A program made the position numbers and the translations under genes. Of a DNA stretch of 64,000 nt, positions 1 through 64,000 are shown piece after piece (the first letter of the stretch is position 1; each line of letters begins with the position of its first letter). The stretch is from Candidatus Poribacteria bacterium (lineage in GTDB: Bacteria > Poribacteria > WGA-4E > WGA-3G), in the NCBI GenBank assembly GCA_965215265.1, contig OZ244048.1:4000001-4064000 (forward strand). The letters are read 5' to 3'. The notes beneath the pieces were generated by a model, which had not been told where the DNA came from, searched no databases, and saw nothing but the letters and a program-made list of their open reading frames with translations.

Positions 1-508
1 CGACGTTTGCTGTTTGTGCGACATCGGTGAAGGTTGCATCCCCGTTGTTGCGGTAAAGCGCATTCGTGCCAAAATTAGTTAGGTAGACATCTATGTCGCC
101 GTCATTATCATAATCGCCAACGGTGGCACCGACTCCGTAGCGGCTGTCGCCAACACCCGCGGAATGCGTGATATCTGTAAAAGTCCCGTTGCGGTTATTG
201 CGATAGAGAAGGTTAGTGGGGATTGGGTTGTTCATCGGCTTAAGTTGTGGACAGGCGTTAATGAGGTAGATGTCTAGATATCCATCATTATCGTAATCAA
301 AGAAGCCGCCGCCTGAACCGTACTGTTCGTTAAAGAGGCGTTTGCCGCTATTGCCGTCGGTGTGCTTGAAGGTGATGCCAGATTCATCAGCTACCTCCAC
401 AAAGATGACTGAGTCTTCTGCAAAAGCGGTATGTGTGCCAAGCAACAATATGATGCTAAGCAGGAGTTGTGTATGAAATTTTGGTACTCCAAAAAACAGA
501 TATATCAT
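1..508 (-). CDS. CRTAC1/ASPIC-UnbV family FG-GAP repeat secreted protein, 5' part (runs off the window start)
   Basis: Manual translation from ATG at 508: MIYLFFGVPKFHTQLLLSIILLLGTHTAFAEDSVIFVEVADESGITFKHTDGNSGKRLFNEQYGSGGGFFDYDNDGYLDIYLIN. Signal peptide and DYDNDG repeats; start overlaps the TPR gene stop (TGATG). Not in the ORF track. Confidence 0.9.
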   Translation of the reverse strand, partial: MIYLFFGVPKFHTQLLLSIILLLGTHTAFAEDSVIFVEVADESGITFKHTDGNSGKRLFNEQYGSGGGFFDYDNDGYLDIYLINACPQLKPMNNPIPTNLLYRNNRNGTFTDITHSAGVGDSRYGVGATVGDYDNDGDIDVYLTNFGTNALYRNNGDATFTDVAQTANV

Positions 509-2112
509 CACTGTTTTTCCGTTTCCTCTTGTGCGTGTTGAATTTCTTTCAAACGTGCTTGGTAGTCTGGATTGTTAGGCCTTAGGGTTATAGCGCGTAA
601 GATGGCTTGTTCCGCTTTAGCGTATGCGCCCTGCCGGTAATAGGCGTAAGCAAGTGTATCTAAGTGTGAGGCATTGATGTCCAATTCTACGGCCCGTTCT
701 GCCAAAGCGATAGCCCTGGGCAGTTCTTCTCCACGCGTTGCGTAAAGCCATGCTAGATTGTTATACGCGTCTGCCGAGTTCTCATCTGCTGCAATTGCAC
801 GTTCAAAAGCAGAGATTGCTGTGTCAAATTGCTCTAATTTGAGGTGAAGTACGCCGAGCCGCAGCCATGCTTGTGCGTCAGCTGGCCGGTATGCAGTCAA
901 CTGACGATAAATTTTAATAGCCCGGTCAGGTTTTTCTTGCTGCACGTAAACCTCCGCGAGTCCATAGTAGGCGTGAGTTAAGGTGTTATTGTTCTGGATG
1001 GCGGCTTGTAAGTAGGCTGTTGCTTCGGTAAATTTGCGTTGCCGTGCGTGGAGCCAGCCAAGGTGAAGGTACGCCTCGGCATCGGTATTATCAAACTGGA
1101 TAACCGACTGAAAAGCCGAAATTGCTTCCGAGAGTTGTCCGTTTTGCATGTAGAGCCCGCCGAGGTTGTGATAAAGTTCGGGAGTATTGGGATGCAGTGC
1201 TGTTGCGGTTTGATATGCGCGAATTGCTGCGTCCCGGTTTCCGATTTCCAAGTGTGCTTCTGCTAATTTGATTCGGGGTCCTAGGGCAGTTGGCTGTTCT
1301 TGCAAGAGTCTCAGATAGCGGTTTGTGTATTGCTGATAGGCTCTCATCCGCTGAAAATTTGCCATCAAGCTTTTTGCTTTCTCAACTTGTTTTAACCGTC
1401 GATAGGCAAGAGCGAGATTATAATGGGTTTCGGCAGTGTATGGTGCGAGTTCAATCGCTCTTTGGTAATACTGTACTGCCGCTTTGAGGCAATTCTGCAT
1501 GAAGGCGATTCTCCCGAGTCCGTAATAGCCTTGAGCCAGGTTCGCGTCAAGTTTGAGTGCTTGTAGATATGATTGCTGTGCCTTGCTCAGTTGCCCGCTT
1601 TGGAGGTATGTATCGCCTAAGCGATAAAAGGGTTCAGCGGTTTCTGGGAGAAGCGTTCCGGCGTGTTGGGCGTGTTTTTCGGCATCGGCGAACCGTCCTT
1701 GCGCGTGGTAAATTCTCGCTAAACAGAGATGTGCAACGCCGTGTGTTTCTGGTGATGCCTTCAACTCCAACGCTTGTATATATGCGTTAAGCGCATCGTC
1801 TGTTTTGTCTTGTAGCCGGTACACCGCTCCGAGTTCACAGTAGGCTTCGGGGTATTTCGGGTTCAATTGCAAAACGCCCTGAAATGCACTGACAGCTTCG
1901 TTGTAAAGTCCTAACTTTCTTGCCTGTATTCCTTTTGCATAGAGTTCAGAGATTTGTGCATGTGATTGTCCGGTTAAAAGTGCGCAGTAGATAATGAGAA
2001 CGCAACTAACACACCAATGAATTTTCCGCATCCATAATTTGGGAAAGGGCTCGCGCTGATGGCATATATTTACTTGTGTGTGCGGGATGCCAATTTTCCA
2101 CGTGTCTCTCAT
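508..2112 (-). CDS. Tetratricopeptide repeat protein with signal peptide (possible start at 2031, MRKIHW)
   Basis: Many 34-aa TPR units (e.g. AYCELGAVY, AEAYLHLGWLH, ADAYNNLAWLYA); translationally coupled to the CRTAC1-like gene. Confidence 0.9.
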   Translation of the reverse strand: MRDTWKIGIPHTQVNICHQREPFPKLWMRKIHWCVSCVLIIYCALLTGQSHAQISELYAKGIQARKLGLYNEAVSAFQGVLQLNPKYPEAYCELGAVYRLQDKTDDALNAYIQALELKASPETHGVAHLCLARIYHAQGRFADAEKHAQHAGTLLPETAEPFYRLGDTYLQSGQLSKAQQSYLQALKLDANLAQGYYGLGRIAFMQNCLKAAVQYYQRAIELAPYTAETHYNLALAYRRLKQVEKAKSLMANFQRMRAYQQYTNRYLRLLQEQPTALGPRIKLAEAHLEIGNRDAAIRAYQTATALHPNTPELYHNLGGLYMQNGQLSEAISAFQSVIQFDNTDAEAYLHLGWLHARQRKFTEATAYLQAAIQNNNTLTHAYYGLAEVYVQQEKPDRAIKIYRQLTAYRPADAQAWLRLGVLHLKLEQFDTAISAFERAIAADENSADAYNNLAWLYATRGEELPRAIALAERAVELDINASHLDTLAYAYYRQGAYAKAEQAILRAITLRPNNPDYQARLKEIQHAQEETEKQ

Positions 2113-2229
2113 TTCTATTCTACCTTATGATACAGCAGCCAGTTATCCAGGGTTGATGTACAGATTCTCAAGTCCTGTTATGATTGGCAGTAAAGGTGCC
2201 TGTTAAGGGGTGTCATACATATCTATAGA

Positions 2230-2328
2230 TTGGCAGGTAAAAGGTAACACTAGCGTTGGGAATTCATCCCCGCTTGCGGGGAGAACTTCCCCACCTGAAG
2301 GGCACGCATAGACTACCTATCCTGCCAA
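2230..2328. repeat. Family-2 palindromic element (TGGCAGG-TAAAAGGTA ... TACCTA-TCCTGCCA) with a nested family-3 hairpin at 2258-2292
   Basis: Inverted arms ttggcagg/cctgccaa; related copies at 46079-46171, 55445-55522, 57174-57250 and 61141-61181. Confidence 0.7.
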
Positions 2329-2369
2329 TTTCAGCGAATTCTCAAAAGCGGCTTGAGCCTGCGCACTGC

Positions 2370-3539
2370 TTAAAGTCCATTGTGATAGACGAGTCTGTGG
2401 TTAAGAATCGTTGCAAGGAGTTCGATTTTGCCTGCATCCCATCGAAAGAGAATTAAATTTGCAGAATCAACCGTTTTTAAGGGCATGTCTTCATTCATAC
2501 AGTCTATTTGTTCTTCCATCCGCAATAGACGCGCTGGATGTATCGTTGCAAGTGCCACGGCTCCAGCAAGTGACATTCCTGTAAATTGCACACTGTTTTC
2601 TATGCCGCGTGTGAGTTCGATTGCAGAACCGGCGAGATACTCGGTGCCAACTAAACGGACAGCCCGTTCTTCAGTCAATTCGACGTTTTTTCCAGCAAAT
2701 TGATAAATGCCGGGGTCCATTCTCGCTAAAGCCACGGCATCGCTAATGAGGATGCATCGCGAGTGCGTTTTCGCGCGGAGCATAGATTTAACGACGGCAG
2801 GTGGCAAATGGTGTCCGTCAACAATGAGGCTTGCGTAGAGTTCATCAGCGGCGAGCTGTTCCCAGATATAGTTCGGGTGTCGCCGGATTTGGGCGTGTGC
2901 TCCGTTTCCGAGGTGCGTAGAGAGCGCTGCGCCTGCACGAATCGCCTCGCGGATGTCGGTTCCTGTGGCGTTTGTATGCCCTAAGGCTACTACAATTCCG
3001 TTATCAACCAGTTTTTCAATAAACGGGATTGCCCCTTCTCGCTCCGGTGCAAGGGTTACGATACAGATTTTTCCTTCGGCGATATCTTGCCACTGCTGAA
3101 ATTCGTCCCACTTCGGATTTCTAACATGGGCTAACGGATGCGCACCGCGAGGACCATCCTCCCCTGAGATGTAAGGCCCTTCGAGATGGATACCGAGGAC
3201 TGAGTAAGCAACCCTTGCATCTGCTTTGCACGCCTCCACAATCGCTTGCATGGAATCGCAAATTTGTTCAAACGACGCTGTCACCACTGTCGGACAGAAG
3301 AAACCGGTACCGACTTTCCAGAGGGCGCGAACCATTGCCTGTACATCTGATGGAACAACGGATGCAACATTGATGTCAAATCCGGCGAAACCGTTGACCT
3401 GGATATCTATTAACGCAGGGGCAATCCACATGTCTGGCGGAGCAGATGCGACCTTGCGAATGGAATGAACATGTTCGCCAATGAGCGCAATTTCAATTGG
3501 AGTATTATTGAAAATAGAGTGTCCACGGAATTTCATCAC
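2370..3539 (-). CDS. nagA: N-acetylglucosamine-6-phosphate deacetylase-like amidohydrolase
   Basis: DIQVNG, HLEGPY, TLAPE, LGHT, THLGNG, DGHH and LAGS motifs. Confidence 0.8.
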   Translation of the reverse strand: MMKFRGHSIFNNTPIEIALIGEHVHSIRKVASAPPDMWIAPALIDIQVNGFAGFDINVASVVPSDVQAMVRALWKVGTGFFCPTVVTASFEQICDSMQAIVEACKADARVAYSVLGIHLEGPYISGEDGPRGAHPLAHVRNPKWDEFQQWQDIAEGKICIVTLAPEREGAIPFIEKLVDNGIVVALGHTNATGTDIREAIRAGAALSTHLGNGAHAQIRRHPNYIWEQLAADELYASLIVDGHHLPPAVVKSMLRAKTHSRCILISDAVALARMDPGIYQFAGKNVELTEERAVRLVGTEYLAGSAIELTRGIENSVQFTGMSLAGAVALATIHPARLLRMEEQIDCMNEDMPLKTVDSANLILFRWDAGKIELLATILNHRLVYHNGL

Positions 3540-3664
3540 GACGTATCCACGACAAATAATTTTGCATTATATTTTATGATACTTGAAAACTGAATTTATT
3601 ACCAAGTAAAAATAGTTGCGTTTTTCTTGAAATTGCATTAATATAGAGGCAACTTCAAATTCGG

Positions 3665-4453
3665 ATGGTGAAGACTATGGAATATCTCGCATACGGAAAC
3701 ACAAGTTTGGAAATTTCGCGTCTCTGCTTCGGGGCAGGGCATCTTAACAATACCTGCGCCAGTTATGAATCAGGCGGCAAGTTGATGCTGAAAGCACTTG
3801 AGGAAGGGATTACTTTCTGGGACACCGCAGAAGGCTACGGGACGCAACCGCATCTTGGCGAGGCGATTCGTCAGATTCAGCGGGAAGCAGTTATCATCCA
3901 AACGAAGACAGGGGCGAAAGACTATGCTGGTGCGACTGCAAGCATTACGCGCTCACTTCGTGAACTTAAAACCGAGTATCTTGATGTACTGCTGTTACAC
4001 GGCATCTCTACGCCGGAAGACTTGGCATCACGAGAGGGCGCGCTGGACGCGTTTCGAGACGCAAAGGCCGCCGGCAAAGTTCGCGTCATCGGATGTTCCA
4101 CGCACATCTATACCGGACCCGTCATGGATGTTGTCATCGATGAGCCGGAAATTGAGGTGATTCTCACAACTGCTAACAAAGAAGGCAGGATGTTAGAGGG
4201 CGGTCCCTTTGACCGGCACTTGGAATATATCCAGCGGGCTTATGACGCAGGGAAAGGCATCAGCATTATGAAGGTCATTGTAGCTGGGGATATTCCTGAG
4301 GCGGATATGCCCGAATGGATTGAGTGGGGTTTCAACCTTGAGACAGCACACGCGATTAACCTTGGGATAACTGATTACCCGCAGATTACGCTTGATGTCG
4401 GACTCGCGCGTGCAAGTGCAAGAAAACGTTTGACACGATACCGAGCAGCCTAA
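3665..4453 (+). CDS. Aldo/keto reductase family protein
   Basis: GITFWDTAEGYG, IQTK, SLRELKTEYLDVLLLH, GKVRVIGCSTH. Confidence 0.88.
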   Translation: MVKTMEYLAYGNTSLEISRLCFGAGHLNNTCASYESGGKLMLKALEEGITFWDTAEGYGTQPHLGEAIRQIQREAVIIQTKTGAKDYAGATASITRSLRELKTEYLDVLLLHGISTPEDLASREGALDAFRDAKAAGKVRVIGCSTHIYTGPVMDVVIDEPEIEVILTTANKEGRMLEGGPFDRHLEYIQRAYDAGKGISIMKVIVAGDIPEADMPEWIEWGFNLETAHAINLGITDYPQITLDVGLARASARKRLTRYRAA

Positions 4454-4458
4454 TTGAT

Positions 4459-4488
4459 AGAAGTGGGTGTTCCACTGCCCACTTCTTT
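4459..4488 (+). terminator. Putative intrinsic terminator
   Basis: agaagtggg...cccacttct hairpin followed by tt immediately after the AKR stop. Confidence 0.5.
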
Positions 4489-4562
4489 GCGCTTGAAAGG
4501 GGTTTGTTAGGCATCGCCGCCTACTCTATTTACCAATTAATTAATTGACAAGGAGAGTTCGG

Positions 4563-5642
4563 ATGTCAGCACCGAAAACGATGCGTGCGGTTATGTGTAG
4601 AGAACCGGGGGATTACCGGCTAGAAGAAGCCGCGATGCCGCACGCGGGTCCCGGTGAAGTGGTGATTAAAGTGAACGCCTGCGGCATCTGTGCCAGTGAC
4701 ATCAAGTGTTATAACGGCGCACCGCTTTTCTGGGGAGATGAACACCGACAACCGTACGTGGAGGCACCAGTTATCGCCGGACACGAATTTATCGGGGAGG
4801 TCGTTCAATTAGGTGAAGGCGCAGCTGAAAAATACGGACTCCAACTTGGAGATAGAGCCATCGCAGAGCAGATAGTTCCATGTTGGGAGTGTCGCTACTG
4901 CCGGACAGGAAAGTATTGGCTTTGCCAAGTTCATAACATCTACGGATTTCAGCCGGTTGTCAACGGTGGGATGGCAGACTATATGAAATTCCCCGCACGT
5001 TCGCTGGTTTACAAGGTGCCGTCTGACATGCCGATAGCGAATGCGGCGGTGATCGAACCCCTCGCTTGCTCTATTCATGCCGTCCAGCGCGGCAACATTG
5101 AGTTTGGCGACGTTGTCGTTGTGGCAGGGGCAGGCACCCTCGGGCTCGGGATGATAGCCACAGCGACATTGAAAAACCCCAGGCTGCTCATCGCAGTTGA
5201 TTTAATACCGAAGCGGTTAGCAATTGCAGAGAAACTGGGCGCGGATATCACTATCAATCCCGCAGAGACGAACGTTGTCCAAGAAGTGTTAGATTTAACC
5301 GAAGGCTACGGATGTGATGTCTATATTGAAGCAACGGGGCATCCGAAGGCGGTTGAACAAGGACTCCACATGATTCGCAAGGCAGGGACCTTCGTCGAAT
5401 TCAGCGTTATGCGCGAACCTGTAACAGTAGATTGGACTATCATTGGAGACACGAAGGAATTGAACATCCACGGTTCACACTTGGGGCCCTATACATATCC
5501 GCTCGCGATTGACTATATCCACCAAGGCGCGATTGATGTCAGCCTTATCGTTACGCATCAACTACCGCTCGAGGAGTATCTTGAGGCATTTGAGATGGTT
5601 CAGGAGGGAACGGATTCGATTAAAGTGCAGTTGGTACCCTGA
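4563..5642 (+). CDS. Zinc-dependent polyol dehydrogenase (MDR; erythritol/L-threitol dehydrogenase-like)
   Basis: CGICASD, GHEF, CWECRYC...C and GAGTLG motifs; AGGAG precedes ATG 4563. Confidence 0.85.
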   Translation: MSAPKTMRAVMCREPGDYRLEEAAMPHAGPGEVVIKVNACGICASDIKCYNGAPLFWGDEHRQPYVEAPVIAGHEFIGEVVQLGEGAAEKYGLQLGDRAIAEQIVPCWECRYCRTGKYWLCQVHNIYGFQPVVNGGMADYMKFPARSLVYKVPSDMPIANAAVIEPLACSIHAVQRGNIEFGDVVVVAGAGTLGLGMIATATLKNPRLLIAVDLIPKRLAIAEKLGADITINPAETNVVQEVLDLTEGYGCDVYIEATGHPKAVEQGLHMIRKAGTFVEFSVMREPVTVDWTIIGDTKELNIHGSHLGPYTYPLAIDYIHQGAIDVSLIVTHQLPLEEYLEAFEMVQEGTDSIKVQLVP

Positions 5643-6016
5643 GACGTTTAGGTTAAAAGGCAAAACCGCAATCACCGGCTTTGCCTTTAGATTTCAAGAT
5701 CCGAGTTGGATGGTTTCCGAGCTCAGCTAATAGGCACATCTATAATAAACTCATGTGTCTGCAGTGGAGCATCCGTCCGGTGTCTTTTGATGCCTTGTTG
5801 CTTTGTGAGTGCCTGCTCTTCCCACATCGCTCCATCTTTTTTCTTTCCTCACCCCTTGGACAACTGCTGATATTTGTGATACTTTGCGGGATAAAGGCCA
5901 GAGCAGAACTGGATGCAGGCTGAAACCATAATAGATAACGTGATGCTTTGACAATCTAATAGCAGAAGAGCGGTTCACCCGCACAGAGTTTTTAACCGTG
6001 CGGGTGAAAAAGAGAA

Positions 6017-6751
6017 CTACTCTTCTTCATCTTCAGCGTAAGAATGCCCGCCGAAAATCGCACGCACCTGTTGCGCTGTTTTCGGACCGGACAGCAGCTG
6101 CCCAATCCGGTCACCTTCTTCAGCCAGCAGGCTCTTTACGTTCTTTAACACTGCCTCCAATTTATCCCCCGGAAACTTGCACGCACCGTTTTCATCCATG
6201 TGGATAATTTCACCCGGCGCAATATCCATACCCGCTATCTTGACAGGCACATTAACGGCATGAACCGCCATATCTCCATGCCCAGGTGTGATACCGCTTA
6301 GCAGATACTGAAATTCCATCGGACGAATCTCATCAATATCACGTGAGGGGCCATTTGAGATTGCACCCAAACACCCGACCGATTTCATCGCTGCTGTCAT
6401 ATTACCACCAGCTAACCCCACTTTATCGGCGAACTCCGGCGGAAACTTCTGCTCGAACGCAAAAATTGTCGGTTGCTTGGAAGCATACAACGCATCGATA
6501 ACATCCATGAAAGAGAGACGTGAATAATTCGGGTCGGGGGGACCGTAAACGCATGTGACTGCGTAGCCGGCAACGGCTCCCAATTCCGGATACATACAGC
6601 GAATAGAGATATCCGTATACCAATTTTCTGTCCAAGGATTGTAAAGTCCAAGGCAGAGCGGACTCTTCGGATAGGTAGCAACTACATTTGTGATTGATGG
6701 CGTATCGAATTTCCGCAATTCAGCCAACATTTCCTGTTCTGTTAACGCCAT
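6017..6751 (-). CDS. RraA/HMG-aldolase family protein
   Basis: DTPSITN, GYAVT, GAISNGPSRD, IAPGEIIHMDENG. Confidence 0.8.
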   Translation of the reverse strand: MALTEQEMLAELRKFDTPSITNVVATYPKSPLCLGLYNPWTENWYTDISIRCMYPELGAVAGYAVTCVYGPPDPNYSRLSFMDVIDALYASKQPTIFAFEQKFPPEFADKVGLAGGNMTAAMKSVGCLGAISNGPSRDIDEIRPMEFQYLLSGITPGHGDMAVHAVNVPVKIAGMDIAPGEIIHMDENGACKFPGDKLEAVLKNVKSLLAEEGDRIGQLLSGPKTAQQVRAIFGGHSYAEDEEE

Positions 6752-6801
6752 AGTTTCCCTCCATTATTTGTAAAGTCAGTAAAATCCTAAACACACTTGT
6801 T

Positions 6802-7680
6802 TTAGACAGGCATTGTTCTATCGGCATAGGCCCGCCCGATGCGTGCGGTCTCTTCACCTGAACCACAGATTCTGATACCCGCATCAATGCCAGTTTCGAT
6901 TGTCTGCGGCGACGCACTCTCTAGGAACGCAATGCTAGCAGCTTGACAGGCGGAAAAGACCCGGTCGCGTGCATCTTGTAATTCTTGCGGCCGCGGGTTA
7001 GGCGCATTTTTATAGCCAAAAGACATACTCATATCACCGGGACCCCATTCGGCGAAAGCGATACCGGGTACCTGAGCGGTTATCTCTACGTTCGCTAAGG
7101 CACGTTTGTTTTCAAACTTAAGCCCTAACAAGAGTTCACCGTCCGGGTTCAACGGCCACGGATCTGCTTTGTCAAGGTATTCGTCTACAGAAACCCCCCA
7201 GATAGGCGCTGCAGAACCTTGGCCAGCAGAACCGCGTCTGCCGACATCCAATTGGGTGCCGACACCAATCGTTTGAAACGGATAACGGCACGCTTCGACG
7301 AACGCCTTGACGGCCTCTGGGGACTCTGCATGGCAGAGTAGAAGTCCGTGTACACCGCGCGCGAGAAGTTGGCGCATCTGCCAGCCGTTGGCACGGATGA
7401 CATCTGCACTGATTCCGTCCACCGGCAATTCCACGATAACAGCCGGTGTCTTGTGCCCACTGTTAGTTGGACCGCCATCGGCGAGCCCCCGCATGAAATT
7501 ATCCAAGCCGGAGAGGTCAAAACAACCGTGCTCCATGCCGACGTTAATATAGTCTGCCCAGGTTTTCGCCAGGGCGCGGCCAGCATCATAATTCAAATTC
7601 GCACCGGTATGGCTACCCGTATAAAAAACTGGCTGATCAGCAGCGAGTAATTCAACCGCTTTATTGATTCGTTTAGGCAT
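6802..7680 (-). CDS. HpcH/HpaI class II aldolase family protein
   Basis: MEHG, LARGVHG, CRYP, KFEN, WGPGDMSMS motifs; GGAG SD before ATG 7680. Confidence 0.8.
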   Translation of the reverse strand: MPKRINKAVELLAADQPVFYTGSHTGANLNYDAGRALAKTWADYINVGMEHGCFDLSGLDNFMRGLADGGPTNSGHKTPAVIVELPVDGISADVIRANGWQMRQLLARGVHGLLLCHAESPEAVKAFVEACRYPFQTIGVGTQLDVGRRGSAGQGSAAPIWGVSVDEYLDKADPWPLNPDGELLLGLKFENKRALANVEITAQVPGIAFAEWGPGDMSMSFGYKNAPNPRPQELQDARDRVFSACQAASIAFLESASPQTIETGIDAGIRICGSGEETARIGRAYADRTMPV

Positions 7681-7793
7681 CACAATTCTCCTATAAACAG
7701 TGCACACTTAATGCGTGCTTTAAAGGACGTAACTGCTCTCTTTCAGTGCAAAGCCGGAGATATAGAAATCCACGTTTGCGTCCGGTCGTTACT

Positions 7794-7822
7794 ATTGTAT
7801 GGCAAATCGTACAATTTGTCAA
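7794..7822 (-). promoter_or_regulatory. Sigma70-type promoter for the aldolase-RraA operon
   Basis: TTGACA-17 nt-TACAAT on the minus strand. Confidence 0.65.
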
Positions 7823-8023
7823 TTAGGTCGCATCGGTTCGACCGGTGATTTCGTTTTTTCGAAAAATGAGCCGGCCGTTTGTCGTCGTGCCCACCATCTA
7901 CGCTTGCTATCTCCTGCCCATGTAGGGCGGATGCCTGCTTAGAAAAGTGGGCATCGCGCAGCCATAAAACGGAATGCTCTGGTTTAGCAAATGAAAACCA
8001 ACGGTTTAACCGCGCCCGCTAAC

Positions 8024-8052
8024 TTGACAATTCCGGGACTTTCGCGTAAAAT
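8024..8052 (+). promoter_or_regulatory. Sigma70-type promoter
   Basis: TTGACA-17 nt-TAAAAT upstream of the 8086 CDS. Confidence 0.65.
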
Positions 8053-8085
8053 AAAGAAAGATAATTTAGAAGGGAGCATGTCATT

Positions 8086-9033
8086 GTGAGAGCGATTGTC
8101 ACGAAACTATTACCCGATAAACAACGTGAGAAAACCGTTGTAACGGATTGGAAAGAGCCGGACCGACCCGGCGATAAGGAAGTGCTGTGTCAGGCAGTCT
8201 ATACAGGATTAACCAACGGTACCGAACGGAATCAGCTTATTGGCGGAAACTATTCTGCTCCGGACGAACGGCTCCCAGCGGGTGGCGGCTATCAAAACGT
8301 CGGCCGCGTCATTGAAACCGGCCCTGGCGTAACCCAACTTCAGCACGGAGACCTCATTTATGCCAGCAAGGACCACGTCGAGCGTTTCACAATACCAGAG
8401 GATGGATTACTCCTGAAATTGCCTGCGGACATCTCTCCAGCCGAAGCTGCCCTCTTTGGCATATCCGGTGTAGCGATGCACTGTTGCCGCCGCATCGACC
8501 TCAGCATCGGCGAGAAGGTACTCATCATCGGGCAGGGATGCATCGGCATATTTGCCTCCCAAATCGCATACGCCATGGGTGCACGTGTGACTGTCTGCGA
8601 TATCGAAGAATCTCGCCTTGAACAAGCACGCCAACTCGACGTGGCAGAACAGGTTTTCAACACGAGCGGCCACGGATGGCACTCGCATATTGCAAACGAT
8701 ACGTATGATGCCGTCATGGACTTCGCCGGTGTTGCTGACATGGTAACCGCGATGATACACGCCTGTAAGCACGGTGGAAGATTGCTCTTAGTCGCTGGAC
8801 GTTTTGACGTAAACTACACCTTTAACGTCGGGCAGCACAAAGAAATCAGTATCCTGCAATGTAGCCACTTTACGCGCGATGATTTGGAGAACATCTGCCG
8901 GCTCCTTCAAAAAGGTACCTTTAAAATTGCACCACTCATCTGGCACCAGCTGCCCGTTGACGAGGCACCACAGATATATAAATGGCTCCGCGATGAACCG
9001 ATGCGCCTGTTAGGCACGGTGTTTCAGTGGTAA
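8086..9033 (+). CDS. MDR-family (zinc-binding-type) alcohol dehydrogenase
   Basis: GYQNVGRV and GQGCIG Rossmann motif; lacks the structural Zn cysteines. Confidence 0.8.
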   Translation: MRAIVTKLLPDKQREKTVVTDWKEPDRPGDKEVLCQAVYTGLTNGTERNQLIGGNYSAPDERLPAGGGYQNVGRVIETGPGVTQLQHGDLIYASKDHVERFTIPEDGLLLKLPADISPAEAALFGISGVAMHCCRRIDLSIGEKVLIIGQGCIGIFASQIAYAMGARVTVCDIEESRLEQARQLDVAEQVFNTSGHGWHSHIANDTYDAVMDFAGVADMVTAMIHACKHGGRLLLVAGRFDVNYTFNVGQHKEISILQCSHFTRDDLENICRLLQKGTFKIAPLIWHQLPVDEAPQIYKWLRDEPMRLLGTVFQW

Positions 9034-9213
9034 TACCACTTTTTTCTTTACCGACTGCTTGCGGGGCAGAAGACAAGTTTGTCGTAAAGCGATTTATCAT
9101 AGCAATTTTCTGTTCGTCATAACCAAATGTTTACTTATGAGTCAGTGGCAGCTGATAAGGACGGTAAGGGGCCTCCTACCTTATTGCTACCATCTAAAAA
9201 AATAGGAGAGATT

Positions 9214-10179
9214 ATGTCAAACGTTAGATTAGGTTTTATCGGCACCGGTGGGAATATGAATCGTCACTTGCGCGAATTAACGGAAATTGGTGGTACGGAT
9301 TTCGTCGCCTTTTGTGATATTGTCCTAGAAAAAGCAGAACGAGCAGTTAAAGACTACGGCGGCAAGGCTTATGCCGATTACAACCAGATGCTCGCACGTG
9401 AGGAGTTAGATGCAGTTTACATCTCGATTCCGCCCTTTGCACACGGGGCACCGGAGAAAGCTGTCATCGCTGCAGGGCTGCCGATGTTCGTTGAAAAGCC
9501 GGTACACATGGATGCAGACGAAGCAGAAGAGATTGCGGCACAAATTGAGGAGAAAGGCATTATCACCGCGGCCGGGTATCAAGAACGGTATCTGGATATT
9601 ATTGACAAAGCCCAGGAGCTCCTCGCAGCTCGCCGTATCGGATTCTTTATGGGGTACTGGATGGGTGGGATGCCCGGGGGTTGGTGGCGCGACAAGGCAA
9701 AATCCGGCGGGCAGCTCATGGAACAGACAACGCACGAATTCGATATGGCACGGTACCTTTTCGGCGAAGTCAAAACCGTCTATGCAGTTGACCGGACAGG
9801 GCTAATCCCGGATGCAGACTATGATATTGAAGAGGCCTCTGCTGTCTCTTTGCAATTTGAGAGTGGTGTTTTCGGTGTCATGTTTTCCGCATGCTTCACC
9901 ACAACCGGGCTCCAGCGCTCCGGGTTAGATATCTTCTGTGAGGACGGTTCGCTTGAGTACCACCTCCGACGTGCCTTGGTGCTCACCACAAAAGAAGGGA
10001 AAACCACGTGGGAGCCACAAAACAATTGCACGATTGCTATGGATAGCACCTTCATTGAAGCAGTCCGAACCGGTGATGGCAGTGCCATCCGCTCGCCATA
10101 CGCTGATGCTGCCAAATCCGCTATTCTGTCTATTGCCGCGAATCAATCTTTGGCAACAAGGGAACCGGTTAACTTGTAA
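9214..10179 (+). CDS. Gfo/Idh/MocA family oxidoreductase
   Basis: GFIGTGG, EKP and SGGQLMEQTTH motifs; AGGAG SD before ATG 9214. Confidence 0.9.
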   Translation: MSNVRLGFIGTGGNMNRHLRELTEIGGTDFVAFCDIVLEKAERAVKDYGGKAYADYNQMLAREELDAVYISIPPFAHGAPEKAVIAAGLPMFVEKPVHMDADEAEEIAAQIEEKGIITAAGYQERYLDIIDKAQELLAARRIGFFMGYWMGGMPGGWWRDKAKSGGQLMEQTTHEFDMARYLFGEVKTVYAVDRTGLIPDADYDIEEASAVSLQFESGVFGVMFSACFTTTGLQRSGLDIFCEDGSLEYHLRRALVLTTKEGKTTWEPQNNCTIAMDSTFIEAVRTGDGSAIRSPYADAAKSAILSIAANQSLATREPVNL

Positions 10180-10415
10180 TACCAAATCAACTTGATGGGT
10201 GTGGTTTTTTGTACCGTTCGAAGCGTGCTCTTTAGACGCACCCTCTCTGTTGCGGCTCCCCATGAAGGGTATTAACTCATTAACGTCAGGTGGAACAATA
10301 CCCAATTCGCTTGATTTGCACCGGCTGTCAATCAATCGAAGGGTTACGGATGAACAAAGCCACCGGGGTGCTAAGAAACCCGCAGGTGGCTTCATTATGT
10401 GGATTCTCTGTCCAT

Positions 10416-11756
10416 TCACTCGTCTGAGGGAGATGGCGGTTGCTTGTCTTGCCGCTTTGGTTGCCGACGGGATACGGCGCGGCGCTTTAACTCGTGCGCA
10501 ATCTGCCGCGCCAACCGTGGGTTTTCCACTTGCAATCGCTTGAGTCCCTCATCCGGCCCATACTTCTTGAGTGTCTGATACGCGTCGGAGAATTCCGCCT
10601 CAATTTCTTTGCGGCTCATGCTTTCCGAGGTGTCTGCCTCGCCATCTAAAAACTTCGCATACTCTGGAAATTCGTCGCGGATGAACTGTTCAAACACGTA
10701 CAACTCCTGAGTTGTCATGTTCTCAAAGAGGGTTTGGATCTCCGCCCACTCTGCATCACTTATTCCACCGGATGTTTCTGCTGAGGGCATGTTATCTGTC
10801 CCGGCCGCTGGATCCGTCTCGGTTGAGAACCTTGTCTCGGTGTCCAGAGCAGAGCCTGTGAACGTTTCGTCAGGTCCTTCTAATTCCGTCTGTCGGGTTT
10901 CACGAACAAGCGGTGGGATGTAGGGTTCCCCGGATTCGATGCCGTGGAGATGTGCCTGTGCAACGATGTCATTCTCTGGTCGTGCTTTTAGGACTTCTAA
11001 CGCTTTGTCGTAGTTTCCTATCCTTTGGTATGCAAAGCCCAAATAGGCATTTGCGAGGCCGGGATCCTGCTGTTTTGCCTTTTCAAGGTGTTCAATGGCT
11101 TCTTCGGGTTGAAACCAATAAATTGTTTCTGCGAGTCCAACCAATGCTGAAAGCGAATTGGGATTTATTTCCAGCAGTTTGCGAAAACCTGCCTCCCGTT
11201 CAGGATTGTGGGCATTCCTCTTGTACGGCAAAAGGTTGGTATATAGGAGGAGCGTGTCAAAGTCATTTGGGTTCTCTGAGAGTGCCTGTGCGGCAAACCT
11301 GCGAATGTAGGGCTCGGTATTGGCACCATAGTGATTGTCATACAAATACTTCGCAGCGGTGAAGGCATCCATTCCCGCAGTGAGGGCTTCAATCCGCTCT
11401 TCTTCCTGCCGTAACCACTCTTTTTTCTGCTCCGCCTCGCTCGGTAGCTGGGAGGCGGGTGGCATCGGCGGTGGGAACTGAGAGGGCGAGAGTTGGCCAG
11501 GCGGTGGTGACACAGACAGCCTCTTTACACCTATTTCGACGGGGTTCTGCACACTAAGTGCCTCTTGTGGCGCGCCCTCAGCGGGGATGCCTTCTGCTGG
11601 TGTAGCTTCCTGCGGAGCAGAGACTTTGGAAACCTGTTCAGATGGCACGGAAGGTGATGTTCTACGCCGTGTGTGAATGAACAGTATGCCGACACCGAAA
11701 AAGATGCAGAGCAGGACAAATGCCAGAATGTGTCGAGTGTTCAGTTGGTTACGCAT
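10416..11756 (-). CDS. Membrane-anchored TPR protein (Pro-rich linker, TPR block, acidic C-terminal region), full copy
   Basis: N-terminal TM helix and TPR-like helices; AAGGAG SD; starts 14 nt after the upstream peptidase-like gene. Confidence 0.8.
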   Translation of the reverse strand: MRNQLNTRHILAFVLLCIFFGVGILFIHTRRRTSPSVPSEQVSKVSAPQEATPAEGIPAEGAPQEALSVQNPVEIGVKRLSVSPPPGQLSPSQFPPPMPPASQLPSEAEQKKEWLRQEEERIEALTAGMDAFTAAKYLYDNHYGANTEPYIRRFAAQALSENPNDFDTLLLYTNLLPYKRNAHNPEREAGFRKLLEINPNSLSALVGLAETIYWFQPEEAIEHLEKAKQQDPGLANAYLGFAYQRIGNYDKALEVLKARPENDIVAQAHLHGIESGEPYIPPLVRETRQTELEGPDETFTGSALDTETRFSTETDPAAGTDNMPSAETSGGISDAEWAEIQTLFENMTTQELYVFEQFIRDEFPEYAKFLDGEADTSESMSRKEIEAEFSDAYQTLKKYGPDEGLKRLQVENPRLARQIAHELKRRAVSRRQPKRQDKQPPSPSDE

Positions 11757-11770
11757 CGGTAGACTCCTTT

Positions 11771-13129
11771 CTAATGCGGATACAGGTTGTATTCCGGGTT
11801 GTGGTAAGGGGGCAAGTCGTTTCCGCTGCTAATGAGCGGCATCAAAGAAGAAGATACCATTATACTGGAATTCCAGACAGCATTCGTTACAGGTGTTTGA
11901 GACGTGATGTCGTTAACGGAAAGGTGATGAAGGACTTCATGCCCAATGACGTTGGCGATTCTGTCTGAAATCGTAGAAGGGCTTGAATTTAGAGGCAAGT
12001 CATCAGGGATAATTTGGGTGAAGATGACTGCCTCTGTCATTGCCGCTGGTGCATTCGGGGCAGTATAAGTACCTCTCGGTGTTGCCCATCCTGCGACCTT
12101 CGCATCTGTGCCAAATTGCCTATCGAATTCTGGCTTCAATATGCTATAGGGTCGCCTATCCGCTCTCACATAAATGGCTCTTTGATACAGCCGTGTCCCA
12201 TCACTTTGAAGCACTCGATTTTCTTCACGGGCATTCGGAGTTATTTCGTTGAAGCGAGTCAACTCATCTATCCGAATGAGCCAAACGCTGAAGGCGTTTT
12301 CACTTCCGGTAATGCTCTCCAAGCTGCTGGCATACCCGTAACCCTCTGAGAGTTCGCTATAGACAAAGACATCCTTGACCGTTGGGTTGAGACGTTTGGG
12401 ATCTCCGTTGATAACAAATCCTCGGTATTCTTCCCAATATGATAAACCGTCACCATTGTGCGTGTTGCCAGAGGGCCCACTTTCGTTATCGGTAATGTTT
12501 CCTGCGATGTTGCGTGCGGAATCGGGGTATAATGCGTCGTATGCATCGGCAATGTAATTGGCAGGGGTTCTTCCAGTGGTGGTGACATCCCATGGGATAG
12601 GCAGGATATACGGGGTTTTCCGATACAGTGTTGCAATGAGCACCCCGTAGGCGGCTGCATCGTTGCAACGGACAAAAATACGAACGGGGCCCTGTATCGC
12701 GTTGTTCCACCTCACGGTGAGCGACTCTCCACCCCCTTCCCATCTGAGTCCAGGGGTAAGATTATTCGCCACATGCTCTGCCCGCGTCGCAAACGCAAGG
12801 TCCGGTGCCCAAATACTGTCTATCTCCTTCTGCGTGTTCATGAATACTCTTGGGTAGTTCGTGACGAAGCTAAGGGACACTGTGAGATGTGAACTTTGCT
12901 GGTCATTTTCACTAGCATTCAGCACGGTGAATTGGAACAGCAGTACATCCCCTTTGGCGGTATCTGTGTAGGGTGTATAATTGGTATAACCGTTATTCGT
13001 CCCATGTTTGGAATACCAAGTTACCGATAATCCAGTAGTGTTGGTTTGTGCGGTAGTTATGGGTATGAGCAGGATGCACAGGAACAAGGCACAAAGTATT
13101 AGCAGAGATGTGTATCTCACTTTTATCAT
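11771..13129 (-). CDS. Secreted protein with HExxH motif (putative zinc metallopeptidase)
   Basis: Signal peptide after MIKVRY; DGLSYWEEYRGF...PTVKDVFV segment; VIGHEVLHH near the C-terminus. Confidence 0.65.
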   Translation of the reverse strand: MIKVRYTSLLILCALFLCILLIPITTAQTNTTGLSVTWYSKHGTNNGYTNYTPYTDTAKGDVLLFQFTVLNASENDQQSSHLTVSLSFVTNYPRVFMNTQKEIDSIWAPDLAFATRAEHVANNLTPGLRWEGGGESLTVRWNNAIQGPVRIFVRCNDAAAYGVLIATLYRKTPYILPIPWDVTTTGRTPANYIADAYDALYPDSARNIAGNITDNESGPSGNTHNGDGLSYWEEYRGFVINGDPKRLNPTVKDVFVYSELSEGYGYASSLESITGSENAFSVWLIRIDELTRFNEITPNAREENRVLQSDGTRLYQRAIYVRADRRPYSILKPEFDRQFGTDAKVAGWATPRGTYTAPNAPAAMTEAVIFTQIIPDDLPLNSSPSTISDRIANVIGHEVLHHLSVNDITSQTPVTNAVWNSSIMVSSSLMPLISSGNDLPPYHNPEYNLYPH

Positions 13130-13221
13130 CTTCTGAATTCCTCTTGTGTTGTTAATGCCTAATTCTATAACCGAATAAAAAATTGTCAAGCAGAAAAGAC
13201 GTTTCTTAACAAGTTAGCACC

Positions 13222-13250
13222 AGTTTATCAGAATGCGTCCTTTTTGTCAA
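13222..13250 (-). promoter_or_regulatory. Sigma70-type promoter (second copy at 14353-14381)
   Basis: TTGACA-17 nt-TAAACT with an extended -10 TG, present in both duplicated upstream regions. Confidence 0.55.
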
Positions 13251-13357
13251 GTGAAAAAAGTAAAAAACAGAGCCATTTCGTTTTTATTTACTCTGATAAG
13301 CCCTAACACTTTTCCTAAAGAGAAGGCATTGCGATAATCTGGCACTTGTGCTAACAT

Positions 13358-14227
13358 TTAATTCTGTCGGGTTTCACGAACAAGCGGTGGGATGTAGGGT
13401 TCCCCGGATTCGATGGCGTGGAGATGCGTTTGTCCAATGATACCTTGTGGCATTTCTTTGAGGACTTCTAACGCTTTGTCGTAGTCTCCAGCCCTTTGGT
13501 ATGCAAAGCCTAAATAGTAATTGGCAAGGTTCGGATCCTGCTGTTTTGCCTTTTCAAGGTAAGAGATAGCTTCTTCGGGTTGCACCCAATAAATTGCTGC
13601 CCCAAGTCCAACCAATGCTGAAAGCGAATTGGGATCTATTTCCAGCAGTTTGCGAAAACCTGCCTCCCGTTCAGGATTGTGGGCATAACTCTTGGATGGC
13701 TGGAGTCGCACCCATAGGAGGAGCGTGTCAAAGTCATTTGGGTTCTCTGAGAGTGCCTGCGCGGCAAACCTGCGAATGTAGGGCTCGGTATTGGCACCAT
13801 AGTGATTGTCATACAAATACTTCGCGGCGGTGAAGGCATCCATTCCTGCAGTGAGGGCTTCAATCCGCTCTTCTTCCTGTCGTAACCACTCTTTTTTCTG
13901 CTCCGCCTCGCTCGGTAGCTGGGAGGCGGGTGGCATCGGCGGTGGGAACTGAGAGGGCGAGAGTTGGCCAGGCGGTGGTGACACAGACAGCCTCTTTACA
14001 CCTATTTCGACGGGGTTCTGCACACTAAGTGCCCCTTGTGGCGGGCCCTCAGCAGGGATGCCTTCTGCTGGTGTAGTTTCCTGCGGAGCAGAGACTTTGG
14101 AAGCCTGTTCAGATTGCACGGAAGGTGATGTTCTACGCCGCGTCTGAATGAACAGTATGCCGACACCGAGAAAGATGCAGAGCAGGACAAATGCCAGAAT
14201 ATGTCGAGTGTTCAGTTGGTTACGCAT
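13358..14227 (-). CDS. Membrane-anchored TPR protein, C-terminally truncated paralog of 10416-11756
   Basis: Near-identical N-terminal half; ends PLVRETRQN* at the duplication junction. Confidence 0.75.
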   Translation of the reverse strand: MRNQLNTRHILAFVLLCIFLGVGILFIQTRRRTSPSVQSEQASKVSAPQETTPAEGIPAEGPPQGALSVQNPVEIGVKRLSVSPPPGQLSPSQFPPPMPPASQLPSEAEQKKEWLRQEEERIEALTAGMDAFTAAKYLYDNHYGANTEPYIRRFAAQALSENPNDFDTLLLWVRLQPSKSYAHNPEREAGFRKLLEIDPNSLSALVGLGAAIYWVQPEEAISYLEKAKQQDPNLANYYLGFAYQRAGDYDKALEVLKEMPQGIIGQTHLHAIESGEPYIPPLVRETRQN

Positions 14228-14241
14228 CGGTAGACTCCTTT

Positions 14242-14316
14242 CTAATGCGGATACAGGTTGTATTCCGGGTTGTGGTAAGGGGCAAGTCGTTTCCGGTGCT
14301 AATGAGTGGCATCAAA
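14242..14316 (-). pseudogene. 3' remnant (~75 bp) of the secreted HExxH gene
   Basis: Matches 11771-11846 with one G missing; fused directly to the duplicated promoter region. Confidence 0.75.
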
Positions 14317-14679
14317 TCAAGCAAAAAAGACGTTTCTTAACAAGTTAGCACCAGTTTATCAGAATGCGTCCTTTTTGTCAAGTGAAAAAAGCAAAAACAG
14401 AGCTATTTCGTTTTCATTTACTCTGATAAGCCCTAACACTTTTCCTAAAGAGAAGGCATTGCGATAATCCTGCGCTTGTGCTAACATTTAATAAAGTGAG
14501 TGCGGAGCGGTGGTTTTCGTCATATAATAAAGCCGATTATTACGGGTACACTGTTTGCACACACAGGAAACCTGACTTCCACTTTTGTGGGGGTAGGCGA
14601 GTCGCAGAGATGCCGGCTCGATTCCAGTGGAATAGAAGAAACAAAGAAAAAACTGTAAAGATAACTTGGTATAACCTCC

Positions 14680-16935
14680 ATGCAACCACCAATGGAACAA
14701 CACCTGACTCTCCCTATAACGGGGATGCACTGTGAAAACTGCGCAGCCCTCATCACGCGGAATCTCAAACAGCTGGACGGCATCCTTGACGCAGCGGTTA
14801 GCATCGCCACGGAACAAGCAGCTGTCACCTTTGATACCGATGTGCTCAGTGAAGCGGCCATTGTGGACAAAATTCGTTCACTCGGTTTTGACGTTGTCAA
14901 GACAGATGCACACGCAACTGCACAGGCGGAAGAATTCCTCCGCCAAAAGTTACAATTTCGCGTCGGCTTGTTCTTCACGCTGCCGCTCTTTCTGCTCAGC
15001 ATGGGCAGAGATTTTAACATCGTCGGGATGTGGGCACACGCCACATGGGTGAACTGGCTAATGTTCGGTTTGGCACTGCCGGTGCAGTTTTACGTCGGGT
15101 GGGACTACTATGTCGGGGGCGCGAAAGCGTTACGAAACCGAGCTGCAAACATGGATGTGCTAGTAGCGATGGGCTCCTCTGTAGCATTTTTTTATAGCGT
15201 CTTGCTAACAATCGCCCTTACACTCAATTATTTACACCTCGGCTCCCATGTCTATTTTGAAACCGCCGCGGTCATCATTACCCTCATTAAATTGGGGAAG
15301 CTGCTGGAGGCACGTGCCAAAGCCCAAACCAACGCGGCCCTCAAAAAAATGCTCACGCTCTCTCCCAAAACGGCATCTCTGCTAAAAAATGGCAAGGAAC
15401 AGCAGCTCGCAATTGAGCAGGTTGTGGTTGGCGATGTACTGCTCGTCCGCCCCGGGGAAAGTATCCCCGTTGATGGTATCGTGTTAGAAGGTAACAGTGC
15501 GGTGGACGAGAGTGTCTTCACCGGGGAAAGTCTACCAATCGAAAAGACAGTAGGAATGGAGGTAACAGCCGCAACGATTAACCAGACCGGTCTGCTCACG
15601 ATTGAGGCGACACGCGTCGGTTCAGAAACCGCACTGGCACGGCTGGTCCAGTTGGTAGAAGAGACGCAGCGCAGCAAAGCACCTATCCAACGCACCGTTG
15701 ATGCCGTCGCGAACGTGTTCGTGCCGACAGTCATCGGCATTGCGCTTTTAACGTTTCTGGCCTGGTTGTTCTTTGTCGGGGACGGATTCACACCCGCGAT
15801 GCTCCGCTTGGTATCAGTCCTAGTCATTGCGTGCCCGTGTGCCTTGGGACTTGCCACGCCCACCGCCGTTATGGTTGGCACAGGCATCGGCGCGCAACGT
15901 GGAATTCTCTTCAGAAACACCGAATCCCTTGAACGCGCTGGCGCTGTCTCCACCTTCGTATTTGATAAAACAGGGACCTTAACACGTGGAGAACTCACGC
16001 TCACAGACATCATTGTCAAGGATGGAAACACCGAACGGCTCCTTCAACTCGCTGCTGCTGCCGAGCACGGCAGTGAACATCCCATTGGAAGGGCAATTGT
16101 CCGCGCCGCTGAAGCCGCCGGCCTTTCCCATAGACTAGAAAATAAGGCACCTACTGCATTTACCGCCATCGCCGGGCACGGCATCGTCGCACAACTCGGT
16201 AAAACCGAGGTCGTTGTCGGAAACCGCGCCTTAATGCAACAGCACAGGATACAGACCGAGGCGTTTGAGCAACAAGCCGCGCAGCTGCAAGCAGCGGCGA
16301 AAACGGTACTGTGGGTTGCTGTTGATGGACAGGCTGACGGACTCTTGGCAGTTGCAGACGTTCTGAAGCCTGAGGCAACCGATGCCGTTACCGAACTCCG
16401 AAAACTCGGAGGCAACGTGACAATGATGACAGGCGATAACCGCATCACTGCCACCGCCATTGCAAAGCAAGCCGGAATTCACGATGTTATGGCAGAGCTA
16501 ATGCCGGCCGATAAAGCTGCCTTTGTCCAGAAACGACAAGCCGCAACCCACGGACTTGTCGCCATGGTCGGCGACGGTATTAACGATGCCCCAGCCCTCG
16601 CACAAGCCGATGTCGGCATCGCACTCGGCACAGGAACGGATATCGCGATGGAAACCGCAGACCTGACGTTGATGCACGGAGAACTAGACACAATTCCCGA
16701 CGCAATGCGGTTAAGCCGTGCTACCGTCCGAACCATTCGCCAGAATCTCTTCTGGGCGTTTTTCTATAATGTGTTATTAATCCCTATTGCAGCAGGGGCA
16801 CTGTATCCACTCTCCTTCCTACCGGCGATCCTCCGCGAATTGCATCCGATGCTCGCAGCCTTGGCAATGGCATTCAGTAGTGTATCTGTTGTACTGAATA
16901 GCCTTCGGTTGCAATGGCGAGTCAAAATAAAATAG
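14680..16935 (+). CDS. copA: Copper-translocating P1B-type ATPase
   Basis: GMHCENC metal-binding domain, [24 protein letters not shown] and MAFSS motifs. Confidence 0.93.
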
Positions 16936-17089
16936 ACAACTAACTTGTTATATGCTATCATATTAACAACGCTTATCAATCGATGCAAAAATCATTTTTT
17001 TTATCTCAATTCCGTAAGCGGAGACAATACCTAACTACAATTTATCAGAGGAACCTGCCCCAAACTTATCTCACACGAGAAACACTAAC

Positions 17090-18728
17090 ATGCCAACCCT
17101 GAACTGGATAGGAAAAGACGCAGTCATCAACCACCACAACGAGGTGCCAATACACACTCTCACTTACAACTCACAACTCTCCAGCGGCACCGCACCTACC
17201 TCGCCCGGCACAGGCAATCTCCTCATTGAAGGCGACAACCTCCTCGCACTCAAAGCACTCCTCCCATACTATGCTGGCAAAGTCAAATGCGTCATCATTG
17301 ACCCGCCCTATAATACCGGCAATGAAAACTGGGTCTACAACGATAACGTCAACAACCCAACCATCCAGAAATGGCTCGGAAAAACAGTGGGGGCTCTCGC
17401 CGCAGATCTCTCTCGACACGATAAGTGGCTCTGCATGATGTACCCACGCCTCTGCCTGCTTCACCAACTCCTCCGAGCAGACGGTGTCATTTTCATTTCA
17501 TTGGACGATAATGAACAACCGAACCTGCGTTTACTGATGAACGAAATTTTTGGCGAGGCGAATTTTGTTGCGACTCTCATCTGGCGCAAAAAAGCAGGCG
17601 GCGGACAAGACACCGAATACTATGCTAGAGAGCATGAATACATCCTCTGCTACCGGAAAAGTGATGCCTATACGATGAAATTCAGAACCGCAGAGAGAAC
17701 GCAAGCGGAATTTCCTAAAATCAAAAACGGGCGAAAATGTAAATTCGTGAAACTCGAAAAATGGGGCTCTGGTTCTTACAAGGAGGACAGGCCGACCCTG
17801 TTTTATCCAATTAAGGATCCTGATGGAAAAGATTTTTTTCCTAAAGCGCCTAATGGAAGGGATGGACGTTGGCGCACCCATCCGGAAGCCTTAGACGAAA
17901 ACCATGTCCATTGGGAAAAAAGAAGCGGGCGTTGGACCCCGTACGAAGTCATCTATTTTGACGAGACACGCGACAAAATCAAAATTGTGAAAGAGCGGAC
18001 TATCTATTATGACATCGCGACGACAACGGATGCCACAAACGAGCAAAAAGCGATTTTTGGAAAAAAGGTTTTCGACAATAGCAAACCGCTTGAACTAATA
18101 AAGCGGTTGATACTCTTGTCTACTACCCCTGATTCAATTGTGCTAGACTCCTTCGCCGGGAGCGGCACGACAGGTCATGCTGTCCTCGCCCAAAACCGTG
18201 AAGATGGGGGCAACCGGCAATTTATTTTGGTTGAATTAGACGCGGAAATCGCACGCAAAATCACTGCCTTACGTCTCCAGCGCGTTAGCGAGGGGTACAC
18301 TTTTGAAAGGAAAGGACACCTACAGCATGTATTCGGCACCGGCGGCACTTTTGCCTACTACCACGTCGGCGAAACCTTCTCGGAGAGATCAGAAATTCCT
18401 TTTCATGAGATGGCACAATACCTCTTTTTCAAGGAGACAGGCACCCCAATGGCAGTTGACACCGCACTGTCCCTTGTAGAATCGGAGAGACCGGCATACA
18501 GTTCCTGTACCGCTCATGAAAAACGCGAACGCGCTTTTTTAGGAAGCTCGGACGGTGTCGGCATCTATCTGCTCAACAACGACGAATGTCCTCACTCCGG
18601 CGCTCATAAACCGCTTACCGCGTCATGAGGGCAGCAAGATTATCCATTGCGGTGGCACCGAACTCACGGAGGCTTCCTTAAGGCAGCTCGGCATCATCTT
18701 TCGCCAGATGCCGTACCACCTCGTATAA
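17090..18728 (+). CDS. mod: Type III R-M N6-adenine methyltransferase (Mod); frameshift near 18584, primary frame stops at 18628
   Basis: DPPY and FAGSGTT motifs. A typical Mod tail NVLTPALINRLPRHEGSKIIH...IFRQMPYHLV* continues in another frame, 18585-18728. Confidence 0.85.
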
Positions 18729-18760
18729 GCGCTAGTTATCGCTTTTGAAAAAAAATAGGG

Positions 18761-18789
18761 TTGACCCCGCGGTTTAAATGGCGTATACT
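18761..18789 (+). promoter_or_regulatory. Sigma70-type promoter between mod and res
   Basis: TTGACC-17 nt-TATACT. Confidence 0.6.
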
Positions 18790-18955
18790 ATAAAACAGTT
18801 AGCAAAGTCGATGCATTAATTGTCGGAAAGAAAAGCCTAGAAACACTAAAATCTGACCGAAGGTTTAGTCAGTGCGTGGTCCCATTAGCGGAATACCGCA
18901 ATAGCGATTTTGATAAGTCGAGCAGGAATGTGATAACAGCTCGGAATCAGTAGAC

Positions 18956-19393
18956 ATGCACCCCAAATCAGAAATAGAAGACATCATCATCCATTCAGCA
19001 CCATTCAGCGACTGGCTCGCGTCTATTGTCGACGCAGAGATATTTGCTTCACATGAAAAACTCATTGCGCTGCTCGAGGCGGATAGTTCCCACCAAGTAT
19101 TAGCGCAAGAGTTCCGAGAGTTTTGCAACGGCTACCACAGCCTCGCCTTAGAAAAGGATATTTCACGTTGCGTTGTGGAGATTATAGAGTTATCTATACT
19201 TACGATGAACGTACTCAAACAGTTAGCGTACACAAAATTGGACATCGTCCATCTGTCTATAAACTATAACCCGGGAAACGAAAAATGCACCTTCCACTCA
19301 AAGAATACCAAGAGCGTACCCTGGAAACGCTGGCAACCTACTACCAAACCTGCCTGCAGTATGAGAACCCCAACACTGCATTTTACCATTTAA
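18956..19393 (+). CDS. Hypothetical protein between mod and res (overlaps res by 109 nt)
   Basis: 145-aa ORF, helical and acidic over the first ~105 aa; downstream of a good promoter; weak SD. Confidence 0.4.
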   Translation: MHPKSEIEDIIIHSAPFSDWLASIVDAEIFASHEKLIALLEADSSHQVLAQEFREFCNGYHSLALEKDISRCVVEIIELSILTMNVLKQLAYTKLDIVHLSINYNPGNEKCTFHSKNTKSVPWKRWQPTTKPACSMRTPTLHFTI

Positions 19394-21678
19394 CCCAACG
19401 GCCGTATGCCGGCATTGAAGCCTTACCGGGTATGCCTTACATTTGTCTCCGGCTACCGACAGGTGGCGGTAAAACCTTTGTCGCATGTCACGCTGTCGGT
19501 ATGACTGCATCAGCACTCTTAAAGACCGAGTGTCCGCTTGTGTTGTGGCTCACCCCTTCAAATGCTATACGGGATCAGACGCTGCATGCACTTAAAAATC
19601 CTGAGCATCCATACAGAGATGTTTTTAGAGCTGCAGGGTACAACGTAGAGATACGCACGGTTAGCGAGGCCCTCTATCTACAACCGCATATTCTCAATAC
19701 GAAAACGACTATTATCGTCTCTACGATGCAAGCGTTCCGCGTTGAAGACACCGATGGACGCAAGGTTTACGAGCCCTCAGGCGCACTGATGGGACACTTC
19801 ACACACCTCCCGGGCGAAACCCTCTCGGAGATTGAGCGCGACGAAAGCGGTAAACCTGTCTATTCGCTTGCGAACCTCTTATGTGTCAAGCGCCCCCTCG
19901 TCATCGTTGACGAAGCACACAACGCGCGCACGCAACTCTCTTTTGATACGCTCGCCCGGTTCAACCCCGCCGCAATCATTGAATTCACCGCGACACCCGA
20001 TACAAAGCAAAATCCTTCCAATGTGCTCTACACTGTCTCTGCTGCCGAACTCCAAGCCGAAGACATGATTAAGATGCCGATTCTGTTGGAAACCACACCA
20101 GAATGGAAAACACTCCTCACCGCTGCTATTGCCCAACGTGCAGCACTCGAACTTGATGCAGAAAAGGAACACCAAAAGACTGGCGAATACATACGTCCGA
20201 TCATGCTAATTCAGGCACAGCCACGAAACAAAAACCGAGAAACCTTGACTGTCGAAGTCGTTGAGAAATGTCTGTTTGAAGAACACGATATCCCCGAAGA
20301 GCAGGTGGCACGCGCTACAGGTGAGGACAGAGGACTTGACAACGTCGACCTCAACGATCCAGCGTGTCACATTCGTTATGTTATCACTGTGCAGGCGTTA
20401 CGAGAAGGCTGGGATTGTCCATTTGCGTACGTCCTCTGTTCTGTCGCTGAAATGAAATCCTCCACTGCTGTTGAACAGATATTAGGGCGGATCATGCGTC
20501 TCCCGAAGGCACAGCGCAAAACACAAGAATCACTGAACAGTGCTTATGCTTTCGCCGCCTCTCAGAACTTCTATAATGCCGCATCCGCCTTAGTCGATGG
20601 GCTCGTCCACAACGGGTTTGAGAAGCAGGCAGCTGCGGAACTCATCCGAACTACGGACGATAACCAACCTGTTTTACCGATTTTTAGCGGCATGACACCC
20701 CCGAGCACCGAGCCTGCACCCGCAGAACGCGGCGAAACCTTTAACGTGCCGAAGTTGATGGTCCAAGCTGAACAGGGGCACCTTGACTTTGAGGCATCCC
20801 GTTTTTTACAAACTCCATGGCACTTATCCGAATGCGACGCTGAACTCACTCAAGAGGAGTTTCCAGCTGAATTTAGCACGGGCGAACGCGGCGAAATCGG
20901 GCTCGCTCGCGACGGACGATTAGAGATGCGATTCTTCGGGGAACTCCATCAACAGATGACCCTCCTCGCCACAGATAAAAACTGGGATGCAGCACGACTC
21001 GCCGATTGGCTGGACAGAACTATTAAACATCTGGACATCCTGCGCCGGGAGTCCCTCCCTTTCCTACAGCGGTTAGTCACGCATCTGATTGAAGTACGAA
21101 ATATCCCGATAGAGGAGCTCATCCACAACAAGTACGCCCTCAAAGATGCCGCTGCCGCTAAAATTGATAGCCATCGCCAAACCGCACACCGCGGCACCTA
21201 TCAGAACCTGCTCCTACCCGAATGCGAAACACCGGTCGTTGTCTCACCGGCGCACTGCTTCTCCTTCGACGCACACCGTTATCCCTACAACACGCGTTAT
21301 GCCGGTGCCTATCAATTCCAGAAACATTACTACCCACACGTCGGAGAACTGAAGGCCGAAGGTGAAGAATTCCGATGTGCCCAATTCATTGACACGCTGC
21401 CTCAAATTAAATATTGGGTACGGAACCTTGAACGCCAACCGCTTTCTTCTTTTTGGCTCCAAACCTTAACCGACAAGTTTTACCCTGATTTTGTCTGCCT
21501 CTTAACCGATGGACGCTATTTAGTGGTTGAGTACAAGGGGGAACATCTCTGGTCTGCCGACGATGCCTCCGAGAAACGAGAAATTGGCGAATTATGGGAG
21601 GCACGAAGTAATAGCCAGTGTCTGTTCATCATGCCCAGAGGACCTGATTTTGAAGCCATCCGCACGAAACTCGCATGA
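19285..21678 (+). CDS. res: Type III restriction endonuclease (Res)
   Basis: LKEYQ, PTGGGKT, DEAH, EGWDCP, QILGR and C-terminal YPDF...EYKG nuclease motif. Confidence 0.9.
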   Translation: MHLPLKEYQERTLETLATYYQTCLQYENPNTAFYHLTQRPYAGIEALPGMPYICLRLPTGGGKTFVACHAVGMTASALLKTECPLVLWLTPSNAIRDQTLHALKNPEHPYRDVFRAAGYNVEIRTVSEALYLQPHILNTKTTIIVSTMQAFRVEDTDGRKVYEPSGALMGHFTHLPGETLSEIERDESGKPVYSLANLLCVKRPLVIVDEAHNARTQLSFDTLARFNPAAIIEFTATPDTKQNPSNVLYTVSAAELQAEDMIKMPILLETTPEWKTLLTAAIAQRAALELDAEKEHQKTGEYIRPIMLIQAQPRNKNRETLTVEVVEKCLFEEHDIPEEQVARATGEDRGLDNVDLNDPACHIRYVITVQALREGWDCPFAYVLCSVAEMKSSTAVEQILGRIMRLPKAQRKTQESLNSAYAFAASQNFYNAASALVDGLVHNGFEKQAAAELIRTTDDNQPVLPIFSGMTPPSTEPAPAERGETFNVPKLMVQAEQGHLDFEASRFLQTPWHLSECDAELTQEEFPAEFSTGERGEIGLARDGRLEMRFFGELHQQMTLLATDKNWDAARLADWLDRTIKHLDILRRESLPFLQRLVTHLIEVRNIPIEELIHNKYALKDAAAAKIDSHRQTAHRGTYQNLLLPECETPVVVSPAHCFSFDAHRYPYNTRYAGAYQFQKHYYPHVGELKAEGEEFRCAQFIDTLPQIKYWVRNLERQPLSSFWLQTLTDKFYPDFVCLLTDGRYLVVEYKGEHLWSADDASEKREIGELWEARSNSQCLFIMPRGPDFEAIRTKLA

Positions 21679-22003
21679 ACGGATTTATATCACGATGCCG
21701 AAACTCCAAACCAAAGGTTCACTGCCTTTTGATGTACCCTCTTCATAGAGAAGCGCTGGAAGTTTGTTGCAGGCGGTTTATCCACTATACACCGTCCGGT
21801 ATGGTTTCTTTTCCTTCCTTCGCTTGACAGCAATTATGTTGCATAAAAATGCAGTTTATAGTATACTGCGGCTAATATTAACTACATAAAAGGAGTTTGC
21901 AACCTGAAGCATCAGAGACAAACAACTACAACGTGAAAGTTGTCTTTGACGAGCTCAAAAGCCTCGCCTCGCGTAGGCGACGGTAACTCGCGCGAACCCA
22001 AAC

Positions 22004-24700
22004 ATGTTTAAGAACAGAGACCCAAAACCGCGCCCTGAGTACCCGCGTCCAGATTTCCAACGCGGCACCTCCGAAGGCATTGATTGGATAAACCTCAACG
22101 GTACATGGGAATTTGCGTTTGACCCGGACGATGCCGGCGAACAAGAAAAATGGTTCGCCCCGGATCCAACGCACCTTTTTCCCATGCAAATCCAGGTTCC
22201 ATACCCTTGGGAGAGCCTCGCCGCATGGGGCGAAGAGGAAAATGCTCACAACGCAAATTACCTCAGCACAAACGCATACCTGGATGCAGAGCAGGTCACG
22301 TGCGGGGGACTAGACCGCAGCGGAAATTACAGGGAAGTACCACGACACACCATCGGGTGGTACCACACAACAGTATCCATACCAGAAAATTGGCGCGATA
22401 AACGCGTTATCCTTAAATTCGGGGCAGCTGACTGGCACGCTAAGCTCTGGGTCAACGGCCAATACATCGGAGAACACCAAAACGGATATCTGCCTTTTGA
22501 ATTTGACATCACCGACAAACTGAACGCCCAAAATACGCAGAAGATTACCGTTCGTGTCTATGATGCACAAGACCACGGAGAACAGACTGTCGGAAAACAG
22601 GCAAACTGGTACACCCGCACCAGCGGTTTATGGCAAACCGTCTATCTGGAACCAAGGAACGCCACTTATATCCAACAGTGCCACATAACACCAGATATTG
22701 ATGTTAGTTCCGCCAGTTTTAAGGTTACCATAGACGGGAACTGCGATAACATGAGGTTACGCTGGGACTGTGACGGAATAAAGGGACAGATTGAAGCGAC
22801 ACACAATACCGAATTCACCGTCGAAATCCCGCCCGAACAACTCCGCCTCTGGGAACCCGACACGCCGCATCTCTATGATGTCACCCTCGAATTGCTATCC
22901 GGGAACAGCACTATAGATTGCATCCACACCTATTTCGGGATGCGCAAAGTCTCTATTCAGAAGGCACCGCACGGCGACTATCAGTACATTTACCTCAACA
23001 ACCGTCCTGTTTACCTCCTCGGTGCACTCAATCAGTCCTTTAATCCTGAAGGTGTCTATACGTTCCTCACCGACGACGCTATCCGGACAGATATTGAGCG
23101 AGCCAAACAGTTCGGTTTCAATTTCCTCCGTCTCCACATTAAAGTAGACGAGCCACGTCTCTACTATTGGGCAGATAAACTGGGGATGCTGTTTATGTGC
23201 GATATTCCCAACTTCAGCCACTACACTGAAATAGCGAAAGCACGACTGGAAGAGACGCTTCGCGGCAACATCGCACGCGATTACAACCACCCCTCTATTA
23301 TCTCCTGGTGTGTTTTCAATGAGACGTGGGGCCTCGGGGGGCGCGAATACACAGAACTCAGCGAACGCCAAGAATGGGTGCGAGAGATGTACAAACTCGC
23401 CAAATCGCTTGACACAACACGACTCGTTGAGGATAACTCCCCCTGCCTCTATGATCACGTTGAGACAGACATTAACTCATGGCACTTCTATATTAACGAT
23501 TACGCCCAGGCAAAGGCGCACATCGCCAAGGTTGTGGCAGAGACGTACCCCGGCTCATCGTTTAACTATACCGGCGGAAACGTCCAGGCCGACGCCCCAC
23601 TTATCAATAGCGAGTACGGCGGCATCTCTGCCGGGGCCGGTGATAAAGATGTAGCGTGGTGTTTCAAATATCTCACCAACGAACTCCGCCTCCATCCCAA
23701 AATCTGCGGCTACGTCTACACAGAGCTCCAAGATATTGAATGGGAACACAACGGTTTCATGAACTACGACCGGTCGCTCAAGGAATTCGGGTACGATTAT
23801 ACGGATATCAATACGCTTGACTTTATCGCCATCGATTATCCACCCGGCACAACAGTCGCCGAAACGGATAAGGTATCCATAGGCATTTATGCCAGTCACT
23901 TCTCAAATAAAACGATTAACAGCGCAACACTCCACTGGCGACTGGACACGCTGGATGCAACAGGCACACTATCCAGAGACGTTGTATCAGGCACCCCCGT
24001 GCAAATTCCGTTCCCCCAATATCATGTTGAAAAGGTGCATCAACTTGAATTTACCGTGCCTCAGATCCATGGCACCGTCGGGACGTTAACCGTATGGGTA
24101 ACCGACGAAACAGATAGCGTCGTTGCACGGAACTTTGTTAATTTTGAGTTCTTTAAGGAGAACCAAAATCCGGTCAATCCGATTTCACACAGCACCGTTT
24201 ACTATAATCCAGGCGATGCTACTGCCAACGAGTGGGAGTCGGAAACCACATGCACTGAACCCCTTTTTTCTGCACAAGGATGCGGATACACTGAATATGT
24301 CATATCCCTGCCCGACACATCAGAAATCAAGAATGGACTCGAGCTCGTTTTTGAGGCATCCTCTTCGAACGGAGGCGCACGGCAAACCGAACCTGAGCAA
24401 TACCCATCAGATGTCACCATCTCTATCAACGGTATTGAAATCGAGACGGTGACACTTCCGGATTGCCCGGCTGATGCGCGCGGGGTACTCTCCTATATAC
24501 ACGGCCAGCCTGGGATATACGGATACCTAACCCACATTACAGTTGAAAGCACCAAACTCAAGCAGATACAGTCAAACTTGACAGATACCTTAACGGTGAG
24601 ATACGAAGTCAAACCGGATGCGAAAAACAGAGGCGGGTTCGCTCTCTACGGCAGCCGACTCGGTAGATTCCCAACGAGCCCACATCTTAAGTTTTCATAA
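22004..24700 (+). CDS. Glycoside hydrolase family 2
   Basis: LNGTWEF, FGAADW, SGLWQTVYL, FGMRK, RDYNHPSIISWCVFNETWG and SEYGG motifs. Confidence 0.9.
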   Translation: MFKNRDPKPRPEYPRPDFQRGTSEGIDWINLNGTWEFAFDPDDAGEQEKWFAPDPTHLFPMQIQVPYPWESLAAWGEEENAHNANYLSTNAYLDAEQVTCGGLDRSGNYREVPRHTIGWYHTTVSIPENWRDKRVILKFGAADWHAKLWVNGQYIGEHQNGYLPFEFDITDKLNAQNTQKITVRVYDAQDHGEQTVGKQANWYTRTSGLWQTVYLEPRNATYIQQCHITPDIDVSSASFKVTIDGNCDNMRLRWDCDGIKGQIEATHNTEFTVEIPPEQLRLWEPDTPHLYDVTLELLSGNSTIDCIHTYFGMRKVSIQKAPHGDYQYIYLNNRPVYLLGALNQSFNPEGVYTFLTDDAIRTDIERAKQFGFNFLRLHIKVDEPRLYYWADKLGMLFMCDIPNFSHYTEIAKARLEETLRGNIARDYNHPSIISWCVFNETWGLGGREYTELSERQEWVREMYKLAKSLDTTRLVEDNSPCLYDHVETDINSWHFYINDYAQAKAHIAKVVAETYPGSSFNYTGGNVQADAPLINSEYGGISAGAGDKDVAWCFKYLTNELRLHPKICGYVYTELQDIEWEHNGFMNYDRSLKEFGYDYTDINTLDFIAIDYPPGTTVAETDKVSIGIYASHFSNKTINSATLHWRLDTLDATGTLSRDVVSGTPVQIPFPQYHVEKVHQLEFTVPQIHGTVGTLTVWVTDETDSVVARNFVNFEFFKENQNPVNPISHSTVYYNPGDATANEWESETTCTEPLFSAQGCGYTEYVISLPDTSEIKNGLELVFEASSSNGGARQTEPEQYPSDVTISINGIEIETVTLPDCPADARGVLSYIHGQPGIYGYLTHITVESTKLKQIQSNLTDTLTVRYEVKPDAKNRGGFALYGSRLGRFPTSPHLKFS

Positions 24701-24774
24701 TCTGATAAAGATTGACAAATTCGGATGTCGAGCCCGTTCTACACGGTGCCGACAAAAAAGGAGCTTAAAAAACC

Positions 24775-25866
24775 ATGTCAGCCCCCCAATTTGTATTCAC
24801 ACGTACGCCGAACCTAGAGATTTCCTGGCCATTCCTTCACGAACGCATGGTCAGCCGGCTAGAAGCATTAGGCGTAACCCTTGTTCTCAACACAACGAGC
24901 AGGGCACCCCTCCACGAACAAGTCGATTTGGCTGATGCAATAGGTATCGCGCACTTCGGTGGCCAGCTGACGGATGCCTGCATCGAAAACGCGCCGAACC
25001 TCAAAGTTCTCGGCGCAATGACAGACAATTCCGGGCACGGCATTCCATTTGAGGCACTACAAGCACGCGGCATTCCCGTTATTGAATCAACGCGTGCCTG
25101 GGCACAATCGGTAGCGGAATGTGCCTTCGGGCTTGCGCTCTCCTCACTCCGCCGAACCGCGCAATGGCACATGCAGCTCGCAAACGGCGAGCAGCTATGG
25201 GACTTTGAAAATCCGAATTGGGGTCCGAATAAACTCCCAGCAGCACACCAATTCTGCGACGACCCGGACTTTGTCAACGGCGATCTCGGCACAAAACGCA
25301 TCGGGGTTATCGCCCTCGGACAGATCGGCAGGAAGATCGCACAATGGTGCAGAGCCTTTGGGGCAACCGTCATGGGATACGATCCGTACGTATCCGATGC
25401 CTTACTTCAGGAATGGGATATCCAACGTGTTGATATGGACGAGCTCGTCGATCAGGCTGATATTGTGTTCGTCGCCGTCCCGCCGACACCGTCTGCCCGG
25501 CACCTACTCAATCGCGAACGCATCAACCGCCTGCGTAAAGGTGCGTTGGTTGTCGTCATCACCCGTGCCTATGCCGTGGATATGGATGCTCTACGTGAAC
25601 GCATTGTCAAAGATGAACTCGCCGGGGCCTTTGATGTCTATGACAAAGAGCCGCTCCCGCTTGATGACTCGCTGCGCAATCGCGATAACGTCGTACACAC
25701 CCCGCATATCGCCGGCAGAACGATAGACTCAAACCTACGCGTCGCCGATATGATTGTTGACGACTTCGTCCGTGTGCTCAACGGAGAAGCACCCCTAGGT
25801 GAACTAACACCTGCAGCCGCTGAAGTGAGAAACTCACCGACTCCACTCGAAACTAAAGCAGGTTAA
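24775..25866 (+). CDS. D-isomer-specific 2-hydroxyacid dehydrogenase
   Basis: SVAE, LGQIG, DVYDKEP, TPHIAG. Confidence 0.85.
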   Translation: MSAPQFVFTRTPNLEISWPFLHERMVSRLEALGVTLVLNTTSRAPLHEQVDLADAIGIAHFGGQLTDACIENAPNLKVLGAMTDNSGHGIPFEALQARGIPVIESTRAWAQSVAECAFGLALSSLRRTAQWHMQLANGEQLWDFENPNWGPNKLPAAHQFCDDPDFVNGDLGTKRIGVIALGQIGRKIAQWCRAFGATVMGYDPYVSDALLQEWDIQRVDMDELVDQADIVFVAVPPTPSARHLLNRERINRLRKGALVVVITRAYAVDMDALRERIVKDELAGAFDVYDKEPLPLDDSLRNRDNVVHTPHIAGRTIDSNLRVADMIVDDFVRVLNGEAPLGELTPAAAEVRNSPTPLETKAG

Positions 25867-26102
25867 TCTGTTCGTCTGGTGTTTTTACAAAACGCTTAGA
25901 TGTGCTGTCAATGCCCGCACTCAACACAGCGGGCATGGCATCACGTACCCGAAGCGAGCGTCCCTGCAAAAATGACGGTGTTTTCCTCCTTATCTGCAAA
26001 ACACCCGGGCAGGAACAACGAAAAAAGTGGGGCAGCTCGCCCAATAGAACGTCGCGCTCGAAACCATAAGCCGCAAACCACCCGGTAGGGAACAACGAAA
26101 GC

Positions 26103-27209
26103 ATGCAAAACGAGAAACTTATCCGACCGGACATTGCTCACATGGCACCGTATACACCTATTGTGCCGTTTGAAATCCTCAGCGAACGCCTTGGCATACC
26201 ACCGCAGCACATCATTAAATTGGATGCCAACGAGAACCCATACGGCCCCTCGCCTCGTGTCTATCAAGCACTCGCGGACGAAGCATACTATCATATCTAC
26301 CCAGATCCTGAAAGCACCGCACTTCGCCACGCATTAAGCGAGTATATAGGCGTAGATACATCACACATCGTCGCAGCACACGGCGCGGATGAACTCATAG
26401 ATCTCATCATTCGTCTTTTTATTACGCCGACAGACATCGTCATCAACTGTCCGCCTACGTTCGGCATGTACCAGTTTGACACGGAGCTGAATGGCGGCAC
26501 CGTCCTTGACATCTCCCGAAACTCCGATTTTTCGTTGGATACTGCAAACGTCCAAGGAGCCATTGAACGGATCGACCGGGTCAAATTGCTGTTTATTACC
26601 AGTCCGAACAATCCGGATGGCGGTATTCTCCCTGACGCATGTCTCCGGAAACTCCTCGCGCTGCCCCTGATCGTCATCTTAGATGAAGCCTACATCGAAT
26701 TTGCCGGCTCAGCGAATCACACCAGCAGTCGCGCAGCTTGGGTTTTGGAGCATGAAAACCTCATTGTTCTCCGAACCTTTAGCAAATGGGCAGGACTCGC
26801 AGGATTGCGGATCGGATACGGGATTTTCCCACACTGGATACTTTCGCATCTCTTGAAGATTAAGCAACCCTACAATGTCAACGTCGCCGGAACAGCCGCC
26901 GCCTTGGCATCACTTGCTGATATAGAACTGTTGATGCAAAACGTCCAAAAAATTCAGACCGAGCGCGAGCACCTCTATAAATCCTTAGCCCAATTTGATT
27001 TTTTACAACCGTATCCGAGCCAAGCCAACTTCATTCTCTGTCGCGTTATCGGCAGCGATGCCGCCGAACTCAAGAACGCCTTAGAACGACAAGGCATACT
27101 CATCCGTTATTTCAGAAAACCGGGACTCACAGACTACGTCCGAATCAGTGTCGGAACGCCGGCGCAAACATCTACCCTTTTAAAGACACTCGCAAAAAAA
27201 ACTGTATAA
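26103..27209 (+). CDS. hisC: Histidinol-phosphate aminotransferase
   Basis: KLDANENP, SPNNP, DEAY, RTFSKWAGLAGLRIGY. Confidence 0.92.
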   Translation: MQNEKLIRPDIAHMAPYTPIVPFEILSERLGIPPQHIIKLDANENPYGPSPRVYQALADEAYYHIYPDPESTALRHALSEYIGVDTSHIVAAHGADELIDLIIRLFITPTDIVINCPPTFGMYQFDTELNGGTVLDISRNSDFSLDTANVQGAIERIDRVKLLFITSPNNPDGGILPDACLRKLLALPLIVILDEAYIEFAGSANHTSSRAAWVLEHENLIVLRTFSKWAGLAGLRIGYGIFPHWILSHLLKIKQPYNVNVAGTAAALASLADIELLMQNVQKIQTEREHLYKSLAQFDFLQPYPSQANFILCRVIGSDAAELKNALERQGILIRYFRKPGLTDYVRISVGTPAQTSTLLKTLAKKTV

Positions 27210-27433
27210 TAATTATTGAATTCGACAAAACAATCTGTATAATAATTATACATATAAACCACAATATGTATAAAAATTGACAAAAATTATACATATCGGC
27301 TTGCTAAAGGTAGTCTAATATGACAAAAAAGCCATAATTCACACGATGAGTCACTGTGTACAGAAAACACGTCCACACAGTTTTGTCATCCTTGCCGCGT
27401 CCGAGTATCAAGGGACGGTGGTTCTCCGTGATG

Positions 27434-27748
27434 TTACGTGTCAGTACCGTTGTCAGCTGTCTCCAGCTGCCGCACGAGTTCTGCACGCACCGCCGGAGAT
27501 AAATGAAGTCCGGCTAACCGCTCCTCGGGGCTGAGTCCTTTGACACGTTCATCGGGACTCAGGCGTGCTAACATATCGGCCCGTTCTGCTGCGGGTAGAC
27601 TCACTAACATATCGGTGCGTTCTTGAGGGCTCAAGCGGGCCAGCATGTCAGCACGCTCTTCCGATGTCAGCGCCGACAGCAGCTTCGGACCTAAAGTCGT
27701 CGCAACTTCGCGAAGACGACTCTGAAACAAATCTTGACGGCCTTCCAT
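27434..27748 (-). CDS. Putative internally initiated small protein (104 aa, repeat tail) of copy A
   Basis: GGAGGAGGT-7 nt-ATG in frame at codon 216. Confidence 0.55.
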   Translation of the reverse strand: MEGRQDLFQSRLREVATTLGPKLLSALTSEERADMLARLSPQERTDMLVSLPAAERADMLARLSPDERVKGLSPEERLAGLHLSPAVRAELVRQLETADNGTDT

Positions 27749-28393
27749 TTCACAAACCTCCTCCGTGACTTCCGGCTGCAAATACAACGCGGAGTCAAAA
27801 TATAACGTATTCTCTTCCGTTATCACACGCCGCAGGAACGCACGAAACTGTTTCTGCGACGACGCAAACAGCAGCAACCAATAATTCGGCTCAACCAGTG
27901 CCACTTCATTGCAAATCAACAGATGCACCGGCACGCCATCCATCAACCGATAATGCCCTGCCTCCAATGGCTCCCACGGCGCCCCAAAAGGCGGACGGGA
28001 GAGCAGCACCCGCGGCTTCCGAGACGACACTATCGTGAGGGTTAACTCGGTTGCCGGCACCTGCTTATCTGCCAGATAACCACGCGCACGCATACAAATC
28101 CGGTGATACGCAGAGGCATTCAACGGGTCGTTTTGTCCTTTGAATTCAAACAGATTATGCGTGCGTAAGTAAGAGAGCAGCGGGTTGGCACGCACTCTCG
28201 CGCGGGCTGCGGCACTTTCGAGGAGAACGAGTGCATCTATACGCTGCGGCACCCGGTTGACTTCTATCTCTGTCTCTATAGAGGCACCCAGCCCAGAGAA
28301 TAGCAGGGCCAGGAACTCTTTGAAGAAAGGGTCCCAGAGTTTCCGTTTGCTTTGTGTTTCTTTAGATGTCTCTGGTGCCGTAGTTTGCCTCAT
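27434..28393 (-). CDS. Rpn-like PD-(D/E)XK protein with C-terminal helical repeats, copy A
   Basis: WDPFFK, TEIEV...RID...NLFEFK nuclease-like motif; tail of 3x12-aa plus 2x9-aa repeats. Confidence 0.75.
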   Translation of the reverse strand: MRQTTAPETSKETQSKRKLWDPFFKEFLALLFSGLGASIETEIEVNRVPQRIDALVLLESAAARARVRANPLLSYLRTHNLFEFKGQNDPLNASAYHRICMRARGYLADKQVPATELTLTIVSSRKPRVLLSRPPFGAPWEPLEAGHYRLMDGVPVHLLICNEVALVEPNYWLLLFASSQKQFRAFLRRVITEENTLYFDSALYLQPEVTEEVCEMEGRQDLFQSRLREVATTLGPKLLSALTSEERADMLARLSPQERTDMLVSLPAAERADMLARLSPDERVKGLSPEERLAGLHLSPAVRAELVRQLETADNGTDT

Positions 28394-28426
28394 CTATCTG
28401 CTTAGACGCTCCACTTCTCATAATAA

Positions 28427-28456
28427 AGTATAGCAGCCTCCCTATTATTTTGTCAA
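28427..28456 (-). promoter_or_regulatory. Sigma70-type promoter of the Rpn-like gene (second copy at 30004-30033)
   Basis: TTGACA-18 nt-TATACT with an extended -10 TG. Confidence 0.65.
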
Positions 28457-28513
28457 GGCAGTCTCCAGATTTCGCTTCTCAAAGTGGCCTCGACGCTTCT
28501 CTCTATCCAAAAC

Positions 28514-28558
28514 AAAAAAAACCAGGGGCAGCCATGTGAGGGTGGCTGCCCCTGGTTT
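28514..28558 (-). terminator. Intrinsic terminator
   Basis: aaccaggggcagcca/tggctgcccctggtt stem followed by a T-tract on the minus strand. Confidence 0.85.
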
Positions 28559-28573
28559 AGGTTAGGTTAAATA

Positions 28574-28768
28574 TCACTGAGGTGACTCTTGTGATTTGAG
28601 CGTCGCCCAGCGTTCGGTAAGTTTTCCGTCTGCACTCAGATGCCCTCTCAACCGCGTTGTCTGCAGCGTCTGCAGCCCCCCGGCGTTTCCAAGTATCGCC
28701 ACGGCGGCTGTTGAATCCAGCGTTGTTGAACTCAGATCCGGTTGCTCAACTGATGACGGTTTTATCAT
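28574..28768 (-). pseudogene. Orphan C-terminal fragment of a secreted protein ending GKLTERWATLKSQESPQ
   Basis: Unique sequence between the two duplicated units. The motif resembles the C-terminal GKLxxxWxxLK signature I recall from Poribacteria exported proteins. Confidence 0.55.
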
Positions 28769-28812
28769 CCTTGCCGCGTTCGAGTATCAAGGGACGGTGG
28801 CTCTCCGTGATG

Positions 28813-29325
28813 TTACGTGTCAGTACCGTTGTCTGCTACCTCCAGCTGCCGCACGAGTTCTGCACGCACCGCCGGAGATAAATGAAGTCCGGCTAACCGC
28901 TCATCGGGAGTGAGTCCTTTGACGCGCTCATCGGGGCTGAGTCCTTCGACGCGCTCATCGGGGCTGAGTCCTTCGACGCGCTCATCGGGACTCAGGCGTG
29001 CCAACATATCGGCGCGTTCTGCCGCGGGTAGACTCGCCAACATATCGGCACGTTCTGCGGCGGGTAGACTCGCCAACATATCGGCACGTTCTGCGGCGGG
29101 TAAACTCGCCAACATATCGGCACGTTCTGCCGCAGATAGCCTTGCTAACATGTCCGCACGGGCTTCAGCGGGCAGCCGTGCGAGCAGATCCGCCCGGTCT
29201 TGAGGGCTCAAGCGGGCCAGCATGTCCGCCCGCTCCTCCGATGTCAGTGCTGACAGCAGCTTCGGACCTAAAGTCGTCGCAACTTCGCGAAGACGACTCT
29301 GAAACAAATCTTGACGGCCTTCCAT
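28813..29325 (-). CDS. Putative internally initiated small protein (170 aa, repeat tail) of copy B
   Basis: Same GGAGGAGGT-7 nt-ATG at codon 216. Confidence 0.55.
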   Translation of the reverse strand: MEGRQDLFQSRLREVATTLGPKLLSALTSEERADMLARLSPQDRADLLARLPAEARADMLARLSAAERADMLASLPAAERADMLASLPAAERADMLASLPAAERADMLARLSPDERVEGLSPDERVEGLSPDERVKGLTPDERLAGLHLSPAVRAELVRQLEVADNGTDT

Positions 29326-29970
29326 TTCACAAACCTCCTCCGTGACTTCCGGCTGCAAATACAACGCGGAGTCAAAATATAACGTATTCTCTTCTGTTAT
29401 CACACGCCGCAGGAACGCACGAAACTGTTTCTGCGCCGACGCAAACAGCAGCAACCAATAATTCGGTTCAACCAGTGCCACTTCATTGCAAACCAACAGA
29501 TGCACCGGCACGCCATCCATCAACCGATAATGCCCTGCCGCCAACGGCGCCCACGGCGCCCCAAAAGGCGGATGTGTCAGCAGCGCCCGCGGCTTCCGAG
29601 ACGACACTATCGTCAGGGTTAACTCGGTTGCAGGCACCTGCTTATCTGCCAGATAACCACGCGCACGCATACAAATCCGGTGATACGCCGATTCATTCAA
29701 CGGGTCGTTCTGCCCTTTGAACTCGAACAGATTATACGTGCGTAAGTAAGAGAGCAGCGGATTGGCACGCACTCTCGCCCGGGCTGCGGCGCTTTCGAGG
29801 AGAGCGAGTGCATCTATACGCTGCGGCAACCGGTTGACTTCTATCTCTGTCTGGATAGAGGCACCCAGCCCAGAGAACAGCAGGGCCAGGAACTCTTTGA
29901 AGAAAGGGTCCCAGAGTTTGCGTTTGCTTTGTGTTTCTTTAGATGTCTCCGGTGCCATAGTTTGCCTCAT
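28813..29970 (-). CDS. Rpn-like PD-(D/E)XK protein with C-terminal helical repeats, copy B
   Basis: Close paralog of copy A; tail of 7x12-aa plus 4x9-aa repeats. Confidence 0.75.
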   Translation of the reverse strand: MRQTMAPETSKETQSKRKLWDPFFKEFLALLFSGLGASIQTEIEVNRLPQRIDALALLESAAARARVRANPLLSYLRTYNLFEFKGQNDPLNESAYHRICMRARGYLADKQVPATELTLTIVSSRKPRALLTHPPFGAPWAPLAAGHYRLMDGVPVHLLVCNEVALVEPNYWLLLFASAQKQFRAFLRRVITEENTLYFDSALYLQPEVTEEVCEMEGRQDLFQSRLREVATTLGPKLLSALTSEERADMLARLSPQDRADLLARLPAEARADMLARLSAAERADMLASLPAAERADMLASLPAAERADMLASLPAAERADMLARLSPDERVEGLSPDERVEGLSPDERVKGLTPDERLAGLHLSPAVRAELVRQLEVADNGTDT

Positions 29971-30085
29971 CTATCTGCTTAGACGCTTCACTTCTCATAA
30001 TAAAGTATAGCAGCTTCTCTGTTATTTTGTCAAGGCAGTCTCCAGATGTCGCTTCTCAAGGCGGCCTCGGTGCTTCTCTGAAAGC

Positions 30086-30129
30086 AAAAAAAACCAGGGG
30101 CAGCCATGTGAGGGTGGCTGCCCCTGGTT
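30086..30129 (-). terminator. Intrinsic terminator after the LRR gene
   Basis: Same hairpin as 28514-28558, with a T-tract. Confidence 0.85.
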
Positions 30130-30184
30130 AGGTTAGTTTAGTTTAACTTAGATTTCACTGAGTTTATTCTTCCGAGTTAAGTTG

Positions 30185-31936
30185 TTAATCTGACAGCGGC
30201 GAGATATCCGACACTTGTGTATCACTAAGATCCAGCACTTTCAAGTTGGTTAGGTCTGACAGAGGTGTGATATCCTCTACTGGCGTACCCGAGAGAGACA
30301 GCTCTACCAAGCTGGTGAGGGTTGACAGCGCTGAGATATCCGACACTTCTGTATCACTGAGATCCAGCGTTTCCAAGTTGGTGGCGTGTTCAAGTCCAGT
30401 CAAAACGCTAATGTCTGAGCCACCTAAATCTAGGCTTGTCAAGTCTAGCATATGTGCCACGGTCACAGCCGTCCCAGCGGTGATGTCGAGTTCCTCCTTG
30501 ATTTTCGCAAGGAGCGTCTCATCCGGAATGGTCACCTCGCCGCCTGTTGTATCTACTGGCACCGTCAGCGTATTCGAGGCACGGCTCAGGTTGCCCGCTA
30601 TGTCCATTGTGGCATTCTCTGGCACCCTTATTTCCACATTTCCGTCAAAACCCGACGGCGGCGTGATAGTCGCTCTGTAGACTTTGAAGGCGGAACTATG
30701 TTTCACCAACCCCAGATCATCATTCCCCGGCGCAAAACCGGGATCCCGATGGTCTAAGCCGATTAACATCGGGGCTGAAACCTGCCAATCAGCCGTGGTG
30801 GTGCCTAGTGTCACCGCGGTGCCATCTGCCTGGAGCGTAATGTCCGTCGCCTCGAAGCCTCGCGTGGTATCTGCAATCACACCATCATAGCCATTTCCAA
30901 TCCCATAATTGTAGAATAGGAATTCCACATCAAAGGACTCTGTCTGAGTGTCACGTTCGGTAACAGGCGGATTGGGCTCTGCCGCTTCAAACGGTGCAAA
31001 ATTCACATAGGCGGTGCGGTAACCCGTCTGAACATCATGAGTCCCGTCCTTGATCAGCCCGGGAATCCTCACACTCGCCCGTTTAGCATCTACTTGATAG
31101 TTAAGGCCGGTATGAATAAAAGGGTCCGTAGTCGGCGTCTTATCGTTTGAACCCAGCCGGCCAACGTAAAAGTCCTTCTGAAGCTTTAGTGAGTAGATAT
31201 TATTCGCAGAAGTTTCCCACTTATGATCAGCGAGGGTGTCCGAGACGGGGTTCGCGACGTCCTCGTCATTATCTATGATGAAATTCTCGTCATCATCATC
31301 ATACGCCTCAGCCAGCCAATTTATATTAATGCCATCGCCGAAAACGTTATCACCGTCTTGCACCGTGTATGTGAAATATACGACTTTAAGATCGGTGTCC
31401 GCATCGGTCCTTGCTGAATCATAGACGGCATTTAGCTCAGTAACCTTTTCGGGGGAGCGGAATTTCTCACCGTCAAACACTAGACCCAGGGCCGGCAGCT
31501 CGGACGTTCCATCGTGCTGGACTTTGACATCTATATCAAATGTCAACTTAAGAACGATTTCATCTGTATTACCGAAAACTTTAATCTCTAGGCCCATGGC
31601 GGGGTTGGAGTACCCGGGAGCAGTCAGAATGATGTCCCCTCTCTGTCCTGCTACTAGATCCTTCCGAGCCGCGGTTCTTCTCGCGGGATCGGTATTATCC
31701 TCCCAATCTTGATATAAATATTGCCTGCTATACGAATAGAGCGAATTGCCTGTATGTGTACCTTCACTCTCTATCTCAACCTTCTCTAACGTCGGTTTCG
31801 CTGCCTGCACAGTAGCCATCGGTGCGGCTAACATCACAACCCCGGCTATCGAAATTACAGATGAGATAAATCTGACACTCAACACGCAAATAAAATACTT
31901 AACATATAGAAGGGGGGGGTGCATTCTTCTCTTCAT
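30185..31936 (-). CDS. Secreted protein with Ig-like regions and internalin-type leucine-rich repeats
   Basis: Signal peptide; FTYTVQDGD and DIAGN Ig-like motifs; IPDxxL cap followed by 22-aa LRRs (LTNLKVLDLSDTQVSDISPL). Confidence 0.8.
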   Translation of the reverse strand: MKRRMHPPLLYVKYFICVLSVRFISSVISIAGVVMLAAPMATVQAAKPTLEKVEIESEGTHTGNSLYSYSRQYLYQDWEDNTDPARRTAARKDLVAGQRGDIILTAPGYSNPAMGLEIKVFGNTDEIVLKLTFDIDVKVQHDGTSELPALGLVFDGEKFRSPEKVTELNAVYDSARTDADTDLKVVYFTYTVQDGDNVFGDGININWLAEAYDDDDENFIIDNDEDVANPVSDTLADHKWETSANNIYSLKLQKDFYVGRLGSNDKTPTTDPFIHTGLNYQVDAKRASVRIPGLIKDGTHDVQTGYRTAYVNFAPFEAAEPNPPVTERDTQTESFDVEFLFYNYGIGNGYDGVIADTTRGFEATDITLQADGTAVTLGTTTADWQVSAPMLIGLDHRDPGFAPGNDDLGLVKHSSAFKVYRATITPPSGFDGNVEIRVPENATMDIAGNLSRASNTLTVPVDTTGGEVTIPDETLLAKIKEELDITAGTAVTVAHMLDLTSLDLGGSDISVLTGLEHATNLETLDLSDTEVSDISALSTLTSLVELSLSGTPVEDITPLSDLTNLKVLDLSDTQVSDISPLSD

Positions 31937-32487
31937 CTTATCTAACTCCTTGTTATTCTTTATCCCGTTACGGAATAAACTTGACTTTATAGTTCGGACT
32001 AAGTTTCCGAACAGACTACGTTTTCAACACTTTTCGCCAATTCGTAAGACGTGCACACAGGTGTTCAAAAAATGAAATCGTGTTTGTGAATCCCTTTCCA
32101 AAAAATGCAGTGCATTCACAAACTCTCAACGGACACGTCAACTCATTTTTTCACTTTTAAAGAACACTTTTGCTCTCTTCTAACCCTGCAAAGGGTTATT
32201 TGACTTAATTATACCTCAAGAAGAAGTGTTTGTCAAATTAAAAATATGTGGAATATAGCAAGATAGAGTTCTATTTTCCTGACGAGCTAATTTTTACCTA
32301 CATTAATTCTATCACATGCGTGAGTTGGTACCAATTTATTTCTACGTGCTAATAATTCTATCCAGGTTAATAAAAATCTATAAGGACCTTATGACTATCG
32401 CAGCAGCTTTTTTCTTGAATACCGAGCAGCGATCTGTTAGGATGTTGGATAAGCAAAAAAAACTTTAGTATATAGAGAAAATAGACA

Positions 32488-32883
32488 ATGCCAACAGATT
32501 CAACACTCGATGCAATTTCTCCTTTTTTTATTGTCAATAATCTTGCTGAGTCAATCGATTTCTACAATCAAAAACTCGGTTTTGCGATAGAGCTCCTTCT
32601 CCCAGAAGAAGATCCGTTCTTTGCGATAGTGCATCGTGATAGCGTGCGTATCCTTCTTAAACAGATTACGAAAGATATCCTTCCGGTCCCCAATCACATC
32701 CGCCATCAGTGGGCAAGATGGGATGCATTCGTCAGGTGCTCCAATCCGGATGTGCTCTTTTCTGAATTTGAATTTTGCGGGGTGCAGTTTCACGAGCCGC
32801 TCAAAGATACCGAGGACGGCCTTCGAGCGTTTGAAGTCAAGGACAATGATGGTTATGTATTGTGTTTTGGGAGCCCGCTTTGA
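32488..32883 (+). CDS. VOC/glyoxalase/bleomycin resistance family protein
   Basis: SIDFYNQKLGF and GLRAFEVKDNDGYVLCFG. Confidence 0.85.
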   Translation: MPTDSTLDAISPFFIVNNLAESIDFYNQKLGFAIELLLPEEDPFFAIVHRDSVRILLKQITKDILPVPNHIRHQWARWDAFVRCSNPDVLFSEFEFCGVQFHEPLKDTEDGLRAFEVKDNDGYVLCFGSPL

Positions 32884-33326
32884 GCCACTCCGGAACACGA
32901 ATAGGTAATCCTGAGGACTTAGCCTCAGTAATATAATAGCCCTAATTGCGTCTGATGCATAGTGATTATAGTAGCGAAGTGCTTCGCTTTGATGGAGAAA
33001 TTATACATCTATTTACGATCAATCCCAATTGGAAACGATATAGAAAATCAATTAAGATTTTGCGTTATTTTCGAAAAAGAGTTGAGCTTCCACAAGAGCA
33101 GCTCGCAATAGAATAGGCGAATAGTTTGATGGCAGGCTGCTAAAGATAGCGTGAGTTGAGCAACTTTTATCTTTATAATCGCCGTTGAAAATTTCGCGAT
33201 AGGACAGTATAATAGATATAATTGTGATTTCATTAAGCACCTCTGGCGAAATTTCTCCTTAATTTGATTGCGTCAAGAGCTGCCTGAAACTGAATTGTCT
33301 GAAAATTGTGCTGAGGGTCCATTCAA

Positions 33327-34070
33327 TTGAGCGATGTTCCGAAAACACACCCGCGTTACTTATCGCTGAGATTGCGAGATACGATTGTGGCAGGCGTTGA
33401 GAATAGCATTACTTCCATCCACGGCCTGATTGCCCATGGTAGGGGAGAAGCATTTGACTATCTCCTTGGCGAGACAACGCAGCCGTTTGCACTTGAGGCG
33501 GTTCGTGCTGCTGCTGCCATGCTCTGTTTAGCTGAACACCCAGTCATTTCTGTTAACGGGAACGTAGCGGCCTTGGTGCCTCAAGCGTTAATTGAATTGG
33601 GACAGTTGTGCAATGCCCCGTTAGAGGTAAATATCTTTCACACCGATGGAGTGCGCGAGAAGGCGATTCGACAGCATCTCTTAAAACACGGGGCCTCCGA
33701 AGTGCTGATGCCGACTGCACAGGCACAACTCTCCTATATCGACTCAAACCGAAAGTTTGTGCATCCTGAGGGTATCTTCAAGGCCGACCTCGTGTTTGTT
33801 CCCTTGGAAGATGGAGACCGGTGTGAGGCACTGCGGAAAATGAGGAAACAGGTCGTCACAGTCGACCTGAATCCGATGTCGCGTACAGCAGAGCAGGCAA
33901 ATGTGACGATTGTGGATAACGTTGTGCGGGCCTTGCCGTTGTTATGTGCAGAAGTTCGAGAAACTGCCAGACTTACCGATTCTGCGATGCGGGATATAGT
34001 GGCGAGATATAGCAACGAAATGGTGCTACAGGAGGCGTTGCGGTGCATCCGTGGGAGCGGCGATGGCTAA
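33327..34070 (+). CDS. Archaeal-type 4-phosphopantoate--beta-alanine ligase (phosphopantothenate synthetase, COG1701)
   Basis: HPRYxSL, GLIAHGRGEAFDYLLGE, PVISVNGN, VPLEDGDR, DLNPMSRT and DNVVRA motifs; TTG start. Confidence 0.9.
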   Translation: MSDVPKTHPRYLSLRLRDTIVAGVENSITSIHGLIAHGRGEAFDYLLGETTQPFALEAVRAAAAMLCLAEHPVISVNGNVAALVPQALIELGQLCNAPLEVNIFHTDGVREKAIRQHLLKHGASEVLMPTAQAQLSYIDSNRKFVHPEGIFKADLVFVPLEDGDRCEALRKMRKQVVTVDLNPMSRTAEQANVTIVDNVVRALPLLCAEVRETARLTDSAMRDIVARYSNEMVLQEALRCIRGSGDG

Positions 34071-35979
34071 CGGGAACCGAAACAGAATTAAACCCCATAT
34101 TCTGCTTATTGGATTGGCTCTTGTCGCCTTTAATAGTTATTGGTGCCTGATGGGAACAGAGGTCTGGCACTCGACGCAACTCACTATCGCCTCGCTGTTC
34201 TTTAACGCCGTTTTTACGCTTTTAGTTTTTGTGCTTATTAACTTGCTGCTGACGCGTTGGGCCCCACGTTTTGCCATGTCGCAAGCCGATTTGCAAACCA
34301 TTTACGTAATGGTTGTGATGCTGACGACAATTAGCGGGCATACAATGATGGGGTACCTCATCCCGGTGCTCGCGCATGCGTTTCATTTCGCTTCGCCTGA
34401 AAACGAATGGATCCCGCTCTTTGGACACCATATCCCAACGTGGATAGCTATCAAAGATTCTCGCGTGTTAGAGGGTTTCTATGAAGGGGACTCGACACTT
34501 TATACGGCTCCGACACTAAACGCATGGCTGCCCCCGGTTCTCGCCTGGTCGTGCTTTGTAATTGCCCTCTGGTTAACGCTGCTCGCGGTAACCGTTTTTC
34601 TACGAAAGCAGTGGACAGAAAATGAACGGTTGAACTATCCAATAGTGCAGCTCCCGTTAGCGCTGACGAGCAATCCTAAACGTTTTTTTAGTTCACCGTG
34701 GATGTGGTTAGGGTTTGCCTTAGCCGGTGGGGCAGAACTGTTGAACGGCTTAAATTACCTTTTTCCGGAGATCCCGGCTTTGCCCATAAAAGGGAAAACC
34801 ATTGGACAATTCAGTTCAAAGCCCTGGAGCGCCATGGGTCCGATTCGCATCTCCTTTTATCCTTTCAGCATCGGCTTGATGTTCTTTACGCCGTTAGATC
34901 TCTCCTTCTCTTGTTGGGTTTTCTGGCTTTTCAGCCGCCTCCAGTTGATTGCCACCGACGCGTTTGGCGCCCGAAACATCTATCATCTTGAACAGCAGAC
35001 GGGAGCGTGGATTGCGTTTGGGTGCATCCCACTATGGATAGGACGACGACACTACGGACGGATTATTCGGAAGGTACTCGGGCTGGCCCCTCGCCACGGA
35101 GCTGCCCCCAACGATAGGGCAGAACCGATGCGCTACCGCACAGCGGCAAGCTTATTCGTCGTTGGGCTGCTATTTCTATTCCTTTTCTGCCATCAGATGG
35201 GGATGGCATTTTGGGCGATTGGGCTATTTTTCCTCTTTTACTTCCCGTTAGTTATTGGTATCACCCGGATTCGTGCAGAAATAGGCCCGCCATTGCATCA
35301 ACTTATTTTCGTTGATCCGGGGCGAACGATGGTTTTGGCGTTAGGGACGCGTAGATTGGGTGCAGCAAACTTAACCGGATTAACGTTCCTCTATCCGTTT
35401 GTGCGCTGTTTTCGGGCGCATCCAACACCGAGTGAACTAGAGGCATTCCGGCTCGCAGAACGGACGCGAATCGGGTATCGGCAGCTCCTCATCGGGATGA
35501 TCTTAGCGATTGTTTTCGGTATCCTGATAACATTTTGGGCATATCTGCATGTCCTCTATGATATGGGCGCAGGGAGTAAGGCACGCGGATGGATTGTGTA
35601 TATGGGCTGGGAAACGTTCAACCGCTTGCAAACCTGGCTTGTCACACCCCGGGAGACGAGCGGACCGGAGCTAGGCGTTATTGGCAGTAGCTTCCTATTT
35701 ACGGTATTCCTAATGATCATGAAGATCCGGTTCCTGTGGTGGCCGCTGCACCCAGGTGGCTATGTGCTGGTCAGCGGAACGGGGATGGGCGGGTTGTGGT
35801 TCCCAATTTTCTTGAGTTGGTTATCGAAGGCAATTGTCCTGAAAGTGGGAGGAGTAAAATTATATCGCCAGGCAGTACCGTTCTTCTTAGGGCTAATTTT
35901 AGGGGATTATACGCTTGGATGTGTGTGGAGTTTAATAGGATTGGTTTTACAAATGCCGACGTACATTGTGTGGCATTGA
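34063..35979 (+). CDS. Polytopic membrane protein (DUF6785-like, putative transporter)
   Basis: Many TM segments; RKQWTENERLNYPIVQLP, RIRAEIG, WWPLHPGGY and PFFLGLILGD. Confidence 0.65.
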   Translation: MANGNRNRIKPHILLIGLALVAFNSYWCLMGTEVWHSTQLTIASLFFNAVFTLLVFVLINLLLTRWAPRFAMSQADLQTIYVMVVMLTTISGHTMMGYLIPVLAHAFHFASPENEWIPLFGHHIPTWIAIKDSRVLEGFYEGDSTLYTAPTLNAWLPPVLAWSCFVIALWLTLLAVTVFLRKQWTENERLNYPIVQLPLALTSNPKRFFSSPWMWLGFALAGGAELLNGLNYLFPEIPALPIKGKTIGQFSSKPWSAMGPIRISFYPFSIGLMFFTPLDLSFSCWVFWLFSRLQLIATDAFGARNIYHLEQQTGAWIAFGCIPLWIGRRHYGRIIRKVLGLAPRHGAAPNDRAEPMRYRTAASLFVVGLLFLFLFCHQMGMAFWAIGLFFLFYFPLVIGITRIRAEIGPPLHQLIFVDPGRTMVLALGTRRLGAANLTGLTFLYPFVRCFRAHPTPSELEAFRLAERTRIGYRQLLIGMILAIVFGILITFWAYLHVLYDMGAGSKARGWIVYMGWETFNRLQTWLVTPRETSGPELGVIGSSFLFTVFLMIMKIRFLWWPLHPGGYVLVSGTGMGGLWFPIFLSWLSKAIVLKVGGVKLYRQAVPFFLGLILGDYTLGCVWSLIGLVLQMPTYIVWH

Positions 35980-36046
35980 CGCAAGACCTGTTTAGGGGGC
36001 TATTTCAGGATATAGGATGGGCGGCGACGCAACCCAAAATTTGCTA

Positions 36047-36436
36047 CTATTCATCAAATAAAATAGTCTGTGCGAGGAGTTCTAAAAACGTTGTAATCTC
36101 AGGTGTTGACGGTTTTGTTGTATGGAATGAAGTCTGATACGATGTGAGTATTTCGTAAAGTTGTGTTAAATCAATTTGCCGTTTTCGAATTGCGTCGCGA
36201 ACGTGCTCAAATTGGGAGACGACCTGTTCTTTTGAAATCCCATCAGGTCGGTTTTTCAACAAATGTTTTTCGATACTGTTCAGTGCACGTTCTGCCATCC
36301 AGTGCCGCATGCCATCAATCCCACCAAGTCGGTAGTAAGCAATTCCACTGGCAGCGACGCATAGAATGACAACTGCAAGCGAAAAAATCAAGACTCTTCG
36401 GTAACAGCCGCTAAGCTTCCTATTAATGCTCGCCAT
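36047..36436 (-). CDS. Hypothetical membrane-anchored protein
   Basis: N-terminal TM helix; starts 1 nt after the amidohydrolase stop. Confidence 0.65.
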   Translation of the reverse strand: MASINRKLSGCYRRVLIFSLAVVILCVAASGIAYYRLGGIDGMRHWMAERALNSIEKHLLKNRPDGISKEQVVSQFEHVRDAIRKRQIDLTQLYEILTSYQTSFHTTKPSTPEITTFLELLAQTILFDE

Positions 36437-36437
36437 T

Positions 36438-37553
36438 TCAGAGTTTTCCTTCGCGTATCGTTAGGGCAGCTTTGAGTTTTTGATTGCCGATAAATTTTGT
36501 GCCGTGTGCATCAAAAAATTCAAATTCCCCTTCAAGCAGTTCAAAGACAGCAACGTCGGCAACCGTCCCGATTTTCAGATGGCCGAGCTGCTCTTCCCGT
36601 TTGATGGCTTTTGCTGCGTTAAAAGTTGCCTTCTCAATTACCGCTTCAAGGGATAATCCAAGGTGCATGAATTTTGAGAGTGTGGTGGGCAAATCGTAGA
36701 CGGGCCCGTTGATGTTACCAGTGTGCAAGTCTGTGCTAATGACATCAGAGATGAATCCTTGCTCCATGGCACGCTGGGCAACTTCATAGCAGAAGCTCCC
36801 GCCGCCGTGTCCGACATCAAAAATAACGCCCTCCTGCTGTGCCGTCCAGGCCTCTGGAATGACGTGTCCTTTCTCGTCAACGATGTTATTGCCGTTTCCT
36901 TGGAAGCAGTGCGTAATCACGTCGCCTGGCCGCATTAACGCCAGAATATCCGGAAGAGGTATGCCAGCACCGATATGGCACATGACTGGTGTTTCCGCTT
37001 GTTCTGCTGCTTGGATTGCCAGTTTGAGGGGTTCTACGCCGTTATCGGCAACCTGCATTTTGCCTTGGCGGACCTTCACACCGACTGTGAGCTCACGATA
37101 CTTTTGTAATGTTTCCGCAACGCGCCCCGGGTTTGCATAAGCCAGGTCGTGCATCTCGCCGACGGGACCATAAACAAGCCCAATTCCGGAGATATGGATG
37201 TAGGTGAGAATTTGTGTCTGCGCCGGTTTTGCAATGAATTCGCGGAACCCCGGAAACGTTGCCCAGCTTGGACTTCCAGCATCTACAATCGTTGTTGTAC
37301 CTGTGGTTGTGCAGACAGCATCGGCTCTGATACCCCATGTCGTTACACTGTGATAGACGTGCGCGTGAATATCAACCAGGCCCGGTGTCACATATTTATT
37401 TGTCACAAAGACGGTTTGCGTTGCTATGTTTTGTGGAATAGCTGGTTCAATTGCGGCGATGATACCGTTGGAGATGGCAACATCGCATCGGGCATTCAAT
37501 CCTTGTGCCGGATCAAGGACGGTTCCCCCTTTGAGCAGAATGTCGTATTTCAT
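36438..37553 (-). CDS. Amidohydrolase/deacetylase family metallohydrolase (dihydroorotase-like)
   Basis: PGLVDIHAH, GVKVR, MCH, ITHCF, DVGHGGGSF and ISTD. Confidence 0.85.
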   Translation of the reverse strand: MKYDILLKGGTVLDPAQGLNARCDVAISNGIIAAIEPAIPQNIATQTVFVTNKYVTPGLVDIHAHVYHSVTTWGIRADAVCTTTGTTTIVDAGSPSWATFPGFREFIAKPAQTQILTYIHISGIGLVYGPVGEMHDLAYANPGRVAETLQKYRELTVGVKVRQGKMQVADNGVEPLKLAIQAAEQAETPVMCHIGAGIPLPDILALMRPGDVITHCFQGNGNNIVDEKGHVIPEAWTAQQEGVIFDVGHGGGSFCYEVAQRAMEQGFISDVISTDLHTGNINGPVYDLPTTLSKFMHLGLSLEAVIEKATFNAAKAIKREEQLGHLKIGTVADVAVFELLEGEFEFFDAHGTKFIGNQKLKAALTIREGKL

Positions 37554-37560
37554 ATTTTGC

Positions 37561-38241
37561 CTATACTCCGCGTTTATTGCCCCAGATATCAACATGAACG
37601 CGCGGCGAATAACGATACCCGTTTTCTTTACAGAGCTCTATGAGCCATTCTTGTTTCTGCTGTAGCATCTGTGGTGTAATCCCTTGCGGCATCAGCATGA
37701 TGGTTTCTGCAGGAATACCGATATCTGATTGCAGCTTTTGAATCTCACCGAGGTCTGCCGGGGTGTCAACGACGAATTTGATCTGGCAAGGATACGTGTC
37801 CAAAAAGCTGCGGATAACGTCTGGACAGATACGTCTGCAGTCATGTCGTTTGAAAAAGCGATTGTCCATTGGTGGGTTGGAGTTACGCAGTTTTGGGCTC
37901 ATCGAAATCAGGTGTGCTGACACCTCAGCGAAGAGTGTGGCGTTTGTCTCAATGGTAATGTGGTGTCCGTGTTTATCTAATTCGCAGCAGAGGGCTAACA
38001 GTTCTTTGGTTTGAATGAACGGTTCGCCTCCTGTAATGACGACGTGCTTGCATCCATATTGGGTAATTGCTGAAACGGTTTCGGCGACACTGATGTCTCT
38101 GTTTTCCGGTGTCCAAGATGTGTAAGGTGTGTCACACCAAACACATCTCAGATTGCAGTAACTCGTGCGAAAGAAAACAGAAGGGACGCCTATCAATTGC
38201 CCTTCGCCTTGGATCGTATAGAACAGTTCGCTAAATTTCAT
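37561..38241 (-). CDS. queE: 7-carboxy-7-deazaguanine synthase (radical SAM)
   Basis: TIQGEG, CNLRCVWCDT, TGGEP, IETN, SPK. Confidence 0.9.
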   Translation of the reverse strand: MKFSELFYTIQGEGQLIGVPSVFFRTSYCNLRCVWCDTPYTSWTPENRDISVAETVSAITQYGCKHVVITGGEPFIQTKELLALCCELDKHGHHITIETNATLFAEVSAHLISMSPKLRNSNPPMDNRFFKRHDCRRICPDVIRSFLDTYPCQIKFVVDTPADLGEIQKLQSDIGIPAETIMLMPQGITPQMLQQKQEWLIELCKENGYRYSPRVHVDIWGNKRGV

Positions 38242-38375
38242 GTTTTTCGTCTCTGTTCACAAGCACGTCTGCCATAGCGTGAACGTCGGTCCGACTGTCC
38301 TTTTGTGCAAATCGTGTGGAGCAGCTGAGAGAATTATTCGCGCCCGCTTTAGAGGTTCTTCTATACCGAAAATGC

Positions 38376-38747
38376 TTAAGCTTCGATGAGTTCAATCTGA
38401 ACGTTGTCGGGTCCCTTGAAAAACGCCATCATCAAGCCATTGGGTTTGAGCTCTTCGAGCTCTGCACCTTTTGCTTGTAAGTCTGCGACTGCAGCGTCCA
38501 GATCTTCTACGGTAAAGGCAAGTTGATAGACACCCCACCGCGGATTGCCGCTGGTTTCTTCTACCTCCATATCGCCAAATTTAGGGGATAGGGAAATTCG
38601 TGCCCCGCCAATTTCCATGCGTACAATTGGTAAGCCCCGTACCTCAACGGTTTCGCTTACTTTGCCATCAAACATCTTTTCATAATAGCGGACAGCCCCA
38701 TCTAAATCTTCGCAGCGGAGGTGCACGTGATGAAATGTATATGCCAT
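38376..38747 (-). CDS. VOC family protein
   Basis: FHHVHL, LAFTVEDL, FFKGPDNVQIEL; AGGAGA SD before ATG 38747. Confidence 0.85.
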   Translation of the reverse strand: MAYTFHHVHLRCEDLDGAVRYYEKMFDGKVSETVEVRGLPIVRMEIGGARISLSPKFGDMEVEETSGNPRWGVYQLAFTVEDLDAAVADLQAKGAELEELKPNGLMMAFFKGPDNVQIELIEA

Positions 38748-38951
38748 GCTAACATCTCCTTTCTTTACTTTTTTGCTGTTTTGTCTCTGTTCTTGCTTGT
38801 ACCTTTGCCGTGGCGTGAACGGAGGAATAATCCCTAGCAAGTCTGCTTTTCCGTTTACGGCGGCTAAACTCGTCAGAGACATTTTAGCAATTACCTTTCA
38901 TCTCTATTGTGGCATAATTTTCCGATTTTGTCAAGTTTTTTATTAATTCTA

Positions 38952-38980
38952 TTGACAAAACGCCTGAGAAATACTATTAT
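38952..38980 (+). promoter_or_regulatory. Sigma70-type promoter
   Basis: TTGACA-17 nt-TATTAT. Confidence 0.6.
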
Positions 38981-39001
38981 AAAGTTCGGAAGGAACCTCT
39001 T

Positions 39002-41137
39002 ATGGAGAAATATACCACACTCCGTCGACAGCATACCGAATTACTTGCAGAAGAACTTGCGAAGCAAAATCTACCAATCATTGTACACTTGGAACCGATT
39101 ACTGATTTTGAAGAGCTCCTCACGTTTGCACAAGGGCATCCGACTCCAATTGGGTTTACGCCGAGGCAACCTGCCTGGCGGCTTGAATCTGTGGCAGCAC
39201 GTGTATATGAGACGATTGCGATAGCCGCCCATGAATCGCTTGAGGACGACGAATGGGATTCGCTGGCGGGCATCCTTTTGGAATACACTGAGTATCTCTA
39301 TACCTATCCCGATGCAACTACTGCCCGCGAAAAACTTGACGCAGGGACAGCGTTAGCACTGGCGAGCAGTGTTTGCAGTGTATTGCCACACGCAGAACTC
39401 TGGAGGCTCGCGGGGTTCGGAAGAATTGCGTCGGCGATGGCCGAGGGCGTGCCATCACAGACAGACTCACATCTGACTCATCTACTGAGTGTTGCATTTT
39501 CGCTAGCAATTGAACTAAACTTGCCCATTTTGGATAAGGCAATTGAAAGCTATAATACCGTCTTTAATTGCCGTATCAATCCGAAAAAACGGTTCAAATT
39601 TCCGGTAACGGACACAAGGTTCTTTCATCAACTTAATTTGGAATTGCCGGGGTTAGAACGTGTTAAATCTGCCGTTTTGCAGGCGGATATAGACGCAGCA
39701 AAGGCTGCGTACACCGTCTTTCGCAGGCAGTTTTTAAAAAATTTTGAAGGCACCTCGTTATTAGAGAGAACGGATACCTACAGCACCGCTAAATCCTATT
39801 TGGCCTGCTTGCTTCGGCTATGTATCTATCCATCACCGGTTATTGCTGGAACGATAGAGTTGAGTATTGCAGCACTTCTCTTCCCAGAATTTCGGAGAAG
39901 CGAGCAACTAAGCGCGCTTGCCTTGCGCCGTTACAAGTGGATAGCTGAGGCGTTCTTCTGCCGCGATGGCTTTCATCGGGATAGGACATTCCGGACTCAA
40001 TGTGAAGTCATCGTTGAATTTTCCAGATACCTGCGGTTAAATCCACCGGATGCAGAAGAACTGAAAACCTTCCTTGAAAAGCAGATGGAGGCGTGTCTCT
40101 ATTTGAGCCAACCGGATTTGTCTTTTCCGACTACTGATGCGTCCACATTTGATGCTATTGAGTTATGTCAATTCGGTGATATCGGTTTCGGGCGTGATGA
40201 TTTTGAGTATATCGCTTCTGCGCGGCAGCGAGGCAGTGAACCACGCAGCACTTCTTACGCGCTTCCTGAGACGGGCTACTACGTTATGAGAGATAGCTGG
40301 GAATCCGATGCACAATACTTACTCTTTGATGCAGGCCCGTTGAAGATGTCTGGCTCTTCTGATGTTTTTGTAAAAATACCTAGAAACTTATCAAAATTCA
40401 GTTTTCTATTACACGCGTACGGAAGACAGTTGGTTGAGGGATGCCTCATTGTAAAAGAGACAGCTATGCCAGAGGCGTTTGATACACGTTGGATAACAAC
40501 ACCGGCGTTTGATTTCATAGAAGTTTGGCATAAAGTGAGTGACATTCATTATAAACGTTCCATTTTTTATATTAAGGGCGAATACTTCATTCTCCATGAC
40601 CTGGTTCTCGGAGAAGGTGAGCGTACCTTGGAGCAAATCTTTCAGTTTCTTACGCACGGTAAACGCAGTCCAAACCCACAGATAGTCGTAAACGACAGCG
40701 CAGCTTGGACGCAGGCGGAGCAAAGCGCGAATCTCTTTTTAGGATGCGTGGATACAACAAACCTCACCGTTAAATTGGGTGCTGATAAAGTTACCTATCG
40801 TGTCCGACACCAATCGCCTACGGTATTGAACGTCCTCCTATTCCCAATGAAACCTGATATCAAGGAACGTCCTACCGTCTCTCCGATTGCAGTAAGCAGC
40901 GACACTGACGTGTTAGCAACCGGCTTCACCGTGAAGTCAAACGGCGTAACCGACACGTTTCTGATTTCTGACGATGGTTTGGCGGCAATGTCGACGGATA
41001 CCGTTGAATTTGTAGGGGAATCTCTGTTTTTACGTGGGGAGCAGTTTATCATGCTGAACGGGCGGTTCCTCAAAGTCGGCGGTAAGGTCTTCGCGGATTT
41101 AGGTACACCGCGAGAACATTATGTGCGGATGAAATGA
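39002..41137 (+). CDS. Heparinase II/III-like protein, apparently degenerate
   Basis: FPEF, DGFH and GYYVMRDSW...LLFDAGP...LHAYGR segments; the expected catalytic Tyr/His motifs are not seen. Confidence 0.7.
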   Translation: MEKYTTLRRQHTELLAEELAKQNLPIIVHLEPITDFEELLTFAQGHPTPIGFTPRQPAWRLESVAARVYETIAIAAHESLEDDEWDSLAGILLEYTEYLYTYPDATTAREKLDAGTALALASSVCSVLPHAELWRLAGFGRIASAMAEGVPSQTDSHLTHLLSVAFSLAIELNLPILDKAIESYNTVFNCRINPKKRFKFPVTDTRFFHQLNLELPGLERVKSAVLQADIDAAKAAYTVFRRQFLKNFEGTSLLERTDTYSTAKSYLACLLRLCIYPSPVIAGTIELSIAALLFPEFRRSEQLSALALRRYKWIAEAFFCRDGFHRDRTFRTQCEVIVEFSRYLRLNPPDAEELKTFLEKQMEACLYLSQPDLSFPTTDASTFDAIELCQFGDIGFGRDDFEYIASARQRGSEPRSTSYALPETGYYVMRDSWESDAQYLLFDAGPLKMSGSSDVFVKIPRNLSKFSFLLHAYGRQLVEGCLIVKETAMPEAFDTRWITTPAFDFIEVWHKVSDIHYKRSIFYIKGEYFILHDLVLGEGERTLEQIFQFLTHGKRSPNPQIVVNDSAAWTQAEQSANLFLGCVDTTNLTVKLGADKVTYRVRHQSPTVLNVLLFPMKPDIKERPTVSPIAVSSDTDVLATGFTVKSNGVTDTFLISDDGLAAMSTDTVEFVGESLFLRGEQFIMLNGRFLKVGGKVFADLGTPREHYVRMK

Positions 41138-41186
41138 GCAAAGACAGCATATTAGAAAACTGCTTTCAGAGTTCTCCGAGCTGCTT

Positions 41187-42650
41187 TCAGTCCAGTGGAA
41201 ACAACGGCCGCCGAACGTGCCGATACGTGAAATGCCGCGGATCGACGGCGGTTAGCCCCGGTGTATCCACCTCAATGATCTTTCCGGCAATCGGTTCGTA
41301 GGCGGCGCGATAGGCGATGGCGGCTTTGACAACGATGATTCGCATCGATTCCGGATTAATCCCGAGACTAAGCAGCTGATGGAGGCTGAACGGTGTTTGC
41401 CGTTTGCTTGTCAACACAACCAATGAATCCCCAATTTCAACAACGGCTGTCAATCCTTGATCGTGATATTTTTGCCCGCCGTGCCGAGGCTCGGTTTCTA
41501 CAAAGCGGCCATCGTGGATGAGGCGAACGCGCCCGCGAATTGAAACCGGATCTCCGTGCATCGAATCTGTTTTTCCGCCGACGTTGAGCGTGACTTCTTT
41601 GCCAAGCCCAATCTGAACACAAGTTTGTACGTTCCCTGCATCATAGAGAACGATAACAAATCCGGATGCTTTTTGTCGTATTAATTCTCTTAAAATGTGT
41701 GTACTGTCACCTGGCGAGCCGCCGCCAATGTTATCTCCCATTTCAACGAGAATAACGGGATGCTGTTCGCACTGAATTGCTTGTGCAACGGCTTGTGCTG
41801 CATTGGGCAGATTTAACGCTAACTGCTCTCGGACACTCCATAACATCTTTGATAATCGTTCTGCTTCTGTTTGTGCGAGTTGTTGATTGTTGTTAGTGAC
41901 GATGACAAAAGAAGGGCCGGCTTCATAGACATCAGCGTAGGGGTATCCGGCTGCGGCATTAGCGATGAGGACTTCAGGACGGTGTTCTAACTGTTCTGCC
42001 TTGCTGAGAATAGAACGTATCGGTTCTGCCCTCGTGTTTTGATAAAGGATATTGAGGAGCATCGGTGGTTTTGCCAACGCCTGCGTCGGGCTGGCCCCGT
42101 CACGTAGGATTTTCATCATGAGTTCGGCTGCCTGAAGCCCGCGTTGCCGTTGGTCTATATGTGGATTCGTTTTGTAAATGATGAGGGCAGTGGAATCAGC
42201 AACCATCTGCTCGGAGACATTGGCGTGATGATCGAGTGTGACGACGATAGGGAAATCGTTGCCGAATGCGGTGCGGAGCCGACGCAGTACTTCGCCGTCG
42301 CCATCTGGATAGCTTTCGGTTACCATTGCTCCGTGCAGTGCGAGCAGTAAGCCATCTCGTTTGGGGGCAGTTTTGAGTTGTTGGATGAGGGTATCAGTGA
42401 GTCGGTTGAAGGCCCCATCTGTCACACGTCCGGCTGGTGTTGCGGAAGCCATCAGCGTTGGATAGAGTGAGTAGCCGTGGTGAGGAGCACCGCCAATGAA
42501 TCCGCCCATTTCATGATGCGTATCTACCCAAGCATCGATGAGTGTCTCGTTGAGGGTGTAGCTGCCGTTTTTAAATGCCTGAATGTCAGTAGGGGTATCA
42601 CTAAACGTGTTAGATTCGTGCATGATACCGCCAATAGCAATCGTTTTCAT
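41187..42650 (-). CDS. M81 family metallopeptidase (MlrC-like)
   Basis: HESNTF, LHGAM, LDHHAN, PHID, DNIGGG, VVK and RRPLFPLD. Confidence 0.9.
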   Translation of the reverse strand: MKTIAIGGIMHESNTFSDTPTDIQAFKNGSYTLNETLIDAWVDTHHEMGGFIGGAPHHGYSLYPTLMASATPAGRVTDGAFNRLTDTLIQQLKTAPKRDGLLLALHGAMVTESYPDGDGEVLRRLRTAFGNDFPIVVTLDHHANVSEQMVADSTALIIYKTNPHIDQRQRGLQAAELMMKILRDGASPTQALAKPPMLLNILYQNTRAEPIRSILSKAEQLEHRPEVLIANAAAGYPYADVYEAGPSFVIVTNNNQQLAQTEAERLSKMLWSVREQLALNLPNAAQAVAQAIQCEQHPVILVEMGDNIGGGSPGDSTHILRELIRQKASGFVIVLYDAGNVQTCVQIGLGKEVTLNVGGKTDSMHGDPVSIRGRVRLIHDGRFVETEPRHGGQKYHDQGLTAVVEIGDSLVVLTSKRQTPFSLHQLLSLGINPESMRIIVVKAAIAYRAAYEPIAGKIIEVDTPGLTAVDPRHFTYRHVRRPLFPLD

Positions 42651-42718
42651 CGGTTTATCCTTTTAGAGTCATGTCAACTGTGAGTTTATGCTACGGTAAG
42701 GAAAATCTAAAAAAAATC

Positions 42719-42747
42719 TTGACGTATTAATGATAATATGGTATCAT
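42719..42747 (+). promoter_or_regulatory. Sigma70-type promoter
   Basis: TTGACG-17 nt-TATCAT with an extended -10. Confidence 0.6.
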
Positions 42748-42794
42748 TTTTATTATATAATTTGGGGAAAAAGTGGAGGCGGGCCACCGGAATT

Positions 42795-43370
42795 ATGGTT
42801 TGTAGTGGTAAAAGCCAGATTGAACATGCCCTTGAAGTCGCTGCGAAAGCGCATGAAAAGCAATACCGGAAAGGGACCGACATTCCGTATATCTCGCATC
42901 CGTATGCAGTCGGACTTCTATTAATGGAAGCCGGTTGCGATGAGGCAGTCATTATTGCCGGCATCCTGCACGACACGGTTGAAGACACAGAGTTAACCTT
43001 GGAATGTGTTCGGCAACACTTTGACGAACAGATTGCAGAGATTGTCGCGGGTTGCTCTGAAAATAAAGCCCTGCGGTGGCGTGAGCGTAAAATGGCGAAG
43101 ATCGAGGCACTCAAAACTGCCAGTATAGAAATCTGCTGGGTGATGTGTGCGGATAAACTCCACAACCTGCGTACCATCATTTCAGAGTATCATATCCATG
43201 GCGATAAGGTATGGGATCGGTTTCACGGTGAGATTGCGGATCAAGCGTGGTATTATCGGAGTGTGTTAGAACGTTTGCATAAACGTGCGAGCGTTGACAC
43301 CCCGCAACTCAGTCCAATGGTTCATCAGTTACAGTACGTAGTAGAACAACTATTTGGGGGCGAACAGTGA
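42795..43370 (+). CDS. HD-domain protein, small alarmone hydrolase/Mesh1-like
   Basis: HxxQxRK...PYISHP, LHDTVED, ADKLHN. Confidence 0.85.
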   Translation: MVCSGKSQIEHALEVAAKAHEKQYRKGTDIPYISHPYAVGLLLMEAGCDEAVIIAGILHDTVEDTELTLECVRQHFDEQIAEIVAGCSENKALRWRERKMAKIEALKTASIEICWVMCADKLHNLRTIISEYHIHGDKVWDRFHGEIADQAWYYRSVLERLHKRASVDTPQLSPMVHQLQYVVEQLFGGEQ

Positions 43371-44263
43371 AAATAGCCTATGCATTTCGGCGATGTGCAT
43401 CGTATCCGTATAACGGGGGTGGGTTACCTACCGATGCATCCGATAGACAACAGTTTTTAGAAAAAGTTAAAGAGATTGGGTTTGAAGGGATAGAACTTCC
43501 TGCAATGAATTTAAGTGATGTGGACATTGAAAAGCTTCGTACAGCGCTTGAGGATGCAGAGGTGCCGTGTGTTGCGATTCGGGGTGGTGGCGGTGCGGCG
43601 CATCCTCATGTTGCTGCTGCGAACCAGAAACGGATGGAAGATGCAGTTCGCTTCGCCGCGAAAATCGGTGCGAATGTTGTTAATTCCACTGTTACTACGC
43701 CGCCGTGCGACCCGAATGGCAAAGGGACTTATCGTGGAGAATCCGTGTCGCAAGGCTCAAGCCGGTATGCTCGCGCTGAGGATTATGAGCGTACCGCACG
43801 TGCAGTCACCGATGTTGCTAACGTCGCTGCCGAATTCGGTATTGAGATTTCGATTGAAGTCCACCAAAATTCGATTGCCGATAATTCCTGGTCCGCTTTG
43901 CATCTGCTTGACTTGATTGATGCCCCGAATGTAGGGGTTAACCCGGACCTGGGGAATATCTACTGGACGTACGATATTCCGGAAGAGTCCTGCGAAGATG
44001 CGATTGTCGCGCTTGCCCCGCATGTCAACTATTGGCATTGCAAGAGTCTCTATCGGGTACATATTCCGGATTTGGAGACAGCTATCTACGTGCAGGTGCC
44101 GCTGCCGACTGGCGAGATTGACTACCGTTTCGCGATAGCTGCCTTGCTAGATGTAGATTATGAGGGGTATCTCGCAATTGAAGGCGTGCGCGACGGGGAT
44201 CAGTTTTATCAAGATGGTGCGAGTGTGGCGTATGTTAAATCTGTATTGGCAGAGCTAGGTTAA
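43367..44263 (+). CDS. Sugar phosphate isomerase/epimerase (AP endonuclease 2 TIM barrel)
   Basis: GFEGIE, IEVH, NPDLGN, HCK, GEIDY, YEGYLAIE. Confidence 0.8.
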   Translation: MKIAYAFRRCASYPYNGGGLPTDASDRQQFLEKVKEIGFEGIELPAMNLSDVDIEKLRTALEDAEVPCVAIRGGGGAAHPHVAAANQKRMEDAVRFAAKIGANVVNSTVTTPPCDPNGKGTYRGESVSQGSSRYARAEDYERTARAVTDVANVAAEFGIEISIEVHQNSIADNSWSALHLLDLIDAPNVGVNPDLGNIYWTYDIPEESCEDAIVALAPHVNYWHCKSLYRVHIPDLETAIYVQVPLPTGEIDYRFAIAALLDVDYEGYLAIEGVRDGDQFYQDGASVAYVKSVLAELG

Positions 44264-44266
44264 AAT

Positions 44267-45328
44267 ATGACACAACAGAAAATTCGTCAACAAGATGTAA
44301 AACTCACTGCCACCGTGAAATGTGCCGGGTGAGCGTCAAAATTGGCTCCGGGTGAGCTTGCACAGATTTTAAGCAATCTCCCAAAACCGACAGATCCGAA
44401 CCTGCTTGTTGGGACAGAAACCTCGGATGATGCGGGCATCTACCGCCTTTCCGATGAGCTCGCACTCGTCAATACGGTGGATTACTTCACACCCATCGTA
44501 GATGATCCGTATACGTTCGGTTTGATTGCGGCGACGAATTCACTTAGCGATGTGTACAGCATGGGCGGTGTGCCCAAAACCGCCCTGAATATCACGTGCT
44601 GGCCGAGGGCAGACCTTGAATTGCCAATTCTTGGGGAGATTATCCGGGGCGGTACGGATAAGGTGCTTGAGGCAGGTGCGGTTCTCGTGGGTGGACATAC
44701 AGTAGATGCGCCAGAACTGATGTACGGGCTTGCCGTGACCGGCATCGTGCATCCGGATAAGTTTGTGAAAAATCATGGTGCGTGCATTGGTGATGTACTG
44801 ATTCTAACCAAGAAACTCGGCATCGGTATCCTGACAACCGGCCTCAAATTTAACAAAATTGGTGACGAAGTCTTACCTAAACTCGTTGAATCGATGACGC
44901 GGCTCAACGCCTCAGCGTCTCAAGTCATGTTGAAATATGGTGCACATGCTTGTACAGATGTGACAGGATACGGTCTTCTCGGGCACGGCTTGGAAATGGC
45001 CCAAGGCAACAACGTCGGTCTGAAAATTGAGAGCAAGTCAGTACCTTACTTCGCTGAAGTTCCGGCGCTCGTTTGGCAGGAAACATACACACAGGCGTAT
45101 CTTGCGAACACGGTGTACCTTGAGGACAACGTCACGTTTCATGCAATGGAGAGTGAGCTGATGCGCCATATTTTAATGGAAGCGGAAACCTCCGGTGGGC
45201 TATTATTTGCGCTGCCGGCGGAGAATGCAGATACTGCGTTAGCCGCACTGCACGCTAACGATTGTCCTGAGGCAGCAATTATCGGAGAAGTTGTCGCTGC
45301 AGAGAGTGCTCATATTGAGGTCTATTAA
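44267..45328 (+). CDS. selD: Selenide, water dikinase, selenocysteine-containing (TGA at 44330-44332 read as Sec22)
   Basis: MTQQKIRQQDVKLTATVKCAG-U-ASKLAPG is in frame with DDAG, DYFTP, GGHT, TDVTGYGL and ETSGGLL. Confidence 0.92.
44336..44371 (+). promoter_or_regulatory. Putative bacterial SECIS hairpin
   Basis: aaaatt-g-gctc-cgggt-gagc-ttgcacag-atttt stem-loop just 3' of the in-frame UGA. Confidence 0.6.
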
Positions 45329-45402
45329 TGGGAATGGGCATAAATAACATGGCAAAAAACGTGGACAGATGAACGTTCACGCCAAGCCAACCTAAAAAAG
45401 AG

Positions 45403-45927
45403 ATGACAAAAATAGAACTTGCGAAAGAGATACGTTCTGCCGCTTATCTCACGGGGGAATTTAGACTGCGTTCAGGGACGTTCAGCTCCTTTTATTGGGA
45501 TAAATACCGGTTTGAGAGCCGGCCGCACCTGCTTCACGCTATTGCTGTTGAGATGGTTAAATTTTTGCCGGAAACCCTTGATGGCGTGGCAGGTTTAGAA
45601 CTCGGGGGCGTTCCACTCGCTACCGCTATTTCCTTACAGACAGGATATCCGTGTTACTATGTCCGAAAAGCCGCTAAGGACTACGGTACCTGTAACCTTA
45701 TAGAGGGTGGCGTGACGAAGGATACCAACCTTGTTGCGATAGAAGATGTCATTACGACCGCAGGTCAGGTTTGTACTTCTATTCAGCAGATGCGTGCAGA
45801 GGGGTGCCGCGTTCAACATGTTGTCGTCGCAATTGACCGGCAAGCAGGTGGTGCAGAGAAAATCAAGGCACTCGGCTGTACATTTTCCGCCGTTTTCACG
45901 CTAGAAGAATTAGAAGCGGCGCGTTAA
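45403..45927 (+). CDS. pyrE: Orotate phosphoribosyltransferase
   Basis: FRLRSG, ELGGVP, VRK, IEDVITTAG, IDR. Confidence 0.88.
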   Translation: MTKIELAKEIRSAAYLTGEFRLRSGTFSSFYWDKYRFESRPHLLHAIAVEMVKFLPETLDGVAGLELGGVPLATAISLQTGYPCYYVRKAAKDYGTCNLIEGGVTKDTNLVAIEDVITTAGQVCTSIQQMRAEGCRVQHVVVAIDRQAGGAEKIKALGCTFSAVFTLEELEAAR

Positions 45928-45930
45928 ATT

Positions 45931-46171
45931 GGGGATTCCTCCCTGCGAGCAGGGAGAAGTTCCCATACGTCTTCCACGTTGAGACTTTAATATCTAGATT
46001 AGATGGTACGCTTAACACAGTAACCGTGGAGCGTTTTAGACGCTTTTTTCGTCTACTGGACTACCGTCAACGCCCAATGGGTGGCGAGTAAAAGGTAATC
46101 CTAGTGTGTGGCGAGTAGAAGGTAATCTTGTTTCTCCTTGCAGGAGAGACAAAGAATACCTATCTCGCAAC
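45931..46171. repeat. Cluster of family-3 hairpin (45931-45964), family-1 end fragment (~46044-46072) and family-2 element (46079-46171)
   Basis: ggggattcctccctgcgagcagggagaagttccc; ttttcgtctactggactaccgtcaacg; gtggcgagta(a/g)aaggtaatc twice ... tacctatctcgcaac. Confidence 0.65.
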
Positions 46172-46202
46172 TTATGCTTTGAAGGTTCGTGTATCAATCT
46201 CG

Positions 46203-46453
46203 TTTTTTCGTATATCTCCGTACCGTCAACGTTTATGTCGTGAGTACTCGTGTGTAAATCTCGTCGGAGATTCCTTAGGTTATGTCTTTAAAAATCTAAA
46301 CATCAGAACCCTCTGGCGAGATTTTCACGGGTTTTAGCATAGCCGCAGCCTTCATGGGGCTGCAGTAGACAAAAAAAACGGGATTTTCACGGGTTTTAGC
46401 ATAGCCGCAGCCTTCATGGGGCTGCAGTAGACAAAAAAGCTGCAGTAGACAAA
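46203..46453. repeat. Family-1 ~170-bp palindromic element with a 62-bp tandemly duplicated arm
   Basis: ttttcgtata...aaatctcgtcggag...ctctggcgagattt...tagacaaaa; unit starting 46320 is repeated at 46382. Confidence 0.85.
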
Positions 46454-46470
46454 TACCGATTGGGAGGCTC

Positions 46471-47271
46471 ATGAGAATTCTATTTATCGGAGACATTGTC
46501 GGCAACCCAGGCAGGAACGCCACAATTGAATTTTTGAAAACACGTCGTCGCTCTTATGATTTTATAGTGGCAAACGGGGAAAATGCGGCTGGTGGAAAAG
46601 GCATTACCTTTGAAATCACAGATCAGCTATTGGCAGCGGGTGTTTCTGTGATTACGAGTGGGAACCACATCTGGGATAATAAGTCGGTTTTTGACTTCAT
46701 AGATACTACTCCGCAGTTAATCCGTCCGGCGAATTATCCGGTGGAAGTGCCGGGCCGTGGGTGGACCTTTGTTACGTTTCCACTAGCAAAACAAGACGGT
46801 GCTGAGTCGACATCCCCGGTGCTCGGTGTGATTAATCTCGCTGGGCAGATTTTCATGAATAGCTATACAAACCCTTTTCACGTTTTGGATGCCATCTTAG
46901 CGGAGGTCAAAGCGAAGACCCCTTACGTTATACTTGATTTTCACGCTGAAGCGACATCAGAGAAAATCGCCATGGGGTGGTATGCTGATGGCCGCGTCGG
47001 TGCGGTTATCGGGACACACACGCACGTTCAGACAGCGGACGCACGCATCTTACCGGGCGGTACTGCCTATATAACAGATGTTGGCATGACAGGACCGCAT
47101 GACTCAATTATCGGCACGAAGAAAGAACCTATACTCGAACGTTTCCTCACTTTGATGCCGACACGACACGTTGTTGCAAAAGACAACGTCAAACTCTGTG
47201 CTGTTAGCATTGAATTGGATGATGACACCGGTACGGCTCTCAACATTGAACCGCTACAGTACCAATTTTAA
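46471..47271 (+). CDS. ymdB: TIGR00282/YmdB family metallophosphoesterase
   Basis: GDIVG, NGEN, SGNHIWD, RPANYP, DFHAEATSEK, GTHTHV, TDVGMTGP. Confidence 0.9.
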   Translation: MRILFIGDIVGNPGRNATIEFLKTRRRSYDFIVANGENAAGGKGITFEITDQLLAAGVSVITSGNHIWDNKSVFDFIDTTPQLIRPANYPVEVPGRGWTFVTFPLAKQDGAESTSPVLGVINLAGQIFMNSYTNPFHVLDAILAEVKAKTPYVILDFHAEATSEKIAMGWYADGRVGAVIGTHTHVQTADARILPGGTAYITDVGMTGPHDSIIGTKKEPILERFLTLMPTRHVVAKDNVKLCAVSIELDDDTGTALNIEPLQYQF

Positions 47272-47344
47272 CCTTCTTCCGTGTTGCTTCGGTTCCCTCC
47301 GGCTAAGCCAAGCGTATTTGAGAACCACAGCGAGGAAATAAGCC

Positions 47345-48616
47345 ATGCAATTTCAATTTGAATTTCAGAGAACAGTGCTGAGCGTTAGCCAAATCACAGA
47401 GACACTGAAGCATCTGATACAGCAACAACCAAATCTTCAAAATGTGTGGGTGCAAGGACAACTTTCAAACTACGTGCGTGCCGGATCGGGCCATATCTAT
47501 TTCACGTTGAAGGATGCCAAAAGTCAAATCCCGTGTGTCTTATTCCAGAATTACGCTTCCCGTCTACGGTTTGCTCCGCATGATGGCGATGAAGTGCTGG
47601 TTCAAGGGCAGGTAAACGTTTACCCGCCACAAGGCAAATATCAGATAAACGTCACAGCGGTTGAACCACGTGGGATTGGTGCGTTGCAGAGAGCCTTTGA
47701 AGCATTGAAACAGAAACTTGCAGACGAAGGCATTTTTGACGATAAACATAAAAAGCCTCTCCCCAAATTCCCCCAGAGAATCGGTGTTATTACTTCCGCA
47801 TCCGGTGCTGCAATTCAGGATATCCGGCATCAACTTGAAAAAAGGTATCCGTTAGCGGAACTCTGGCTCCATCCGACGCTGGTTCAAGGTGAACACGCCC
47901 CAGCACAGATTGCGGAAGCCGTTCAAAGTATGAATTTTTCTGCACAACGCTCAGAGCCCCCTATAGATGTTTTGATTGTCGCGCGCGGTGGCGGCTCACT
48001 TGAAGACCTCTGGGCATTTAACGAAGAGCGCGTTGCACGTGCTATTTTCGATTCTGCAATTCCGGTCGTATCAGCTGTTGGCCATGAAACAGATTACACG
48101 ATTGCCGATATGGTGGCAGACCATCGTGCACCGACACCTTCAGCGGCAATTGAGCATCTGGTGCCAGACAGGCTTGAACTTCTCGTAGACTTGGGCAGTC
48201 GGGAGCAACGGCTGCATCGAATAACGGAGTGGAAACGGCAGGCACTCAAAGCACAATTAGTGGAGCTCGAAAGACGGCTTTCTCCAATTCGACAAAAAGA
48301 TAAGATAAATGAGCTGTCGCAGACGGTGGATAACCTTGAATCGGCATGTAAAACGGCAGTAGCACGCAGCCTGGATGAGCATCAGCGCACACTTGCGAAT
48401 CTCGCGGAACGTTTGCATGCCCTCAGCCCCCTCGCCACTTTAAAGCGGGGATATAGCATTAGCCGAAAAGAGAACGGCGGAATTTTAACGCGGGTTGAGC
48501 AGGTTGACGTGGGGGAGTTGATTGAAATTGAGCTGTCACAAGGAAGGCTTTTATGTTCTGTTCAGCAACGTTTTTTCGGAGCAGATTTTCGTCTACAGGA
48601 GCCCAATACGGATTGA
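47345..48616 (+). CDS. xseA: Exodeoxyribonuclease VII large subunit
   Basis: SGHIYFTLKD, RGGGSLEDLWAFN, SAVGHETD, APTPSAA, LSPLATLKRGYS. Confidence 0.95.
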   Translation: MQFQFEFQRTVLSVSQITETLKHLIQQQPNLQNVWVQGQLSNYVRAGSGHIYFTLKDAKSQIPCVLFQNYASRLRFAPHDGDEVLVQGQVNVYPPQGKYQINVTAVEPRGIGALQRAFEALKQKLADEGIFDDKHKKPLPKFPQRIGVITSASGAAIQDIRHQLEKRYPLAELWLHPTLVQGEHAPAQIAEAVQSMNFSAQRSEPPIDVLIVARGGGSLEDLWAFNEERVARAIFDSAIPVVSAVGHETDYTIADMVADHRAPTPSAAIEHLVPDRLELLVDLGSREQRLHRITEWKRQALKAQLVELERRLSPIRQKDKINELSQTVDNLESACKTAVARSLDEHQRTLANLAERLHALSPLATLKRGYSISRKENGGILTRVEQVDVGELIEIELSQGRLLCSVQQRFFGADFRLQEPNTD

Positions 48617-48755
48617 TGTTTTGATAACCTTTGCATAAAACTCGTCAGAGCCTGCTTAGGTATCGTCTTTAAAGTCAAAACCTAAGGAATCTCCGAAGAG
48701 ATTTACACGGTAATAAACATAACATCAGGCGTTATCGGGCTTAAATATACAAAAA
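48586..48755. repeat. Family-1 ~170-bp palindromic element overlapping the xseA 3' end
   Basis: ttttcgtctacaggagcccaat...aaactcgtcagag...ctccgaagagattt...aatatacaaaaa. Confidence 0.85.
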
Positions 48756-48770
48756 GAGGTATACGAAAAA

Positions 48771-48986
48771 TTGAATTTTGAAATTAAACTTGATAAACTA
48801 AAACAAATCGTTGAAAAATTGGAAAGCGGCGATGAATTGACGCTTGACGAATCACTCGGCATGTTTGAAGAGGGCATCACCATGGCCCGTGATTGTAGAA
48901 ACATGCTGGAAGCTGCAGAATTACGGATACAGAATGTCCTAGAAACGGACAATGAGGAAGAAGTAGATGTTCTTAGAACAGATTGA
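48771..48986 (+). CDS. xseB: Exodeoxyribonuclease VII small subunit
   Basis: FE...L...V..LESG...LDESL..FEEG; TTG start with AGAGGT SD. Confidence 0.92.
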   Translation: MNFEIKLDKLKQIVEKLESGDELTLDESLGMFEEGITMARDCRNMLEAAELRIQNVLETDNEEEVDVLRTD

Positions 48987-50973
48987 CAGCCCTGCGTCAC
49001 TAAAAACGCTTGACATCCAAGAACTTAAGACGCTTGCAGAGGAGATGCGTGCGTATCTGTTAGCGGTACTTTCAGAACATCCGGGACATTTCGCGCCTAA
49101 CTTTGGTACGGTTGAGTTGGCCATCGCACTTCACACCGTTTTTGATACACCGCATGATAAAATTATCTGGGACATTGGGCACCAAGCATATCCACATAAA
49201 CTTCTCACCGGACGTAGGGACGCGTTTCCAACACTCCGCCAAACGGGCGGCATCAGTGGGTTCCTGAGTCGTGCAGAAAGTGAGTACGATGTGTTTGGTG
49301 CGGGGCATTCAAGTACCTCCATCGCAGCGGCCCTCGGCATCGCGACTGCACGGGATGTTACCAATGCTGATTACAAAGTTGTGGCTGTCATTGGTGATGG
49401 TGGATTAACCGGAGGCATGGCCTTTGAAGGGCTAAACGCTGCAGGTGCTCCCGATCTATTCAAACGTAAAAAGGATATAGTGGTTATCCTAAACGACAAT
49501 CAGATGTCTATTTCAAACACTGTGGGGGCCCTGGGGCATCACTTGAAAGCATACTTGGAAGCGTCGAAACATTTTCATAAACTGACAAGTTCGCCGAACT
49601 ATAATCTGCTGCGTGAAGGTGCCAAGGAGCTCATCAACCGGATTTCCCCAGAGGCAAAGGGACTCGCGAGTAGGGTTGAGGCGGCTTTGAAACTCGGAAC
49701 ACTATTTGAGGAGCTCGGATTTCGCTACTTCGGACCCTTAGACGGTAACGACTTAGAGGCATTAATCCCAGTGCTGACAGGTGTCCGGGAGTTGTCTGGA
49801 CCGCGCTTCATTCATCTCGTCACTGAAAAAGGCCGCGGCTATCCTCCTGCTGAGACAGATCCAGTCGGCTTCTATAGCGTCAGCGGTCCGTTCGATCTGG
49901 AAACAGGAAAGCCAACGTCGAAAAAATCGATCACGCCCACGTATACGCAGGTGTTCAGCAAAACTTTGATTGACTTGGCGAAACGAGACGCACGTATTGT
50001 CGGTGTCACGGCCGCCATGCCAGGCGGAACCGGGTTGGATAAGTTTCAGAAAGAATTTCCGAACCGATGCTTTGATATCGGCTTGGCTGAGCAATGTGCT
50101 GTCACGTTCGCTGCCGGACTCGCCACAGAGGGGTTGCGTCCTGTTGCTGCTATCTATTCTACCTTCCTACAACGTGCCTACGACCAGGTGCTCCACGATG
50201 TATGCATTCAGAATCTGCCTGTAATCTTCGCACTGGATCGGAGCGGACTTGTGGGTGCTGACGGTCCAACGCACCACGGCGTTTTTGATTTGGCATATCT
50301 TCGCTCTATGCCTAATATGGTAGTTATGGCACCCAAGGATGAGAACGAACTCCAGCATATGGTGAAAACCGCACTCGTTTACGAAGATGGCCCCATTGCC
50401 TTCCGTTATCCTCGTGGTAGTGGTGTTGGAGTCAAGATAGAGGAAAAACCGAAGGCACTTCCAATTGGTAAAAGCGAAATCGTCAGAAAGGGTGATGATC
50501 TGCTAATCGTTGCCCTCGGAAATCGGGTTTATCCAGCATTGGCTGCTGCACAAAAGCTGGAAGAAGGGGAGAGTTTCACGCAGAGTTTACGGGGAACAAA
50601 GGATGTAGAAAAACACAATGTCCGTTCCGATATATATCAAACGGCAGTACCACACAAAGTCTCCGCAGCGGTTATCAATGCACGTTTTGTCAAACCCTTG
50701 GATATTGAGTTGATTCTTCCGTTGGCTGAGCGTATTGGCAACGTCATTACGGTTGAGGATGGGGTGTTGATGGGAGGATTCGGCAGTGCAGTTTTAGAAG
50801 CACTTGCAGCCGCAGGTATGACAGATATACACGTGAAGACACTCGGCATTCCTGATCGATTCGTTGAGCACGGTGATATTCAGCAGCTTTACGCGATGTA
50901 CGGGTGTGATGAAACCGCTATCCTCCGCGCCGCTGCGGATTTTTTCGTTTTTTCGTCTACAGGAGCCCAATGA
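48967..50973 (+). CDS. dxs: 1-deoxy-D-xylulose-5-phosphate synthase
   Basis: WDIGHQAYPHK, GHSSTS, GDG...N, YSTFLQR, DGPTH, RYPRG, RFVKPLD. Confidence 0.95.
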   Translation: MFLEQIDSPASLKTLDIQELKTLAEEMRAYLLAVLSEHPGHFAPNFGTVELAIALHTVFDTPHDKIIWDIGHQAYPHKLLTGRRDAFPTLRQTGGISGFLSRAESEYDVFGAGHSSTSIAAALGIATARDVTNADYKVVAVIGDGGLTGGMAFEGLNAAGAPDLFKRKKDIVVILNDNQMSISNTVGALGHHLKAYLEASKHFHKLTSSPNYNLLREGAKELINRISPEAKGLASRVEAALKLGTLFEELGFRYFGPLDGNDLEALIPVLTGVRELSGPRFIHLVTEKGRGYPPAETDPVGFYSVSGPFDLETGKPTSKKSITPTYTQVFSKTLIDLAKRDARIVGVTAAMPGGTGLDKFQKEFPNRCFDIGLAEQCAVTFAAGLATEGLRPVAAIYSTFLQRAYDQVLHDVCIQNLPVIFALDRSGLVGADGPTHHGVFDLAYLRSMPNMVVMAPKDENELQHMVKTALVYEDGPIAFRYPRGSGVGVKIEEKPKALPIGKSEIVRKGDDLLIVALGNRVYPALAAAQKLEEGESFTQSLRGTKDVEKHNVRSDIYQTAVPHKVSAAVINARFVKPLDIELILPLAERIGNVITVEDGVLMGGFGSAVLEALAAAGMTDIHVKTLGIPDRFVEHGDIQQLYAMYGCDETAILRAAADFFVFSSTGAQ

Positions 50974-51120
50974 CGCTCTATGTTTTGTAAAAACCTGTGG
51001 AAATCTCGTCTGAGCCGTCTGGTGTTTTGACTTTAAAGACATTACCTAAGTGCGTCTCCTACGAGAGTTACATCGGATTTAACACGACATAACCTTTGAT
51101 GGTACGGAGAGATACAAAAA
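50950..51120. repeat. Family-1 ~170-bp palindromic element overlapping the dxs 3' end
   Basis: ttttcgtctacaggagcccaat...aaatctcgtctgag...ctcctacgagagtt...gatacaaaaa. Confidence 0.85.
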
Positions 51121-52116
51121 ATCAAAAAAAAACGGATAGACCTATTGCTGGTAGAGCGAAAGTTTGCAGAAAGCCGGGAGCAAGCAAAACGTCTCGTCTT
51201 GGCTGGGGCTGTAAGTATTAATGGGAGCTCGCAGCTGAAACCGGGACAGCAAGTTTCTAATGATGTCGAGATTGTTGTGCAGCAACCCCAAAAATATGTG
51301 AGTCGGGGAGGCATCAAACTTGAAAAGGCACTAAACCACTTTGAGATAGAGGTGAAAAACCGTGTCCTGCTTGACGTGGGTGCCTCGACAGGAGGGTTCA
51401 CGGATTGCTTACTGCAGCACGGCGCAGAGTTTGTTTACGCCGTGGATGTCGGGTATGGGCAGCTCGCGTGGAAACTTTGCACTGATGCACGCGTGCAAGC
51501 CGTTGATAAGACTAACATCCGGTACATCAACCCAGAGATTTTTACACGTCCGTTGTCTATGGCTGTTATTGATGTCTCGTTTATTTCTCTGCGAACCGTC
51601 TTGCCTGTTGTTGTCCAGCTCCTTAAGGACAATGCTGCCAAATTTCCGGTGAACTGTCCTGATATCGACGTGATTGCCCTCATTAAACCCCAATTTGAAG
51701 CTGGACGCATCCATGTTAAAAAAGGGGGCATTGTTCCGGAGAAATCGGTGCATATTGAGACAATAGAGAACCTTATCGCATTCGTTGAAGGGGCTCCAGT
51801 ATACGAAAAACCTGCCATCTATAGATCGGAGCCCTTCGATGTATTGAATCATAACATCAAGAGGCTCAGACGAGATTCACACACGAGTTATGATTACCTA
51901 GACGTTGAAGGGGCTCCAGTATACGAAAAACCTGCCACTACTGTGATGGGACTTACGTATTCGCCTATCCACCAAGGTATCGGAAATCTTGAGTACCTAC
52001 TTTGGCTCAAGGTTTTTTGTCAAGGGCTCAAACACGTTTCTATTGAAAGGCAAAAAGGTCTGCCTGTCAAAGAAATTGTGGAGAACGCACATCACTGTTT
52101 TTATCGAGGTTCGTAA
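51121..52116 (+). CDS. tlyA: TlyA family rRNA 2'-O-methyltransferase with a repeat-derived insertion; start uncertain
   Basis: KKRIDLLLV S4 start, YVSRGGIKL, DVGASTGGFTD, DVSFISL, LIKPQFE, GNLEY. Confidence 0.9.
   Translation: MKKKRIDLLLVERKFAESREQAKRLVLAGAVSINGSSQLKPGQQVSNDVEIVVQQPQKYVSRGGIKLEKALNHFEIEVKNRVLLDVGASTGGFTDCLLQHGAEFVYAVDVGYGQLAWKLCTDARVQAVDKTNIRYINPEIFTRPLSMAVIDVSFISLRTVLPVVVQLLKDNAAKFPVNCPDIDVIALIKPQFEAGRIHVKKGGIVPEKSVHIETIENLIAFVEGAPVYEKPAIYRSEPFDVLNHNIKRLRRDSHTSYDYLDVEGAPVYEKPATTVMGLTYSPIHQGIGNLEYLLWLKVFCQGLKHVSIERQKGLPVKEIVENAHHCFYRGS
51783..51937 (+). repeat. Intragenic repeat-derived insert with 35-bp direct repeats 120 bp apart
   Basis: cgttgaaggggctccagtatacgaaaaacctgcca at 51783 and 51903; the interior matches the reverse complement of 62252-62330. 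Confidence 0.9.
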
Positions 52117-52121
52117 AGACT

Positions 52122-55100
52122 ATGTGGACGTTAATCAAACGTGTCGGGAAAAACAGAAAGTGGCTTTTGAGCACGTTGTTACTTATTAGTCTCGCTTGTA
52201 CGTTAGCATTTTACATCCGGTCTGTCGCTTTTCTGGATTGGATAGGCGAGCATGTTGAAAAGGAGATTCAAGAGCAGATAACTTCTGAATACATTGTGCA
52301 TCTCGGCAAAATTCAAGGGAATATTTTGCGAGGTGTTCACATTGAAGGCATCCGGGTTGTCACAGCAGAAGAACAGAGTGACGTGATTTCCACCGGTGAG
52401 ATTGTCCTAAAGTACAATCTGCTTGCCCTCTTACGGCGGAAATTTGTTGTTACTGCCTTAGAGGTTTCTGAACCGTGGATTCATGCCGTCGTGTCTGAAA
52501 ACGGAACGTTCAATCTAACGCAAATTTTTCGCCCGCGTTCTCCAGAAACTGACTCACAATTCAGATTTGCAGTAAAACAGGTTCACTGTCAGGGTGGAGT
52601 CATCCGTTTTGCCATGATTAAGCAGAACCTTGAGATTGCAATTGAAGGGGTGTCTCTTGAACTGAAAGGTCCGCTAAACGAATGGCATCATACCGGAAAA
52701 TTTGCGATTAAGACCGGCTCCCTTCGCATTGGGCGAAGTTCGCACGTAACTCAGACAAAACTACCCGGAGAACTGACAACAACTATAGAACGTTTCAAGG
52801 CAGACTTTCTGCTCTCTACTAGTGGCAATCAGCTAAAGGAGCTCTTCCTTAAATTCGGCAATTCGGCTTTGAAAATTAGAGGTGAGTCCAATCCGAAAAT
52901 GTGGAGCAGTGAGATAACATTGCTGTTAGATTTGAAACAGCATCAGCATCTTATTACACACGTGCTCCGTCAAACTGAAGTGAAATCCTTACTTCAAGGG
53001 ATGGCTGTTGTTAGACTGAGCGTGCAAGAGACCGATGCTACTTTGGGCGGCACGTTGAGAATAAACATGTCGCCCGTGACGTTGCGACATCCTAAACGAG
53101 AAGAGACAGTAAATATAACGGACGTGGATGTTGATGCAGATTTCGCACTGCATCCGGTGCCGAGATTGACGTTAAGTACCTTCCGTATACGAGGCGCGGG
53201 CGGTAGTTTGGCTGGAAAAGCGCGGCTCACCGTTCAACCCGCTGTGCAAGCCGCGGAAAACAGCGACGAGAACCCAGAAACGGAACTGTTGGCTCGCCTC
53301 CAACGTCTTGCCAAACGCCCTATCATCTACGAGGGAGAGTGGCACGCGACGAAAATTCACCTTGAGTCACTTTTCCCGATACTACCAGAGTGGATACGAG
53401 ATATCTTTGATGTTGACACAACCTCGGCGAACCTATTGACAAGCGGAGCTTTTAGCGGGAGCTACCCAGGCTTCAACAAGAGAGCACCAGACATCAAAAA
53501 TCGGCATCCCGTGAAAACCCTCCGGCTCCACAGCAAGTTCCAACTTACAAATACTGTCTTAAACGATGTCCCCGTTGCCAATTCAACCTTCAACTGCACT
53601 ATTGAAGATTTAAAAGGTGCTGGCGCTGTGGTTGATGTTATAGGCAATCTGGATGCAGAGACCGGGCTCAGCCTCAAGGGACCGCTCGTACCAACGCCCG
53701 GAAAACCCTTACAACTCCAGCTGACTTCTATTGATATGAGCAAGGTCATGCGTGTTTTCAACTCGGCGGACCTCGGGGGAAAAGCGGTGCTCACTGCGAA
53801 CATTTCTCATGACAAAACCACAACCGGTTCTATTGAAATACCGGACGCAACCTTCATGAACATCCCCCTCGGCGTTTTGGGAGGCGGTTTTCGTTATAGA
53901 ACCGGACAGGTATTCATTGAAAATGGTTTCCTCAATAAGGGGGAGAGTCGCCTCTCAATTGTCGGCACTGTTGATGTTGCCGGAGAATTGCCAGCGAATT
54001 TTCGGGTAGTCGGGGCACCTTCCGTGCAAGTTGCGGATTATAAATTACTTTTATTCGGAACGGATTATCCTATTGAGGGGGTGGTTACCGGTGAACTGCA
54101 TTTGGACGGTTCATTGACACATCTGAACGGCAGAGGCAACTTTCATGTGAACGCGGGTGAGGCGTGGGGTATCCACCTAGATGCACTAACGCTTCCGTTG
54201 GAAATTGAGAATTACGGCATTAGAATTCCTGATTTCAAGATTTCTGCGCGCGGCGAAGAAGTTATTTTTAACTTTGATATGCAACCAGACGGCAGCTTTG
54301 AGCTCGCGATAAAAAACCGAGAGGGGGTTCCTATCCGATTAACCGAAATTGCAAAAGCAGCAGATATTTCTGACTTTCCCATAGGCGCAAAGATGGATGT
54401 CGACTTCGTGGGAACACAGCGCGTCAACGAGGCGCTTGATTTTCGAGTTGGCCTCAATTTTTCAGACATCACATTTGAAAATAACCCCCTTGGTGATGCT
54501 TATCTGCTTGGTAGACTTGTAGAAGATGGAAACCGAGCTACCCTTTTATCTCCAGCTGGCGATGAAGATAAAAAGGGAGGTTTCTTCCGTTTTGATGGAT
54601 ACGGGTTTGGAGCGGCGAGTCAAATACAAGGCGAAATTAGCACTGAGGGTGACAGTCCATACCATTTCGTAGTCGTCAGCGAAGCCATGCCAGTTTCGCC
54701 TATTTTGCGTATCTTTAATCAGGAACTTCAGGCAGTTACAGGTACAGCCGATAGTACCGTTCACATCCGCGGCAACCTTACCGAACTGAGCCCGGATGCA
54801 TCTGGTTCCAAACAGGTCTTTCCGTACAATCTGGATATTACGGTGGAACCTACATTACTACACTATCAGGGCGTTGCATTTGAAAATGAAAAACCGATTC
54901 ACTTGGAATTGGTAGATGACGTTTGGACGATTAAGGCGTTCGCACTCACAGCGGAAAAAGCCCCGTTTATTGAAGTCGCCGGCACATTTCTGGCTGGAAG
55001 TGGAGCAATAGATGTACGCGCTGCCTCAACAGGGCTCGCGCTAGATGCTATCGGAAAAATGTTCCCCACCCACCCAAGTCCAATCAGTGGTATTGCACAG

Positions 55101-58100
55101 TATACACTCACTGCAAGCGGAACAATGGCTCAGCCTATCCTTAAAGGAAACTGGGCAATTCCGCACTTAAGTATCAAAACAGAAATCGGGGATGTCGTTA
55201 TCAGCGATGCAGAGGGGCGGATAGAATATCAAAAGAATTACGTGATTATTGAACCGTTTACCTTGCAGGTTTTAGGAAATGAAATAGAAATCGAAGGAGA
55301 TATCGCAGTAAATCCAGAGGAATTCACGAGTTCTTATCTGAACGTGACGAGCCGTGCTGCTACCTTGGATTTAGCAAAATTTGAGACTTTAGTCAGAAAC
55401 GCTCTTCCACCTAAAACAGTGGAGTTGCTTGTTGGTGAAAAGAAATCGGAGATGGCGGGGAAAAGGTATTCTTCTCTCATGGCAGAGACAGAAAACCGAA
55501 CCCCGCCAGTGGATTCACCGGACTTAATTGCCGGAATGTTAGACGTTTTGATAGGACTGAGTGGGAGCCTTGCTAAACCGGTTATTACGGTTCATGCTGC
55601 TAGTGTGCAGGATGCACTGATACGCGTTGGCGTGTTCGCTAAGCCAATTAGATTGGAAAATTTGCACATGGAACTGACACCAACTCTAAAATTTATTCAG
55701 GTGCGGAACTTGGATGCTGATTGGTATATAGGCAATGGGGCTTATCACGCTAAAGGCGAAGCCTCATTTGCGACGGATGCACTAAACGATATGCGGTTTG
55801 CAATGGATGTGTCCGCTGAGAACATGGAGATAAGAGATTTCACCGCATTGGTTTGGGATAGAGAGGAGTTGGGTGGGTGGGAGCCCAACTCCTCGCTCAC
55901 GTCTACGAAAATAGACCCGGTACACTTGGAACCGACATCACCGATTCATGGCACGCTTTCAGGAGACGTGAGGCTCGTACGGAAGGGGAGAGGAGGAGTT
56001 GGGCTCCCACCCACCCAAGTCCAACTCCTCGACGATATATCGATGGGGGCGGAGGTTTATCAATTGAATCTTTCTGCATACTCGATGCATATCCTGAATC
56101 GTTCACCTTTTAAAGTTTCATCGGTAAAGGAGGGGTTCACTGGACATATTCCGCTGCGGCTTGTTTCTGATGAAGTGGATATAGAAGTGGATGTGAAGTT
56201 TGGAGGCACGTTGGTTTCTCCGGAAATCGTCACAACATGGCACGGTACCCTTGGGCACGTGGATTCGGTAGGTGAGGTAGAATATCAAAATGAACAGTTA
56301 AACCTTGTTAATATTGAACTCACATCTCAAGACACTCATAAAGCGCACAAATTAATGCTCAGCGGTATCATTCCGCTCAATGGACGGTTTGACCGAAACA
56401 TCGACGTGCATCTCCGTGGCCATGAACTTCCGCTGATTTTTTTTCCGGGGCTTGATGCATTTTTATCTGAGGTAGAAGGCGTTGTTGATATAGATGTAGT
56501 ACTTCGCGGTACAACCCGTTCACAGTATTTAGAGGGAAGCGTTTCGGTAGAGGCCCCACGGCTCTGGCCGAGAAACTTTCCTGAACCGCTACAGAATACA
56601 AAATTGCAGCTCAAAGCACAGAAAAACCTCATAGATGTAACGAAATTCCAATTTGAGTTAGCAGATGCGAACTGCACGCTTGAACAGAGTCAATTGATTT
56701 TAGACGGGTTAATCCCCCAAAGATTTGAAATCGCCGGACTGAAGGTTGAAGACTTAAACCTCGTTAAAATTTTTCCACAGTTCTCCGAACCGCTTAGCCA
56801 TAATGCGTTTATAACAGATGGGAAACTGACTACAATTCTTAAAGAATTCGTACTGCCGTTGGATGGTTTTTTTGCGAATCCAGTCGGTTCCTTGGACAGA
56901 CAGGTCTCTCTTGGAGAGATGATGCCCGTCCCCAAAATTCGAGAGATGCCAACTCTAGTACGTGCAGCAGAAGTCTCAACAGGACTGTTGGAAATAGAGC
57001 ATGCCCGTTTAGTTTTTGTGCTTCCATACGCTAACCAACCCTACGATTTCCGGAGTAAAGAGCCGATTCCGATTCGGTTCAAGCGAGGCGTTATCTCCTT
57101 AGATGAGGGCTTTCATTTTGAAAATTTTTATACGGAACCAGGAGGAACGGAGGCAGGGCCATTTCCAAACGGGATCGGAGATGGCGAGGAAAAGGTATTC
57201 TTCTCTCATGGCAGAGACAGAAAACCGAACCCTGCCAGCCGGACACCGGATGAAGAGCCGCTTTTATCTGATGGTAAGGGTAACTTTGTTAGGACGGTTT
57301 TTAGTGGGGATGTGGGGAGCCGATGGGAACTAAAAGGCGATTTAGATACCACAGTTCGGTTAAAAAATTTTGATGTATCGGCCCTAACCAGACGGTGGCC
57401 CCCGGAATATCGAGTGAAGGGAACGTTATCCGGGAGTTTACACGTTGATGGCACCGCTGCAAATCCGAGGATAACAGTCCGACGTAACAAACCAGCAAAC
57501 AGAAAAGAGAAAGATGGGATTGAACTAAACGGCATCCCCGTGGAGCTCAATGGACGGCTCCGCTACCAAACTGGAGAATGGAAAATTTCAACCAGACGCC
57601 CTTTTCAAGTTACCCTTGGCGAGAATCAACTGACCTGTGTGCTTACTGTACCCTTAGAACTATCTAAAATTGCCGAGCGTTTCGGATTAGACCGTGCTGT
57701 CGATGAGACAGACCTAACACGAGATAGTTTAGTCGGCTCTACAAATTTTGTTGGGGAAATAGATGTCGCGGTAAGAAATCCTAACATGCTTTCATTTGTC
57801 GTGCCGGGATTTCGGTCTGCAAAAGGCAGCGGGACAACGCATATCACATTTTTCGGGACGCTTAATTCGCCAAAACTGAGTGGAATAGCGCGGTTCAACG
57901 ACTTTGCGGTTCAACTTCCAGAGGCAGGGCTATCCCTGAAAAATACAACGGGGCACCTGGAACTGTTGGAGACACGAGTTGACATCAAACAGGTTGAAGG
58001 GGTATTGAACGGGGGCGACTTTGCTCTCACAGGATCCTTGATATCGCCAGATGAACAGAGAATATGGCAGTTCCCGAATCAGGCTACCATAGATGTGAGT

Positions 58101-58949
58101 AGCGAGCTTAAAACAACAGCCGTTTTTGAACAACAAGGGCAGTATCAAGTTGTTCTTGATTCTGCAACGTTTCACCTGCACGGAAAACTTTCCCAGCCAA
58201 CTCTAACCGGGGACGTTAATGTTCGCTCCGGGTACTATCAGCAAAATTGGGAAGATGTTACAGATTGGCTTACTGCTTCTTCAGAGGTAACGGAAGTTGA
58301 ATTAGCATTAGATTATCCGGTTTTGAGAGATTTGGTTTTACAGTTCGGGGTGAACATTTCCGATAGTTTTCATGTGTTATCTTCGGTTGTCGGGCCGACT
58401 GACGTTGAAATTGCATGCTTTGGCCGCCTTATCGGGCCAGTTCAGCAACCCATTTTCACCGGGAACGTATCGTTCCTCAGAGGTACAGTAGGGCTCTTTG
58501 CACGTACTTTTGAAATTGTTAGTGGTTCAGATATCAGAAACCAGAGTACTGACACTTTTAATCCAGATCTTAACCTCTCACTTAGCACCGCTGAACCGTT
58601 GCATGGTGTCCCCCTTAGAGATGGCAGTACCGTAGATCTGCTCGTTAAGCTTGCGTATACCGGTAAATTGGACAATCCGAATCTCAATATTAGCGCGGAG
58701 GCGCTTAGTGCTTCTACGACATATTTGCCAACTGATGAGGAGATTCTCGCGCTGCTGACGCAACGTTTCTCTATTTCACGTGCCTTCGGGGGAATTACCT
58801 TCACCTTTTTACCGTTTTCACATGGGGTGAAAGGACGGAATATCAGTGCTGAGTATCCGCTGCCTTTAGGTAGAAATATGTCTATCAGAGTTGAACGTGA
58901 TGAGGAAGGGGAATATGGCGTTGATTTTCAATTAGAGGGCCGTTTTTAG
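52122..58949 (+). CDS. tamB: TamB/AsmA-like translocation and assembly module protein
   Basis: 2275 aa, N-terminal TM anchor, beta-taco-like repeats, DUF490-like C-terminus ending GVDFQLEGRF; adjacent to an Omp85 gene. Confidence 0.75.
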   Translation: MWTLIKRVGKNRKWLLSTLLLISLACTLAFYIRSVAFLDWIGEHVEKEIQEQITSEYIVHLGKIQGNILRGVHIEGIRVVTAEEQSDVISTGEIVLKYNLLALLRRKFVVTALEVSEPWIHAVVSENGTFNLTQIFRPRSPETDSQFRFAVKQVHCQGGVIRFAMIKQNLEIAIEGVSLELKGPLNEWHHTGKFAIKTGSLRIGRSSHVTQTKLPGELTTTIERFKADFLLSTSGNQLKELFLKFGNSALKIRGESNPKMWSSEITLLLDLKQHQHLITHVLRQTEVKSLLQGMAVVRLSVQETDATLGGTLRINMSPVTLRHPKREETVNITDVDVDADFALHPVPRLTLSTFRIRGAGGSLAGKARLTVQPAVQAAENSDENPETELLARLQRLAKRPIIYEGEWHATKIHLESLFPILPEWIRDIFDVDTTSANLLTSGAFSGSYPGFNKRAPDIKNRHPVKTLRLHSKFQLTNTVLNDVPVANSTFNCTIEDLKGAGAVVDVIGNLDAETGLSLKGPLVPTPGKPLQLQLTSIDMSKVMRVFNSADLGGKAVLTANISHDKTTTGSIEIPDATFMNIPLGVLGGGFRYRTGQVFIENGFLNKGESRLSIVGTVDVAGELPANFRVVGAPSVQVADYKLLLFGTDYPIEGVVTGELHLDGSLTHLNGRGNFHVNAGEAWGIHLDALTLPLEIENYGIRIPDFKISARGEEVIFNFDMQPDGSFELAIKNREGVPIRLTEIAKAADISDFPIGAKMDVDFVGTQRVNEALDFRVGLNFSDITFENNPLGDAYLLGRLVEDGNRATLLSPAGDEDKKGGFFRFDGYGFGAASQIQGEISTEGDSPYHFVVVSEAMPVSPILRIFNQELQAVTGTADSTVHIRGNLTELSPDASGSKQVFPYNLDITVEPTLLHYQGVAFENEKPIHLELVDDVWTIKAFALTAEKAPFIEVAGTFLAGSGAIDVRAASTGLALDAIGKMFPTHPSPISGIAQYTLTASGTMAQPILKGNWAIPHLSIKTEIGDVVISDAEGRIEYQKNYVIIEPFTLQVLGNEIEIEGDIAVNPEEFTSSYLNVTSRAATLDLAKFETLVRNALPPKTVELLVGEKKSEMAGKRYSSLMAETENRTPPVDSPDLIAGMLDVLIGLSGSLAKPVITVHAASVQDALIRVGVFAKPIRLENLHMELTPTLKFIQVRNLDADWYIGNGAYHAKGEASFATDALNDMRFAMDVSAENMEIRDFTALVWDREELGGWEPNSSLTSTKIDPVHLEPTSPIHGTLSGDVRLVRKGRGGVGLPPTQVQLLDDISMGAEVYQLNLSAYSMHILNRSPFKVSSVKEGFTGHIPLRLVSDEVDIEVDVKFGGTLVSPEIVTTWHGTLGHVDSVGEVEYQNEQLNLVNIELTSQDTHKAHKLMLSGIIPLNGRFDRNIDVHLRGHELPLIFFPGLDAFLSEVEGVVDIDVVLRGTTRSQYLEGSVSVEAPRLWPRNFPEPLQNTKLQLKAQKNLIDVTKFQFELADANCTLEQSQLILDGLIPQRFEIAGLKVEDLNLVKIFPQFSEPLSHNAFITDGKLTTILKEFVLPLDGFFANPVGSLDRQVSLGEMMPVPKIREMPTLVRAAEVSTGLLEIEHARLVFVLPYANQPYDFRSKEPIPIRFKRGVISLDEGFHFENFYTEPGGTEAGPFPNGIGDGEEKVFFSHGRDRKPNPASRTPDEEPLLSDGKGNFVRTVFSGDVGSRWELKGDLDTTVRLKNFDVSALTRRWPPEYRVKGTLSGSLHVDGTAANPRITVRRNKPANRKEKDGIELNGIPVELNGRLRYQTGEWKISTRRPFQVTLGENQLTCVLTVPLELSKIAERFGLDRAVDETDLTRDSLVGSTNFVGEIDVAVRNPNMLSFVVPGFRSAKGSGTTHITFFGTLNSPKLSGIARFNDFAVQLPEAGLSLKNTTGHLELLETRVDIKQVEGVLNGGDFALTGSLISPDEQRIWQFPNQATIDVSSELKTTAVFEQQGQYQVVLDSATFHLHGKLSQPTLTGDVNVRSGYYQQNWEDVTDWLTASSEVTEVELALDYPVLRDLVLQFGVNISDSFHVLSSVVGPTDVEIACFGRLIGPVQQPIFTGNVSFLRGTVGLFARTFEIVSGSDIRNQSTDTFNPDLNLSLSTAEPLHGVPLRDGSTVDLLVKLAYTGKLDNPNLNISAEALSASTTYLPTDEEILALLTQRFSISRAFGGITFTFLPFSHGVKGRNISAEYPLPLGRNMSIRVERDEEGEYGVDFQLEGRF

Positions 58950-58950
58950 G

Positions 58951-61900
58951 ATGGGAATGCGACATAAGTTGGCGGTACAATTTGCGAAATGCTCGTTTTT
59001 TGGAAATTTACTGGTGTTTTTCACGTTCACCTTTGTGTGTTACGGCTTGCAGGAGCTGCCGAGAGCCAGTGCAGATGTTTCAGGAGACATAGGAGTTTCT
59101 GAGGCTATAACAAGTGAGACGCAACAGGGGCTGCCAGTGCATAATTCTGACGAGAATTTATATGAAAATCTCATTGTACGGAAAATTGACTATGACATTG
59201 ACGGTGTCCCTGTTTATGAGACTGCAGTAAGGAATAGGCTCAGGGAGCAGACATTTCTAAAAATTGGCACGCCGATTTCTCGGTTTGATGTTCAACGCAG
59301 CGTTAAATCTCTCTATAGTTCAGCAGCGTATTCTCAGATTAATGTTTATGCCCAAGTTATATCGGAAGGCGTTGTATTAAAATTTCAGTTGACGAGTGTT
59401 GCACGTATAGAAAAAATTGAAGTCAAGGGGGTTCCTGATGGGTTGCGTTCAGCGATTCAAAATACGATACAATCAAAACCGGGCGAGGCGTATGTGCCTG
59501 TATTTGCTAAGAACGATGTGGAACGCATCAAACGGGTGTGCGGCGAGCACGGTTATTTTAATGTGAAAGCCCTGTTTAAAATAGATACTATTGTATCGGA
59601 TTCCGCTGAAAGAATTGTCCCCGAGGGGAGGGTGAATTCTTCACGTGAAGACGAATCCCTCAACCTTTCGGACACTTCCAAAGCAAGAGCTTTAATCTAT
59701 CAGATCACCTTAGGCACTCCGTCCCGCATCGCTGGGCTGCAAATTCGAGGGCATGCAGCGATGTCCGCAGGTCGCATCAAGGCGGCTTGCCGCCTTGGCA
59801 TCGACGATATCTACCGCAAAACAGCTGTAGAGGCGGATATCCAATCGATTCGAGAACTGTATCGGAAAAATCGCTATTATACGCCTATTATTGTCCCTCA
59901 TTTTGACCCTAAAACAGGAGTACTACAATTTCGGATTGATGAGGGGAAACAGGTGCTGCTTGAGTTCGTTGCTTCAGATATCAAAATTGATGAGAAGGCG
60001 TTGATCGAGGAGGCGAGGTTTTCGTCAACTTCGCCTGCTTTGTGGCAGCAATCTATAATACGGTATTTTGAGAAGAGAGGTTACATCGGGACAACAGTGG
60101 ATGAAATACCTTTAGCAGTTGGTCCTTTAAAGGGGAAAGGGGGGATTAAGTTTATCATAAACCCAGGCGTACGCTATGTTGTTACACGCGTAACCTTTTC
60201 AGGGAATCAAGTATTTTCGGCAGCACAGTTGTTACAAGAGATGGAGCTGCACCCTACGGAAGGGGTTTGGCGGCTTTTCGGAAAAAAACGTTTTTTTGAT
60301 AAACAGATCCTAAAAAAAGATAGACAACGGCTGAAAATTTTATATGAGAAAACCGGGTATCCCTACGCTTCTATTGAGACAATAGCCACACCCGATAAAG
60401 ACAACGCCAATAAACAGAACATTGGAGAAATGGCGATTCATGTGATTATCACTGAATCCTATAAAGAGGTGATACATCGATGTCGTTTTCAGGGCAATCG
60501 CGCTGTAGGAACGGATATACTGCTTCAGCATCTCCCTTCTGATTTCCAATTGCCCCAACCGAATGTACGATTTGTTAGAATAGCCTATCAGAATGCCGTC
60601 GAAAAATCCTATCATGAACGTGGATACATTGATGTGACGGTAGAAGCACGATATATAGCCCAGACTGAAACGCCTATTTTTCAGGTGGAGGCTGATTTTT
60701 CGGAAGCCCTTGATGAGGGGCGACTGCCCGGGAAACTTCAAATGGAATTTGTCAATCGCGACTTACCGCTTGCCGGGACCTTTATCGCCTTAAAAATAGG
60801 AGAACTTTGGAGTATTCAAGATGTAGCCGGCAATCCTCGATATTCTTTGATACAACGTCAAACGTACCTTGAGGTTTTTGAACACGGGATGCTCCACCTT
60901 AATATTTTTGAAGGGGAACAATCGTACTTCGGCAAATTCCATTTTGAAGGCGAGCTCGATGTGAAATCGTATGTTCTCACACGTGAGGTAGCACACCTTC
61001 AGGGCACACTCTATACTCCTACGAAATTGAACGAAGCTGTACAGAATCTTTACGATACTGGCATTTTCCAACGCGTCCAACCCAAGCATAAGCCCCGTGG
61101 AACCACGACAGCTACCAGCACACCGGGAACATCCCTATGGGTGGCAGGGAAAAGGACAGAGAAAGATACCTATCCTGCCACTATTTTGCCAAAACACATT
61201 TCCCATCAGCACCGCGAAACTTGGATTGAACTTCAAAGACAGAAACCCGGTGCCTATGGCGGCGGTATCGGATACAGTTCTTTGGACGGCATCCGGCTCT
61301 CTTTTAGGTTAAGGCATTGGAACCTTCTCCAACGGAATATTCGAGGCAGTCTCCGAGGAAGGTTAGGCACGCGGGGCTATCTCTACGACGCAACCCTCAC
61401 GGAACCGTGGCTGGTCCGTCGAATTCACGGCAGTTTACAATTCTCCGGCAGAAATTTGGAGGAAGACGATAATGTACAGGCACTCCAAGGGAATTTTATC
61501 CTGAGCCGGAAATTCGCACGCGCTCATCTGCTCAATTTACAATATAACTACCGGAATCTACGCCAACAGGTCGAAGAAAATCTGAGAGATATCAGTTTTT
61601 CTGAACTTGAGGCACAACGAACAACCGTTAGCAGTCTACGATTCACATGGGCACATGACAGCCGGTCGCCCTACCTGAATCCAACGTCGGGCATGTTGAA
61701 TGAAGTGACGCTTGAATATGCAGGCGGTTTTTTGCAAGGAGAAACGAGTTTTGTAAAAACCACCACAGATTTCCGATATTACCAACAGCTCAGTACATCG
61801 GGACCTGTCTTGGCAACTGCATTGCGTTTTGGCATCACAAATGGGTTAGGCTCAAATCGTAGAGCAGAGCTCATCTCCTTTGAACGATTCTGGGCAGGGG

Positions 61901-62244
61901 GCATGAACACCATCCGCGGCTATGCAGAACGCGGGCTCGGCCCATTAGATAGCACCGGCCGATACCGTGGCGATGTACGCCTTATCTTCAACACGGAGCT
62001 GCGCTCCCCCAATTATGCGCTGTTTGATATCCTCCATCTTGGCGGCGTGGCGTTCTTTGATACGGGGAATGTATGGGGTTCAGTGGACGACATTGCCTTA
62101 GAGACGTTGCCTTCCGCAGTTGGTGTAGGGCTCCGCTTAACCTGGGGACCCATCACAGGCGGGATTGATTATGCTGTACCCCTACTTTCTATTCCAGGTG
62201 TTTCAGAAAATACATCCTATTTACAACTCGGAAGCACCTTTTAA
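58951..62244 (+). CDS. Omp85 family outer membrane assembly protein (BamA/TamA-like) with POTRA domains
   Basis: Repeated POTRA motifs (FSGN, Y...GY), ERFWAGGMNTIRGY lid motif, FFDTGNVW, terminal F. Confidence 0.9.
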   Translation: MGMRHKLAVQFAKCSFFGNLLVFFTFTFVCYGLQELPRASADVSGDIGVSEAITSETQQGLPVHNSDENLYENLIVRKIDYDIDGVPVYETAVRNRLREQTFLKIGTPISRFDVQRSVKSLYSSAAYSQINVYAQVISEGVVLKFQLTSVARIEKIEVKGVPDGLRSAIQNTIQSKPGEAYVPVFAKNDVERIKRVCGEHGYFNVKALFKIDTIVSDSAERIVPEGRVNSSREDESLNLSDTSKARALIYQITLGTPSRIAGLQIRGHAAMSAGRIKAACRLGIDDIYRKTAVEADIQSIRELYRKNRYYTPIIVPHFDPKTGVLQFRIDEGKQVLLEFVASDIKIDEKALIEEARFSSTSPALWQQSIIRYFEKRGYIGTTVDEIPLAVGPLKGKGGIKFIINPGVRYVVTRVTFSGNQVFSAAQLLQEMELHPTEGVWRLFGKKRFFDKQILKKDRQRLKILYEKTGYPYASIETIATPDKDNANKQNIGEMAIHVIITESYKEVIHRCRFQGNRAVGTDILLQHLPSDFQLPQPNVRFVRIAYQNAVEKSYHERGYIDVTVEARYIAQTETPIFQVEADFSEALDEGRLPGKLQMEFVNRDLPLAGTFIALKIGELWSIQDVAGNPRYSLIQRQTYLEVFEHGMLHLNIFEGEQSYFGKFHFEGELDVKSYVLTREVAHLQGTLYTPTKLNEAVQNLYDTGIFQRVQPKHKPRGTTTATSTPGTSLWVAGKRTEKDTYPATILPKHISHQHRETWIELQRQKPGAYGGGIGYSSLDGIRLSFRLRHWNLLQRNIRGSLRGRLGTRGYLYDATLTEPWLVRRIHGSLQFSGRNLEEDDNVQALQGNFILSRKFARAHLLNLQYNYRNLRQQVEENLRDISFSELEAQRTTVSSLRFTWAHDSRSPYLNPTSGMLNEVTLEYAGGFLQGETSFVKTTTDFRYYQQLSTSGPVLATALRFGITNGLGSNRRAELISFERFWAGGMNTIRGYAERGLGPLDSTGRYRGDVRLIFNTELRSPNYALFDILHLGGVAFFDTGNVWGSVDDIALETLPSAVGVGLRLTWGPITGGIDYAVPLLSIPGVSENTSYLQLGSTF

Positions 62245-62251
62245 TTTTCCC

Positions 62252-62421
62252 TTTTTCGTATATTTCAGTCCCATCAACGTCTATATTTTGATAACTCGTG
62301 TATAAATCTCGTCTGAGCCGTTCGATGTTTTGATTTTTAAAGACTATACCTAAGTCATCTCCGACGAATAAGAAGTTCTCCCTGCGAGTGGCAGGGACAA
62401 TTCTTAACGGAGATATACAAA
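62252..62421. repeat. Family-1 ~170-bp palindromic element with a nested family-3 hairpin (62370-62405)
   Basis: tttttcgtata...aaatctcgtctgagcc...ctccgacga...ggagatatacaaa, between convergent genes. Confidence 0.85.
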
Positions 62422-63348
62422 TTAATCGGCGGAAAACGGTTTCCCTAATGCAAGGGGGGCCTCTGCTCGTCCGACGCATCCAGCTAAGACGGCTAAGCAC
62501 AAGACATAAGGGAGCATCAACAACAATTGGTACGGGATGTTCCAGCCCAATGCCTGAATACGGACATCCAGAGCACTGCCAAGTCCAAAAAGCAACGCTG
62601 CACCACACGCTTTGACAGGGTGCCACTTTCCAAAAATGACGATTGCCAATGCGATAAACCCGCGTCCGACCGTCATGCCGGGGGTAAAATATGGAACATC
62701 TGCCAACGAAAGATAGCCGCCTGCCATACCTGCTATCGTGCCTGCAAATAGGAGGCACCACGTTCGTAATCGAACGACGTTTCCCCCCACCGCTGAAACT
62801 GCCTTTGGATGCTCACCGCATGCCCGAATCAGGAGCCCTGCACGCGTATGGTAGAGAAACAGATACACGCACGGCACTAGTAAGAACGTTATAAATACCA
62901 GAACGTTGTGTGTAAAGAGTGCCTCCCCGACAAAAGGGATTCGCCAGAGCAGTGGAATCTTGACGGTTTTGAACGCAGCAACCCGAAGTGCACTCCCCGT
63001 TACGCCAAAAAGCCTTTGATAGATGACTTCTGTCAATCCTAATGCTAACAGCGTCATCGCTGTTCCCACGATGACTTGATCTCCGCGGAGCCTGAGCGCA
63101 ACGAGTGCAAAAACTGCTGCTGTAACAAAGCCGCTTGAGCCTGCGACGAGAAGCCCTATCCACGGGGCGAGGAGGCCTAATTCTGCACTGTAGAACGAAC
63201 CGACCATGCCGAAAAACGCCCCGATGAGCATCATGCCTTCAATACCGATGTTAATCACGCCTGCTCGCTGCGAGATGACTTCGCCTAACGCTGCGAGTAG
63301 GAGGGGTGTTGCGCCTCGAATTGTTGCGGAAATAATATCTTCAAACAT
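62422..63348 (-). CDS. ABC transporter permease (nucleoside/CUT2 NupC-like)
   Basis: PLLLAALGE..SQRAGVINIGIEG, RACGEHP, GRGFIALA..IFGKW, MLPY. Confidence 0.9.
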   Translation of the reverse strand: MFEDIISATIRGATPLLLAALGEVISQRAGVINIGIEGMMLIGAFFGMVGSFYSAELGLLAPWIGLLVAGSSGFVTAAVFALVALRLRGDQVIVGTAMTLLALGLTEVIYQRLFGVTGSALRVAAFKTVKIPLLWRIPFVGEALFTHNVLVFITFLLVPCVYLFLYHTRAGLLIRACGEHPKAVSAVGGNVVRLRTWCLLFAGTIAGMAGGYLSLADVPYFTPGMTVGRGFIALAIVIFGKWHPVKACGAALLFGLGSALDVRIQALGWNIPYQLLLMLPYVLCLAVLAGCVGRAEAPLALGKPFSAD

Positions 63349-63717
63349 TTTTATATATCTCCGTACCATCAAAGGTTATGTTGTGTCAACTCCGATGTAA
63401 ATCTCGTCGGAGGTTAACTAGGTATAGTCTTTAAAATCTAAACATAAACGGCTCAGGCGAGATTTGTGCTAAGGTGTTCATTACATCTGTTGTGTTGTGC
63501 GCCTGTATACGAAAATGGCTCAGGCGAGATTTGTGCTAAGGTGTTCATTACATCTGTTGTGTTGTGCGCCTGTATACGAAAATGGCTCAGGCGAGATTTG
63601 TGCTAAGGTGTTCATTACATCTGTTGTGTTGTGCGCCTGTATACGAAAACGGCTCAGGCGAGATTTTCACAGTCATTGACAATACATCAGGCGTTATCGG
63701 GCTTAAATATACAAAAA
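63348..63717. repeat. Family-1 element expanded by three 67-bp tandem units (63450-63650)
   Basis: Units begin at 63450, 63517 and 63584, with a fourth inner motif at 63651. 370 bp minus 201 bp leaves 169 bp. Confidence 0.9.
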
Positions 63718-64000
63718 TTTGACCAAAAATCCATTTTGATGGAACTATAGCCGATGACGTATAGAAGGAGTGTTGCCTGCATGACGAACGTGACTTTGTC
63801 AGAGATGCCGACGCTCCTCTGCATCGCATAGGAACCGGTGGTCAGTGTTCCAAACAAGAGTGCTGAGCCAATTGTGACAAGTGGATGCAATTTGGCGAGG
63901 AGAGCAACTGCAATAGCGGTGTACCCGTAGCCGGGCGAGAAATTCAGAAACAGGCGGCGTGTTAGTGCCATTAATTCAATCGCGCCTCCGAGTCCAGCCA
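63687..64000 (-). CDS. ABC transporter permease (NupB-like), 3' part
   Basis: AGLGGAIE...GYGYTAIAVALLAKLHP...ALLFG; runs off the window end. Confidence 0.85.
   Translation of the reverse strand, partial: AGLGGAIELMALTRRLFLNFSPGYGYTAIAVALLAKLHPLVTIGSALLFGTLTTGSYAMQRSVGISDKVTFVMQATLLLYVIGYSSIKMDFWSNFCIFKPDNA

Follow-up and report, generated by a model that had tools for sequence, protein, structure and literature searches.

An archaeal-type phosphopantothenate synthetase is an ordinary gene of its Poribacteria lineage

Whether phosphorylation or ligation comes first on the way from pantoate to 4'-phosphopantothenate was long taken as a marker that tells archaea from bacteria. [quoted passage not shown] In 64,000 nucleotides of a Poribacteria chromosome (hereafter the window, meaning the whole stretch that was analysed), an earlier note made from the letters of the DNA had seen a PPS gene of archaeal type and had proposed an inter-domain transfer, leading to a hybrid CoA route or to an enzyme acting on unphosphorylated pantoate. 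How does such a gene come to be in a diderm bacterium, and what does it do there? The features of the window that bear on these questions are listed here.

32488-32883, + strand: intact open reading frame of the glyoxalase/bleomycin-resistance family (PF00903, E 3.8e-8), 131 aa
32884-33326: AT-rich spacer upstream of PPS, 443 nt
33185-33213, + strand: promoter-like site TTGAAA-17-TATAAT within this spacer, score 11/12
33327-34070, + strand: PPS (4-phosphopantoate--beta-alanine ligase; COG1701/PF02006), TTG start, full-length, 247 aa
34063-35979, + strand: polytopic membrane protein with DUF6785 and DUF6784 (PF20581, 535.8 bits; PF20580, 113.4 bits)
48967-50973: dxs
58951-62244: Omp85/POTRA gene

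The product of 33327-34070 matches the Pfam profile PPS_PS (PF02006) over its whole length (positions 2-176 of 176), scoring 221.7 bits where the cut-off is 26.4, and NCBIfam NF010324 with 331.1 bits, above the cut-off of 227 (positions 2-242 of 252). Its score against the archaeal equivalog NF041123 (4-phosphopantoate--beta-alanine ligase) is 292.9 bits, 7 below the cut-off of 300; this model was built for archaea, so that the shortfall touches automatic naming only and not membership of the PPS family. The solved structure of the Thermococcus kodakarensis enzyme (3WDK; also 3WDL and 3WDM) is collinear with the window protein from end to end (residues 2-242 against 2-243, E 5.8e-66), as is that of T. 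onnurineus (4MB0/4MB2; E 6.4e-65 for 4MB0), and the blocks GLIAHGRGEAFDYL, SVNGNVAAL, VPLEDGDR, DLNP.SR and TIVDN are common to the window and Thermococcus proteins. Among 25 archaeal-side sequences, 55 columns are invariant or have a single exception; the window protein retains 54 of them, the sole departure being L67 to C. What sets it apart from the Thermococcus enzymes is its setting, as its host is a mesophilic diderm bacterium and its gene overlaps that of a bacterial membrane protein. Family membership thus confirms the open reading frame on the + strand as a predicted phosphopantothenate synthetase, and the profile matches, the alignment with 3WDK and the conserved columns bear out the earlier identification of a COG1701-type gene, of archaeal type and in a diderm bacterium. 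The dxs and Omp85 genes that had been named as its bacterial surroundings are both in the window. PPS is present in a single copy in its own genome, and its GC content is 0.50-0.52 against 0.481 for the genome.

The membrane-protein overlap was also correctly seen, and concerns the DUF6785+DUF6784 gene. Its overlap with the PPS stop codon amounts to 8 nt if this gene starts at the ATG at 34063 and to 20 nt if it starts at the GTG at 34051, the first possible start; the alignment with orthologues begins only at residue 4-5 of the GTG-started frame, which makes the ATG likelier. PPS and the DUF6785 gene are probably co-transcribed. The 'Atlas' clusters for this protein are all DUF6785 clusters; in one of them 11% of members carry PF03169 OPT, which is a lead only. 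Paralogues with DUF6785+DUF6784 are numerous in this genome: tblastn gave no fewer than 22 other full-length matches along the chromosome, at 32-44% identity.

Upstream of PPS, GC falls to 0.35-0.45 across 31750-33250, against 0.481 for the genome. The earlier note had described an AT-rich remnant here. The AT-richness is real, but the stretch holds an intact glyoxalase-family frame followed by a 443-nt spacer, and tblastn found no remnant of PoK or DUF6785 in 31937-33326 (nothing better than E 1). The promoter-like site in the spacer is one of 7 such sites where shuffles lead one to expect 6.8, and so is no evidence of function. At E 1e-10, the PPS loci of 11 relatives contain nothing that corresponds to the glyoxalase-family frame, which may be a small local insertion.

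A ligase of this kind would need 4-phosphopantoate, and the earlier note had found no pantoate kinase in the window. This is correct for the window, where the best PoK match by tblastn has E = 1.1, but the window covers only 4.00-4.06 Mb of a chromosome assembled as one contig of 4,833,177 bp (GC 48.1%, no N, 95.4% completeness). A homologue lies elsewhere on it, 3.1 Mb from PPS.

C1:923621-924562 (L006:1045-1986), - strand: pantoate kinase (PoK) homologue, 313 aa, named from its best NCBIfam and PDB matches

The best NCBIfam family for this protein is the pantoate kinase family NF040725 (153.6 bits, E 5e-45), with the next, unrelated families at about 32 bits, and its best solved structure is the pantoate kinase 6JBC (E 3e-15, against 1.6e-5 for homoserine kinase). 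Its scores are far below the NCBIfam equivalog cut-offs (153.6 against 380 and 73 against 500), so that its naming rests on best match, on co-occurrence with PPS and on cassette synteny in relatives. It is one of eight GHMP kinases in the genome and is flanked by a sulfatase gene and an unassigned open reading frame.

Searches of the same genome gave no match to PanC (PF02569), to CoaX, the type III pantothenate kinase (PanK; PF03309), to CoaA, the type I PanK (TIGR00554), or to PanD, each with a positive control; type II PanK (PF03630) gave no match either, with a control that matched in 0 of 14 genomes. PanB and CoaBC/DFP are present. The sole group-II PLP decarboxylase found (C1:3684855-3686498, - strand; L107:718-2361) has the PLP-dependent aspartate 1-decarboxylase PanP as its best model, with 80 bits against a cut-off of 606. 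The absence of panC that the earlier note had thought worth checking was thus upheld by the search, and coaA and coaX were likewise not found, while PoK turned up outside the window. With PoK and PPS present and PanC, CoaA and CoaX not found, the gene content points to a complete route of archaeal order rather than a hybrid one, and the proposed hybrid route or use of unphosphorylated pantoate is left unsupported.

We asked how these genes are distributed among 159 Poribacteria genomes, all of them at least 85% complete, with the following counts.

PPS: 134 of 159 genomes
PoK: 136 of 159 genomes (protein query, E <= 1e-20)
PanC: 22 of 159 genomes, in one as a 61-aa fragment only
CoaX: 21 of 159 genomes

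None of the 159 genomes carried both routes, and the genus tallies do not overlap: the 22 genomes with PanC and 21 with CoaX lack PoK and PPS. Three genomes (G010, G118 and G144) have PoK but neither PPS nor PanC, and one (G083) has PPS and no PoK match. The window's own family (f1) and family f2 carry PoK/PPS only, families f4-f9 carry PanC/CoaX only, and family f3 is mixed, with PoK/PPS in genera g8 and g11 and PanC/CoaX in genera g14-g18. In the 101 other genomes of f1, PPS was found in 98 and PoK in 100, with PanC and CoaX in none, and 35 of the 41 genomes nearest to the window's have PPS. For this lineage, then, the family is widespread and vertically inherited in bacteria (134/159 overall, 98/101 in f1), the outcome that the earlier note had itself named as speaking against its proposal, and PPS is a real but ordinary gene for its lineage. 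Duplicates occur in two genomes of the survey: G103 has two PPS copies (C1:2716262-2716780 and C1:3089428-3089943, the second in a 184-aa frame), and G114 has two PoK copies, on contigs C243 and C166.

The arrangement of the two genes differs between families. In all five loci examined from f2 and f3 genomes, PPS is immediately preceded by PoK on the same strand, and the two genes abut or share 4 nt. Among 25 further Poribacteria loci, 14 have the order PoK-PPS and 11 have PPS followed by DUF6785, with no PoK within 6 kb. The latter order is kept in six of six f1 genomes examined, and PPS has the same synteny in five other f1 genera as well as in the sister species (81% identity). The simplest reading is one PoK-PPS cassette that was later split in f1. 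Extra DUF6785 copies also occur near these loci, with a second copy upstream of PPS in G016 and a split copy of 41% identity upstream of PoK-PPS in genus g8. Across f1 genera, the DUF6785 orthologue adjoining PPS shows 83-92% identity against 69-81% for PPS.

From family membership, gene content, distribution and synteny as observed, we consider it highly probable that the window encodes a working PPS, with the substrates and flux of its route being predictions. PPS would ligate 4-phosphopantoate to beta-alanine in an ATP-dependent reaction, giving 4'-phosphopantothenate; the 4-phosphopantoate would be supplied by the pantoate kinase at C1:923621-924562 and the product handed to the bacterial CoaBC, such that PoK and PPS would stand in for the usual bacterial pair of PanC and PanK. 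PPS is an old, inherited chromosomal gene of its Poribacteria family and not a recent insert, and the PoK-PPS cassette of neighbouring families would have been split in the window's family, in which PPS now precedes and overlaps the DUF6785 gene.

Three other explanations were weighed against this one. In the first, the PPS of f1 has been recruited to a different ligation tied to the overlapping DUF6785 protein and is no longer, or no longer only, a CoA enzyme. Its separation from PoK and its overlap with DUF6785 in six of six examined genomes would fit such a role, as would the stronger conservation of the DUF6785 orthologue and an Acidobacteriota metagenome-assembled genome (MAG), G163, that has a PPS homologue and PanC and in which PoK was not found. 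We nevertheless judge recruitment very unlikely. The near-invariant columns are retained in all but one position; PoK persists in 100 of the 101 other f1 genomes and PanC and CoaX occur in none, which argues that the CoA role of PPS is still needed; and the DUF6785 paralogues are scattered over the whole chromosome, so that the adjacency of one of them to PPS may lack functional meaning.

A second explanation, to which we give a shade less credence still, is that PPS works without a pantoate kinase, joining unphosphorylated pantoate to beta-alanine as an alternative pantothenate synthetase in a hybrid CoA route. The family goes by the name 'phosphopantothenate/pantothenate synthetase' in both Pfam and NCBIfam, a Methanosarcina homologue reportedly once complemented an E. 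coli panC mutant, and PoK is missing from the window. Against this, a PoK homologue is present in the genome and in 136 of the 159 Poribacteria genomes, where it tracks PPS; a pantothenate route needs a PanK, and types I and III were not found; and PoK and PPS overlap as a cassette in relatives and have trees that agree. A third, that PPS is peculiar to this contig, having been inserted recently from another domain or joined to it by chimeric assembly, has next to no likelihood: the AT-rich stretch and the glyoxalase-family frame without counterpart in the 11 relatives' loci would suit it, but the 4.83-Mb contig without N, a gene GC like that of the genome, the synteny shared with the sister species and five other f1 genera, the presence of PPS in 35 of the 41 nearest genomes, and PPS and RpoB trees that agree in the main groupings within f1 rule out a recent insert, and the contig is not chimeric, a caveat that the earlier note had raised.

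A working PPS in a PoK/PPS route is also what published work on the phylum would lead one to expect, as the route is already known in Poribacteria. According to the main text of Thomès & Lescure (2020, Genome Biol Evol 13(2):evaa262; PMC7883664), PPS was found in 34 of 38 and PoK in 31 of 38 genomes of symbiotic, sponge-associated Poribacteria; no PS or PanK was found in this group ('Entoporibacteria'), and PS and type III PanK occurred only in the free-living group. Bacterial CoaBC is described as present in Entoporibacteria, and DPCK, PPAT and KARI are also listed. The genome studied here belongs to the same phylum, the named homologues of its PPS at 75-79% identity being all Candidatus Poribacteria, and it follows the pattern given there: PoK, PPS, bacterial CoaBC and PanB are present, and PS and type I or III PanK were not found. 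As far as that text describes it, the Entoporibacteria gene itself does not differ from the window's, which therefore adds one genome to an exception in print since 2020. PoK and PPS are called archaeon-specific in a statement by Shimosaka et al. (2019), and among the listed publications since 2019 that contain 'pantoate kinase', going by titles and the beginnings of abstracts, that of Thomès & Lescure alone deals with bacteria. Three observations reported here appear to go beyond its main text, although its supplements may bear on the first two: the overlapping PoK-PPS cassette, split in one family; the closest relatives outside the phylum, which are bacterial, with DPANN as the nearest archaea; and the PanC/CoaX genera nested among PoK/PPS genera.

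To place the gene beyond the phylum, we turned to the PPS family as a whole, which is small (515 representatives at 50% identity, E <= 0.001). A scan of species genomes with P0125, the nearest non-Poribacteria representative, gave at least 369 relatives, of which the best 80 were analysed. Of these best 80, 67 are from Bacteria (eight named phyla) and 13 from Archaea, indicating that the exception is not an isolated one.

Poribacteria: 25 of the best 80 loci
Chloroflexota: 22 of the best 80 loci
Pseudomonadota: 6 of the best 80 loci
Latescibacterota: 4 of the best 80 loci
Gemmatimonadota: 3 of the best 80 loci
Levyibacteriota: 2 of the best 80 loci
Acidobacteriota: 2 of the best 80 loci
Methylomirabilota: 1 of the best 80 loci
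Unclassified Bacteria: 2 of the best 80 loci
Woesearchaeota, Nanobdellota, "Methanosarcinales" and Nitrososphaerota: 13 of the best 80 loci together

The more careful of two PPS trees is unrooted and has 68 rows, among them 15 unnamed representatives (the two nearest and thirteen others); left out of it were 15 Dehalococcoidia and 12 Poribacteria loci of the best 80, 3 of the 11 relatives' loci, one locus without a matching open reading frame (L086), representatives outside 235-275 aa and rows on long branches. A single branch with 99/99 support divides 40 rows from 28. All named rows among the 40 are bacterial (Poribacteria 13, Chloroflexota 6, Pseudomonadota 6, Latescibacterota 4, Gemmatimonadota 3, Acidobacteriota 2, Methylomirabilota 1 and "bacterium" 1, with 4 unnamed). 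The 28 comprise 10 DPANN, 3 Methanobacteriota-labelled, 1 Nitrososphaerota and 11 unnamed rows, together with two Levyibacteriota and L098, which are nested within the DPANN group. Poribacteria PPS form one group (93/81), recovered in 92% of bootstraps. In a larger tree made quickly (102 rows), 29 rows make up an all-bacterial group (99), a Nanoarchaeota sequence adjoins it (95), and Chloroflexota and Acidobacteriota are set apart. The PoK tree (36 rows, unrooted) repeats the split of the 68-row PPS tree with 100/99 support, and its sub-groups too. Poribacteria, Chloroflexota/Dehalococcoidia, Gammaproteobacteria, Latescibacterota, Gemmatimonadota and Methylomirabilota are on the bacterial side of both trees, and Acidobacteriota on that of the PPS tree only. 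Sampling for both trees centred on one query, and the records are mostly MAGs, many of the bacterial ones being titled chromosomes.

These trees bear on the origin that had been proposed for the gene. Among the best 80 of at least 369 relatives, the nearest outside Poribacteria are bacterial and come from six other phyla, a phylogeny that goes against the earlier note. Inter-domain transfer remains the likeliest ultimate origin of PPS, as the note had held, but not as a recent event: the transfer is old and need not have been directly into Poribacteria. The genomes tested from Dehalococcoidia, Gammaproteobacteria, Latescibacterota and Gemmatimonadaceae (one each) have a PoK-like gene and no PanC.

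The CPR Levyibacteriota and DPANN archaea share the Poribacteria cassette order, in which PoK immediately precedes PPS in the same orientation (among the best 80 of at least 369: Levyibacteriota 2 of 2 loci, Woesearchaeota 4 of 5 and Nanobdellota 4 of 5), but the 99/99 branch separates them from Poribacteria PPS. The Levyibacteriota pair is nested inside DPANN, which points to a separate transfer. Two loci titled uncultured Methanosarcinales (L082 and L088) have PPS and PoK that fall inside the Woesearchaeota/Nanoarchaeota group and not with Methanomethylovorans (P0271), reflecting either mislabelled bins or transfer among archaea. On the bacterial side, the Acidobacteriota MAG G163 (9.5 Mb; locus L043) has a PPS homologue and PanC, with no PoK-like gene found; either its PPS homologue has another partner or role, or the bin is mixed. 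PPS is without an adjacent PoK both there and at L066. The label prefix SB06xx_bin on two Chloroflexi records also appears in a table of sponge Poribacteria in Thomès & Lescure; other records are titled groundwater, so that, as far as titles go, the bacterial clade is not confined to one habitat.

Within Poribacteria, closely related genera differ in the route they carry. In a tree of RpoB from 24 genomes (single marker, LG+G4), g11, with PoK/PPS, groups with g16 and g18, with PanC/CoaX, at 100/100. Constraining all 11 PPS-bearing genomes, a group chosen by gene content and not from the tree, to stand together costs 209 log-likelihood units (AU p 1e-5). PPS-bearing and PanC-bearing Poribacteria thus interleave on the RpoB tree, suggesting that the route has been switched more than once. 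Single contigs carry marker and route together on both sides of the divide, as G059 (g16) and G032 (g11) are both single-contig genomes, the former with rpoB, PanC and CoaX and the latter with rpoB, PoK and PPS. The PanC tree, in which the row for G050 was disregarded (wrong open reading frame, end branch 10), tracks the coarse RpoB order, with f3 genera beside f4 at 94/97, and PanC accordingly looks inherited within the taxonomic order to which these genera belong. Two histories would fit, movement of the cassette between Poribacteria lineages or coexistence of the two routes followed by differential loss. The RpoB frames of the 24 genomes (L109-L132) are 1,306-1,767 aa long; in genus g5, with a frame of about 1,770 aa, the rpoB model matches in two separate parts, suggesting a large insertion particular to that lineage.

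By a narrow measure, we favour a reading in which PoK and PPS travel together as a mobile cassette of two genes that has had its own history among bacteria. At least seven phyla would lie on one side of a strong branch, with DPANN the nearest archaea and the uptake by CPR a separate event, and within Poribacteria the cassette and PanC/CoaX would have been swapped repeatedly, or would have coexisted for long before differential loss. In their main text, Thomès & Lescure favour horizontal transfer from archaea and place the Poribacteria sequences nearer to euryarchaeota, with four archaeal references in the figure. If the mobile-cassette reading is true, a direct euryarchaeal origin would be too simple an account, as would the association, in the same text, of symbionts with the archaeal route and free-living members with the bacterial one. 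With multi-marker support, Poribacteria would offer a clean natural example in which an essential module of two steps was replaced, repeatedly, by a non-homologous one, and automatic annotation should then stop taking PoK and PPS for archaeal DNA in bacterial bins.

The genome has a second 'archaeal-type' gene, a homologue of beta-ribofuranosylaminobenzene 5'-phosphate synthase, an enzyme of the methanopterin pathway (C1:394972-395940, + strand; L008:1324-2292; NF040726, 339.8 bits against a cut-off of 328). Elsewhere in the window, a DNA N6/N4 methylase gene (17090-18628, + strand) is followed by a ResIII/DEAD helicase-nuclease gene (19285-21678, + strand), and the two look like a restriction-modification pair. 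The window also encodes a leucine-rich-repeat protein with an Ig-like domain and a signal-like N-terminus (30185-31936, - strand) and a TPR-rich protein (508-2112, - strand), both of the kind of eukaryote-like repeat proteins known from Poribacteria according to the main text of Thomès & Lescure.

Follow-up and report, generated by a model that had tools for sequence, protein, structure and literature searches.

A dispersed hairpin repeat occurs twice in a tamB-like gene of a Candidatus Poribacteria genome and is read in two frames

A stretch of 64,000 nt from a Candidatus Poribacteria genome (the window) carries a long tamB-like gene in which nearly the same short piece of DNA appears twice. 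The two occurrences are out of phase with each other, and the reading frame of the gene runs through both. The locus raises the question of how one sequence came to lie twice in one gene, and of whether it is kept there as protein or as DNA. The host gene and its neighbor are as follows.

52122..58949, + strand: TamB-like (AsmA-family) gene of 2275 codons, fully open, host of both inserts, identified from the ORF, Pfam and the ortholog in a same-genus genome (G001)
58951..62244, + strand: Omp85/BamA-like gene directly 3' of tamB, with Pfam POTRA (four stretches) and Omp85 domains

The tamB product has the C-terminal TamB domain PF04357 (DUF490) at residues 2106-2215, with 44.6 bits against a cut-off of 22.4. 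At its N-terminus, residues 11-363 match DUF748 with 47.1 bits, just below the cut-off of 50. The Omp85/BamA-like gene at 58951-62244 encodes the expected partner of TamB. The paired segments inside tamB are the following.

55445..55509, + strand: copy A, a hairpin element in its short-loop form with left end TCGGAGA, translated ...SEMAGKRYSSLMAETENRTPP...
57174..57238, + strand: copy B, the same element as copy A, one base out of phase, translated ...GIGDGEEKVFFSHGRDRKPNPA...

Compared within the window, copies A and B are identical at 63 of 65 nt (97%), and they share a 44-nt core (55459-55502 and 57188-57231) with no mismatch. When the window was shuffled 100 times with dinucleotides preserved, no match appeared, even with 3 mismatches allowed. 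The spacing of the copies is 1729 nt, or 3x576+1, and within ORF 52122-58949 the copy at 55445 starts in codon phase 2 and the copy at 57174 in phase 0, giving the peptides ...SEMAGKRYSSLMAETENRTPPVDSPD... and ...GIGDGEEKVFFSHGRDRKPNPASRTPD.... The initial annotation had reported such a near-identical pair, 1729 bp apart and not a multiple of 3, within a 2275-codon frame that is open through both segments; no stop occurs in the ORF, and its translation reproduces the two peptides that had been quoted. The repeat is real, but the length of about 75 nt first given to it is too long. Past base 65, up to 55522 and 57250, there is a weaker likeness in the form of a gapped tail ending CACCGGA, and because the likeness fades there the unit common to both copies is about 63-65 nt.

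The segments had also been called a palindrome, and the unit of copies A and B is indeed an imperfect one. Copy A has a predicted RNA fold of -31.2 kcal/mol (z -5.2), which none of 200 shuffles equals in stability, and copy B one of -25.2 kcal/mol (z -2.4), equaled by 4 of 200. Elsewhere in the genome the closest matches to the tamB copies reach 95% over 44 nt or 100% over 37 nt. Features common to A and B occur in no other copy, and by this sign the two are sisters, each other's closest relatives.

The element belongs to a family that is dispersed over the genome containing the window (G000), a single contig of 4.83 Mb with 48% G+C and a completeness by marker genes of 95%. A four-copy nhmmer profile finds 144 matches in it, of which 137 non-overlapping loci remain at E<0.01. 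Stop-to-stop ORFs of at least 300 aa contain 25 of the 137 copies, versus 64.7% of 3000 random positions, so the family is mainly intergenic with a minority in genes. The majority of the 25 lie, by manual reading, upstream of a likely start codon. A genome-wide k-mer screen for repeats in long ORFs returned 333 intervals, 49 of them left after a hairpin filter; as protein-level repeats and paralogs (WD40, LRR, FGE-type domains) dominate it, the screen provides no reliable total over all families, and the only convincing intervals among the 49 are copies of the family already known.

The architecture of the family can be read from an alignment of the best 70 of the 137 copies. The left end is a short "handle", CCCAGTGGG, TCTATAGAT or ATCGGAGA. 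Next comes a stem (GGCAGG, GGCGAG or GGCGGGG) whose variants are matched by compensated changes on the opposite arm. Farther in lies an A/T-rich inner stem, and the center is closed by the short loop CATGGAC in some copies and by a longer inner hairpin in others. Lengths of the palindrome core range over 47-61 nt with modes at 53-54 and 59-60. With the left handle included, the full unit comes to about 63 nt in copies with the short loop and to 69 nt in those with the long one.

Outside this genome the element was sought in two ways. A 76-nt element query, which gives 31 matches within G000, has none at E<=0.01 in any of 30 related genomes. A degenerate 23-nt core pattern with 39 sites in G000 finds no stretch in 185,579 species genomes, a set from which the own genome may be excluded. 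On these sequence searches the family is apparently restricted to one species. A literature search at the level of titles found, among the papers listed, no earlier description of such repeats in Poribacteria.

TamB relatives are present in 30 of the 31 genomes searched, and the G000 protein was aligned with 16 orthologs, that of G001 and 15 others. The G001 gene has an open frame of 2231 aa, colinear with G000 residues 3-2275 at 61% identity, and its gaps fall exactly at both elements. The gap at copy A is 19 aa (residues 1111-1129, net 57 nt), and those at copy B are 15 and 10 aa (residues 1674-1703, net 75 nt). As these net gaps are 57 and 75 nt and not 63, the exact edges of the inserts in the variable tamB loops are uncertain. 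The other 15 orthologs also lack the element, and the element peptides are found in none of the 16, which rules out conservation of the segments as protein among these TamB orthologs, the opposing case that had been raised for this locus.

TamB-like proteins have a repetitive beta structure, and it might be supposed that the pair is a native internal duplication, a repeated protein motif of the family. The copies, however, stand in different frames and give unrelated peptides, the sites are empty in all 16 orthologs, and the same DNA is found at 135 other places that are mostly non-coding. The frame difference together with the empty sites rules this origin out. Mobility into tamB had further been described as recent. 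The copies do postdate the split from the sister species, yet they predate the parting of strains with a divergence of about 1%.

That divergence comes from independent sequencing studies, which also bear on the assembly. Nineteen runs from 10 studies are listed as containing the tamB stretch wholly or partly, and Logan contigs were compared for four of them (X1, X5, X6 and X8), each from a different study. Each of the four has contigs that lead from the unique left flank into copy A and contigs that lead from copy B, or just beyond it, into the right flank. Between the copies, X1 and X6 have a single contig from inside copy A to inside copy B (55474-57217 and 55480-57225, respectively), and in X5 and X8 several shorter contigs cover copy A onward up to 57217. 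The strain in run X6 has 17 differences in 1746 nt (about 1%) and retains both tamB copies. Contig joints that bypass an element were seen in none of the four runs, although contigs can hide rare empty alleles. The short-read contigs end within the element, as expected of a repeat, and a repeat that confuses assemblers in this way could have been misplaced into tamB. The four studies, however, join unique tamB flank to the element on all four sides, and the 2275-codon frame stays open through both elements. These junctions rule out the assembly artefact that the initial annotation had allowed for, and hardly any weight is left to it.

An AlphaFold model of TamB residues 1040-1790, built on a 17-row alignment, is almost wholly made of strands, with a mean pLDDT of 78 and a pTM of 0.65. 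Both inserts are located at segments with pLDDT<50: model residues 70-92 (protein 1109-1131) coincide with insert A, and model residues 635-682 (protein 1674-1721) contain insert B, low values that partly follow from the alignment, in which no row but the query has residues at these positions. The model fits inserts A and B being surface loops between beta strands, long, variable and probably disordered. When the model was compared with the PDB by Foldseek, nothing TamB-like came up, and the matches obtained, to ApoB100 (E 3e-4) and DDB1, were weak. The remaining pLDDT<50 segments are two short ones, 519-522 and 550-561, and two (208-232 and 252-263) that correspond to another pair of hairpins in tamB.

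55863..55894, + strand: small hairpin, the first of an inverted pair in tamB, from a second repeat family of low copy number (inverted repeat, 30 nt, 97% complementary)
55993..56030, + strand: second hairpin of the inverted pair (same inverted repeat), at a low-pLDDT segment

Both arms of this inverted pair form hairpins in their own right, and a blastn search shows about 8 sites in the genome that are related to them. The G001 ortholog is 4, 5 and 6 aa shorter around the 55993-56030 stretch. An Rfam identity for these hairpins was rejected: at a permissive threshold, 55300-57400 gave one match to a miRNA family with E 0.07, which is at the level of chance. A further repeat family has entered the gene just upstream.

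51783..51937, + strand: in-frame insertion of another repeat family in a tlyA-like gene just upstream of tamB, with a 35-nt direct repeat at its bounds

The two copies of the 35-nt direct repeat are 100% identical and 120 nt apart. In the tlyA-like gene of G001, just 9 nt separate the part that matches query residues 1-215 from the part that matches residues 263-290.

The TamB loop at site A has taken up repeats in other bacteria as well. Two orthologs from another genus, L023 (genome G007) and L024 (genome G002), have inserts of their own in this loop, which are arrays of a GTAG-tagged REP. This REP has 770 and 4483 copies in the genomes of L023 and L024 and none in G000 or G001, and its absence from the latter two points to independent colonization of the loop by unrelated palindromic repeats.

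Copies in other genes were counted by manual reading, with no gene caller, of the 31 copies that lie in ORFs of at least 150 aa; eight of these ORFs were scanned against Pfam and seven compared with G001. The genes in question are listed here with their length differences.

Histidine kinase: +23 aa relative to G001, insert inside HATPase_c
SpoIIE-type phosphatase: +23 aa relative to G001
652-aa ORF: +23 aa relative to G001, element antisense
C25 peptidase: +23 aa relative to G001, element antisense
PGI-like gene: +52 aa relative to G001, composite of several modules
RecN: +50 aa relative to G001, C-terminal tail made of repeats
PBP: partial, C-terminal tail partly derived from the element, with a second hairpin nested within the element

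In total there are seven internal insertions (two in tamB and the others in at least five genes) and two tails, and a few further copies near 5' ends are ambiguous, such as one in a TPR protein. All seven internal insertions are a net multiple of three (57, 75, 69, 69, 69, 69 and 156 nt). Core lengths vary among the other copies, and the rule of three in genes therefore looks more like the effect of a filter than an inherent trait of the element. The in-gene copies use at least three sense registers as well as antisense, and give peptides as different as SEMAGKRYSS..., GIGDGEEKVFF..., WVAGKGNLLC..., GWRVKGNLLC... and, in antisense, ...LSSRTEK.... Because it is read in several registers and both orientations, the element is conserved as DNA and not as peptide, which the tamB pair by itself had led the initial annotation to propose. 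The family profile finds no remnant at the corresponding G001 loci, where the best nhmmer hit has E of about 1.

The left handle appears to distinguish the copies in genes from the rest. Complete copies with the TCGGAGA handle are in genes in 5 of 5 cases (tamB twice, the histidine kinase, the C25 peptidase and the PBP tail), and among the remaining copies only 4 of 132 are, distributed as 4/52 for CCAGTGGG, 0/25 for CTATAGA and 0/55 for others. In-gene copies are free of stops in a mean of 4.3 of six frames (n=9) versus 2.7 for the other 128, and for the TCGGAGA copies the number of stop-free frames is 4-6. Since selection that follows insertion acts on one frame only, these values hint that the sub-lineage was largely stop-free before it inserted. 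With units of 63 or 69 nt, such copies could be accommodated in any frame and either orientation. It is conceivable, though we lean against it, that this is a coding-adapted sub-lineage (left end TCGGAGA, stem GGCGGGG...CCCCGCC) shaped by selection to live inside proteins. Such a sub-lineage may be spreading between genes, and capture of flanking sequence in the kinase gene may have given rise to it, since the empty kinase site of G001 reads GGAATCGGATGG.

No enzyme is evident that would move the element. RAYT (Y1/HUH transposase, PF01797) has no match in G000, in a search whose control was positive in 6 of 14 known genomes, and IS110 (PF01548) has none either. PF01609 (DDE_Tnp_1) has four weak matches, three of them barely over the cut-off. 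Codon-guided DNA alignment of six filled and empty pairs gave no clear target-site duplication, with at most 2-3 ambiguous shared bases, and a fuzzy search for the unpaired arms of the element gave output too noisy to point to a parent IS with matching ends. As no transposase is tied to the element and no target-site duplication is convincing, "transposition" is here read from the pattern of the copies and not from a mechanism.

These results leave some room for spread without a transposase, through hairpin-driven template switching or ectopic gene conversion involving existing copies and chance look-alike sites, the second tamB copy being a conversion product. The lack of RAYT and IS110, the marginal DDE matches and the missing target duplication would all fit, as would the nearest kinship of the two tamB copies. 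The empty kinase site of G001, GGAATCGGATGGAACGCGGGG, also resembles the left end of the element (handle and stem start) and may have offered microhomology. This resemblance is a single case, however, with no significant nhmmer remnant (E>=1), and 137 copies with sharp edges at unrelated sites look like insertion events. A transposase may also have been lost or may go unrecognized. We regard spread of this kind as a minority possibility, and insertion of a mobile repeat as the better account of the copies.

The hairpin element has the marks of an in-frame intragenic palindromic repeat: it is multi-copy and dispersed, it forms a stable hairpin, its host ORF is open, the insert is 3n in length and the ortholog site is empty. 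In-frame palindromic repeats in genes are already well described, and what is added here is a new lineage. Classical REPs and REPINs have a GTAG or CGTC end tag, a RAYT and a unit of 20-40 bp, and the hairpin element has none of the three. Among the 137 copies, GTAG is found near an end in 6, CGTC in 3 and GACG in 4, and neither tamB copy has a GTAG or CGTC tag. Judged by its sequence, the element is not a tagged REP, although it appears to behave like REPs and RPEs.

The likeness to REPs is to those that lie inside genes. In the relevant part of Di Nocera, De Gregorio & Rocco 2013 (PMC3733652), intragenic GTAG/CGTC REPs are described as inserts of about 20-30 residues, with genes hit twice at distant sites. 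Like the hairpin element, the REPs in that account are short and palindromic, mostly intergenic, with a minority in frame in genes for known proteins; some of the inserts form N- or C-terminal tails and some genes are doubly hit. They differ in size, with 20-40 bp given there against a palindrome of 54-60 nt and a unit of 63-69 nt here.

The Rickettsia palindromic elements (RPE) are the second comparison. Passages in PMC10969869 and PMC3184786 present RPEs as selfish palindromic DNA lying in frame in unrelated housekeeping genes, where the protein fold is predicted to accommodate it; the first adds a size of about 105-150 bp for RPEs and a conserved peptide that every family reportedly encodes. 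As far as these passages go, RPEs and the hairpin element have in common that palindromic inserts are in frame in unrelated host genes that are not destroyed. The review passage in PMC10969869 gives one register per RPE family, whereas the hairpin element uses at least three sense registers and antisense. It also has no sequence relation to RPEs and belongs to another host lineage.

MITEs, as sketched in the same passages (PMC10969869, PMC3184786), are non-autonomous, with inverted-repeat ends, long hairpins and occasional in-frame ORF fusions, and they occupy sites that are filled in one relative and empty in another, all of which resembles the present case. The hairpin element differs in having no evident target-site duplication at six empty sites, and in size its unit falls among the smallest MITEs. 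It is at most a candidate MITE.

With a probability of roughly 0.85, the tamB segments belong to a dispersed repeat, non-autonomous and hairpin-forming, that multiplied within one species, and those of its copies that survive in genes are 3n in length, free of stops and placed in loops. Movement of a mobile element into the tamB coding sequence, as originally proposed, agrees with the empty sites, the family of 137 copies and the reading in two frames. The element would be copied by some activity, and its copies would land anywhere. Those that enter genes would survive only if their length is 3n, if the frame they hit has no stop and if the part of the protein tolerates a loop. In tamB two copies would have survived 1729 nt apart, read as 19-25 extra residues in two frames. 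One of them could have come from the other by a local hop, or both could derive from one lost master. The open frame and the 3n lengths point to translation of the inserts, which are presumably neutral, and TamB with both inserts very likely still works.

A different view of the retained copies is that they have been put to use, either as mRNA hairpins (-25 to -31 kcal/mol) that slow ribosomes or set decay points in the 6.8-kb tamB message, or as loops that have gained a role in TamB. The hairpins are markedly more stable than shuffles, both copies are retained in the strain that differs by about 1% and in the samples of four studies, and the same TamB loop also has inserts in another genus. 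Against such a use, no common peptide is kept, since the frames differ between genes; neither the sister species nor any of the 15 further orthologs has the element; the host genes (kinase, phosphatase, peptidase, isomerase) are unrelated; and the majority of copies are intergenic. We consider a use in tamB improbable, and favor dispersed repeats that the gene tolerates.

A sequence inside a gene can be conserved as DNA alone, and tamB is a clean case, since the two copies of one element yield unrelated peptides there. In a TamB-like protein (lipid/OMP assembly), the inserts mark two loops as tolerating 20-25 extra residues, which is of use for tagging or engineering. One and the same TamB loop has taken up unrelated repeat families independently in different genera. 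In annotation, such inserts inflate protein lengths, split domain matches (HATPase_c, FtsJ, PGI) and create false "novel" motifs. The present genome adds a further lineage to the bacteria known to have hairpin repeats inside working genes.

The family of the tamB element, a ~63-69 nt hairpin repeat, is also found in seven other genes of the same genome (G000), as in-frame copies or as repeat-built C-terminal tails. In the same-genus relative G001, the corresponding site is empty or shorter for all seven. On the contig that holds the window (C1), these genes are as follows.

G000:C1:1120876-1123236, histidine kinase
G000:C1:1123402-1125042, PGI-like
G000:C1:4533399-4535600, SpoIIE-type phosphatase
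G000:C1:921717-923675, 652-aa ORF
G000:C1:3558454-3563520, C25 peptidase
G000:C1:3271613-3273568, RecN
G000:C1:2477989-2479956, PBP

The empty histidine-kinase site in G001 (locus L036) reads GGAATCGGATGGAACGCGGGG, which is similar to the TCGGAGA handle (the short left end of the element) and the first part of the stem. This likeness could be due to chance, or the sequence could be a microhomology target or a footprint; an nhmmer search of this empty site found no significant element remnant.

Other repeat families lie in and around tamB, both within genes and in the gaps between them.

Window 51783-51937, in-frame repeat insertion in a tlyA-like ORF (51145-52116) that adjoins tamB on the upstream side
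Window 55863-55894 and 55993-56030, an inverted pair of small hairpins within tamB that belong to a low-copy second family
Window 46205-46445, 48586-48756, 50950-51121, 62253-62367 and 63348-63718, repeats of other families in gaps between genes

The tlyA-like insertion is ~44 aa long, derives from a family other than that of the tamB element, and interrupts the FtsJ domain match. A 35-nt direct repeat, present in two identical copies 120 nt apart, marks its edges; in G001, the two flanking parts of the orthologous gene are separated by only 9 nt. The family of the small tamB hairpins has about eight related sites genome-wide. Pairing of the two hairpins could give a structure of -90 kcal/mol; both map to low-confidence loops in the structure model, and the G001 ortholog is 15 aa shorter in this stretch.

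The intergenic repeats belong to several families, some of them tandem; a row of three 67-nt units is located at 63439-63666. The CGTC motif TCTCGTCGGAGAT is present in many of these repeats, and its CGGAGAT part also occurs in the handle of the tamB element copies. A CGTC-containing repeat (…CCTCCGACGAGATTTACAC…) is present as two in-frame copies between the glyQ-like and glyS-like parts of one open frame.

G000:C1:4244340-4247528, 1062-aa open frame joining glyQ-like and glyS-like parts

This frame may represent a gene fusion bridged by the repeats; alternatively, a stop/start may have gone unrecognised in it.

In another genus, the TamB loop equivalent to site A (window 55445-55509) carries in-frame arrays of a GTAG-tagged REP.

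L023:3864-4076, four REP copies, TamB ortholog of G007
L024:3685-3885, three REP copies, TamB ortholog of G002

This REP has 770 copies genome-wide in G007 and 4483 in G002, and none in G000 or G001.

The left half of the element copy in the PBP tail contains a nested second hairpin, ~40 nt long (G000:C1:2478037-2478145), which shows that members of these repeat families insert into each other, coding sequence included.
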